A DNA stretch of 62,642 bases, counting the filler. It is 16 parts of 16 records of this genome, joined end to end, with 100 filler letters (N's around TTAATTAATTAA, not from the genome) between each part and the next. Parts side by side here need not be neighbours in the genome. Positions count along the whole stretch, not along the records: positions 33,781 to 39,642 come from SRR9670534_793; 15 more parts are not named here. One strand, given 5' to 3'. The translations under genes and the position numbers were made by a program. Below, piece by piece: positions 1-62,642 of the stretch. Under the pieces are notes generated by a model that was given only the letters and a program-made list of their open reading frames with translations, ran no database searches and was not told the DNA's origin. Every line of letters begins with the position of its first letter. The first letter of the stretch is position 1.

Positions 1-186
1 ACTGTACACCATACAAGCATGTACTCAATACGTAAGCCATAAAAACATTATATAGAGTAAATACGTCGGTAATGCCGTTACTGTACAGCTGTGCTATAGC
101 GTTGCATTATATTAATAGCTATAAGCCATAGTATTACAGTAGATTAATATTATTATCCAAGTACAATGTATATGTACTTTACTTAC

Positions 187-546
187 CTAGTATAACATAT
201 CGCAAAGCTTTAACAGCATCCATATAATAGTAATAAAAACCACTCGGATAATGAGATGAACCTCCTTGTCCAGGCAGATCAATAGCAATTACGTAGATAT
301 CTAAACAACGGGGTAAAGTTCGATTACAGTATACGATACTGTATAATATTTAATAATAATACCTTTGTTGAGATGAGAAGCCAAATGTTCGAATGTATTT
401 GCATTATCGATGAATCCATGACATGCCAAAAACTTTTCAGGAGCTTCAGGATTACCAAATGTTCTAGCAGAAATGTGGCCCCACGGAACTCGAAACTGCA
501 TCTCGTCAATGTTACCGTACAAATGATTCTCAAAATAAACAAACAA
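187..546 (-). CDS. SERHL: Serine hydrolase-like (SERHL/kraken-type) alpha/beta hydrolase, N-terminal exons (partial)
   Basis: Exons ~546-363 and 300-187, joined by GT-AG intron 362-301, give MQFRVPWGHISARTFG..FLACHGFIDNANTF..L..DIYVIAIDLPGQGGSSHYP. This matches the VPWG / HGxxDNAxTF / AIDLPGxGxSSH signature. The true start is uncertain and the gene continues beyond the window. Confidence 0.85.
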
Positions 547-1397
547 ACTACACGTTCCATCAAGAATTTCGATAGAATGGTTATTACTAGTGACGCGATT
601 GACATACAGTATTCACCATTGCAATAAGCAATCGAAAAAATAATATGTACATACTAACAGTTAAAATTTATTTCGCAAACAAAACAGTGTAAAGAATTAT
701 TATTAATAATAATAAACAATTTACCTACTAATTAAATATAAACAGCCTATAGGTAACCAAATGTAACATATTATCAATAATAATAGGTAAGCTAGGTAGA
801 TTCTTCAGAAGAAAAATTGATGTTTATCAAATATCGTTCGTTCTGTATGGAACCGAGTTCGAAAAACCTCATCAAATCGTCAACTTCTTCGACCTTCAAA
901 TTTAACAGGAAAGACTTGTTGGAACTCTTTTCTTTTTCCTCGGGTTCTTTTGATTTCTACCCATTCGCTTTTTGGCTGCGAAGGTGATTTTCTGCTTTTC
1001 ACCTGCAAAGCAATGTTACAAATTCAAGACGGCGGCCATCTTTGAATCAAAATTAGCGTTACCTGATATATTTTTGGTTAATTAAAAATCAAAGATGGCC
1101 ACCAACATGTTCAACTTTGTAATACAAAGTTTGTATACATATGAATACCTAGGTAGGTAGGTATGTATTACCTACTAGGTAACCTTTTATCATCAAATTT
1201 TAGGCTTATTTATCCCATTGCCATCATATACTGAAACCACAGGGACCATTTGAAAATGATAAGATGTGACTCACATCATGTGAGGGCTATCTTCTGGACC
1301 ATTACATACCTCTTCGGGAAATGTTGAAGTGTACTAAAAACCTACAATAAAAGCAACATAGTTAATAAAGAAATTCACTGTACCAATAGGTATGTAC

Positions 1398-1470
1398 TAG
1401 GGTTGTCGGTTCCGAGAATTCCCGATTTGGTACCATTCGGGAATCCCGGTACCGAAACTGGTACCGAAAA
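1398..1470 (+). mobile_element. Probable hAT-like MITE terminus (TAGGG start, repeated GGTACCG/CCCG subterminal motifs)
   Basis: GC-rich island tagggttgtcggttccgagaattcccg...ggtacc..gggaatcccggtaccgaaactggtaccgaaaa in AT-rich DNA. The other end was not found. Confidence 0.4.
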
Positions 1471-2118
1471 AAATTGTACATATTACTATACGGTATTATA
1501 CCGTCGGTATATGGTACCTATGTAATAAATAATACTGCATTGATAGGTAATACATATAATGTAGGTATACATACATAGAAAAATTAAGTACAGTCAACTC
1601 CTTTTATAACGATTCATTATTAACGAATCAGCTTATAACCGTTATAATACATATAACGAATTCCCCGCTATCGAAATATCTACCTAGGTATGTAGGTACC
1701 TAAGTATGTACATAGGCATTAGGAATACTGTATGTATTACCTACATTAGGTTATTCTCCGCTTAAGTATAACGAATTCGCTGTTATAAAAAAAATTGGGT
1801 TCTGTGATTTTTCGATTTGCTATAATAAGAGATTTGACGATAGTTCTACTGTGGTTAAGATGGCATAATAGTACATAGTATGTACTACATACGGTATCTA
1901 ACATACACATGTTACACACATAGTACCTAGGTACTGCAATATCGTATACATTACAGTATGTATAGATATGGTAGCATGTAAAAATACAGTAGGCCCAACA
2001 ATAAATATATATTACAGTACATACATACCATACTATATGGTCCATACACTTACCTATCAATTAGATAAGCACATCAGGTAGGTAAGCACATCAATACAAA
2101 TTACATTAATTAAATATT

Positions 2119-2218
2119 NNNNNNNNNNNNNNNNNNNNNNNNNNNNNNNNNNNNNNNNNNNNTTAATTAATTAANNNNNNNNNNNNNNNNNNNNNNNNNN
2201 NNNNNNNNNNNNNNNNNN
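2119..2218. other. Artificial contig-joining linker (N44-TTAATTAATTAA-N44); first of 15 identical copies
   Basis: Identical 100-bp spacers occur at 2119-2218, 4444-4543, 11479-11578, 14586-14685, 16690-16789, 18835-18934, 25963-26062, 31126-31225, 33681-33780, 39643-39742, 41792-41891, 44230-44329, 49391-49490, 52621-52720 and 57534-57633. TTAATTAATTAA puts stop codons in all six frames, a standard pseudomolecule linker. Confidence 0.99.
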
Positions 2219-2462
2219 TGGGATCCTTCTAGGAGGGATTTGGCCAGGGCTAGTTTATTTAATTTTGACAGGATATTGGGGGATATCGTCTTCTTATATA
2301 AGACTGACGCATAGAGATAAATAGAGAAGGTTTTCTCTATTTATCTCTATGGACTGACGATATTATGAATATATTCATCAATTGTTTGTTTATTGGGATC
2401 CCTCAAGGAGGGATTTGCCTAGGGATTTAGTTTGTTGATTTTTGAAAGGGTATTAGGGGATA
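2219..2462 (+). repeat. Diverged ~70-bp direct repeat (two copies)
   Basis: tgggatcc..ggagggattt..aggg..tagttt...gg.tatt.gggga occurs at ~2219-2286 and ~2394-2462. Confidence 0.7.
2310..2351. mobile_element. 42-bp miniature inverted-repeat element with 8-bp TSD
   Basis: Perfect 19-bp TIRs (CATAGAGATAAATAGAGAA / TTCTCTATTTATCTCTATG) with a 4-nt core, flanked by the direct repeat GACTGACG at 2302-2309 and 2352-2359. Confidence 0.85.
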
Positions 2463-3413
2463 AACTTTCGTTTTTTTAGATCCCTTATTTCATAATCATC
2501 ATAGCCTATGAATTTCATAGTATGAAAAATGTCACATAGGCCTAAGCAATCTACATATAAGGCAATTTAAAATTATTTCACTAAAATATGCTACATAATT
2601 TATCTATTCGATAATAGGTAATATTGTTACAGCATAAGTACATTATTATTATTATTATTATTAAATGTATATATTATTTATAATATCCTAAGTATATATG
2701 CATACAGTATTATATGTACCTATATGTATGCGTACAGTATTATATGTACCTATAAAATAATACTGTAAATTACAATTTGTAATAAGCAAATAAATTATTA
2801 GTAATAATGAATAAAAAGGTCGTATCTATTGTACTATACATTATGTAACACGATATGTATAATAGCTAACCACTTGTAATACGTAGTGTAAGCTACTATA
2901 AAAATTACTTCGTGATGTATAGTAGTAATGGGCAACTTCAAATATGTACATACAATATTGATAATTAATAATTAATTAATACATCAATAATCAGTGCTTG
3001 ATCAAATTACATAGGTTGTGATCAAATCAAATACATATGTAGTTATTTATACATACTACAAACTGTCTACAGTAGAAAGTCGCTACTGTAGATAGCAATT
3101 ATCACTGTGATGATGTTGATGTTCATCTTCGTAACAACGAACAAAGACTGTTTTATCATAATAGTATTGTAAATGCTCTAACAAACTATATCAATGTATA
3201 CAAACTACAAACTGAAATGTTCAATTACACGAATAAATGATACCTAAGCGTTTACGGTAATACGAACATAGTAAAATACAGTACGTAGCAAAGGACATGT
3301 GGTAAGTTTGTACATAAGTACCTACGATATGCCTTTTGCTACGTACTGTCTATGTAGTAGAAGACAGTACCTTTCAATTCAATAATGATAATGACGATCG
3401 GATGCTAAGATTT

Positions 3414-3994
3414 GGCAGGGCCTCAAAGGATGAACATTCCAACCACTAGCTTTGAAAGCAATAAATATAATATTTGCAGTGTTCTTCACAGATTGAACTA
3501 AATCCATGTTTACCGGATCATCCGATGCCATCAGTGCTTCAGGCATGACATAGAAGTGAAAAGCTGCCATCTACTTTCAAAACCAAAATTCTGCCTGAAT
3601 ACTTTGATAAATTCCACAGTGAAAGTAAATCTGAAACTGCTTTTTTGATCAGCTTAGGTTTCTGTTTCTAAACAATTCTTATGCAAATATTCAATAATCC
3701 CGAAAGGAATCCCTTTGTACATACCATATAGGTATACATGGTATGTGGAAAGATATTCCCCTCCGAACTATTCAACATTATAACTTTTTGCCTCTTATTA
3801 TTAATTAATACCTATTTAATAATATTAATATTTGGTAGGGCCTCATAGGATCAACATTACAAGTTGGAATTTCCAACCATTAAAGCAATGAATATAATAT
3901 CTGCAATGTTCTTCACAGATAAAACAAAATCCATGTTTGCCAGATGCATGACACAAAAATGAAGAGCTGACATCTACTTTCAAAACTAACTCTG
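3414..3994 (+). repeat. Diverged ~170-bp direct repeat (two copies)
   Basis: Blocks agggcctca.aggat.aacatt, aaagcaat.aatataatat.tgca.tgttcttcacagat, aaatccatgttt and catctactttcaaaac are shared between ~3414-3594 and ~3834-3994. Confidence 0.75.
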
Positions 3995-4383
3995 TTAGTA
4001 GCATCATATGCCAATCATCAACCATAAGACAGACCAAATTCATTTGAAATGTTAGGCTACAAGTTGTAAAGTTGAGAATTAGGAAGTTTGAGTCAGAGCC
4101 TCTGATTATTGCAAAAATAAACTTGTTTAGTGTTATAGAAGTACTTTATATACAAGTCCTTTATGTAGGAAATTGTAGCTTACCATATTGTGTTCAACGG
4201 TTGATAATCCACCATCATCCACCCGTAAGCACCTAGCAAAGATGATTCATAATTTACACTTCTTTAAGAATGTATCAGCCACTTCTGCGAGTCTCAGGAA
4301 ATGTACATACCTAATAACAAGTTACTAACAAGTTAATAACAACTATGATGGTCATGATTCATGACTCATGATCATGAATACTG

Positions 4384-4443
4384 TAGGGTAACGTGGGGTA
4401 ATTTTGGACAAAGTGGAGTAATTTTGGACAAAATGTTGTAGTT
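4384..4443 (+). mobile_element. Possible DNA-transposon (Tc1/pogo-like MITE) terminus at contig end
   Basis: tagggtaacgtggggtaattttggaca followed by an internal repeat gtgggagtaattttggaca. The assembly breaks here. Confidence 0.35.
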
Positions 4444-4992
4444 NNNNNNNNNNNNNNNNNNNNNNNNNNNNNNNNNNNNNNNNNNNNTTAATTAATTAAN
4501 NNNNNNNNNNNNNNNNNNNNNNNNNNNNNNNNNNNNNNNNNNNATACGTACATACAGTATTATTCTATGTACAGTACAATAATACATACGTACCATAACA
4601 TACCTACACCTATTTCATCGGTATGGTATGTAGGACCTACATTGTAGGTATATGATTTCTCAAGCAGTGACCTGATTGTATTAAATTAATGCATAATATT
4701 AATTTAATAAGACTTAATAATAAGTCACGTTTTGTCATACAGGTAGGTACCTACTTATTATACCTATTTTATAACATATGAGTCATATGATATGACGTTA
4801 TTATATGTACCTATGTACATAACATAGTAATTTATATTTCTGTGCAAGAAGTTGTGTTGCGTTTTTGGTTACGTTTCACAACATTGAGTTGGCGTAGCAT
4901 GATGACATTTTTATGTACCTATGTTTTTACTTACCTTTGACATGAAATTCATTATGAATACTGAATACTTTTCTTATTTATTTGAATATTAG

Positions 4993-7037
4993 GCCAAGAG
5001 ATGCAGTCAAAGCCATTAGGAAGAAAGTCACAATATTTCTTTCACCAAAAAACATTCAAGGGTTAAAGATAACGTTAACGGTTAGTGGCTCAACCATGTA
5101 CGATTGTACGTACTACTTTATCATTTCATAATAATAAAGTAATAATAATGCTGCCATGTAAATACACATGTAAAAGTTATTGTTTATTTACTTCTTCATA
5201 TTTTAGATTTTGGAAGCATGCGTAAAAAATTGTGGAAGAAGATTTCATTTGCAAATAGCTAACAAAGATTTTATAAACGATTTACTAAAAGTCATTAATC
5301 CAAAGTACGATATGCCAACATCCATTCAAGAGGATGTTCTAACCCTAATTCAGGTATGTATGTATTTATTATTCGTACCAAAAACATTACGCATGAAAAT
5401 CTTGCTTCATAATAATACTTGGACATGCTGGATTTGACTAACAATTTTTTAGTCTTGGAATGATGCCTTCCGAGGGGACCCTGCAATGAAAATCTTTGAG
5501 CAAACTTATAACGACTTAATAGCAAAAGGCATATCCTTTCCTGCCACCAATTTAGACACAATGGTGCCTATAATAACACCCAAACGTTCGTCAACATTAG
5601 ATAAAGCTAATCCAGCAGTTATTTCCGCATCAGCCGCAGGAGGCTACCAAGTACCACCTGCTCCAGTTTACCCAGAACCATCCGAACATCATCCTCAGCA
5701 ACCAGTAGCGCAGCAAAACCCTTCTCATCAAGTGACTATGCATGATCAACTTGCAAAGTTGCGAAGAGAATTAGATATCGTTATGGCCAATTGTAAAGTA
5801 ATGGGAGAGATGCTTACTGAGCTCATGCCTGGTCAAGAAACTGAAGACGATTTTCTTTTGCTTCAAAGTCTGAATAAAACATGCCGCGAAATGCAAAAGA
5901 GATTGATCCACCTTTTAGACACAGTTAATAATGAGGAAATTACTGGGGAGTTGCTACGTGCAAATGACGATTTGAACAACGTATTCACCAGATATGATCG
6001 ATACATGAGTAATCGTATGACCAGTGTAGGACCAACAGCAAACGTGGTAGGTGATACAACAGCTATTACTCAGCCCCTTCCTTCGGTGCCCGCAACCACA
6101 CACAAAGAAAGTGACGGCGCTCTGTTTACAAGAACCCAAAACACGAATGTATTTTCGTCTAATAGAACCCCAGTTGCAAATCTGATTGATTTTGACGACA
6201 AAACCACGGCATTGCCTGGAACAGTTGCTGCGCCTTCAGATTCCTTGTCAAATCAATTGGCAAATCTTGGTAATTTTTTTTTGTTAGTGGACAGGAGTTA
6301 TATTGCTTTATTATGTTTATTATTAATAATAATCGTGGTAACTTTTAGGATTGGGTGCAGGTGGGGTTTCAGCAAGTATGCAATCGCTCCCAAGCAGACC
6401 TGGAAGAGCCACTGCGTTACCACCATTGAATCAGCCAAACGTACAGATCCAGCACGATACTTCTGAACCTGAATACGCAGCCCATGAGTACAGCTTACCA
6501 CCATTGAATCAACCAAACGTACAAATCCGGCACGATACTTCTGAACCCGAATACGCAACCCATGAGTACAGCTGTACATTTCGTGCTTTGTAAAAATTTG
6601 AGAACCATTATTAATTTAGATTGTATGGTAATTATCCTGAAGATGCAATGTATAGTAATTTGGCTCAAGCTGCTACTAATAAGGGTACACGGCAACAGGA
6701 TCAATTGGAAAAAGAGGTAATTTTTTATGCTATTATGCAATAAATTTATATTTGTACGTATTAGACTGGTTTAAAGGACAAAGAAAGCGACCTCCAAGAC
6801 ATGGAAAAATGGCTGAAGCAGCAGAATGGGGACGATTCAGTTAGTCAGCCTTCTGGTGGAATAACAAGTTCTGGTATGCTTGCCTTGAATTAGTAACAAG
6901 AAGATGGTGTCTAAGTTGTCGTTTCATTTTTAGATTTTGACAAATTTTTGGCTCAAAGAGTCGAACAAGATAGTAGTAACAATAGTGAACGTCATCTATC
7001 TGATGAAAAGGATAAGAAACCGCTTTTCGAGCTATGA
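4993..7037 (+). CDS. TOM1: Target of Myb1 family VHS-GAT endosomal adaptor (TOM1/TOM1L2-like), 5'-partial
   Basis: Exons 4993-5080, 5207-5353, 5453-6269, 6349-6565, 6620-6716, 6765-6873 and 6934-7037 splice in frame. Motifs: VHS (PRDAVKAIRKK; LEACVKNCGRRFH), GAT (KLRRELDIV..N..VM.EMLTEL.PG; EEITGELLRANDDLNNVF.RYDR), and C-terminal DMEKWL, DFDKFL..R and LFEL* typical of TOM1. Confidence 0.93.
6417..6572 (+). repeat. 78-bp tandem duplication within TOM1 exon 4
   Basis: 6417-6494 and 6495-6572 are near-identical and each encodes LPPLNQPNVQI[Q/R]HDTSEPEYA[A/T]HEYS. Confidence 0.95.
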
Positions 7038-7577
7038 GAACATCTTCAGAGCGAAATCTTTACGCAGTAATTTAACTGTTTCTGTCACTGCTTTTGCAAG
7101 TTACAATACTATTCAATATATAGCAGTTAGATATTTGCAATTCATTAAATTTCAGTTTGCTAATTTTCCCGTACTTTCTTTCTTCTTTTTCTTTGAAGTT
7201 TTCTGTTAAATTATACAAACTATACTACTGAAAATGTTTATTTTTTATGGCATAAGATTCTTATGATAAGAAGAAGAAATTGATAACTGGTTACTTATTC
7301 GGTTGTTGCAATACATGTATCTATACGTATGAATTGACTTAAAATGTTCCATTCCCTATGTAAGCGTATTTATTTCTTGCGATTTTATTAATATATCAAT
7401 CTTTTACGTGTTTTCTTTGATTTCAGCTATTAAACAAGTGTAAAACTGCAAATACAATACATGTGGTAAAGTATCGAAAATCTTCGTGAAACAATATTAT
7501 TAATAGCGCCACCTTTTTTTGAAGTGAGTCAGAATAATAGCTGACTATGAGTCATGTGTAAAGATTTATATAGGTAC

Positions 7578-7611
7578 CATAGATAACAAAGGATTCCCCT
7601 TGTTATCTATG
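7578..7611. repeat. 34-bp CATAG...CTATG hairpin, likely related to the element at 2310
   Basis: CATAGATAACAA-aggattcccc-TTGTTATCTATG, a 12-bp perfect inverted repeat. No clean TSD. Confidence 0.55.
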
Positions 7612-8166
7612 ATGACTTCTTCTTAAAGCATTTGGAAAGAACAACTTTGCATGTTTGCATCATTTTTGATTTATTTGAAAAAATCACGTGTGATGGAACC
7701 ATTCAATGATTGGGTCCCACCAATTGGGATGTGAAAATTTCAGAAATTTTAGAAATGTATTCTGCTGCAGAATTTCTATACCAAGACAACAATGTATTAC
7801 TGTAATTAATAACAACTAATTAGGGTTTCACAGTGAAACTTTTACTGTTTCAGCATAAGAATTAGTAAAAAACCTGCCATGGAAAATGATTTTAAAATTA
7901 AAGGCCGTTCATATGAAAAAGTACATTTTGTTTTAATTCATTCTACATTGTTTATTACTATTATTAATAATAATGCATTGACACACTATGCAGTACTTAT
8001 CTAATCAATGATTCGTGTACTAAATCCAATAACGTATTTAACATTTTTACATTGTCAGACAAATACAAAAGGTCAGGCAAAATGTGTATTTTAAAAATTG
8101 AGTATTTTGTAAAAGTATTACGTAACAGAATATGTAGTGTTTTAATAAATATCAATTCAAGTTATG

Positions 8167-8427
8167 TTACTTCTTGCCAAACCTTGTATACAGCTTATTA
8201 AATCCACCTTTATATGGATAGTAAGCATTCCATTTATTACCTCCATATCCAAAGACATCTTCAGCTTCAGGTTTCTGTTGTTCATATTCATCACGCCAGT
8301 TATCATATGCACCATAGTTAGGCTGAACTGACTTCCTAATGACCCAGGGTCTGTTTATAGCCAAAACCATCCATTGTTCTTGGAGGAAAAGGGTAAAAAC
8401 CAACAGTAACAAGAAAATAAGTTTCAT
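8167..8427 (-). CDS. Secreted RFamide neuropeptide precursor (86 aa)
   Basis: ATG at 8427, hydrophobic signal peptide MKLIFLLLLVFTLFL, dibasic RK site, and C-terminus KGGFNKLYTRF-G-KK* (amide-donor Gly plus basic residues). Confidence 0.8.
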   Translation of the reverse strand: MKLIFLLLLVFTLFLQEQWMVLAINRPWVIRKSVQPNYGAYDNWRDEYEQQKPEAEDVFGYGGNKWNAYYPYKGGFNKLYTRFGKK

Positions 8428-8862
8428 TTTTTGAGGATTCAGATTGAAATAACGCGTAATAATAACCAACAAGCAATGAGTGAACAAGAAATGAGTCTGC
8501 TTTACTTAAATATAAAAACACCTTAATTAATAATAACAATACAACATTATTATTAAGCACTACAGGTAAATTATGCAGACATGTCAACAAAGCCCACTCA
8601 AAGGAAAAATCAACTAGTAAAATTAATGATATAAATATTATAATGATTAATAACTTTAACATTATATACAGGTAAAATGACTTTTTCCACTGCAAGTCAA
8701 TCAATTTGGCAGCAAATACGTACATATCGATTTCATATTTTATTTCCTTCTTACCACCAAAGCTCCTACAGTTTTCTACCAAACAGTAATTTTCTTATTT
8801 GCGTAATAAAAATAGCATCTTAAGTAGTAATATATGTAATAATAAATTCAAAGTTTGTCCCA

Positions 8863-11284
8863 CTAGTGGGAACCTTCACCCATCTCATTATTATTATTAT
8901 TAATACGTTTATTAGTATTACTAAAAGCTTTATTTATAGCTTTTGAGAGATCTTCTTTTTCCTTGGCTTCATTGGTGAAGTATAATCGTAAGTAGTTAAT
9001 TTCCTTCATTTCATTCCCTAGTTTATGCACTTGTAATGCTGAAGTACATTTTGGATGGACAAGGAAAAAGAGTTGCACCATTGCAGCTGCCCTGGAAATG
9101 CTAAAACATTCACAAAAGATTTACCGCTAGAAGGCAGCCTTATTAATAATGATAATGCATATTAATAACTATGTAGCACCTACTCCATTTTGTTGAGGAA
9201 GTGACATAGAACAAAATCCATTTTGCCAAAAGCAACTAAATACAGCAAAAAGGGACCAAAATGCCTAGTGTGTAGTAAATCATCAAAGCTTTTTGTGATA
9301 TTTATTTTTTCATATACAGTTTGAGTGACCTAGATTAGTATCAATTAATAATAATAAAGAAAAAGTATGCAGGTATTTGTATCAGTTAATTAACATTTCT
9401 ATAAATAGATGGCGCTCATACCCCTACCTATGTTTCAGGTAATAAAGTAAGAAAAATAATAAAGTAAGTATCAGTCATTAGATATATGTATTACCTACAT
9501 AGGTTATTAATGAGTATTTCAAATATTGTACATATTAATAATAATAAATTTGTACATATTATTAAAAAATTTTAAAAAATACTCGTCGATATTCTGGGTC
9601 ATCTGGTTCAAATTGATAAATTGCTCTATCCAAAATATATAAAAAGTTTCTCTTTTCTTCTAGTAATTGCTACAAAACAAATTAAATGCTGCAGATTTTT
9701 AGAATCTAGAAAATTGTGAGAATTTCTAAGTTCTCATATCTCTCAAAAACAGGTACATAAAAGTGAGTTAACTACAATATGATTACCTGTCTTTGTTTTT
9801 CACCTGTGTTAACGTGGTATTATTGGTCAAGTTTATCAATAAAAATGACGAGACAGCTGTTCGTTTTACTTTTAACAACAATCTTTTCTTTACCATGTAA
9901 GAGGACATTAGATCCGAATAATTTTTTAATATAATAAAAGATTGCTTTAGCCTAAAGCCTTTAGGTAACGCTAAAATTTGCCGAGATAATAAGACTATTT
10001 GTGAATTTGAATGTTGCTTTAAATTTGATTCTACATATTGGAAATGCTGTCAAGAGCCTTATTACTATATGTAAGTAGTCTTATGATAAAACTTAAAGAC
10101 TCTTATATAATCAATTAAATTGCCTCAATCTCTATTTATTTTTCAGAGGAGGAATTGAAGGACTAATAGGGTTAATAATCGGTCTGTCAGTTTTAGCGAT
10201 TATTTTGACTGTTGCTTGCAGACTCTGTTATGTAAGAAGAAGACAAGGTATTGCAAAACATCATTAATTTAATCGATGACATAATTAATGACATTAAATT
10301 ATATCGTAATTTTACGATTGGCTTTAGTTACTCCGATTTATGTCGCACCCCAGACGGACTATGGCACGTATGTCTCAACAACGACAACAGACCAAGATGC
10401 TTATAACGAACGATCGAAATAAGCTGTACTACAATAACCTTGTTAGAAGAAGTTTCTCAATCGCACAATTCAAACTACCAGTCTATTAGAATACTTATTT
10501 TTCTACAATTATTCCAGTTTGCCTATTTTATCTATGACTTATCGAAAACGAGAGTGTCTAATAATAGCTCATCATATAATACAATATTGTACTTATTGTA
10601 CTTATGATATCTGCACATTATGTCATTTAGATATGTCATAACTGCATATTATTCGTATTTTTAATCGAATGAATTATGATGGATGAAAAACTAGGAGAAA
10701 AAATTAAAGAGTTTTTCAAAAATTAATAAATTTCAAATATTTTCAGTGAATTTATTAATTTCACAATTCTGAATCAGTATTTATAATGTTTATAATAAAA
10801 CAAAATAACAAAAATACCATTTTTATTAATAAAATGCAAGCAATTCTACAATTTTGTAACGTACTAACCTGAAGTCTTTCTTCTTTAAAAAGTTTAGGCA
10901 TTTTCATATAACGACCTTCCTTGGGGAAATAAACATGATTTAATCTTTCTCGCTCATCCCATTCAGCAGTTCGAATAGTCCCATCGCACTCTCGGACAAC
11001 TATTAATCTTTCCTATTGATAAAGTATTATTATTAACAAAGTTCACTAGTTACGAATTATTACTAATGATTATACTATGTTGTAAAAAACACAAAAATCT
11101 CCTAAATATATACTCTGTCAGAAACACCATGAGAAATGTCCGTGAAAACATATTTTGCCCCTGTTGTGTCAAACAAATTTAACATAGGATCTTTATGTAA
11201 AACTTCAGAGCATGGTTTTCGTGGCTCCATAACTGGTACCATTTGCAAAAATGGTTTTGCAGTTTTTCCAGCTTGTTCAACTTT
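8863..11284 (-). CDS. MRPS22: Mitochondrial small ribosomal subunit protein mS22, 5'-partial
   Basis: Exons 11284-11114, 11012-10869, 9669-9583, 9329-9184 and 9100-8863 splice in frame. Motifs KYVFTDIS, ERLIVVRE.DGT.R.A.WDERER....YFPKEGR, QFEPDD.EY, TRHFG and VQLF..VHP. Confidence 0.93.
9845..10422 (+). CDS. Small single-pass Cys-rich membrane protein (WBP1/VOPP1/TMEM92/Shisa-like), nested in an MRPS22 intron
   Basis: Exons 9845-9896, 9965-10070, 10147-10247 and 10328-10422 splice in frame. Signal peptide, then CNAKICRDNKTICEFECCFKFDSTYWKCC, TM GLIGLIIGLSVLAIILTVA, juxtamembrane CRLCYVRRR and a short Tyr/Thr-rich tail. Not in the ORF track. Confidence 0.82.
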
Positions 11285-13112
11285 CTACAAAGCATGAAAC
11301 ATTATCTGTCTGCTATCTACGTCATTACCTAGTCTTTATTCAATTCTTCCCTGCATTAGGTATATTTATTTTATTTTACATATCTTAAAAAACAACATTG
11401 ATTTATAAATATATATACATTTATAATAATATAATATTTGTTCTTATGTATTAAATATATGTACGCAACGAGTAACTANNNNNNNNNNNNNNNNNNNNNN
11501 NNNNNNNNNNNNNNNNNNNNNNTTAATTAATTAANNNNNNNNNNNNNNNNNNNNNNNNNNNNNNNNNNNNNNNNNNNNAACCATAATCGCAACCAATGTG
11601 AAGTGTATATAACTTTATTGAATACCTATAATTTTAGAAGAAGAACAATCGCTGCCTTTTGATCTGTTGGATTTTGAATATATATAATAATGGTTAGCAA
11701 AATTGTAATATTTGTTATTAATAATAATAACTGTGTAAAAACTAGCGATTGTCTACCATTGTTGTTATTATTAATTAATCTTGTGAATAGCCTATTATTT
11801 ATTATTAAACAACTGTAAATATTTGTATACGAATGGTTTTTGTACACCAACTTGATTTCAAGTTTTGTCTTAGATACACCTGGTATGGCAAAACGTTTAT
11901 TATTAATAATTAATGCTAATCATAAAATTTGATTTTTGTTATTATTAAGTAATGATAATTATCTATTATTAATAACAACAATAATTATAATTTTGTAGTA
12001 TGAGTTAGCATTGTAGCTAGTTTTTATCGGATAGGATACATATATGAAAACCCTTTATTAATGTAGTTATTATAACAATAGTTGTGGTAATATGAAATAT
12101 TGAATATTACAAATAAAATATTCGGAGATTGTACGAAACATTCAGATTGTCACATCTGATTGTGAAGTGTATATTACTGAATTTCAAATTTCGCAAATAT
12201 TATATAATAATATTTTGTGAAATGTATATTACTGAATCATCGCAAAATAATATTTTGAAAATGTCGTTATTATTGTTATTAATAATAATAGGAGTTGAGA
12301 TAATGTATTGAATTATTCAATATTCAGTAGGTAATATATTCGGCACGCAATATAAATTATTTCTATTTTAAATATGATATTAAATAAGTATATTATTATT
12401 AATAAATTAATACCTAATACGTATATTAGATTAGTATATTAATTGTCAATAATTACAAATTTTGTAAAGAATTATTATTGTAAGTGAACAGAAATTTATT
12501 GTGGCTTCTATAGGATTCCCGTTGGATATACAGAAATTACTGTTTACAAATTATTAATAACCAAAATTTAACAAAATTGACGCTTTTAAATTGTACTCAT
12601 ATTCACAATATTAGTCATCATAATATCTGGTAACAATAAGCAATTTATGCAGTCGACTCAAATTTGGGCAATTCAGAAGAAATTCTTGCCAGGGCAGTAG
12701 GCAGAATTTCTATAGCCAATTGTACACATACACTACATATATGTCCTATTGTATACAATATGTCCTATTCATTATGCTAGCCCAGAATTTCTAGTGGCAT
12801 ACGTCACTGATTTTTCCAGCATGCTCAATAAATTGATACCATAGTAACATACATGAAGACATTGTAATGCCAGAAATTCAGATAGAAATTCTGTTTTCAC
12901 CCAAATCTACAGAGTAGAAATTCTGTTGTAACTCTGATGCTAGCGCTATATATAATAAACGTGAAATAGCTGTAGAAATTCATTGGCTTTTCTCTTTTTG
13001 CATATAATCAACCAAAAAATCAAAATTTTGCTTTTGATGTGAAAATGGTACAGAATTCTCAAACCAAATTTTCAACACAGTTTTTGCCTGCAATACCACT
13101 AACTTGCTTTAG

Positions 13113-14541
13113 TGCTAACAAAAATGCACTAAAAGGTCATCATGTAGCGATGTCTGATTTGGAAACCATTAAGGCTCCATTTTACGTTAGACATTCTACA
13201 CATTTAGTTTGTGCTGTAAAACCAAATGAGAGAAGAACATTGCCGTTGATCGTTGATGCAACGGTATGTATTTATTATAGTATCTCATTCATAATTATAG
13301 GCTATAATTTATAGCATGTTTTTTGTTTTATAATTATAATGTTTCTTTTAGCTTGATGATGTGATTTTTGATAATCCTATTTGGTCGGAAATTGCTGAGG
13401 TTTCCTTTGTATTATCATCAATGAGGTCAAAGTCTGATTTAGATGGAAACGGATTGTATGACCATAGTTTGGTATTTCAATTCGACAAGGACAAGTCAGC
13501 ACCAGTAGCTGTTATTTCAGGACGATTTGAGGAAAAGAAAGCTTATGGGTAAGTCATTCTTTGAGCATGGATGCATTTATTATTATTAATAAGGTTTGAT
13601 TTGAAACAGATACCAATTTATAGTTTTGTTGACTTGAAGGGCTCGCGTTTATCCGATGGTGAAGCAAAACAGGGAAAGAAACATAACAAATTGCAACATG
13701 TACAGGAAAGAAATGAATATTGTGTTGCCAAGACCTCAGCGGGTCAACAGATCACCTACAACAACCCAGGGTCTGGTAGACCGAGACCAAGATACAATGA
13801 CGAAGAGAATTCATCATTCAGCGATTGTGGACCAAGACATGGATTTAAAATTATGGTACAATTGTTGTTCAAGATGAAGAGTGGCTGCTTCAAACGCTCA
13901 GACCACGTGTTCCTATCAGAAAAAATAAGAGAATGTATTGCTATTTTGCAATATACAATATTTCTACTGTAGAAATTCTAGAATACCTTGCACATATTGC
14001 ACAAGGTGATATCTATAGCTATACTACTAGTATAATACTAGTTTATTATAAATACAGGACCTATAACAGGAATATCTATAGGTATCGCCTTGAATCAATG
14101 CCCTTGATATTGTGCTAGACCTACATACAAAATTATTTATTGTAAAAATTCTACATATATGTCCCTATTTGCACTCACATTGTTTGGTAGTTGTCGATAG
14201 TATCAGACACTATATTATAGTATAGTACTGACATCTGGATACTTATGATGTAATAGCGGCCTATCACTTTAGATTCTGTTCTACCAAAAATTGAAGATTT
14301 GACATTCTTTTTCACTCGTGATTATGATGTTCCTGAATTGAACTTGGATGTTTTTTTTGGTAGCGCATGGTTGAGAGTTGATCAGGTGATTATTGGTAAT
14401 CAGGCACTTTTTGATGAGTATGACTTTTACATGCAAGCTGTGTTTGTCGATTCAAACAAAGAATATATTGCCGACTTTTTGAGCCACAGCAGTGAGCCTA
14501 TTGTTCAGGATAACCATTTGGAAAATGTGAAATTTCATAAG
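13113..14541 (+). CDS. Uncharacterised multi-exon protein (partial)
   Basis: Exons 13113-13263, 13352-13548, 13624-13934 and 14273-~14541 have canonical GT-AG boundaries with matching phases (0, 2, 1) and no stops. No recognisable domain. Confidence 0.55.
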
Positions 14542-17500
14542 GTAAAATTGGGACTAAATCAAAGCGAACTAAAGGGGGAAGCCTANNNNNNNNNNNNNNN
14601 NNNNNNNNNNNNNNNNNNNNNNNNNNNNNTTAATTAATTAANNNNNNNNNNNNNNNNNNNNNNNNNNNNNNNNNNNNNNNNNNNNTAGAAATAAAATCAA
14701 TAGACTTTTAAAAAAAACTATATATACATTTTATATAAAATTTATTATTATATACTAATAAAAAGTAAGTTTTATTAAACCATTCTATTTTAAGTTTTGC
14801 TAATTTTATTGTAAATACATATAAATAGTAATGATTACTATCTTGTAGTAATTATAATAATAAATTAATTTTGACAAATTTACCTTACTACAGGAAGAAA
14901 AGATGTATGATAATAGCATATTATTAAAAACTTTGATCTTTTGATACATTTATTTCATATAATAAAAAATTAATTATATTACAATACTATCAACTTACAA
15001 TATTATTGTAATATTCTATATAATAAAAAAACTTAGTATTTAAAAAATATATTTAAAGACAACCAAAAAATATACTATAATATCTTGTTGAATGGCTATA
15101 GCTTATAAGTTATTTTTAAATATAATCTTAAACTTATAGCTTCTTATTAAATATAACTATGTTCTTATAATAACATATAACATATAGCTAATTTAAAATT
15201 TGATAAGTAGCTATTAGATTTATAATTAGCAATTTTGATTTTACAAGTTCTGATTTGGCCAATGCTAGCTAGCTCTATTGCTCTAACAAAATATAGCTTT
15301 ATAAGCAAACATGATCAAAGATTATTTGTAAAAGAAACCAGAGAAGATTCATTGATTATTCAGACAGATTATAAAGCATTAGACACTAATTGTTCAATTT
15401 ATCTTGATTTGGAAAACTGTATTGTTAAAAGTAATATAAATTCATTTATCAGAAATAAAATGAGATTATGTTTGAGATATTATATAATAATATAATTTGC
15501 ATTTTAATTCTTAATAGTCATAATCATTATAATGGCATTTTATATTCTAATGATATTTAATAATTACCTTGTTACAAGCTCCTTATATATAATATATAAT
15601 TTCTAGGTAATTTATCTAAGGTAAATATATCCAATTTCAAAATAAAAAGTAAATGCTGATATTATGCTCATAAATAACATAACATGTTAGACATGCACAT
15701 ATAAATTGCAATTGCATAATGTATATGTAATACATATGTACTTTATATGGAAATTTATGGAAATTTGAAATATACTACAATTATTGTTAATATAGTACAT
15801 ATATAACTACATTACATTAAATACAATTATATTTACATGTTAACATCATATAATATATCATATATATGTATAATGATAACATATATACATTATGCTTGCA
15901 AAAGGCAAGGTTATAGCTGGTGTTGTGATACAACTTCACCAACCCTTTTGCTCTATCTCAAGAATGCTAAATAGTCCATTACTGAAAGCAATTAGACTTG
16001 TAAATGTGCTGCCAATAAAAGTCAGATTTGGCCTTGCAAAGAATTTCCACATACAGCTGGCAGAATATCTCTTGAAATTTTTGGAGTTATTCTTTGATGA
16101 CAAAGATTACCATTCATGGTCAATTAAATGTTTGTGTCTAATCTGTGTAGCTAGCAACACCAGGGCACCAGATATTCCTCTGTTCAGAGAACCTTTCATC
16201 CCTAAGGATAAGTGATTTAGTTGTGATAAAAGATGGCAGTACTTTTGCCTCTGTAGTCAGTTATAATTTTTGTCAATTGTGAACTAGTCATGTCATGTTT
16301 TGTCATAGTTAGCACAATAATAGTCAAACTTTTTTGCAGCTTTATGCAGTTTTCCTTTTTGTGAATTATTTTTCTTTTTGACAATTTTCAATTTTCCCAG
16401 AATTAGTCTGGTGAAGCCTTATACTACAGCAAATTTTATAATAACTTTTTATTATTTGCATAAGTAGCATATGTTCTCTGTATTGGAACACTTTCATTTA
16501 AGAATGATTATTTAAAGCAGCCTACATTTTTCGTTAAACCTAATAATCTTCATGTTACTTGGCACTTAGTTGCTTTGATTTTATTGGGCACTATTAGCCT
16601 AACCTAGCTAGAAATCTTTTGACTCTGATAGATAGTTTCTATTAAGATACATACCATTTTGGGGGTGATGTCACCCTTGTACTATTAATNNNNNNNNNNN
16701 NNNNNNNNNNNNNNNNNNNNNNNNNNNNNNNNNTTAATTAATTAANNNNNNNNNNNNNNNNNNNNNNNNNNNNNNNNNNNNNNNNNNNNATTTTGTAGTA
16801 AAATTACCCGAAAAGTTGACATTTTGTTTTTTAAAAAAGAAAATTGCTTTTTTAGTAAGTCATTATATCTTATTATATAAAATATATTAAAAAATTTTTA
16901 ATATAATTAATATAATAATAATGCTAATTAATAATAAGTATTAATGATAACCACCTTTAAAAAGGGGAGGATTTTTCTTTTTTGGTTGTTCAGTGTTCAA
17001 ATTTATGTCACTGTTGCCATTGCTTACTGAAGACGGCGTTTCTTCCATATTTGTTTCTGAAAATCAGGATTTTATTAATAGAAATGATTTTTCTTGGAAA
17101 GGTTCAAGACGACTGCATAATATGCATGCATACATGCATAATGATACAATATGGATACCAGCTCATATATCTTCAATATTGAAGATTTCACATTAATATT
17201 ATTATTATTGTTATTATTAAACAATAATAAGGTGTATCCTAAATAAATGATAATGATCATCATTGATACATCTTAGAATAACAATGAGATTCCTTACTAT
17301 ATTACATTGTTATTATTGAACGTTATTGAATGACTGATAAACAATGCTATGTTATTTGTTATAGATAGAATCTATTATTAAAATAATAATAATAATTAGT
17401 TATAAGGTCACCTAAGGTGTATCAATGATACACTGTATCATATTACCATTAGTTATTATTATTATTAACAGAATAAATAACAATGACTGATAAAAAATGT

Positions 17501-19503
17501 CAACAATGTCAAAAGTCACTATTGAATAGTGTGATGCGCATTGCTCATTATGCAAACTACATTTTTGAATATTGTTGTTGTAATGAATCAATCCGACCGA
17601 TTGAATTAATAACATCAAAACAAGGCACGAGCTGTCTATGGGGAGTTGCATACAAAATGTTCAAACAGCTATCGTTTTGCCCATACATTTTTTGGGGCAT
17701 GATTCACCAGTAGTGAGTCAATACTGCTGTATCAGCAGTTATTATTAATAATAATAAAGCTTATTATCTTAATAAGATACTTATTATTATTATTAATAAT
17801 AAGATGTAATTACATTAGTGACGTGACATCACCACCTACGCTGAAAATAATAGTTTTCTCAATGCATGGGAAGAATCTATAATTATTACAATAATAGCGC
17901 TAGCTAATTAATTTAATTTTATTAATAAATTTAATTTATTTGTTTGTTTATTAATAAATTTTAATTTAGAATGCATTGTAAATTTAATCTATTTTTATTT
18001 AATAAAATGCAATGTAAATTTAATGGTACTTTATTTCATGCCTTTGCAGTTAACTGTTTTAGTAATTACAACTAAAATTTAGTTAATAAATGATGGTTAG
18101 TGCTACTTATTAGTGAACAGCGTTCTTTGACCTCTAAGGTTATAAATACCGGTAACTTATAACTACCAAAGTTATTAATTTATTATTATTATTAATAATA
18201 ATGAATTCAATTTGAAATAATATTATTAATATCAACCTAGCTTTATTAAAATTAAATTTAAATAGCATCATTATTATTAATAATATACATTTTTATAAAA
18301 ATTATTATTATTGATTACATAATCAATGATAATAGATAATATATTATAATAGCTGTAATTCTATTCACAATATATAATAAGTTTATACAATAGGTGACCT
18401 ACTCTCAATCCAACAAATTAATTTTCTTCACTTCAAGTTGTAAACAGAGATCGTAAATCTATAGAACTAGGAATGCTGTTTTGGTAAGATAAACATTATA
18501 CAAAATCGTGCACATGTTATTATTAACTCTTATAGGTATCATTTTCTGTGTCATTATATATACCTATGGGGATCCTTATGATATATCTATTCTATGTTAT
18601 CAAAATGTGCAACTATGTTCTACAAAGTACTACAATGTACCAGTGGTACCTCAGAGACTCTGAGTCAGAGTACAATGTACCACAATGTATGATGTAAGCT
18701 CACTGAACTTATCATCTTTCTTTAGTTTACTCAGATTAATCTATCTTTACAACCAGTGAAGATGATGCTTTTATTTTAATAAGGGTTGAGAGCAATGGAA
18801 TTTCAGGAAATCGGTCAATTCAGCATATGAGCTANNNNNNNNNNNNNNNNNNNNNNNNNNNNNNNNNNNNNNNNNNNNTTAATTAATTAANNNNNNNNNN
18901 NNNNNNNNNNNNNNNNNNNNNNNNNNNNNNNNNNAATAATAATAATAATAATAATAGTAATTTAGATTAAATAAAAAATTTAACTTAAAGATAGTTAGCT
19001 TAATTACATATAGTAAAAATTAATTATTTGTATTATCTAGTATTTTAATAGAAAATTGCATATAATATTTGTATATTAATAATCAAACATTTTTTTATTA
19101 AAAAGTACCTGTATAGTTTTTTTAAAAGCTAACTTTTGTATTTTATGTATCTTACATAATATAGTCACTTTTATTATATAAAAGTTTTATATACCTTATA
19201 GAGAGCATTTCAATAAAAGTTTTTTTTAATATAGTAATGAAAACATTCCATTATATAGTAATGAAAACATTCCAATGTTAATATACTAATAACAAAAAAA
19301 TATATAAATTATAACTTTTAATTAAATAATATTTAAATATTAAATATTAATAATTTCTTAAATATATGTTAATTTATAAAAAAAATTATATTTTATTATA
19401 ATAGTATAGTATACTAGTATATACTTAAATAATTATTAATATACTAACATAATTATTTTGATAATATTTTGTTTTCATAATTATTATATTTATTATTATT
19501 ATT

Positions 19504-19600
19504 GATGATAATCTCTACTAGGTATTTATTGATAATAATAGCTATTATTAGCGATGATAATCTCTACTAGGTATTTAATGATAATAACAGCTATTATTAT
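19504..19600 (+). repeat. 49-bp tandem duplication
   Basis: gatgataatctctactaggtattta.tgataataa.agctattatta occurs twice. Confidence 0.85.
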
Positions 19601-20629
19601 TAATAATAATAAATAATTTTAAATAGTTTTTTGAGAATAATTACACCTTTTTGCAATATATTTTTCTTGAATATAACAAATATATGAGTAGCCAGCCAAC
19701 TGTCTTTGTTTGGGCGGACTAAATTCATCATATTATGTATAATAAATACTTCGCTTTGCTGGTTGGTCCAGCGTGGTCATTAATTAATCATTGTCGAAAT
19801 ACGTAGACCGGCGCTTTCAAAAGATGCTGTTGTTTTCTGTGATGAATTTGCAAATCGATAAATAATTGCAATTGTGATATATTACCATAATGTTTGTTAT
19901 AAATAAGTAAACAGTATAATTTTGCTTTCAAACGAGCTTTCAGTTGTATGAAAGGATGGATGTCGTATTAACATTTATTATTTATAACAGCTACTAGGAT
20001 GAATTTTGCTTCTTTTTAAAAATTAGAATATGAAACGTTTAACTAAAAGGCAAGAGTGGAAACTGTTAATAATAAGAGGTTCTTATTAATAAGAGCTTAA
20101 ACTTTAGCTTTGTCCACTAAAACAATTATGACCTCAATAAAGTTCGGCGACTATTACTGGAGGTAGTGGTATATAGCTAGGTCAAGGACGTTGGTAGAGT
20201 GCTGATTAACAGAAAATGGTTGAAGTTTTTGTTGGCTATTTTGCCAATCCTGTTTCTATTTCTGGCTTGTGTTTGTGTTAAATTTATTTTCTACCCAAAC
20301 TTTAATTTTATTTAAATTGTACGGAAGGGGTAAAATGACTTTTTATTCTACAGAAACAAGCCACAGTTTGATGTATCCTACGTTATTCTTTGTGTCGCAT
20401 TATCTAGTGTTTATCGATTTTTCGTCCTAGCCCCTCTCCCGTTGCTATGAGAGTCATCTTGATTGTATTATGATAATGTATTATGTATATGTGCTTAGCT
20501 ATATAAACAACAGAATATACAGTAGTATGTTGTTTTGATGGCTAGACATTAGGCTAACTCCATTTGCTTAGCTGTCTATACGCTTTTACTTGTCTTCTAT
20601 TAGACCCTGCAATGTAACCGCGAAAAACC

Positions 20630-22879
20630 ATGAGTTCCTCAGGTCCAGTTTTAAAACGCATATTGAGGACCTATCAAGCCTTTGCTGATACAAGTCTACA
20701 AGGTCCCAATGAAGCTCTTGATCGCCTTGCGGAGGTTGCAATGGCGGAAAGGGAAAAAGTTCAGCAGCAAAAGCAACATCAAGTGGAAAGCCCACCACAG
20801 CTTCACTTGATTCCTTCTCAAGAATCCCTGGTAGATTCTCAGCACAAAATCTTGGATTTTCATGGATTTGAAGTCGCCTATTTCAATGTAGCAGGCGAAC
20901 CAAGTCTGTGCTTAGCACAGGTTTTAAACAGCATACTTAGCGACTACCCACTACCAGACATATACCCTCACGTTGATTCACTTCAAATCTACTACAACAA
21001 ATGTACGGAGTCTCAGCTTCGCGACTTGAAAATGAGTACAATTTTGCCCAGCCACGTACCAAGTTGTGGTTTAATCAGAAGAACGGATGCTGAAAGGCTG
21101 CTCGCCAGTCTTTTGTATGGTAGATCAAACACCGCACCAGGAAATTTAGATCAAGTACTGGTAGAAAAACTGGCAAATGATGATTGCACCAGAGATTACT
21201 TCTTTGTGTCACAAGAAGTTTTCGGAGAAGCCTGGGGTTGTTTCTATGAAAAGGGTTTCAATGGAGATGGTGGCAACTCGAAGTGCATTGAATGTCTTCA
21301 ATGCCATCTCATTTTGTCTCCGGTAGAATTTTGTTTTCACACACATATTCCAGACAAGAAATCAACCTGCTACTGGGGTTTTGACAGCAATAATTGGTCA
21401 AAGTACATACACTTGGTAGATGATACGTCTGACAAAGCTGTCGTCCAAAAGTCCAAGGAAAAATTTGAGGAAATTTTAAGAAGAACCGTCGATGACCTTG
21501 ACGCAGCAACACCATTAATAGCTGAATTTCCTTTGACAATGGATATGCTAAAACAAAAGGTACTTACTTAGACTTGTATTCTTTATTCTTGCATGCTACG
21601 TACGAAAGATTCCTAAAAATCATGCCAAGGAAAATTTGACGACCTTGGCCTTGCTCCATCACGCAGGAGGAAAGGCATTGGGAACAATGATCCTGACTTG
21701 TTGTTGTGTTGTTGTTGCGATTATTTTTCATTCCTAAAAGGGAAGCAAATAATCTGGTGCGGCATATGTAATTTTATGTAAATTTTACGAGATTTCTCAT
21801 AAATCATGTTAGCTAGTAAAATGTAAATCATGTTGCATACCAAACTACATACATACTACCGTATTGCATCCCATAAAATAAGGAGAAAGAAGCCTTGGCC
21901 AAATGTTTCATGCGTAAATTTATGAGGCCCTGAATAGCTGATTCCATCGATATTTTTGCAGAGATTTTCATTTACTTCCTCATACATCTCATTGTTTAAA
22001 GCAAATTTATTACATATTCACTTTTAATTGTATGTGTTGTGCAAGAACGTCCCTTTAATTCCAATCTCTTTAGGTATCCGCTGAAGAATCTAATGACGTC
22101 ACTTTTTTGAAAGAGAAGAACCTAAGGTATGTTAAGTGCAATAAGACACCGCGCCAGCACACAGCTGCGTTAATAATTGCTATTAGATATGCATTACACT
22201 ATACTTAGCGCCAGGCTAGGCATTAGACATAACTACTAATTGCCATTAGCTGAAATGTAAAAAAAGAAGCGTCGTCATGATGTTTTAATTTTTAGAAAAG
22301 AAAGTGATCCTGGAGAAGTTATTGCTATCCCAGGTGGTGCAGTCTCATATCCGCCGATGAAGAAGAGATTGTACGCTTATTTGTACCTTACTTCATTCAT
22401 TATTATAGCGTTTTTTGTTGTAGATTAACTGAGGAGAGTTGTAAACCTTCAGTACCTGCCAAAAAAAGAAGCAAAGAGCAACAGCAACAACCTCAACCAA
22501 ATGAAGCCTGCAAAGGATCTGAAGATGGAGGAAGTCAAGCATCTCAGAATTTGTCTCAATTCGTTAGCAGAAAAGAGTTTGAAGATTATAAGCGAGCTTC
22601 GGATAACAAGCTTGACATCTTGCAAAAGGTAAGGCAAATTCGTCGTCAGTACTACTGAATCAATGATCTACTGGGACTACGCAATTAATTAAATTGATTT
22701 TATTTTAGAACTTGGCTATGTTGACAACCAAATATGAGCAACTCAGAAGCTTATACTTTACAAAAAGTGGTGTTGGGGGTGCGAATGTATTGACCCATCC
22801 AGCTTTATTTGGCGCTGCTGCTCCGCTAAAATCTGCGTATTACTTTGCTTCTCCTTATGGTACTCGACTTGGTGATTAG
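20630..22879 (+). CDS. SKI: SKI/SnoN family Smad co-repressor
   Basis: Exons 20630-21559, 22074-22126, 22296-22370, 22424-22628 and 22709-22879. N-terminal R-Smad-binding motif LKRILRTYQAFADTSLQGP, Dachshund-homology domain (F.VAGE..LCL.Q.LN; SCGLI..TDAERL), SAND-like Smad4-binding domain (CIEC..C....SP..F..H.H; TCYWGFDSNNW..Y) and a C-terminal coiled coil. Confidence 0.92.
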
Positions 22880-24071
22880 TGGGTGTACTGCGGATGAAAC
22901 AAAACTAGTACCTACGTAGGTGTACTAGCTAACAAAGTGTCGTTTTCCACAAAATTCAGCAAGACTGAACGCTTACTAACAAATCGTTACTATTAAAGCA
23001 TGTTTAGTTGCAATGCATCTCCTTTTTATCTGTTCAAAACATGATAAATAATGATATTGTCATTATTATTAATATTATGCATATAATGAATGATATTTTT
23101 ATGTACATGACTGTTACTACTGGTTGTTATGATCAAAAGCATATCCCACTCATTCACTCATTATTCATCCATCTTGACAGTAATTAATACGTAGGTACGT
23201 TTTTAATGTGTTTTCCCACTTCTATCTATCTACCTACCTACCTTTCGCTTTTATAGCATAATCTTAACAAATTAGATAATGCTTTTTTATGACGTCATAA
23301 GGTGCCATAATTTCATCTTTTGTCTACCACTCTTCTTCAGACAGATTAGTGTAGTGTACTACTTCATGTTGTCTGTGATTCATTGTAATTAGACTCACTC
23401 TCTCTACCTACGTCTTTATGTACCTGGATGATCAGATTAATTAATGAATCGTAAGTCCTTGAAAGGATTTACGAAATGTATAAATCATTTTTGTAATTAT
23501 TAGCTTACCACATAGACGTAATTCTTATTTTCGATAGCTGTTTCATCATCTTTGATTATGTATGTACAAAACAAGCGTTTTTGCATCCTACCAGATTGGA
23601 CCAATGATTGAATGTCCTATTGCGGTTAGTGTTTACATAGGTCGTTCCATATTTGGTATTTTTGACAAGTTTGGAAGTTGTACATCCGGGCAGGTCAATA
23701 TTTATTAATTTATTGATTACGCGTGTGTCGAGAAAATTTGTTAATTGTCCTTTTTTGTGCTATGTTTCTTTTAATTATAAGCGCGAAGTGAGCATGCAGC
23801 CTGCAGCATGCATCATGTAGCCTGCATGCGATTCATTGAACAAACTAATTCATATTTTTACGTGTCATCATTTTTTACGATATCGTTGGTGTTTACGCTT
23901 TTTCATACTATTGTAGATTGAGAGAAATTTTTGTTATTGCTAATTAGTAATTAAAACATTAATAAGAAGCTGTTTTTTTTGATTGATACGTTGTTTTTTT
24001 CTACTAGGGAGTACCGGCAATACTTGTTTTGTTTTGATGATAAGGATAATAATAAACAGTATTGGTAGTTA

Positions 24072-25568
24072 TTAATAATAATGATTCTTTGACCTTGAGC
24101 ATAATCTTTTGATATCGGCATCAATGATTGTAGGTTCTAAGGAGAAATCCGTTCTTTCGTCTGGGTTTGCAAGAATGGTAGATGCTAAAAATTGGTCCTT
24201 TCGTTCTTTGAGCTTCTCAACTGTATTCCAATCGATTCTTTTCCATGTCAGTATTAGCATAATGGCTTGCAACACCTGAATTGATCAAAATGATTCCATA
24301 TTTTTATACTGGGGCATTTAATTCTTACGTAGATGATGGGTCCCAGAATGCATAAGCATAAGAGAGCTTTCAACACAGGTGAAAACGTGCCACCTTCGTG
24401 CTTCGTCCAGCAAGCCTAAAAATGAGGTGTTATAAGTGACATCTGTTGGTATATTGCTGATATCAGCTTAAAGCTGGACAATGCTACATGTAGCGTTATC
24501 ATAACAATCAAATTTTATTAACAGATCAGATAAAGTTGTAGTTGTAATTTTTATTTCGCGATTCATATGTGTGTGGACGATACCTGATCATAACTGATAT
24601 CTACATTTTTTGTCCTGCATATTTTTAAAGGAATTTTTGGCACATTCTTATGTCCACAGCATTCATGCTAAAAGATACAAATTTTTGATGATGAGTGTCA
24701 ATTTACCTACGTGAGCAACAAAGGTGAGTAGAGATATGTCGTCAACACATATTGGATTTTCTTCACATTTTGTAACATAAGCAGCCCATCTCGTTTCATA
24801 ATAGCTATCTTCAGTATTCCTTCTCTACAAAAACAAAATAAATTAAAATATCGAGAAATATTATTATTAAAGATGACACAGTTCACATTTTTACCATATT
24901 ATATAACTTTAAAATTGAACTTAAATTTATTAATTTTCTATTATTAGGTTATTTATTTAATAATTATTACATTTTAATAATAATACAAACTAGGTAAATT
25001 TATTAACATTTTAAATTTAAAATGTTTAATTTTTAACTTAAAAAAATGTATTTTCTAATGCCACAAATATTATGTAATAGCACAAGGCACTACTTCGTTC
25101 CATTTTTCATAAACCAAGAAATAGCCACAAAATATTAAAAAGGCGAACAGTATATTGAGAGCCATTGCCTGAAAAACATGCCTGTTGTTCAACTGTTGAA
25201 CTTCAGCATCAAAAGTTTTATTATTAAAAGCATGCTTATTTTCTAGGTATCACCGAATATAAAAGGACAAAGCTTTCCTTTATAACACCATATAATCCAA
25301 GGCCTGTTATCATAACTCCAAACCCAAAACTAAAATAAAACATCCATAATCCATAGAGGTGACTTTGAGGATCTGAAGGAAGTCCATGAAGTTTTAACAA
25401 ATCCGGTTTTTGTTTTCCTTTTACCCATATACCATAACAAAGTTGAGATATCGCTAAGGCCTATGCACAATATTAATTAATATAGTTTATTAAATAATGT
25501 AGTGGTATTACCCCCGTGATAACTAGCAATGCTGTTGTAATACCCTTGATACACTTGATGTTGCTCAT
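24072..25568 (-). CDS. Divergent tetraspanin (7 coding exons)
   Basis: ATG at 25568. The spliced product has four hydrophobic helices, GLYGVIKES after TM2, HECCG plus further Cys in the large extracellular loop, and last exon 24275-24072. All six introns are phase 0 GT-AG. The ORF track shows only the last exon. Confidence 0.85.
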
Positions 25569-27396
25569 GTTTTGTAACAATTTGATGTATCACTCGTATA
25601 AATAGGAAAGAGCAAATTTAAAAATCCAGCAGAGTCATAAAGCGTTTTTCCATTATTGATAAGTATTTGTAAGAAAAATGGCACTGTTCAATGGTTACAA
25701 GGCAATGCATTGAATGCCTTAAGGGCATTTATTTTTAATAACAGGATTTAAATTCTAAAATACAACATAGAATTAATAAGGTATAGAATCAATACCCGAT
25801 ACAAAAACAAGTTAGAACGTGTTCTTATCAATAATAATTATTCAAATTGAATAATTCAATATTACGCAAAACTCATACACATACTTGTTTAAAGGGCCAT
25901 GTATAAATAATGTAGCATAGCACGCTCATTAATAATACTATAGTATTATTATAATACTATTANNNNNNNNNNNNNNNNNNNNNNNNNNNNNNNNNNNNNN
26001 NNNNNNTTAATTAATTAANNNNNNNNNNNNNNNNNNNNNNNNNNNNNNNNNNNNNNNNNNNNTTTTATTCTTGCATAAATGCGTGAATATTATTAATAAG
26101 CAATATTAGGCGTATAATATTATATTAGCAGCTCATCATTATAATGCGATAAAAGGCAAGGATTCAGATTCATGCATTTATCATAACTAATCTATTCAAT
26201 ATTTTGATATTATATTGTTATTAAATTATTATTATTTATTAGTTTTTAATAATAAATGGACTATAGTTCCATATATGGTGAAACCCCTACACGTACAAAT
26301 TAAGTTATGCAATATTCGATTCATATATAAATCATAACATTGCCAATAAAAGTACAATGTAAAAACATACTTCTCTTGTACTTAGGGTGAAGGGCTGTAG
26401 ATGGATACCAACTAAACGTTCCTCAGGTAGTTGACAAGGTTTTTCATCCTGTACAAACATTGTATTGTATTTTCTTGAATACATATCATAAACATATTAT
26501 AGAATAATTAAAAAACGTTCACTTCGCTTTTTTCCTTTAACCTCTTGTTTTCATAATGAACTGGAATTGAACCATAACTTTCAAAAAAATGTCCATCAAA
26601 TTCCTTGACGCTAAACATGTACATACATAGGTAATTGAGCATATTCTATTTCCTACTATGTCTATAGTAAAAATATTTATCAGTATCCAATATAATTTTG
26701 CTATATAATTACATACTTAATAATAATAAGTACTTATTATTAATAATAATAAATGCATAATTATATAGCAAAATTCTATTATATATAGCGTGTAAATTTT
26801 TGCAAAAATATTTAATATACTGTATATATGGTTATACAGTACAATATACAATTATTGTATTACAATACATTTTAATGTCATGGAAAATTATAAGCCTACT
26901 AATTATTTTTACTTATATTTACAAAAACAGGCTCAAAATCATAAAACAAAACAGGATATATTACTTGTTAGGCTTATATGTAAAGTGCTTATTAATTGGC
27001 TTTTGCAAAAACATTCTTATTGCTATTATTATAATGTATTATTATTATTAAATTACCACAGTAGATTTTTATGTTGGACCATATAATTTTAATTTTTATT
27101 AACTGCTATAGCATAGGTATATTATTATTAATTATTGTTATAATAATAACAATGGGTATGCATTTCACGGCAATGGATTATTAATTAATAGCACGCATAT
27201 CTGTGTATTGGTATTAATGGAAACATAATTGGGATGATAATGAAATCTGGCCAGATCGAATTACCACCATGCGTTGGCAACGCTTGCAATAGCGTGTAAT
27301 TTGATTTGTCCAAGGTTAGAAGTAAATTCATGCAAGTAAAATGCACTACATTTTATTAATAATAATATATATACCAATATATTATTATTAATAACA

Positions 27397-28011
27397 TTAT
27401 ATATATATATAGTAACAGTAACACGATAAGTAGTGGTTATTCAAAAACCTTTCATTTTCCTGAAAGACCTGCAAAAAGTTAGCCATATCTTTAATATTTT
27501 TTGGGTCAATATGAGGATTAATAAATCTGACTGACATAAATTCATGTTTCCAAGGAACAACAGTATTGGGAATATTATAGAGAGGGTTAGAATTGGTCGG
27601 AGTAAGAAAGCTATGATGGTACTCATTGGCGGGAGTGGCAGGTCTAACCGAAATTAATGGATTGGTAGGTTGTGCAGACAGCGAAGCATTATTCATGTTT
27701 GCAGCAGATTTCTCAAAGGGAGGGGTCATAAAAGAGTGAAGAACATTTGAATCGTAATTTGTTCCAAATATTTCGGTTGGTGTTGCAGGGGCTGATGTAG
27801 AAGTTTGTTGTTCAGGTTGAAAAATACTTGAATTCGCTTTGTTACCAATTTGTTCCTTTACCGAAGATAATACTTTGTTGAAAAAAGAGGAACCTCTCTT
27901 ATGGAAATCTTCAAGTTTTGAAAAAATGGTTTCTTCATCCTCATTTCTTCCTGCCTTATTTGCAGCACTGGCAGCAGCAATATCATTTAATTTTGATTTC
28001 AAAAAATCCAT
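27397..28011 (-). CDS. Uncharacterised protein exon (Ser/Pro/Asn-rich)
   Basis: 204-codon ORF with coding-like composition in AT-rich DNA and a probable donor after FLQ (~27467). Flanking exons unresolved. Confidence 0.5.
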   Translation of the reverse strand: MDFLKSKLNDIAAASAANKAGRNEDEETIFSKLEDFHKRGSSFFNKVLSSVKEQIGNKANSSIFQPEQQTSTSAPATPTEIFGTNYDSNVLHSFMTPPFEKSAANMNNASLSAQPTNPLISVRPATPANEYHHSFLTPTNSNPLYNIPNTVVPWKHEFMSVRFINPHIDPKNIKDMANFLQVFQENERFLNNHYLSCYCYYIYI

Positions 28012-31000
28012 ATTCTTTCACATGGATTACCTATTATTGCCACCACTAGTAGGCAAAGATTTATTACTAGCAGTGCTTGTCTAGTAGCACAAGGAAGGGC
28101 TTAATAAATGCTGAAATTCAAGATTTACTATGCATATATGAAAATGCAACAACTACAGTAGCAAGATTCTAATAATTAGACAAAAGTGAGCCAACCCCAT
28201 TTTTACGTGCTGCTTTGTCATATTATTATTATTAATGGTAATGTTGTGAATAAAGGATGAATTAATAAATGAATTATTGCCAGAAGAAACCCTCCTCATT
28301 ACCATAATGTACCTAGTCCAGTAGTAAAAGCATGGACTAGTCACAACATGGTAATAATATTCATATCAACAACATACCTACCACTTAGTAGCAATAATTT
28401 TGGCTCATTATTATCATAACATCAAAAACAGAGAAATTGTTTGGTTCCTTCTGACAATAATAACAGCATTGTTGCCATGGGCACTCTACGTAGTAAAAAA
28501 CGCTTTGGACGAAGTTTGCAAAAAAGAACTAACAACAATGGCTCCTAGAGACGTAGAGGTTCATCATAATAAGTGGCTTAGTAAGAACCCGCGCAGTCTC
28601 ATTAATTCCAACAAAATTATTATAATACATACTAACAAGAGATAAAGAGAAATACAGTATTTCAAATACCTGACAAGCAGGCAAATTGGAAAACAGTAGT
28701 TTGCTTTGCATATGTGGTTTGTTACTACATATATGTTGTACCTGTTCATCGATTAATTTTGCCTCGTTTGTTGAAACTGTTATTATAATGGATGGTACCT
28801 GGTACAATTGATCATTTCTATACAAAAGGATAGGAGTAGTAGCCATGTAATACTTTTAGAAAATATCAAAAGAAAAGTGCTGCTACTGATGGTAATAGTA
28901 AATAATTAATGATTTACAGTAATATTATCAGCTTTTATTATACCCGTTTACTAATCATGATACATACATACAGTGGAAACTAAGAGGATAAAGAAATTGT
29001 GGCAGCATTATAATAATGGTATTGTATCTTATTAATGTACTAATATGTACCATAGTAAAGCAAACAGATCATTGTTGCCATGGATGCAACGATTTAAATA
29101 TTGGAAAAACCCATTATTGTTAGTAAAACAGATCACATTTAGTTACTATGAAAACTCAAGGGAAAACTGTAAATATGATTATCATATTTGACATATTAGT
29201 CATATTTTCATAAAAATATGTATGTGCTGTTGCGGTTGCATCATTACATAATAATAGTAATACCTATACTGTACATCTAATATAGGCTAATAACATGCCC
29301 ACTCTGGTAACTCTCATTTTTTCTTGTCAGCCTCACTTTAAAACTGACATCTTTTTGTTATATTTGTAATGCGACATCTTTTTTGCTATAATCAATCTGA
29401 CATGTATTTCCAACAACATCTGAAGGTTAATAACAGCTGAGCATGCAACCTTTTATGTTGAGCATAAGGTTTTATTATTAACAAGCAGAAAAACACTATC
29501 AAATGGAAAAAGGACATTACCTCAAACAAATCAGATTTAGAAAAAGTGCAATTTAATCCGAACTAATCTCATCGAATTTAAAACACTTTTGATGTTAGTA
29601 AAATAAGAGTTATAAGCACACTATAACTAATCTGTCTGTCTACTAACAAGACAATCATCATTATACGCTCTGTGTTCTTACACACTATCCAGCGATTATA
29701 TTTCTGGAGAAATACACCAAGAACATATGGTGCTCTCACATAAAGATACAGGCAGGTTTAAACAGATATTGTACAATATATACGTAAACGTACAATATAT
29801 TCAATACCCTTAGTTAGGCTTAAAAATGTACAAGAAGCTACTTGAATCAACAGCAGTGTGAATCCACCCCTATGCCAAAATCAATGTTAGCAAGCATTTT
29901 TCTCAAAATGATAATGATATGAATAGCGGTAATGCATACCTGCCTGTACCCACATAGCAAGAAAACGCGATAGAAACCAATTAAGCTCACAAGAATTCTA
30001 GGCATAATTATAATTTGTAAGGTCTCTGCTATCTCTTATTGTTCTCATTTTATATTAATAATAATAATAATAATTACCTTATTTTCAAACAGGCAATCAC
30101 AAATGCCTATGTACAGTATATTATAATACCAAATGTAAAAGAGAGGCCAAAACAAATTTTTAAAATTTTCAAAGACTCCTCCCTATATAAAAAATTTATA
30201 TACCATTATCATTATTAAACAAATGCTAATATTTTATCAAATAATTACTAATAATAAGGACAGTCTAGGTTCTCTAGTTTGAAATTAATAATAATGATAT
30301 ATGTAATAGTAATTTGCATATGAATGCGGGCTTATTAGCAATAGTAATCTGACTTCTGAGTCCATTCATAATACCTACAGGTATTATTACTATTATATAA
30401 ATATAATAGTAATTATTGTATAAATTATTACAACTATTATTATAATAATTACTAAGCCATTTTTTTCAAAAATTATCATTATTATGAGGACAAAGCACCA
30501 TTATAAGCAAGCGATATACCACATGGAAAGCAATGCGATATTACTAAATGCGTGTTCAGTGAACACTGTTTTTTGGACCGAAAGAAAAAATTCTGGCTCA
30601 AAAATTGCCATTGTAAAATAGTCACCGGAGAGATAAGCAGAAAAAATATTCTGGGAAAATATTCGGAACACGAAAGAACTAATATTGTGAATATACCCTA
30701 ACTTGGAAGGCCTGAATTTATTATTATTAAAAAATTAAGCATAAATCAGTTATTATTAATAATTAATAGTTGCGATAGCAACTTGGACATCAGGCATTGG
30801 CTATATGTAACCTTTCAGCTTTATTAATAAATATTAATTATTAACAATAATTGAAAATGATTATTATAATAATTACGAGCCTTGAAAATTTAGAAATTTC
30901 TTTATTTTGAACCTCCAAAATTTATTATTATGTACTACTTCTGTTATTACTGTAGTACATGTATTATTGATACGGTGGCAGTGCTACCATTGCATTACTT

Positions 31001-31225
31001 GTATTATGTAACTACAATATATACTATTCAAACACTATATAGCAATATATTATAATAATATGAAAAATATAAACAACCTTTCATTTTCATCATCCTTTCT
31101 AAACGTGAATTCACCAGGTGGGTCTNNNNNNNNNNNNNNNNNNNNNNNNNNNNNNNNNNNNNNNNNNNNTTAATTAATTAANNNNNNNNNNNNNNNNNNN
31201 NNNNNNNNNNNNNNNNNNNNNNNNN

Positions 31226-32152
31226 ATGGATAGGCAAGGCATCCATTTCGCGAAATGGGCAGGCAAGCCATTCTATTCGTGAAATGAGCATTGCAAACAA
31301 TCTATATTGCAATAATAACTGATAATTTTCATTAATATTTACTAATGTTAATATCATTAATGAAATAATAATATACTAACATTATAATGATAGTAATAAT
31401 TAATAATATACCAATATTATATTGATAGTAATTTAATTACTCTAATAATACGCGCTATTTACTAATAATCAATATCAATCAATAAGTACTATTTATTCTT
31501 CACTTAACAGTGCTAACTAATATAAGATCGCAAAGTAAAGTAAATAGTAACATATTCGCAATAAATCAGTCATGCAGTATCATAAATAGATATACTCACA
31601 ATACGATATAAAGCGGGAAAAATTTAGTAAGATTTTAAATACCGTATTTATCAATAGTACCTAGTACACTAGTATTCTGAGGGCTATATTTGCGAATTCA
31701 TGGGGCTATACTTGAAATGGGGGGCTTTATTTGAGTAATCTAGGAGCTATTATATTTGTGAACACTGCTTGTAATAGTTATTTGTAATGGTTATTATTTA
31801 TTATGATGGATTGTTTGTAATGGTTATTTCCAAGGTATCGCCTTGGTTATTTCTCAAATGAGACATTTTACCTATCCATTTCGCAAAATGGACGTCCATT
31901 TCTATAAGTAAGTTTGCTTATGTCAGTCAGTAAAAGAGCCGAACGGCTACTAAACGAGTAGGCCTAATGTTAAGCTTAATGTAGTAACAAAAGGGGGAGG
32001 AGCTACGCTCACTATATAAGTAATTTTAGGACAAGCGTGCCCATTATTATTAATTATTGTATCCTCAATGAAGATTCCTCATGCAAGGCATTAGGAGTGT
32101 TGTTGTTCTTAGGCAAGGCATCCATTTCACGAAATGGACGTCCATTTCGCAT
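31226..32152. repeat. Dispersed CCATTTC(G/A)CGAAATGG palindromic repeat units in the spectraplakin intron
   Basis: aggcaaggcatccatttc.cgaaatgg at ~31232 and ~32111, and ccatttcgcaaaatggacgtccattt at ~31877. Probably MITE remnants. Confidence 0.6.
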
Positions 32153-32176
32153 CTGGAACATAACATACGTACTAAC

Positions 32177-33595
32177 CATAAACTTGTCCAAATGATCTTT
32201 AGCTGTTTCAGGCAACCCACCGACAGGCTGCATTTGAATGATCTTACCATCGACTTCACTCAACCAAAGAAGCATATTACGTATTTCACCTTGAAATCCT
32301 TGGGCTTCTTTTAATGCACCACTGAGAAGTTTGTATCTTTCGCCCAATTTGTATTGTACATAATCCCATTTCTGACGAAGTACATCTACCAAAGCTCTGG
32401 TTTGTGAAGATTCATCTGCATCTTCTTCCAACGCCATTTTCAAACCAATTTCAACAATAGCATTAAAGTTACTTTCATGGGCTTTAATGTCATTATGAAT
32501 AATTTTATGTTTAGCCATTTCAACCTCTATCTGATTGGTATTACCAGGCATGGCATGAAATTGCATGATGTTTTTCTCAGTGTGGTCCAACCAAGAAATT
32601 ATTTCCTTAGCAGCTTGCTGAAAATGTCCTAAATTCAACAAAGCAGCTTCCAACTTATGCTTTCTTTGAGAAATAACTTTCAATAGATTTTCCCATCTTT
32701 TTATCAAACATTCCATTGGTTCTTTTATGGTTATCGCATTTTCAGGTGTAGATTTGGCACACAGTTCATTGCATTGGTGATTTAATGATTCGATGTCGAT
32801 ATGTTTAGGCTCAACATAGGATTTAAAGTTAGTAATTTCACTTATTTGATTTTGGACAGAATTGGTATCGCTGGCCATAGGGGCTAAATTTGCAAATGCA
32901 TTTTCACTGTTATCAATCCATTTTTGCAGTGTAGACAATTTTTCCTGGAAAAGCAAAGCTTCTTCCATGGCTTTGTGAAATTCTTCATCTTTTTCCATCC
33001 ATTTAGCTTTCACGTCTTCAAACAATTGCTGTAGTTCATCAATATTCTTGCCAACTTCAGGCTTGTCTGGTTCATCTATGAGGACAATCAAATTATGCCC
33101 TGTTTCTGCACATTTCTCAATTCTTGGTTTTACTGACTCTAAATCCCTTCTCAATGCAAGATGGCATTCTTGTTGATTCTGAACATATGTGGGTTCAACT
33201 CCAGGCTTTTCCAATTGACAAAGTTTGTCATGAACGTCTTGTAGATCATTCATTGATGTGGTGAAATTATCCCAAAATTTCTCAGATGTATCCAAGGTTT
33301 TGTCCAAATGTACACTTTTCTCTTCAGCTTCTGCCAACAAGCCTTGATAGTGCTTTGTCAGATCAGATACTTTTGCTAAAAAATCATCCCCAAAACCTTG
33401 CTGGCCTAAATCAGTGGCACTAATTTCAGCAGCTTCAAGGGATGATAATTTCTCTTTGATGCTTTGCAGGAGCTTTTTATTAGAATCAATCTGATTTCTT
33501 AGTTTGTCAGGGTGTGCAGATACTGGAGCCATAGTTGCATTAACTTCAGAAATACTTTCAAAAGAATCACACAACTCAGATAGCTTATCTTCAAG
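32177..33595 (-). CDS. Spectraplakin (MACF1/dystonin/Shot-like) internal exon with spectrin repeats
   Basis: 1419-nt phase-0 exon (AG at 33597-33596, GT at 32176-32175). Repeated WL/W spectrin-repeat helices; EPDKPEV.K.IDEL, LEAALL.LG.FQ.A..E...WL, IEVE.AKH....NDI.AH and PVGGLPETA are spectraplakin-type motifs. Confidence 0.92.
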
Positions 33596-34194
33596 CTAAA
33601 AGAAGGATATTTGCAATAATATTTATTAAAAACTTTCAAAAAAATTACTGTTATTATTAATATTGAAATTTTTAAATATANNNNNNNNNNNNNNNNNNNN
33701 NNNNNNNNNNNNNNNNNNNNNNNNTTAATTAATTAANNNNNNNNNNNNNNNNNNNNNNNNNNNNNNNNNNNNNNNNNNNNTATATATATATATATATATA
33801 ATATTATATAACGATGGTTAAATAAATTTACTTTTGCTTTCAAGAAATAATTAATTTATTGAAAAATGAGGATTATTTATAAATAATAAAATTATGTAAT
33901 TATTTTTTTAATTAAAATTTTAAATTTTTTTTTAAACTTTGAATTTTCACTATGAAATTTACAAAGAATTGATTCGATTTTCAAAATTAAATTTGAAAGT
34001 TTAATTATTTGTTAAATTTAAAATTACTATATATTCTATTTAAAATAGCAAACTTAATGTAATATAGCGTTTTCCGTGAACCCCCAATTAGCTACAAAAC
34101 AAACAAATATATGCTGCCCCTTAATTAAGAACTTTGCCCAATTTTACCACATATTCACCTTCAATGAGTAAGTTTTCCTATTAACTCAATGAAA

Positions 34195-34660
34195 ATGGCG
34201 GGAAATCCTAAAGAGCGCGTTTTTACTACTATTAGGATTACTTTTCCCCAGGCACCCAAATTAAATGAAAATGCAGCTTAATATTGGATTAAATTAGCAA
34301 TATTATGCTACGAAAACAATTAATGATTGATTTTGACATAATATATTATTGTGAATTTAACAGCTGGGACGCTGAAGACTCAAGGCACAAGTCTCAGGAG
34401 CCCTTTATTCTTTAAGTGTGTTTAAACAACTAATTAATTGAAAATTTGTTAAATTTCAATAAACCACTACTCTAGGTATTGTATGGCAATTGAAATATAC
34501 AATTAATATGCGAACCATGGTACGTCCCCAGGTCCCCAACATAATACAGCGGCAGCACTATTCTGGGCGTGGCTAAAGCGAATGACATAAATGACGTCAC
34601 ATCTAGCCAAAACATTCCTTGTTCACGTGATCATTTGACCCACTTTCACCTGCAGCTGCT
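34195..34660. promoter_or_regulatory. Candidate promoter/enhancer motif cluster
   Basis: E2F-like GGCGGGAAA (34197), GC-box GGGCGTGG (34565), CRE TGACGTCA (34592) and E-box CACGTG (34624) in a locally GC-richer patch. Confidence 0.35.
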
Positions 34661-35201
34661 GCCTCCTGAATTATTGTCAAGCGCTTTCAAATGTCAGTTT
34701 GCCTGAAAAGTCATTCTGAGTTTTACCTTTTTCAAATTTGTGATGATAAACAATAAAAAGTTTCTTCAATATACGACGATTTAATAAAAATTTATTTTTT
34801 CAATAGTTTTTTAATAAGAATTATTATACTTTACTTTTTGCAACACATTTTTTTTGTTTCGAAAAAATAAACAAATTAATAAGTATAAACATATTGTTAT
34901 TATTATTATTAATATTGATAAACATAACCAAAACTGCATTGCTATTGTTAATAATAATAAAAAAAGGGCAAATTCATGCTCAACATGAAGATCATGCCCA
35001 TGTAGGTGTTAATAATGTATTGATTTGTTGCCATCTTGAAAAGTGTGAAAAGAAATAAATGCTTGTTGTCACGCAAGTAGTTTTAATATTATTGAAAAAT
35101 TTCATACTGCTTTATTATCAATTATTAATTATTCATGGTGAGTTGATATGGCAGATCCAGAGACCCCTTGTCAATTTATTGAACATGGGGTAAATTTGCT
35201 T

Positions 35202-37752
35202 TCAAAAAAGCCCTTCTGTTGTGGCAGAGTAGTTGAACGTCGCGTTTGAATTGAGGGTCGTAGTATTACCAAGTTGAGAGGATATTGCAATGGTTGTAGC
35301 TTTTAATTGTACAATAAGCAGCAGATAGGTTGCTATCATGCCAAAAACCTAAATTAAGTTTGGTTTCAACTATTTTATTAATGGTAATAGCAATATAACA
35401 TATTACAGAAGCAATATACCAATATTATATTGTATTATATAATATAATATTGCATTACATTATACTATATTGTCAATATAATATTATATTGTATTATATT
35501 ATATTGACAATATAGTATACTATACACACTATACTTGGAACATTCAATATGCCGATATAATATACTTACTGTAAACGCAAATTGCTTGTCCACAACAAAT
35601 GTGTATAGAAATGTTAAACCTGAAGGCATTGACATTTGGTGCCAGTAAACCTTTGCCTACAAAAGATAATGATAAAATTATAATGTATACTATATATACA
35701 TGATTTAGTATTATTAATTGGAGATAACTCTTATTATGAAAATATATTGTTCTTTCAATATATGGTAGGTTTTCAATAATTTTAATGTACTTTTAATTTT
35801 ATTAAATTTGAAATCTAACTAGCATTACTTTTAACATCATGTTACAATTTTATATATTTTTAAATTATTATTTTTATTTAAAATTACTTTTAATATGTCA
35901 TAATATATATTTTTAAATTATTAATTTGACTTGAATATGAACTTCTTTCTATTGTTAATAGTATTATTAATAAATATTTATTTTTAATATTTTTATATTG
36001 AATAATTAGTGCCTAAAGATCAATATTTAATAATTTTAAAATTTAATATTTTAATAATTAAAAACAAATTTAAAAACGCTGGTTTTCCACGTTATAAAAT
36101 AAGCTTTCTTTTTAAGTATTTCAGTATACTATGAAATACTATAAAATATAACAAAGTTCTATAAAATTCTATACTTTATCTTTATTAATAGTTATTTTTC
36201 ATAGTATATTATTGCTTATTACATGATTGCTTATGAAAAATACTGATTTATTGCTACTATAGTTACTATATATGTCTATCACTTTTTATCCTAATGTAGT
36301 TTTATTGTAATTCTGATTTTTATGTCAATCTTACAATTAGAAACATACCTCGGAACGCTTGTAGGGGGTCTTTGCAGCATTTAATTTCAATACTTGGTAT
36401 TTCATCCCTTCAAACTAAAATTTCAAAAAGCGTCAATAAAATTATCTACTAATATATTAAATATAACAAACAAAATATATGTCTCTAAATAATTTTTTAT
36501 TTTTCAATTTGTAAACCTTAGCTTTTAATTTTATTAAAATTTGAATTAAATTTTTTTGCTTTTATTAAATGGCTTGAATAATTTAAAAATAAAATGCAAT
36601 ATTAAAAAGTAATAAAAACAACCAATAAAAACCATAATTTTAAAAATCAAATTTACATAATTTAAAATATTATAAATAATTAAAAAAATTAAGATGGCTT
36701 TGTTAGCTTTATAAAAATCTTACAGCATTAAACATGACAATTCCAGCAGCAAAAATGGTCACAGTCTCAATCATAGCAGCAGAAATCCACATGATCAACA
36801 CCAGTGCTTCAATAAATGTGACATTTCCACTTGCTATGTCATCAACTACTTGGTATGCCATCAAAACCAATATAATACATGAACCACATATGTGTACAGT
36901 TTCCAGCCACCCAAATTTATTGTCCATTGTCATCATGAACCTTGTTGAGTTCAAATGCCTCATCCTAAAGCAATTCACATGGACTGAATTAAGCAAGGAA
37001 CCATCTTCTCCTGTATTTCTCACCAAAAAATTTAGGTCAATGTTATATTTATTTCTAATTAAAAATGCAAATGAAATTGTATGGGCCAAGCCATAAAGCC
37101 AAAAGGCTGATGTAAAATGAAACTGGATTGTGACTATAACCAACCATCCACTTCTAAAAGATTGATCATCAGTGTCTATGAAATGTTTTGGAGCATAGAT
37201 CATGTCAGTGGTGGTTGTGAAGACATCAGGAAGAACACCAATTAGGATACATGTAAACACCAAGCCTCCATGAAGCATCAGAAGTAGCCCAATTGCTACA
37301 AATTGGTGTTTCTTGATTAACTTTGGCAGTTCCTTGTATTCTGTCTTGATGTCTTGACACCAATTGGACTTGACTTGCATACATTCTCTCCATTTTTTGG
37401 CAAGAGACTGAAAACCTGATTTGGTGGAGGTTGTGTATCTAAGATAAGCCAATGATGCTATCATTGCCTTACTGCACCAAGCATGACATGCCAGATCCAA
37501 GAAAGTCTTGTTGTTGAACCCAGTGCTGTTGGTGTAGCATGTAAATTGCTTGAAGAAAAATGAAATGACACAAAGTCTAGCAAAAATGGCATACATGAGG
37601 GAGGCAACCTTTAAAATTGACTTTTTGTTCTTATTGCCCTTGTCATAGTCATAGGTGATGACACCAGATAAGGTACCAACTACATAAAGCCATTTCATCA
37701 GAGATTGGAGTTCATTTTCTTTCAGGTCAATGCTTTGGTATTCTGGAAACAT
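35202..37752 (-). CDS. Gustatory receptor-like (GRL / 7TM ion channel superfamily) protein, ~442 aa
   Basis: Exons 37752-36724, 36414-36349, 35656-35570 and 35348-35202, with three phase-0 introns near the 3' end. Multiple TM helices, GLT(F)...F.VDK in TM7a and the TM7b signature ATYLLLIVQL (TYhhhhhQF). Confidence 0.88.
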
Positions 37753-39154
37753 GGCACTAAATTTCTTCCAATAATATTATTATGGCATCCTATTTAGTAT
37801 GAAAGGGAGTATTGCTTTTATGATGGCACACCAAATTAAATATTCAAGAATTGCCCCTATGTTCATTTCATTATTATTATATAGCTTTTGTTCTCTACCC
37901 TGCTGAAAGGTATTGACGGAATTGTGCATGAGGTATGAACATGTACATGAATCCATAAATCAATAATAAAAGAGCATTCATTGTGTTTGTGGAGCCCTGA
38001 GCAAATAATTGGAAGCAATTGAATTATAGACATTGTAATGTTCAGCAAACATTGTGCAATTTGGAATCTTGAAATTAAACATACTAATGATATGCTGTAT
38101 TATAACATCATTAAAGTGGTTAATATGATATTGCCAACTATTGTTCCACTTGTATTGATTTTTACCCCCACATGGAGGACATGGCAAAATGCTTGGTTTA
38201 CCAAATACAAAAGAGGTATGTTATAATTAATGTAATATTATTATTGCATGTTGGTCATTTTCAGAATGCTGAGCTATTATGCATATATGTATATGAACTA
38301 ATAATAATAACCTATTAAAAAATACTAAAAAATGTTAATAAAATAAAATTAGTAATTAATTTATAATTAAAAGAAAAAATGAAAAATTTTTAAATAAATA
38401 ATAATTTAATAATAGAAATTAAAATTATAATATAAAATAATTTGAAAATATAATAATAAATTTATTAATTTAATAATACATTAATAATGTAATACATGTA
38501 ATAAAAAATTGCATTTAAAAAATCAAAAGTTTAACAGTATAGCCGAAACACCAATCTGTAATAAATTAAAATTATAGTAAATAATTTATGTCTTTTGAGT
38601 TGTAGATAATTTGAAATATTTTTGTAAACTTCAAAGCATAAATTCATAAATCAATTTTAATTAAATAGCATTGTACTTGTCCAAACATTGATAATAATAA
38701 TAATTTGATATTAATTAATATTTTATTAACCATAAGCATTTTCAAATGTTTTAATAAAGAAAATTATTGCTAAAGCATCTATGCATCTTGGGAACAAGTT
38801 GTTCCTGCAACAAGGGTAAGTTTGATGCTTACAATTACCAAGGGGGCATATATATCATTGTCGCATAATTGCAAGGGGCGTCTCCAGGGCTTTGCAAATC
38901 TAGGCACCAAGTATTACCAAGAAGTATTGACCCCCTTAGCTGTCCATATTTATTAGCGTCTCTATACAAATGGGGTTCATATCGTGCGCACGCTAACAGT
39001 GACGCTATTATAGCGTCATATTATACATATAATTCAATATGTAAATAAGAGGTGGTTGTAGTTCTGTTGTACATTAATATTATACAGTGGTAAGAAATGG
39101 AAAGTAAACATTCTTTACAAGGAAAGCTTAGCTTGATAATAAAAACAGCAAACT

Positions 39155-39421
39155 TCATCTTTCATCATTTGATTGATTTGTTACTTTTGGACAATTCTCT
39201 ATGGCATATTCATAGCTTGGAGGTTGCTCAGTGGGAATAATCTCACATGTGGTGTTTGTGTAGAAGACATTGGGTTCCCTCCCACACCCATTGTTTGGTG
39301 ATTGTGGACTTCTTCTTTCCTTACAGAAGTGTCTCTTACATCTTATGCATAATAAAAGTGCAAGAAAGAAAATAAGGATTCCAGAACCTATGCATAAACT
39401 AATAATCTCTTGATTGTCCAT
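39155..39421 (-). CDS. Small single-pass membrane protein with PPxY motif (88 aa)
   Basis: TM IISLCIGSGILIFFLALLLCI, basic/Cys juxtamembrane RCKRHFCK and cytosolic PPSYE. Confidence 0.7.
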   Translation of the reverse strand: MDNQEIISLCIGSGILIFFLALLLCIRCKRHFCKERRSPQSPNNGCGREPNVFYTNTTCEIIPTEQPPSYEYAIENCPKVTNQSNDER

Positions 39422-39899
39422 GGAGTTGCTATGTGATGCCCTTTAATAACACAAGAAGGTAGAGAAAAGCAAATGATCACAAGGTGCAAAATATTATCAA
39501 GCAGGTAAGAGTTTTTTCTACTAAAGGTAAAGTAATGCTTATTTCGAGATAAGATTTTTATCAAGGTGTAGCAGAACAATTTTAAAGAACAAATAAGAAC
39601 GTAATCTTGTGCTATTATTAATATTTATATTAATATTATTATNNNNNNNNNNNNNNNNNNNNNNNNNNNNNNNNNNNNNNNNNNNNTTAATTAATTAANN
39701 NNNNNNNNNNNNNNNNNNNNNNNNNNNNNNNNNNNNNNNNNNCAATCATAACGGTCACGTGATCGGCTGCAATCATTGCGCGCGCGACTGTAATGATTTG
39801 GCTTGCACTGTATTATAGTACTGCGGTATTACGTTATAGGCTATCATGTTGAATTCTTATTATTCACAAGATGTTGTCACAATTCGATTACATTATATT

Positions 39900-40337
39900 A
39901 TGAATATACCTGCATTACAATGTACTGTTTTAGGCGGTTGTGCTTTCCTGACAATACTCATAATTGTGTTTATTGCTGCAAGATTCAGGGGATCCAAAGA
40001 ACGCAAGATACTTGTACCTACAGCTAAAGATGATGGTTACATGTATTCGTACAGTTACAACCCACCTCAACAACCATACATTATAGAAGCTAACCCAGTT
40101 CAAGCGTCTCCCTATGCCTCCCCCTATGTTGTCAGCAGCCTTTACCTACAAAGACCGGCACCAGTTCCAGCACCAAGATATGTGCCTATCAAAAGAGGAA
40201 TTGAGCTGACTCCAGCTGCTATGTATGATGAAGTGAACTTTGACAGAAGAGACGCTGAAGACAGGGTTCAAGTTAGGGGTGGTGAATATGATTACCATTA
40301 CCCAAGACCAGCCTATGTTAATCCAAATTACTATTAA
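39900..40337 (+). CDS. Single-pass membrane protein with Tyr/Pro-rich cytoplasmic tail
   Basis: MNIP start (an upstream ATG at 39846 is also possible), TM VLGGCAFLTILIIVFIAA followed by RFR, and a tail with repeated ASPY, YDEV and terminal NPNYY. Confidence 0.65.
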   Translation: MNIPALQCTVLGGCAFLTILIIVFIAARFRGSKERKILVPTAKDDGYMYSYSYNPPQQPYIIEANPVQASPYASPYVVSSLYLQRPAPVPAPRYVPIKRGIELTPAAMYDEVNFDRRDAEDRVQVRGGEYDYHYPRPAYVNPNYY

Positions 40338-40911
40338 GAATGCAGTACCGATGTTGAACAGATATTTTTCCATAGCCTTCCATTTTTTTTACCTACCTTG
40401 CTTCTTTTTACCTACCTTGCAATAGTAGTAGTGTAAGTAGTAAATGTAGTAGACAAAGTATTTTTATACTGCTAATACTCAATCCACGTGAAATGATATA
40501 TTGCCATGTTTTTGTTTTACATATTGAACGTATATTTATTTTTTCTTTTATGACAATAATAATCATATTTATGTTTGATTACTACATTATTTTTATTGAA
40601 AAGCGGTTGTTGCCTTTTTACTTATCGGACACGTACGTACCTGTATTTTTATGCTTTTAAGTATTTTGCAGGTCAGCTGAGCTGGCTGAAACATTGTGCT
40701 TATTAAGTGGCTAATTAGTAAGTAGATGGGTGTTACATAATAAACATATATATTCATCTTACAATATTTAGGATCTTGTAGACAGTTTACTTTCTAAATA
40801 ATATTACTAGAAAGATACCTGTATATGATATGAAATGTTTATTTGGGCCACTACAAGAGATATTTACCTGTCACATTGAATTATTAATAACGAGTAGGTA
40901 CTCAGAATTCT

Positions 40912-41117
40912 TCTCAAAAAAATCACATCGATTCGCCAGTACTGTTCCAGAAAGTTCCTTCTCAACCTCGCTATCGAAGATCAGTACTTATTAATGGCTG
41001 AGAATCTATTATTCCTCTAAAAAAAGTCACATCGATTCGCCAGTGCTGTTCCAGAAAGTTCATTCTCAACCTTGCTATCGAAGTTCAGTACTTATTAATG
41101 GTTGAGAATCTATTATT
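40912..41117 (+). repeat. ~103-bp tandem duplication
   Basis: tcacatcgattcgccagt.ctgttccagaaagttc.ttctcaacct.gctatcgaag.tcagtacttattaatgg.tgagaatctattatt occurs twice. Confidence 0.92.
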
Positions 41118-41306
41118 TTATTATAAGTACAAGTTATAGCACATAGCATATGGGAACTATTTAATAATAGCATTTATAGTTATTATTATATTGACAATAT
41201 AATATTGGTATATTGATAATTTATAGTTATTATAACAATAACATTGTATGAAAACCAATGACTTGACATAAAACATATTATTACTACTTTACTGCTGTTA
41301 TTTCCT

Positions 41307-41546
41307 TTAATATTTCCAAAATTTTCTTTTTTTAGAAAGTTTGTTTTCTTGCTGTCCAAACAAAAACGGTCTCCAGTAGTAACCTTGAGTGTTATAATTG
41401 GACTGTTGTGATGAACTATTTGGGCAATCTATGATCAAACAGGGTTTAAATAGTAACCCAGCAGCCACTTTGTTCGTGTCATTGTCTGTAACAAATAGAC
41501 AGATAGAGATCACCATAAAGAATAAGAAATTTGCTAAAATCTTCAT
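41307..41546 (-). CDS. Small secreted peptide precursor (79 aa)
   Basis: Signal-like MKILANFLFFMVISICLFV, a CLIIDCP two-Cys motif and a KKRK basic cluster. Confidence 0.5.
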   Translation of the reverse strand: MKILANFLFFMVISICLFVTDNDTNKVAAGLLFKPCLIIDCPNSSSQQSNYNTQGYYWRPFLFGQQENKLSKKRKFWKY

Positions 41547-42774
41547 TTCTTGATAACGGTTGTTGATGTTTATGAAAAATCTATTATCAGACTAGCAAAC
41601 TAAAAAACCAAATAAAATGCATCTACCCACAATATACAATAGTGTTGTTATTATTATTATTAAAACCTATTCACGTCATTGGTTATAATCTAATTGGTGT
41701 CAATTAGAAAACTGTTATTTCAAAACTAATTAAATTTTCAACGTCCGACGAAGCAAGTCGATTAAATTAGTTATTATTATTATTAATAATANNNNNNNNN
41801 NNNNNNNNNNNNNNNNNNNNNNNNNNNNNNNNNNNTTAATTAATTAANNNNNNNNNNNNNNNNNNNNNNNNNNNNNNNNNNNNNNNNNNNNTTAGAGCTG
41901 TACTAGACATGGTTCCAGAAAATGCAAAGGGACACCATCGAAATAAAGTAGGTTCTCCAACTACACTGTCAAATCGCTTAAAAGGTTTGGAAACAGCAAT
42001 TTTACAAAGCATTTATGGCAAGAATTTGACAAGGTCGAAAAGGAACTTCCTTTAAGTCGAAAAAATCAAAACGAAAGGTATGTGAACTCTGCATTAATGT
42101 TAAAAATTTAATAAAAATTATTATTAATATAAGTATATATATATGTATAATTGAATTCAAATTCTAATTGTTATAACCATAGAGTAGTAAATATATAGCA
42201 TAATATATTATATATGTAATGTGCAATGATAACTAGAATTTTGGTACCACAGTATCAGTACCTTACACTGTAAGGCTTACAGTGTAAGGCTTACACAATC
42301 GTGTTTTTAGCAGCTAATTTATTCGAATAGATAAATGACGTTGTGCTGCTGCAATGTACTGTAAATGTCAAAAATGACTATAATTGGAGCAATGTCAATT
42401 AATAATATAATAAGGAGCAATATTATTATTAATAATAAGGCTGTAGGAGCTGTAGGAACAAAGGCTGTATACATGGAGCCAATTTGCATTTTTGAAAACT
42501 AAGTACTACATAATAAGTGCTACTCAGTAATTAGGCTAATTACTACAGAAAAAGGCATTTTGGCAAAGTAATTTTTTAATAATTTGCTTGGGGTTATTAT
42601 ACAGGCATTCAGTTATGCAAAAGCTTGCCTAAATTAGGACAACTGTGCCACAGTTACTGTGGGTTGATGAGGGTTGAAATGCTAGATGAGGGTTCAACCT
42701 ATCCAGTTGACCTAGGTAGATGAGGGTTGATGAACTTCTACTCCATTGTAGAAAACTTGGTGACTATTGCAGGT

Positions 42775-43894
42775 TTATGAATTTATTTGTTGGATTCTGA
42801 TTTTCAATGGCTTCCTAGGAGGAGTCCTCCTAGGTTTTCCTCTCAGATTTTTTCCTCTCAGTTCCTTTGACGTGTAGGGCTTTTGTTCTTCACTTTCATA
42901 AAGCTTTCTTATCTCCCTGAGAAGCATTGTTCTGGGAGATAATACCGACTTGTTTGTACCTCGATGGTACGAAATATTGAGATCTTTGTTTTTAGCTTCA
43001 ACACCTTGTTGACCATACTGATGAAGTGGTCCTAGTGCTATAGCCAGTTTAGGCATATGCACTGCTAGATAATGAACATAAGGAATGACATTTTCAACTC
43101 CAAAAGCTTTAATAAAGACATTAAAAAACGTCGTTCCATATCCTTCAATACTTTTTGGATCAAATGGACCTTCATTGACATACTGATAAATTCTTTTAAA
43201 ATGACGCCAGCATTTAATTATTTCAGCCTTCTTGTCTGTTATTTGGCCTTTAAATTCAAACCTGCTCCAAGTATCCTCTAGAACCAAAGCATCTAAGAGA
43301 GCTTTTTTCTGATTGCCATCCAATGAATCTATTTTAATGTCTCCCTTGGATATCAATACTTTATAGCTAATTCCTGTTATATCGGTTACAAATTTTGACA
43401 AACAGGCTATTTCTTTTTCCTTTCCTTTCTTCAAACTCTCACCTGTTTCCTTTACTATTTCACTTAGTTCAGAATTTTCATCGGCTGATACTGCAGAACT
43501 TATAGGAGCTTTTTTAGAACGTGTTTTAGAAACTTTTTTAGAAACATTAGGATTTTCATTGCCTATTGCTTCAGAAACTTCATCAGTAATTGATAACTGC
43601 ACTGTGGTTTGCTGCCACATTTTGTCAAATACCCTTAACAATGCATGTAATGGATCAATAACAATTCTATTTTCTCTCCGCAATCTTTCAAAAAATTTAG
43701 ATTCTAATGGCTTTTCAGTGTTTATGGATTTTACTGTTGCACCATCCTTAGACTTCATTTCATGGGAATCAATATTGCACAGAAGGCATGGATTTCTTGT
43801 ACTAAAACCATTGGGATCATTTACGAAGAGATGCATTGTTTTAAGGTCAGCACACAGATAGAACTTAATGAGATAAGTTCTTCCACGAACAGTT
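42775..43894 (-). mobile_element. RAG1/Transib-like DDE transposase, terminal exon (5'-partial)
   Basis: Acceptor AG at 43896-43895 with an open frame to the stop at 42775. Ordered motifs CADLK, CLLC, IDPLH, LDGNQKKAL, PYVHYLAVH and QQGVEAKNK align with RAG1 core GYDEK, CTLC, IDALH, MNGNFARKL, NYFHKTLAH and SEGNESGNK. Confidence 0.82.
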
Positions 43895-44791
43895 CTAAAT
43901 AGAATTATGTCAATTAGTGATTTTGTATATTAATATTATTTTAGTTTATAGTTATTATTACTTTTTGCACATTTATTTTTAAAAACATAATTAAAAGTTT
44001 TATTAAAAAGATAATTTAGCATTTATTGTTGTAGTATCCGATATAATGCAGCATTATTAATGATGCATTTGTATTATTTAAGACAACAAGAATTGTGGTA
44101 CTTAATAAGTACTACTTAATGAGTAGTACTTATGTCGTTGGATATATTGTATAAAATTATTGTAGTTTATTATAATAATATTGGTATATTCTTGGCTATC
44201 TGTCACTTTTTGGCTGTACAGTAGGTTGANNNNNNNNNNNNNNNNNNNNNNNNNNNNNNNNNNNNNNNNNNNNTTAATTAATTAANNNNNNNNNNNNNNN
44301 NNNNNNNNNNNNNNNNNNNNNNNNNNNNNTTATTATAATAATTATTATTATAATAATATGATTAATAATTACTATATAACAATAACTTATTGAATATAAC
44401 AATAATATAAAAGTATGGTTTATTGTTAAGCATTTGAAGAAATAAAAATGTCAATTTAGTAAGAACCTGCTAAATAATAATAAAATGTGTAAGTTATTTA
44501 TCTACTGTTCAACATTAATTACTTAATAATAATAAGATTTAATAAACTGGCTGTACTGTTCAAATAAATTATGTGAACAATATTCATAAAATGATTTTAT
44601 GCAAGACGTGATTTCTTGAGTATATGGAACCACTGGTTTTCTATAGGTATTTTGCATAGAGCATTGTTAAAAATGCTTTTGTTATTATTACTCTAACGAA
44701 CAATGCAAGAGTATAGGTATACTAGGATAACAATAACAATCCTTTGCAAACAGAAGTATTTAGACTTGATCAGGTTGTAGCAATCAAGTAG

Positions 44792-46537
44792 ATGGATGTC
44801 CTACCGCTTTCCAAAATTCTACCTTCATTATTACTAATTATAGTAATTGTTCCTTACCCGCTAATTTCAGCAACAAAATGGAAAAATGTTGTTTTATTCC
44901 TTGCAGATGACCTAGGCTACAATGATGTCGAATGGAGAAATAGTGAAGTTATTACGCCAAATCTTCGAAAATTATCAACGAGTGGTGTTAGAGTAGACAA
45001 CTTTTATACCCACAATTTGTGTAATCCCTCCAGAGCAGCGCTTCTCACAGGATACTATCCCAATCATAATGGAATGCAATCAGGTGCATTGGGTTCTTGT
45101 ATGCCATACGGTTTGGATGAAAGTTTTACCATGTTTCCTCAAGAATTGAAAGAATTTGCTAATTATTCAACATTTTTATTGGGAAAATGGCATTTGGGTT
45201 TTTGCAAGGAGGAATATCTGCCAAATTCCAGAGGATTTGATTACTTCCATGGACTATATTGTGGAGAATGTGGCCAATTTGAGCATGATGTTTGTATTCC
45301 AAGTGAATCCTGTGGAGACACTCCAGAACCCTATGCCTTTGGACTTGATTTTCACATAAATACTGAACCAGATTGGGAAAGCGTTGGCACATTTAGTGCC
45401 GACGTTTATACCAATGAAGCACTGAGAATAATTGATGAAAACATAAACAATCCATTTTATTTGCATGTAGCATACCAACTTCCTCATTCTCCAATGGAAG
45501 TACCTGAAGAATATTTACAAATTTTTGAACATATATCAGAGGACTTGTCTGTTAGAAAAGCATATTTGGCGCAAGTATTAGCAATGGATAGAAGCATTGG
45601 GCTTATTGTTGAAAAGTTAAAAGAAACTGGACTTTGGGACCATACTTTGGTTATTTATAGTTCGGATAATGGGGGTTCACCAGGATCTGGTGCAAATAAT
45701 ATGCCTTTGAGAGGTGGAAAAGATTCTGTTTTTGAAGGTGGTCACAGAACTTTTGCAATTATTGCTGATGATGAAATAAAACCTAGTTTGAAAGGTATGG
45801 CAAATATTTAAAATTTTGTAAAACTTTGTTTAATATGTATAGTTTTGTTTACTGAGTTAAGTTCTTATGACTTGATAAACATTATTTAAAATTTTAAATT
45901 TAATGTAATAATTAAAATTTGAAATATAAAATTTTAAATTTTAAATTTAAATTTAATTTTGAAAATACCTTGTTCAGGAGGAATTACAGAGGAATTGATA
46001 GCTATTGAAGATCTCAGGTCAACAATTTTGTCTGCAGTTGGTATGAACGGTTTTGCTTTAAATGATGGCATTAACATGTGGCCATTTTTAACAAAAGAAG
46101 AAATCACTGATAGCAGCAGGCATAATTTCATTTACACCCTAGACCAAACCTACAAATATGCAGCAATTCGACAAGATAATTACAAGCTTATTTTCAATAC
46201 AGATATTGACGATTGGTGGTCACCAGGTAGTTTTCCGTATAATGAAGGAATCTTCGAGTCCTGTAAATTATTGGAGACAGGAATGAATTATACCCTTCAG
46301 GGTATAAAACCTGATGATACATTACAAAGTGGTCAAATTTGGTTGTTTAACTTAGAAGTAGATCCCTACGAAAGTACGAACCTTGCATATTATGAACCCA
46401 GTATTACTTACCAACTTTTGGCAATGGCTCTTGAAATCCTAAAAACAAACTTTCCTGTTAATGCTGGTGATAGAACACCTACTTCAACGGCTTCCCCTGA
46501 AAATTTTGGAGGAGTTTGGTCTTCCGGATGGTGTTGA
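44792..46537 (+). CDS. Arylsulfatase (ARSB/ARSI/ARSJ-like), secreted or lysosomal
   Basis: Exons 44792-45794 and 45978-46537. Signal peptide, LADDLGYND, formylglycine motif CNPSRAALLTG, GKWHLG, SSDNGG, N.PLRGGK...FEGG and LFNLE.DPYE..NL. Confidence 0.95.
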
Positions 46538-47138
46538 ATTTATGATAAAAAATATGCAATTTATTATTGTTTTAACAAGGCATAAGGATATGTACAGAGT
46601 TTCTAGAAAAATATAATAATAAATATTAAGTACATATTTGACACTAATTTCAATAACACCTGATTAGTTCTTAATAATAATAATTAGGTCATTACTAATG
46701 GAGTGATCTATGATGCAATTCAGTGGCATTTTTCCTTGACATGTAAAGCAAATTCAGATTCGTGTTCAAAAAAATTAACAAAAGCCATAGAGATCAACAA
46801 CTTATTACTAACAAATCAAAGCAAATCTGTTGTATTAAATAATAAAGCATAATTCAATGTTTTACGACTCAGAATAGTAAGAGAGATTAGATATATACCA
46901 AATTGGTGAAAGATAAATGATATTATTAAAGCTAATTACTGTACAAAATTCTTAATTATTAAGTTTACATAATCAGTACACTGCAATATATATTAAGTAC
47001 TTTTGGCCAATTAAAATTACCCTAGATTTTTACATGTAACTTCATTTGACTGTGATTTATAACAATTTGCCAAAATTCTCACAAATGCAAACAGCAGAAA
47101 ACACCTTATTCAGGAGACGGACAAATTAATTAATTTCA

Positions 47139-49118
47139 TTAATTATCCAACAGCATAGCATCAAGCTCATCCGTAAGATCTTGAAGCATATGCCCAATTT
47201 CATTCAAAACATCACCTCCCTTCTTTCCTTCTTTTTTGTTGGATAAAGGTGTAGGTGGTAAAGAAAAAGAAGACAAGTTGGGTACTGCAGATTTCTGCGC
47301 CCTAATTGTTCCAATGTTATCTTGAGCAAATGGGAGAGCTCCTGATGAATCAATGCTGGACCATGAAGCATTTAATTGCTCATTAGGATTTGGAGTTCCA
47401 TTTTGCTGTTGAATACTTCTTCTTTGTTGAAACATTGGAGTTGCTAAAACATCAACTGTTGAATTTCCATTTACCATTTTCTTCTTCCTGCCAAGAGAAC
47501 CAAAATGGGGAGAGGGTAAAGAGGATCGTTGTTGAAGTTGGTGTTGATGTTGAATTGCTGCTGGAGGTGGTGGAAAATCTTCATCAACCTCTGCAACAGG
47601 TGTTATTGAGCCATCACTTGGTGCTCGGTCATAATTGTTTATAAAGTTCTTGTGCAGATTTTCAATAATATGATGCTTTGCTGATGACGGTGGTGTCGAC
47701 GTGATTGAAGAAATCCTTTTTGGTGGTTGGGGAGGAGGTGGAGGCAAATGCTGTGGTTGTTGAACTCCTTTCAATGGTGATGACAAGACTGAATTTGCTG
47801 AAAATTTACGCGCACCAGAAGGATTTGGTCGTTTTACAGTAGCATATGATCCATTTTCTGATTGGGGTTGAGAAGAAATTTGTGAGGAATTTAATGGCTT
47901 CATTACAGGAGGCAAAGTATTTTCAGGGTTACTAATGTCAAAATTGTCATAATTCGTGACACTAGTGGTAAGGCCTTGCGCAATTGCATTGGTTGTGCCT
48001 TCATCTGATGATGATCTACAAAATAATGATTTATAGGCATTGTTGAAATTATTTAAATGATACAAAGAGAACGAAAGAATGCATGTCCTCAATAACATGT
48101 GATTTTAATTATTAAATGTCCAAAAAGATGTCGCTGATAAAAAATAATAAAAATAGCGGGATGCAGTGTATGTGTTTATAAACTATAGTTTCTAATTTTT
48201 TAACAAAGCTTCTAATTCTAATATCTCTGGGATTAAAGCCATCAGAGAAATACTTTTCTTTTCAGGAATAGAATCTACGGTAGATTCTCTACCAATGATG
48301 GTGAACTTTCATCAAATTTAAAAAATCTCAGGTCTTCATATCCATAAAATGTGGACATGTACATGGTTTTTAATTTCTATGTCGCTTTTTTAAACTCTTA
48401 ATTATATTTTAATACGATATTTAAATGTAAAATATATAAATATTATATTTATATATAAAAAATATCTTTATATATTAAAATTTTACATATTCTACATATT
48501 TTTTTGCAACATCTAAAACTCATCATTCATTGATATGTCGTAAAAAAATGCAATGTTAACAAATGATCTACATGATCATCATCACCTGGCTTGGAAGCTG
48601 TTAGTGCTATTGCTATTGATACTATTGCTGGTTTCAGAATTATGAACTTCAACACAGATAAAGTCTGAATTAACACTACTGCTGTTTGAAACATTGTCAG
48701 AAGTGTTACTGTTCTGGTTATTTACAGGGGCATGATTGTTGCTGCAGCTTTCAACTTGTGGCTTACTATTTCCCAAATTTTTGTTGTTTTCTGTAGAGGA
48801 GTGGTGATTGTTATTAAGATGAACAGCAGAAGAGGCAGATTGGCTCTTCAGTCCTTGCTGCAACAGTAAATGATTCAGTCTATTAATAGCAAGGAGAAAC
48901 TTTTTTTGATGGCCTATATGAAAGAAAACATTTAATAATTATGATCAGAAAAACTAACAGACAGCCATCAAAAGCATACCAAGTTTTGTGATACCAATGT
49001 CTTCAAAGTCTTCCCAGGTTAGTTGGATAAAATCTTCTATGGTTCTATAACCTTGATGTACCAAGGTATTGTAGTAGTTTTCTACGTGCAACATTACCAA
49101 CAAATGATGCAAATCATT
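47139..49118 (-). CDS. CASKIN: Caskin (CASK-interacting SAM-domain scaffold), 3' part
   Basis: Exons 49118-48980, 48913-48586 and 48015-47139. SAM domain (YYNTLVHQGY..I..LTWEDFEDIGITKLGHQKK..LAI..L), Pro-rich region, LPFAQDNIGTIR and the C-terminal Caskin motif VLNEIGHMLQDLTDELDAML. Confidence 0.88.
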
Positions 49119-49613
49119 CTAAAAGTAGATAGTACATGCATGTAGATGAATGTTAATAATCATTAACAGTTAGTTAGTCTTCAAAATTTATTAAAATAGA
49201 AACTTTACCAAAATATATAGTATAAAAATATATTAATATATTAATATATTATTATGGTATATTAATATATTAATTATATATTAATTATAATGTAAAAATA
49301 GTAAGAGTATAAATTAGAAAAAAAAATGCAAAATATATTTAAACTTAGGTAATAATAAAAACATTTATGTGCAAACGGTATCATAATAAGNNNNNNNNNN
49401 NNNNNNNNNNNNNNNNNNNNNNNNNNNNNNNNNNTTAATTAATTAANNNNNNNNNNNNNNNNNNNNNNNNNNNNNNNNNNNNNNNNNNNNTATTATTATT
49501 ATTATTATTAATAATATAGTATAAGAGAACTTTGTCCAGATATTAGTCAATTACATGATATTGATAATAATAATATATTATTATAATAATGACAATTGTA
49601 AAATACGTGGTAC

Positions 49614-50081
49614 CAGCTGGGATCTGACTGAGAATATAACCATAAAAGAACGAACTTAAAATCAAGCCTTTCATTTCTGAATTCCAGTGATACTCTGAAG
49701 GCATCTGAGAACAAAACTTGTAAGTATTGCATTTATAGTATTCTTATATTATTAATTATTGTATGAATATTACTAATTTATTATGTAAGCAACATTGAAT
49801 TTTAAGTTTTATAAATTGGTATCAATACTACCAATTATTATATGGTGGTAAGAATTACAAATAATGCCAAATCTTACAAATGTTTTTGTTCCATTATGTT
49901 CATCAATGACTGTTTTATTTTCAGACATTTCCACAATAGCAACACTTAAATCAAATCTGTATGCATAGAGAATAAATATGTTTGCAAACAAAAGTGAACA
50001 AGCAAGATATCTTTTTGGGATATACCCATTCCATGTGAACTTTTTGACAGGTCTTAAAGGTTTAGTTTCCTCTGAATTCAT
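49614..50081 (-). CDS. SLC17 anion transporter (sialin-like), first two exons (3'-partial)
   Basis: Exons 50081-49878 and 49704-49614 give RY...Y..R.DLSVAIV.M and YHW....KGLILSSFFYGYILSQIPAG. Confidence 0.88.
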
Positions 50082-52263
50082 CTGTAATACAGATTCTGTA
50101 TATTAATCCAACTAAAAGTAAATTTAAGGCAATTATGATTATTACCTTTATTATTTTTAATAATAATAATATAAATAATAAAAGGCTTTTATGAGAAACA
50201 TAGAATAAGACTGCTAGGGTGCCGGGCAGTTCTGCAGAAATTTATTCTAGTCTAATATGTGGGCGTTGACAAGATATTTTGAATGAATAACGCAAATTAA
50301 AATATCAAACATTATTAATCAATAACTTGTCCAACGTCATGTGCAATTTATTCACTACAGGTACTTTTTTGCTATAGCCACAAACATGTACCTGCTAGAT
50401 GCTGGGTGCAAATGGCATTTTTCTCAACTTGAAGGTAGGCTTATTATGTTTACCTATTATAATTATAATAATTAAAAGCTATAAATGTCTGGAATGAATG
50501 TTCACTTCTTTGTTGTTATTATTAATACATAATAATCAAATTTCAACTTCAATGCTAGTTTATATTTCTTATGATAGAGTATGCCTTTGACCACAAAGAA
50601 CGTGGAGAAAAATTATAGACTTTCCATTAGCTCTGAATATGCATGTGAAATTCCAGATAAATTGAATCGCAGAGTGGGCAATTATTTTGAGTTGATGATC
50701 TTCTTCTTCCAGCATCAGTACCATAGTACATACTATAATAATTATCTTCCATCATTATTATTAAATGATGTTTACAATATAATATGCAAAATCAATAATG
50801 TAAACTTGTAAGTAAATTTTAATTGTTTTAATTATAAATTTTAATTATAATTTATTTATAAAATGGTTTCTAGCTATAGGCTAAGGTAATTGTTAGTTAC
50901 CACAACTAATAAGAAGATTGACTTTGACTGGTGGTTCTTACAAAATAATGCGAAGATAAGCCTACTGTATTAGATATAAAAGTTTATAGATATATATTGC
51001 TAATTGTTCACTATCATAATTGTAGTAATATAATTATTATATCAGATAACTAATATATTTTAAAATTATATAAGTAAATAGTAAATATATTTATAGAATA
51101 TAAATAAATATTTATAAAAATAGTTTTTAAATCTATTTCATTAATTAAATTGACAGTTTAAGAGATATCTTGGCAGTATAGTATATAGTATATAATATAT
51201 ATAGTAATACTATAGTGCTTTGGGTAACAATGTTTCTTTAGAATGCAAATAAAACATTATACTATTATTATATATATCATTATTATTAATATACTTTATT
51301 ATTAAATTGTTGAATCATATTTTAAAAATAAACAATATGATAATTTTTCAGTTAAACTTATTTTCAAAAAAATATTTTGTAAAAGTAAAAGTATATTAGA
51401 TGAAAGCAAACCTGATTTTTAAAATTAGCAATGCATATTATTTTCATTTTTTAACTTTAATTCTTTATTTTCTTTTTATTAAAAATATATATCTAAAATT
51501 TATTTTATAATAAAAAAATATAATATATATTAGTATTTATAATTTTATAATATAATAGTACAATAATGTAGTTATATATAAAAATGTAAACATTAACATA
51601 ATAATGTAGTTATACTATAATATATTGTTAGCTGGCCTATAATTATTTTTAATGAAGATAAAAATTTTTTAATAAAGATAAAAAATTAATTTTTAAAGTT
51701 TAAAATATTTTTTTTTCTAATATTAATCATTTAAACTATACATTTAATAATGTATTACATTATTATGATATTTATATCATATCATATCATATCATAATTA
51801 TACATACTTGAATTATTTTGAATAGAAATTAATCATTGATAAAGATTTTGATTTTTAAATTCTATGTTTCATTTAAAATTGTTTTGCATTATTATTATTA
51901 TTACTATAATGAAGTTTTACTTGTATATACATATGTGTATGTATACTGTACTTGTAAATGGCATTACAATATAACGGTGATGCATATTAATGATATATGT
52001 ATCTTATAAGCTTAGAAGCTTATCATAATTATCATTGTTATAACATTATTATTATTATTAATGGTATATATGTAGTATGTACTATACATAATGTATATAT
52101 ACGCTGCTAAGTATATAAAGTGATAATCCTGATCCAATGTGCTCATTGTTCAGAACAATTTGTTCTTACTGATTTGCTGGATGCTGCTCTTTATTATGTA
52201 TCTATTAGTATTAATTAATAATAATAATTATTAGTACAATATTCATAGGAAGAATTAGCTCTA

Positions 52264-52620
52264 ATGGAAAACGCTGGATATGAGGAGGATACCAACTCAT
52301 CTAGTCTTGAAGAACACCACTCTATCAATGATGGCAATAATATTATTATGAATAATAATGATAGCAGTGAAACTTACGAACGAAATACTAGCAGTAATGA
52401 CGACAAAGTAAATACTGATTTGCTTTTTAATAACATGGGTTCTGACAAAGTTTTGGCGAAAAAGGTGTTTTACAAAAACATTGTTGCTCTCACCGCTGCT
52501 TTTACATTGGGCTTTAGTGCTTTTAACGCACTTGTGAACTTGACAAGTTCAATATATGGTGCAAACCTAGGGACTAATATTCTTGGTGTATTGAATGGCT
52601 TAGGTGTCTTTTCCTGTATT
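52264..52620 (+). CDS. UNC-93-like MFS membrane protein, N-terminus (3'-partial)
   Basis: KNIVAL..AF.L.F.AF.AL.NL.SSI....LG...L..L pattern of UNC93A; truncated by the contig end. Confidence 0.78.
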
Positions 52621-52808
52621 NNNNNNNNNNNNNNNNNNNNNNNNNNNNNNNNNNNNNNNNNNNNTTAATTAATTAANNNNNNNNNNNNNNNNNNNNNNNN
52701 NNNNNNNNNNNNNNNNNNNNAATAATAGTAATAATCATTATTGAATAATGATACTTATTATGACAATAAATATGATAAATATTATTATTAATAAAACTTA
52801 CTATTATA

Positions 52809-52995
52809 CAGGGCCAGCGCAAGCAAACTTGGCGCTCTAGGCAAAAATAAAATTTAAAAATACGAATAATAAAAAAAATTATTTTTGGCGCCCCTTAGGG
52901 GACAACTTTTGGGCGGCCCCTACCTCAATGGGGACAACTTTGGCGCCCTAGGCGATTGCCTCTGTAGCGCCGGGCCGGCGCCGCCGCCGGCCCTG
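52809..52995. mobile_element. 187-bp hAT-type MITE
   Basis: TIRs CAGGGCCAGCG / CGCCGGCCCTG, perfect 8-bp TSD CTATTATA (52801-52808 and 52996-53003), and internal GGCGCCC and GGGGACAACTTT repeats. Confidence 0.9.
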
Positions 52996-53545
52996 CTATT
53001 ATAATTATTAATAAATTATAATAAATAAATATTATTAGAACTTACCATTACAAATATTATTATTATTATTAGGTATATATTATTATTAATAATAACAACC
53101 CTCATAATGACATATTGGTGCAACAGACAATGAAATCACATAAAACATATGAGTAATATTATTACTCATACATTCAATTTTTTTTAAATATTACTTATTG
53201 GTATTATTATATTAATAGAGTAAAGTAATATAAAAATGTCTATTATTAACTATGAGTCAGTACTAGTAGTACTACTAGTACAGTACTACAGTTATTAATA
53301 ATAATGTTAGAGAATGAGTCTGCTCAATTAGTAATTACACTGATTGCAAGCCATGGCTGCTGCCTAGCAGAAATAATAACGTCAGCTAGAACGGGTATAT
53401 GCTCCCTCCTTCTTTATAAATCTGAAGCAGGTAAGAGATGAAAATTATAATAATTGCATTTGATTATAAGCCTACTAGTACTACCTACCTACCAAGGCTA
53501 AGATGCATTAGTTACGTCGCATACCCTGCTTTTTAGTTTCGTATT

Positions 53546-56500
53546 ATGGGATGTGGCAAGAGCAAGTGCTGTTCTGAAACAGATCTAAATAAGCGTCCCA
53601 CTAATAAGAGTCCCGAAAATGGTCATTTAATAACTAACAATAAAAATGAGCCAATTGAGCTAGACCTTGAAGATAAAAATACAGAAATATGTAAGTCTCG
53701 TAAAAAGAGCGTAACGACCAAAGAGAGCCTTAATAATAGCTTGTCGAGGCTGGGTAACAATAAGCTACACCCTAAGGATAATAATATCACTCCTAATGAT
53801 AATAGTTATAATACACCCCCTAAGCCAACCCAATTCAAAGTTCTTGATACTGAAGGTGATACTACACGACGATTATGTAAGTATTTAATTTATTACATAT
53901 TATGTAATATTTATTCATTGTTATTATTAATAAAAATGGTCAGTCGCATTTCAGGTTAAAAGGACAGAGATTACTTATTAGAATATAATAGTAATAGTAA
54001 ATAGTTTGACCTAAAATTACTTTGGGTTATTATTAATAATAATAATTTAAAAGTAGTCATATTAGCGTCTGTAAGAAAGTACCCGTCACTTTGTAATATC
54101 TTAATAAAACGGAGCATTAATAAGTTATTAATAATAACCACCATTTCATATGACTTTTATTACGACATTTGGCGCTAAATTACAAATTACTTAATTACAC
54201 CACAATTTAAAGACAGCTTATGACGCTAGTTGTAGTTCCCGCCAAAAAATAATCATCGTGTGATAATTTAGCCATAAATGCCGCCATCTTAATCCAAAAG
54301 TGGTTCAGAAGATTCCAAGCACGTATGGAAGTAAGAAAACGGTGTTCCTGGACAATATTTCAATCAATTGAATACGCTGGCGAAGCTGATCAACTGAAGG
54401 TAGGATAATTATCATTGTTATTTACCTGTTACCCTAGTAACGGACAAATCTGGCTAAATTCTAGTAAAACAACAGTCATTTTGCCGTTGGTAATACTATT
54501 GAATAATAACAAAATAAATCAGCCAATCAATATCTTTTACTCAAAATACAGTTTACTAACAATAATTAAAGATTAATCTTTAATATTATAATTTAATAAT
54601 AAAGTGAATCTTAATTTGAAAATTTTTAATTAAATTTTATGAATTCCTCATATTTTTCACATCAGAGAACTCTTGCTACAAGGGAAGAAGTAAGACAAAA
54701 GCTCTATTGCTTGTTGTGTTTTGCTTTACTTTTTTTTTGCTATTTCACGATGAAAAAATTGCTCTATTTATTATTCATTCATGTATGAACTAACTAACTA
54801 TAAAGCACAAGAAACGTGCGCTTTCACCAATGCATTGAGCCTCTTATTTTCACCTGCGCCCGGCTGATCGCATGTATACCTTTTTAGTTATACAATTTCT
54901 TTAATTCGATGATTCAACACATCAAAACAGCAGAGAGAAGCCATCCAAAATTAATTTCCAATTTATCATCTATTCAAAGACGTAAGCATGCCATGTATAC
55001 GTCATTATTGATAGTACTGTATTACGACAATTATAATCATCAATGGAAACATGCTTCTTGTTATACATGGTACGAAAATTAGTACTAACGTATTAATGTC
55101 ACGTAGCGAATGAAAGTCATGAAGAAGATGAAATTCGAAGAATTTGTGATCCGAACAAAGTTAAGGTGGAAAATAACTACACTGGACCACATTTAACATG
55201 GCCCTTAAATCGAAATCAATTATCTCAGGTTTTGGACGCGTTTAAAGACAATGAAGTAAGACAAGCGTTTGTGTTTCAGTCTAGACTGTGATATCACAAC
55301 TTGGTTGATTAGTAGTCTTTTACTTCCGAAGAAGTCCTAAGTTCTCAAAAAAAAGTTTGTACGCCATGACGCCATGGTATTTGCAAATAGTGATACCGAT
55401 CTATACCGATACCGATCCGATTTTTATAGATCTATATCGATATCGAATCGATTTTTATCGATCTATATCGATCCGCTCTTTTGCGATCTATACCGATACC
55501 GATCCGATTTATATCGATACCGATCCGCTCTTTGCCGATCTATATCGATACCGATCTGATACAGATTTCACCGATCTAACGCCGCCCTTGATTTGGGGCC
55601 GCAGTAAAATTTTTCATTAGGTAATAGGCGCGGCCCTTGAATAGTAGCCTCCCCTGGTTAAACGCCGCAGCGTGCCCAACTTTAATTAAGCCACAAGTCA
55701 AGTTATAATATCACAAACCGACCTGAATTATCTTATTAATAGTAGAGCATAATATTTCATAATATTTCATAATATGTAGGTGATACATGCAAAATATCTA
55801 CTACAAATATTACAAGAAACCAGACTTGTGCTAAAAGGGCAAAGCAATTTTCGACAATTTTCCACAGCCTTAACAAACAGAGTTACTGTCATTGGTGATC
55901 TCCATGGAAAGTTAGATGATCTGCTGATAATATTTCACAAAGTATATTATACAATAATAAAATACAATAGTATAAAGTTAAATTTTTTAGAATGGTTTAC
56001 CCTCCAATGACAACCCATACGTTTTCAATGGTGATTTCGTGGATAGGGGACCTAACTCAATTGAAGTAACAGTTGTTTTATTTATGGCTCATCTTTTGTA
56101 CCCAAATGAGGTTTTTCTCAATAGGGGTAATCATGAAGACCATATACTTAATCTAAGGTAACGTCATTCATTGTAAAATTATTACACCCTTCTATTTTCG
56201 CATTAATGCAATTGCATTATTAACATATCGTGTCATTAGGTATGGGTTTATCAAAGAAATCATGGCCAAATATAGGGTATCAGTCAAGAATTAATAATTT
56301 TTATAAGTAAGAGAGCGAGAGAGTAATATGATTCCATAAATTTAGCCACATGCAAGAAAAATCGTAAGACTATTTGAGGATGTTTTCAGCTGGTTGCCCT
56401 TAGGAACACTTATTGATAACAAAATTTTAATTATTCACGGTGGATTATCTGCTGACATTAACCTGGACGTCGTTGGCAAGGTAGATAGACACAGGGTAAG

Positions 56501-57315
56501 TAAGCTAAAATAGAAGGCGTCATCACCCACTACTGACATTACTCTTGTAGTACCATTCTGTGCTTCAACCCCCTAATGACGTCAATCAAGATGATGATGA
56601 TGATGATCCAAGCAATGAAGAAATCACTGACTTGAAAGAATGGAAAATGGTTCTAGACCTCTTGTGGTCAGATCCAAAGAAAGAAAATGGGTGTAGACCT
56701 AACAAATTTAGAGGGGGTGGATGCTATTTTGGGCCCAATATAACGGAGGCCTTTTTGGACAGATATGCCTTAGATTTGATTATTAGATCTCATGAATGTA
56801 AAATTGATGGATATGAATGGAACCATGAGTCCAAAGTTCTAACTGTTTTTTCGGCATCAAATTATTACGAATACGGAAGTAATAAGGGTGCCTACATCAC
56901 ATTTGGCCCAAATCATCAGATAACATTTGTACAATACATGGCTACGAAGTTACATAGAAAGAACCTTTCCATAAGGACAAAGTATGCGGAAATTCCACAG
57001 TTTTTATATTGATATCACTGATGTGTCTTTAGAGTAAGTTTAATAGAAGATTCTGCACTCAGGGATCTTTCAACAAAACTGTTTGCCCACAAAACAATAC
57101 TTTTAAGAGAGTTTCAGAAACATGATGAAGAAAACACTGGAATTATTTCCACGAATGACTGGTGCAGTATTGTGCATTGCATATTGAAGTTAGATATACC
57201 TTGGAGAAGAATCAAAGGTTTACTTGTAAAACAAGTAGATGAGGGTTCAGTTTTTTATAATTCAACATTCGAAGATCCATCGATGCAACTGTCAATGGGC
57301 AGATCTGCAAGAGAG
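53546..57315 (+). CDS. PPEF: Ser/Thr protein phosphatase with EF-hands (PPEF/rdgC), 3'-partial
   Basis: About 10 exons (53546-53876, 54272-54399, ... 57032-57315). N-terminal [11 protein letters not shown] motif [11 protein letters not shown]...R.E, PPP motifs GDLHG, GDFVDRG, RGNHE, DLLWSDP, RSHECK and SASNYY, and EF-hand-like D.ENTGIIS..DW. Confidence 0.95.
55393..55590. mobile_element. hAT-like MITE remnant made of CCGATAC/CGATC subterminal repeats (intronic)
   Basis: Array of ataccgatccgat / tatatcgat units ending ccgatctaacgccgccctt. It produces the spurious ORFs 55357-55620 and 55374-55559. Confidence 0.6.
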
Positions 57316-57816
57316 GTATAGCACGTGCATTAAAATAGAATAGGTTTTTAAAAATAGTGTACACTAACTTAATGTAACTTAATAACAACAAATATTATAC
57401 ATAATATGATTCATATTATACCATATGATAACTAATACCTACATATTACTAGAGCAAGCCAACAAAAATACTACGTACTGGAGGATACCGTATCCTACGC
57501 ACTACGTACTGAAGGATACGTATTACGTATAGTNNNNNNNNNNNNNNNNNNNNNNNNNNNNNNNNNNNNNNNNNNNNTTAATTAATTAANNNNNNNNNNN
57601 NNNNNNNNNNNNNNNNNNNNNNNNNNNNNNNNNCAAAAGTTACCAAATAAATAAATCAAAGTAAAAACAAAGAATGTTTTTCGTAAAATTTGCAGTATTG
57701 AAAATGTATCTATAGGCTATTAGCATCTGCAATGCAACTTCTGCATGCAGCTGCTACTAATTATTGGTATTATTAATATATTATTAATAATAAAATTGTT
57801 GCAACAGTTTTACTAA

Positions 57817-58806
57817 TTAAACGGATTTCATTCCGGCCAATCGTCTCAACTGCTCCCACGTCATCATTTGAACAGTTGAAAACATCATGAATCTCAACCA
57901 TTGAGGTGCAAAACCTTTGTAAATTGCGAAAAATCCTTCACTTAGCACTGTTCTACGTATACAATCAAACATGCCAACATAAACGCGCTGCTCAGACTGT
58001 TTCATTATTCGAGTCAGGGTGATATCAACCGGAGCAGTGACGACCGCAATTACCATGCCAGAAATGACACCACCAGCAAATTCGCATATTATAGAATTTG
58101 ACGTAAACTGGGCAACAAAATATTTAATGTATTCATAAGTAGTTAATTTCGTAGAATTTAAAAGGCCAGCTTTCATCATGGTAGGATATGCACCTTTCCA
58201 CAATCCACGTACTCCCTCCTTAGAATACACGTTATAGATTGTTTTGGTAAGGCTTCTTCTCGTGTTCTCGGAAGCTTGCAGTTTTATTTTCATGTGATCT
58301 GTTGGAGTGGCACATGCTGCTCCAATGACTCCACTTAACCCACCTGCAAGAAGTTTTACATGTAAAGCCACTTCAGTTGCTTTTTGACCTTCTTTCGCAC
58401 CAAAGAGTTTCTTGAAAGGTTCATATAACCCAAGTCTTAATGATGAATAAACGCCTTCTCGGCCCCAGCAAGGAAGAAGACCTTTATATAAACCAGTAAA
58501 ACCTTCTCTTGCTGCGATTATACGAAAGGTAGTCCATAGATTAGTATAGTGTCGGGTCCCACCAACTTTGCCTAATTCACGATAAATCTGTAATCTGATT
58601 TTGCAGGTATCGACAGGATGTGTTACTGTTCCTGCTACAATACTAGCAGCCCCAGCCAAAATAACCTTTCCTAGCGTTTCTTTAGTTGTAGCTTCATTTC
58701 TAATTACAACAGTTTTCTGTTTCAACAACTGACTAGTATGGGACTGAACTGCTTCGCTTTCTAGAGAGGGCATATTTATTACAGATCGGCAATGCCGAAT
58801 CGGCAT
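57817..58806 (-). CDS. SLC25 mitochondrial carrier (UCP/dicarboxylate-carrier-like), intronless
   Basis: Three carrier repeats with P-x-D motifs (HPVDTCKIRLQ, TPTDHMKIKLQ, APVDITLTRIM) and EG...L[YW]KG motifs; YSSLRLGLYE is typical of the UCP/OGC/DIC group. Confidence 0.93.
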   Translation of the reverse strand: MPIRHCRSVINMPSLESEAVQSHTSQLLKQKTVVIRNEATTKETLGKVILAGAASIVAGTVTHPVDTCKIRLQIYRELGKVGGTRHYTNLWTTFRIIAAREGFTGLYKGLLPCWGREGVYSSLRLGLYEPFKKLFGAKEGQKATEVALHVKLLAGGLSGVIGAACATPTDHMKIKLQASENTRRSLTKTIYNVYSKEGVRGLWKGAYPTMMKAGLLNSTKLTTYEYIKYFVAQFTSNSIICEFAGGVISGMVIAVVTAPVDITLTRIMKQSEQRVYVGMFDCIRRTVLSEGFFAIYKGFAPQWLRFMMFSTVQMMTWEQLRRLAGMKSV

Positions 58807-58900
58807 TTTTAAAACATACAGGCTGTATGATATATCATTGATACAGCACGCGGCAAAATTAGAGGAGCCACTGTAAACCTATGTATAGATGCGCATTGGC

Positions 58901-59094
58901 GATTTCATCATCATAGGTACTATCTATTTCTATGGTAATTATTATTAATAAGAAGTACTGTACATGGTGGGTGAGTGAGTACTTATAAGGGATTTCATCA
59001 TCATAAGTACCTATGCAGGGTCAACTAGGCTCTACATGCTAATAATAAGACCTGTAAAATAACGCACGTCCTCCATCAGTGATTTCATCATCAT
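58901..59094. promoter_or_regulatory. Three identical 14-bp motifs (GATTTCATCATCAT) at an exact 90-bp period upstream of the SLC25 gene
   Basis: Copies at 58901, 58991 and 59081. The reverse complement contains TGATGAAAT. A CCAAT box (ATTGG at 58895) is adjacent. Confidence 0.6.
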
Positions 59095-59783
59095 GTTTTA
59101 TGTGTTCCGATGAATAGTATCCAATGAATACTATTCATTGAATACAACGCTTTCACTATCAAAACCTACCTACCAGTATTCAATATTGAGTAGAATGAGC
59201 TTTGAAAAAATATGGTAGAATTTCTACCACATAAGTTATGTGACATAACCCTTATTCTTACTACTACATACATATTAACTAATGAATCCCTTCCAATTTG
59301 GAAGTTCCAAATGCTCCAACACATTTCGTATGTAGATTACTTATTAAGGTAGTTTCATAATATGTATGTATACCTTCTTTGACAGTCATTAGTAAAGGTG
59401 TTGACTTATCAGAAAATTCTGTTCTGGATAGTCCATAAGAAGCTGAGTCTGGCATCATAATGTTAATAAGTGAAATGACTGGGCAAGCAAATCTAAAGTA
59501 TATACCTACATAATAATATTTAGTTGAGTAGGTAGTACCTACGTACACGTTGCACATATAATCAAAAGTGTATCTTATCTATATCTATGATCCTATTATT
59601 ATTAAAAATAACAAAATAGTGCTATAGCATTGTACAGTACATAAAGGATAAAAACAAAACGAAATCAGAGAGATATGAAAATATAATTTGCGGTAAGTAT
59701 CCAGGAAGAGTAACATGCTTCGAAACATAACAATCGATCGTTATTAATAATACGATCGTTATCAATTACAATCTATATATAAT

Positions 59784-60888
59784 TTACAGATTAACTGCCT
59801 CTTCATAAGATGGTGGTACATTTTCGGAATCACTAGTAATAATACTTTCGTACGAAGGTGGTTCAGGAACATTGCTTTGAATATCATTAATCTGAGATTC
59901 ATCGGCATCGTTTGAAAGTTGAAATTGTAAATAAAAATCTACTTCTGCACCTTGATTATTATTAAGTTCAACATCAGGTGCAGTTACAACAACAGCAGTA
60001 TTGTTTGTTGCTTGAGTTCGAACATCTCGACGATGACAACAGCAACAACATGTGCAACAATGATGACAGCAATGGTGACAACAAGTCCGACAACTGCAAG
60101 AACGACAACAAAAGGTATGCCAGCTGGTACCGCAATCTAAAACCAAAAGGGATAAGTTACAACGTTATAACCTTATACGAATAATAACAATACCATATAT
60201 ACTGTACATATGTACCTCGAACACTGTGCCAACAACCATTAATTCTTGTTTGGACAGAGCCACAAAAATCACTTATAACATCCCAACATTTCCAGTTGCT
60301 TTTTCTAATGAAACCAGTAAACATAAAGAAGACAAACAAGAAAAAAAGAAACACTAGAACTTTCCAAATAATATTAGCCACATCAAAAACTTCTTCACCA
60401 GTAACTATAATATCAAATCGAATGGATGAGGAAGCAAATTCTGGCCACCAAATAAAATATAAATTGCTGTTGCAGGGTAAGGATTCAGAAGAAAATTCTT
60501 CATTGTCTTTTACAAAAATATAAGAATCATTCACTTTAAAAAATGCAACTGTATAAGTATAATCAATGCCAATAATTTCTTCATCGAAGGCAGAACCTTC
60601 AACATAAAATGTTAATCTCAAAAGTTCATGATGTTCACAAATGTTTATTTCTACAGAACAGTATTTTAGGGAGCAGTTTGAGAATTCAGAAAGTGAAAAA
60701 CAGTCACCATAATAACTGGACAGGTTAAAATATGACGGATAATGCATAGATTGGACGGATGATTCAACAGTAGGTTCATTCAGAATCAACATACTGTCAA
60801 TACACATTGTAGCAGAACCATAAACTCTAGAACGGAGTGCAACTATTAGTAGTAGGAACAACATAATGAATGGAGAAATTTGCTTCAT
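59784..60888 (-). CDS. Type I membrane protein with CUB-like ectodomain, Cys/His-rich cytosolic stretch and two PPxY motifs
   Basis: Exons 60888-60216 and 60136-59784 (phase 1). Signal peptide; ectodomain with VQSMHYPSYF..C...C (CUB-like SPxYP position); TM VLVFLFFLFVFFMFTGFI; CCRSCSCRTCCHHCCHHCCTCCCCC; PPSYE twice. Confidence 0.75.
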
Positions 60889-62642
60889 ATATATGAAGCA
60901 TTCATGAAAGGCAAAAGATGAAAATAATAGGTGATGTTCTACTTGTAGTACAAGTCTTGTACAGACAAAACATAAACCTAACGTGATCTAAAAGTTTTCC
61001 AAGTAGGTCTCCAAATACAAGTGGAATGGGTATGGCAGCCAGCTATGGCTCAGCAAAACCTGTAAAATTGTAACAATAGAATAGAAATTACAAGTAATAC
61101 GTACCTACATCCTAGTAACTGTAGGTGCATATGTTATGTAGTACCTAGCAGGCTACTACCTAGGTACATAATGTACCAGGTACATACCTGGTATAACCTG
61201 GTAATACATAATGTAGTAACTGCAGATTGAAAATAATAAACCCCAGTTATAAGGGTTGTGGATTAAAATAAAACTTTGTTTATAAGTTTCACAGTACAAC
61301 CTACTTTACCTAGGTATAAGTAATGATAATTTACTAACAAGTAATGATAATTTACTTTTGATAATTTTTTACAGTAAAACCTACTTAAGATTATCTTTCT
61401 TATAATAACTTTTTACTTATAAGTAATGCTAAGTTACTTCTGATAATTTTTTACTTATAAGTAAGATCTTATAAGATTATAGTTAAATTTAGTTCTTTTT
61501 TATGTAAAATATATATTATTATTAATAATAATTATTCTTATTATAAAATTATATAGTAGAAATTTTTTTATTATTGTTATAATATTTAAAAATAATATTT
61601 ATTATACAGTAAAACTTGCATAATATTATTTCTTTTATGATCATTTTTTACTTAAAATCATGATTTATTTTTTATTTAAGATCATTATTTTTACTTAAGA
61701 TCATAGCACTATTTATACTAAACATAGCAGTATTTATAAATATTATAACAATAACAATAATAGTTAGTATTGATATAAAAATAATAAATATTGTCATTAT
61801 TATTGAGTTTATTAATAAATATCCATAGTTGAGTGTTATGAGATATTATTATAGTAATATACTATCAACATTGCAAAAATTATATAATATTATTAATAAA
61901 GAAAATATTATCATCGACTTAAGTATTCACAATTGATACAATATCAATAGTATACCATATATTCCATAATCAGTTAATAAGTTAATTATTGTAAAGTAAT
62001 AAATATCATATTTCAATAGTTATATGTAAATAAATTCAAATATTATATATAAGTAAATAAAAAACAGAAAATAACCTTAATAGTTTATCTTATATATATC
62101 AAACAGTAATTATCCATCTAGAATAAATGAGTGTAAATTATGACAATATATCAATTAGGTTCATATATCATAAAAATAAGTAATAAAACATAACTCTATC
62201 AATATTAATCTAAAGATAAGTTATGTTTAATTATAATATAATATCAAAATGTTACTCAGAGTTAAGCTACTTCTGTAATAAACACTAGTCACTTAAAAGT
62301 ACCAAATCTCTTGTTCTGAAAAAACTCTACAGAAAGTTTATTCCAAATTGGATGCACTTTGTAAATGAAAAAATTTCTAGTGAATGCATAGTGTCATCTT
62401 TTTAACTTAAGTGTAAACTTATGGCCCCTAGGTAAACTTTCATATAGTTTTAACAAATTTGTTAAATTTAGATGTTGTCTTATTACCAAAGCTTTATAAA
62501 ATAGTTTCAATGCATCAAAAATGAATAAATTTATAACTGTTAAAAGATTTAAATAAAATAATTTGCCATTATTAATGATACTATCTTCTCTTTAACATGA
62601 TAACATTTTCAATGTTTTAAATAAATGCATCTTGCATAAGTG

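Follow-up and report, generated by a model that had tools for sequence, protein, structure and literature searches.

According to the account of Benton et al. 2020, the one primary-sequence feature so far recognized in the gustatory receptor (GR) and GR-like (GRL) family is the TM7 motif, which has the form (T/S)Yhhhhh(Q/K/E)(F/L/M), lies in the last TM helix, on its C-terminal half, and is rated as "diagnostic, but not definitive". Among the members with a described structure, Bombyx mori Gr9 (BmGr9) is a fructose-gated homotetrameric cation channel (Frank et al. 2024). As outlined in the same work, the Orco/GR fold comprises S0 and S1-S7, with S7 split into S7a and S7b, together with a cytoplasmic anchor domain; two hydroxyl rings, T429 and T436 in BmGr9, are reported there also for Orco and MhOr5, and the hydrophobic-plug residue of Orco, L473, occupies the last motif position (Frank et al. 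2024). At the gene level, a last intron placed exactly six codons ahead of the motif is, according to PMC2680840, shared by almost all Daphnia Grs, the majority of insect Grs and the gur genes of nematodes, and this last ancestral intron has been located within TM7 (PMC5203786). The two other phase-0 introns of the family are likewise described between TM6 and TM7, and the conservation of the family introns has been qualified as "general, but not universal". Outside arthropods, GR-like channels are presented as few and linked to light sensing, egg-laying control, body patterning and taste, their roles being largely unknown and not necessarily chemosensory (Benton et al. 2020). Accounts preceding 2023 gave comb jellies, sponges, choanoflagellates and chordates as groups without the family.

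The locus described here is judged, from features of its sequence and with a probability of roughly 0.85, to be an intact singleton gene encoding a very divergent member of the GR/GRL (7TMIC) family in an AT-rich animal genome. It is located in a window of 62.6 kb, that is, the whole stretch of DNA that was analyzed, within the part taken from SRR9670534_793 (positions 33,781 to 39,642). The gene, whose splicing is predicted from sequence, occupies 37752..35202 on the minus strand and consists of four exons contributing 343, 22, 29 and 48 residues to a protein of 442 aa. Its largest exon belongs to a stop-to-stop ORF of 355 codons (36709..37776, minus strand), preceded by an in-frame stop at 37779..37777 (minus strand), and reading from the ATG at 37752 yields the 347-aa hydrophobic ORF that had been noticed in the original prediction. 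This ORF is the probable point at which the gene would have been truncated had it been annotated automatically.

A GTAAGA donor is found directly after codon 343, so that exon 1 covers 36724..37752 (minus strand, as are all features that follow; GC 37.7%) and, judging from its hydropathy peaks, would encode an S0-like hydrophobic N-terminal stretch and the predicted TM1-TM6. Intron 1 (36415..36723, phase 0, 309 nt, GTAAGA...TTTTAG, GC 14.6%) leads to exon 2 (36349..36414, 22 codons, GC 40.9%, flanked by ttttag and GTATGT), which is predicted to form a basic cytoplasmic loop after TM6. Intron 2 (35657..36348, phase 0, 692 nt, GTATGT...TTGTAG, GC 16.5%) is followed by exon 3 (35570..35656, 29 codons, GC 37.9%, flanked by ttgtag and GTAAGT), predicted to encode an S7a-like segment and the start of TM7b, with Thr394 as its last codon. 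Lastly, intron 3 (35349..35569, phase 0, 221 nt, GTAAGT...ATTTAG, GC 19.5%) precedes exon 4 (35202..35348, 48 codons plus TGA, GC 40.1%, acceptor atttag), which carries the remainder of TM7b with the motif and then a tail of 33 aa. AATAAA, a candidate polyadenylation signal, is present at 35175..35180, 22 nt past the stop codon. The claim that three small further exons complete a protein of about 442 aa with all introns in phase 0 was confirmed with canonical AG/GT sites.

The gene model is canonical and distinct by composition. The 442 codons are all open, the six splice sites are all canonical, the three introns are GT-AG and phase 0, and the length of each internal exon is a multiple of three. 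The exons, with 37.7-40.9% GC, stand as four GC islands within the gene span, against 14.6-19.5% in the introns, and the same contrast is seen in Pfam-backed neighbor genes (36-43% GC versus 13.5% in a sulfatase intron). When the 33 open AG..GT phase-0 internal-exon candidates were ranked by GC, exon 2 came first and exon 3 fourth, the candidates ranked second and third falling within exon 4. This bears on the possibility that the locus truly belongs to the family without being a functional gene in the modeled form, either because the copy is unexpressed or decaying or because the transcript uses other exons, for instance a coding exon further upstream or another 3′ end. At the 5′ end, an AG 4 nt upstream of the ATG (37758..37757) might act as the acceptor of an upstream exon, and the upstream region 37753..38300 has 31% GC, higher than the introns; yet 14 residues already lie ahead of the first hydrophobic stretch, and the first 15 residues of BmGr9 are reported as unresolved (Frank et al. 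2024). At the 3′ end, the 33-aa tail is long compared with Daphnia Grs described as ending directly past the motif (PMC2680840), but the AATAAA lies 22 nt past the stop codon. With the uninterrupted coding sequence and canonical splice sites, a GC contrast as sharp as that of the Pfam-backed neighbors, alternative internal exons weaker than the proposed ones, the AATAAA and the 14 N-terminal residues, such a mis-modeled or decaying copy is improbable.

The assignment of this gene to the GR/GRL family relies first on its last hydrophobic segment, where the predicted TM7b motif TYLLLIVQL was located at residues 401-409 (35304..35330), as in the original prediction. All four specified positions agree with the published TM7 definition, and this is the sole six-frame match to the published motif in the window, for which chance matches per window averaged 0.255 with the loose pattern and 0.015 with the strict one over 200 shuffles. 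The original prediction had read the motif as ending in QL in place of the conserved QF; the residue is indeed Leu, but it does not represent a departure from the motif, since Leu is allowed by the published (F/L/M) definition. In addition, Thr394 lies seven residues ahead of the motif residue Thr401, the same spacing as between T429 and T436, the two hydroxyl rings of BmGr9. Intron 3 falls exactly six codons ahead of the motif, residue 395 being the first of exon 4 and residue 401 the first of the motif. Introns 1 and 2, both phase 0, come after residues 343 and 365, between the predicted TM6 and TM7, as in the family, this comparison being one of phase and TM6-TM7 location. The presence of both the motif and the conserved 3′ introns places the gene with the animal GR/GRL lineage proper.

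A further line of evidence comes from the predicted topology. When seven TM segments were placed manually, using Kyte-Doolittle peaks and the helix boundaries given by an AlphaFold2 run, the resulting heuristic topology has 30 Lys and Arg residues in predicted cytoplasmic segments versus 4 outside, and of the 7 N-x-S/T sequons 6 lie in segments predicted to be extracellular. The tail past the motif, 33 aa of which 12 are Ser or Thr, contains the sequons NTT, NAT and NYS, in agreement with the Ser/Thr-rich tail of about 30 aa described in the original prediction. The charge asymmetry and the placement of the sequons support an N-in/C-out seven-helix topology, the reverse of that of GPCRs, and with it the proposed extracellular C-terminus. 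A GPCR-type 7TM identity was rejected, the charge asymmetry being opposite to GPCR topology.

Similarity searches gave a different picture depending on whether they relied on learned features or on alignment. With exon 1 only, which does not contain the motif, the ESM Atlas returned a 7tm_7 cluster at 0.94, with 204 of 256 features shared, such neighbors being leads rather than tests, as 4-10 in 100 shuffled proteins obtain a first hit of at least 0.9. Among its 30 nearest clusters, sets carrying 7tm_7, Trehalose_recp, DUF267 or DUF3537 account for 24 (one of the 30 being a DUF3537 cluster, at 0.91), and the remaining 6 are unnamed arthropod clusters, with no other named family among the 30. 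Exon 4 only gave no usable match in the same Atlas. On the other hand, a Pfam scan of the four exon peptides taken separately, at E up to 10, returned only DUF5708 (E 9.2) and no 7tm_7, Trehalose_recp or 7tm_6, a scan by exon that splits the most conserved region into pieces of 29 and 48 aa. A word-indexed search of 5.8 billion proteins with exon 1 (343 of the 442 aa) retained none of 1306 word-sharing candidates, either at E 0.001 or at E up to 10. With phmmer, exon 1 gave a single hit among 1.84 billion representatives, P0002 (E 6.6e-5), which was rejected as spurious, this 900-aa protein containing three repeats internally and aligning only locally, over about 47 residues. Exon 1 had no hits among PDB sequences; the PDB matches of exon 3 (26 T-cell-receptor beta-chain sequences and one mannosyltransferase, E 0.83-2.2) and of exon 4 (a GGA1 fragment, E 0.32) were discarded as irrelevant. 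A single-sequence AlphaFold2 model of exon 1 was unusable, with a mean pLDDT of 39.4, a pTM of 0.32 and strands drawn at the expected TM4. Missing Pfam or BLAST matches are common within the GR family, as illustrated by the spider-mite GRs (TuGRs), of which 40 of 447 are reported to match 7tm_7 at E<0.01 and 15 of 447 to have nr hits (PMC5203786).

These results have to be weighed against the idea that the locus encodes a lineage-specific orphan multi-pass membrane protein, for example a transporter- or GPCR-like one, unrelated to GRs, whose motif and intron phases would have arisen by chance. Alignment to two protein libraries, Pfam and PDB sequences detected no GR, GRL, OR or DUF3537 likeness, as such an orphan would predict, and its motif, mostly hydrophobic, is of a kind that the loose pattern finds by chance 0.255 times per window. 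Nevertheless, chance would jointly have to place the motif on the correct strand, 1.4 kb downstream from the large hydrophobic ORF, with a phase-0 acceptor exactly six codons ahead of it, and to add two further phase-0 introns, a Thr at position -7 of the motif and an N-in/C-out charge asymmetry. The GPCR-like form of this idea, with an N-out topology, is moreover contradicted by the distribution of Lys and Arg, and the neighbors of exon 1 are independently of 7tm_7 type in 24 of 30 cases without any other named family. An unrelated orphan is thus highly improbable. The original prediction, in which the locus is a 7TMIC gene of GR-like type retaining the ancestral arrangement of introns, is supported by the motif, the position of the last intron, the intron phases, the topology and the Atlas neighbors of exon 1. 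In methodological terms, a nine-residue motif used jointly with the position and phase of introns can find family members that are missed by alignment over billions of proteins.

Regarding the genomic context, a tblastn search with the spliced protein recovered from the window its own four exons and two chance hits (E 2.4 and 2.8), and no paralog. A metagenome contig scan yielded 63 pattern matches, of which none was confirmed, and neither Rfam nor the tRNA scan gave any match in this analysis. The best matches of a neighboring mitochondrial-carrier gene among 5.8 billion proteins show 42-43% identity with 85-89% of the query covered, and reach 47% on shorter partials. From this conserved neighbor, with nothing above 42-47% identity, stems the tentative and rather doubtful suggestion that the gene comes from an animal lineage without a recorded GRL, possibly without a proteome; as a singleton, the protein might then be a homomeric channel near the ancestral animal 7TMIC state. 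If this were true, a protein invisible to alignment would have kept the exact ancestral intron and all pore-lining positions of the motif, and a glycosylated extracellular tail above the pore mouth would be without a described parallel among GRs in the accounts cited here. Should the host lineage be one in which the family was thought absent, the known range of the family would be extended.

By analogy with the channels of known structure, the product of this gene probably serves as a subunit in a tetrameric, ligand-gated cation channel, and its role may be chemosensory or developmental. In the proposed mechanism, four subunits, homomeric or with a partner, would surround a central pore that the C-terminal half of TM7 lines; there, Thr394 and Thr401 would form two hydroxyl rings on the ion path. 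Leu405, in the middle of the motif, and Leu409, its final residue, would close the pore as a hydrophobic gate, and the binding of a ligand in a pocket formed by TM1-TM6 may cause Gln408 to swing into the pore. The N-terminus and the basic loops would be cytoplasmic, and the glycosylatable 33-aa tail would lie outside, beside the pore mouth. The copy, alone in the window, is intact and keeps every residue that the published structures tie to conduction or gating. Its intactness and its conserved pore residues make it a practical candidate for testing the ligand gating of non-insect GRLs and what opens them.

Among the closest described systems is BmGr9. Both proteins have an S0-like N-terminal hydrophobic stretch followed by seven hydrophobic segments (predicted here), and TYLLLIVQL has T, Y and Q at the same places as the BmGr9 motif, 436-TYLVILIQF-444, each of the two motifs carrying a hydrophobic residue at the middle gate position; in each case, a Thr (Thr394 here, T429 in BmGr9) precedes the motif Thr by seven residues. 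The final motif residue is Leu here and Phe in BmGr9. In this respect the protein resembles Orco, whose plug Leu (L473 in AbOrco) corresponds to the last motif residue (Frank et al. 2024) and which is described with hydroxyl side chains at positions equivalent to T429 and T436, as in Thr394 and Thr401; Orco belongs, however, to an insect-specific expansion, and no sequence similarity to it was detected. With arthropod GRs the gene shares the three C-terminal phase-0 introns, the last of them six codons ahead of the motif, but it differs from them in lacking alignment-detectable similarity, in being a singleton within the window instead of part of a tandem array, and in its tail of 33 aa with three sequons, whereas some GRs are described as ending at the motif (PMC2680840) and only 5 C-terminal residues are reported as unresolved in BmGr9.

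The more distant relatives are separated by motif and gene structure. Plant DUF3537 proteins, PHTF and the Drosophila Grls are described with the same predicted topology as this protein, but DUF3537 is reported by Benton et al. 2020 without the TM7 motif and without the conserved 3′ introns, both of which are present here. The motif of unicellular GRLs and of the cryptic Drosophila Grls is described as partial or unrecognizable, whereas here it is full. With the non-arthropod animal GRLs, namely those of cnidarians, placozoans and echinoderms and the nematode gur/LITE-1 proteins, the gene has in common both the TM7 motif and the characteristic 3′ introns, and like them it would belong to an animal genome outside the well-annotated arthropods.

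The minus-strand gene at 37752..35202 is very probably a highly divergent member of the gustatory receptor/gustatory-receptor-like (GR/GRL) family of the 7TMIC superfamily, a reading of its sequence to which we give a probability of about 0.85. The minus strand contains a stop-free frame of 355 codons (37776..36709), within which the ATG at 37752 opens the 347-aa hydrophobic ORF that had first drawn attention to the locus. By reading the minus strand and joining the exons by script, we obtained a four-exon gene model: exon 1 (37752..36724, 343 codons) runs into GTAAGA, exon 2 (36414..36349, 22 codons) lies between the acceptor ttttag and the donor GTATGT, exon 3 (35656..35570, 29 codons) between ttgtag and GTAAGT, and exon 4 (35348..35202, 48 codons plus TGA) follows the acceptor atttag. 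The introns measure 309, 692 and 221 nt and all three are in phase 0, since each exon length is divisible by three. The predicted protein has 442 aa, and an AATAAA stands 22 nt past the stop codon. The original prediction is thereby recovered in its architecture, that is, three additional small exons completing a protein of about 442 aa, introns exclusively in phase 0, and limits (35202-37752) that coincide exactly with those of the CDS. Upstream, an AG preceded by ttt occurs at 37757-37758 (minus strand), 4 nt from the start codon, and the adjoining 550 nt (37753-38300) have 31% GC, above the intron level; the gene may have an upstream exon or a 5′ UTR intron.

The base composition follows the proposed exons closely, as their GC content is 37.7-40.9% versus 14.6-19.5% in the introns. 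The sulfatase gene at 44792-46537 (plus strand), composed of two long ORFs of 339 and 199 codons, was used to calibrate this contrast through its intron-like gap of about 126 nt. Adjacent ORFs with Pfam domains have 36-43% GC and the sulfatase gap has 13.5%, and therefore the contrast between coding and non-coding DNA holds across the genome. Between 36760 and 35150, GC in 45-nt windows reaches 33% or more only over the end of exon 1, over exons 2 and 3, and over exon 4 and the 3′ flank beyond it. Among 33 candidate internal exons, defined as open AG..GT stretches with a length divisible by three, exon 2 ranks first in GC and exon 3 fourth, the second and third candidates falling within exon 4; the best donors are those of the proposed exons.

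The protein contains TYLLLIVQL (residues 401-409), the TM7b motif named in the original prediction, which satisfies every specified position of the published TM7 motif, (T/S)Yhhhhh(Q/K/E)(F/L/M). Benton et al. (2020) describe this motif as diagnostic, yet not definitive. Its ending in QL in place of QF, pointed out at the outset, is an allowed variant and no departure, as the published definition admits F, L or M at the last position. Across the six frames of the whole window the published pattern occurs a single time, whereas in 200 block shuffles it averaged 0.255 matches, and a strict TY-h5-Q-[FL] form 0.015. Exon 4 starts at residue 395, which places the last intron, in phase 0, exactly six codons upstream of the motif. 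This is the position published for the last intron of nearly all Daphnia Grs, which, according to Penalva-Arana et al. (PMC2680840), is also present in most insect Grs and in nematode gur genes; the same source attributes three C-terminal phase-0 introns in common to the insect chemoreceptor lineages. Introns 1 and 2 interrupt the protein after residues 343 and 365, between the predicted TM6 and TM7, in agreement, as to phase and location between these two helices, with descriptions of the GR family (PMC9998090, PMC5203786). The ancestral intron pattern initially proposed is thus borne out in the position of the last intron and in the phase of all three.

Seven TM segments were assigned by hand from hydropathy peaks and the helix limits of an AlphaFold run, a heuristic used in place of a trained predictor. 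On this model, Lys and Arg number 30 in predicted cytoplasmic segments versus 4 in extracellular ones, and the prediction places six of the seven N-x-S/T sequons on the extracellular side: Asn75 and Asn81 in EL1, Asn310 in EL3, and Asn422, Asn429 and Asn433 in the tail, Asn268 being the one located in a predicted cytoplasmic loop. The tail past the motif comprises 33 aa, of which 12 are Ser or Thr, and carries three sequons, as had been described, and its predicted location agrees with the extracellular C-terminus suggested at the outset. This heuristic model points to an N-in/C-out topology, as in 7TMICs and opposite to that of GPCRs. The gene combines the motif, intron position, intron phase and predicted topology by which GR/GRL genes are recognized in the literature.

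Further support comes from exon 1, a part of the protein outside the original argument and independent of the motif and the introns, both of which lie beyond it. In a protein-language-model feature search (ESM Atlas), where neighbours are taken as leads and 4-10 of 100 shuffled proteins reach 0.9 as first hit, its first match (0.94; 204/256 features shared) was an arthropod cluster with 7tm_7. The nearest 30 clusters, in several of which family shares are low, comprise 14 with 7tm_7, six with 7tm_7 plus Trehalose_recp, three with DUF267 (two of them also with 7tm_7), one with DUF3537 and six unnamed arthropod clusters; unrelated named families are absent from these 30. Alignment searches were largely silent. 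Pfam gave nothing relevant for the four exon peptides scanned separately, a word-indexed search of 5.8 billion proteins with exon 1 gave no hit among 1306 candidates even with the E limit raised to 10, and in a scan of metagenome contigs all 63 pattern matches failed confirmation. Among PDB sequences, exon 1 had no match and exons 3 and 4 had weak, irrelevant ones, and exon 4 alone found no match in the Atlas. AlphaFold2 of exon 1 without an alignment gave a pLDDT of 39.4 and a pTM of 0.32, a model too poor for comparison of folds. The sole phmmer match of exon 1 among 1.84 billion representatives (P0002, E 6.6e-5) was rejected as spurious: the protein is 900 aa long and internally repetitive, with three repeats, and about 47 residues matched. 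These absences weigh less because published GRs often escape such searches too, with 40 of 447 spider-mite GRs matching 7tm_7 at E<0.01 and 15 of 447 having nr BLAST matches, as reported in PMC5203786. Motif, introns, predicted topology and alignment-free features together support the initial reading of a GR-like gene.

The neighbouring genes (a Ski-family gene, a spectrin-repeat gene, the sulfatase, a GAT-domain protein and a calcineurin-like phosphatase) indicate an animal genome, whose clearest sign in the window is the Ski-family exon at 20618-21571 (plus strand), with a SKI/SNO/DAC Dachshund-homology domain (E 5e-27) and a c-SKI Smad4-binding domain (E 2.5e-21). The window has 30.3% GC and no paralogue of the GRL gene, and scanning it with Rfam and for tRNAs gave no matches. 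At 20 kb from the GRL gene lies a mitochondrial carrier encoded in one exon (PF00153 relatives; 57820-58806, minus strand). Searched against 5.8 billion proteins, it finds at best 42-43% identity at 85-89% coverage, and the named proteins among the top matches are from ciliates. Such values suggest either that the lineage evolves fast and is missing from the libraries or that the carrier is a lineage-specific paralogue, and the source lineage seems, from these identities, poorly represented in protein libraries, which bears on the novelty of the GRL gene. The ORF at 42775-43929 (minus strand), for which Pfam gave nothing at E 0.001, has 384 codons, an unusual length in DNA of 30% GC for a frame that resists annotation. 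Three short ORFs, at 39155-39442 (minus strand), 39840-40337 (plus strand; no Pfam match) and 59784-60164 (minus strand), encode proline-rich PPxY-like motifs, two with a hydrophobic stretch and the third Cys-rich, and may be small single-pass membrane proteins. The 1320 N bases form 30 runs, none within the GRL gene, arranged as 15 pairs of 44-N runs with exactly 12 bases between partners (e.g., 2119-2162 with 2175-2218; 33681-33724 with 33737-33780), which looks like a masking or scaffolding convention rather than ordinary gaps.

By analogy with known receptors, the GRL protein would be one of the four subunits of a ligand-gated cation channel, in which TM7b would line the pore, TM1-TM6 would make the ligand pocket, the basic loops and the S7a-like segment of exon 3 would form a cytoplasmic anchor, and the 33-aa tail would lie outside, adjoining the pore mouth. 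We hold this specific mechanism less firmly than family membership, and propose it because the predicted pore residues occupy positions corresponding to those of BmGr9. As described by Frank et al. (2024; PMC11100771), the BmGr9 motif is 436-TYLVILIQF-444, in which T436, together with T429 seven residues before, forms hydroxyl rings along the ion path, Y437 touches pore-penetrating lipids, I440 and F444 constitute a double hydrophobic gate, and Q443 moves into the pore upon activation; the plug position in Orco is given there as L473. The BmGr9 positions are matched in the GRL protein by Thr394, Thr401, Tyr402, Leu405, Gln408 and Leu409.
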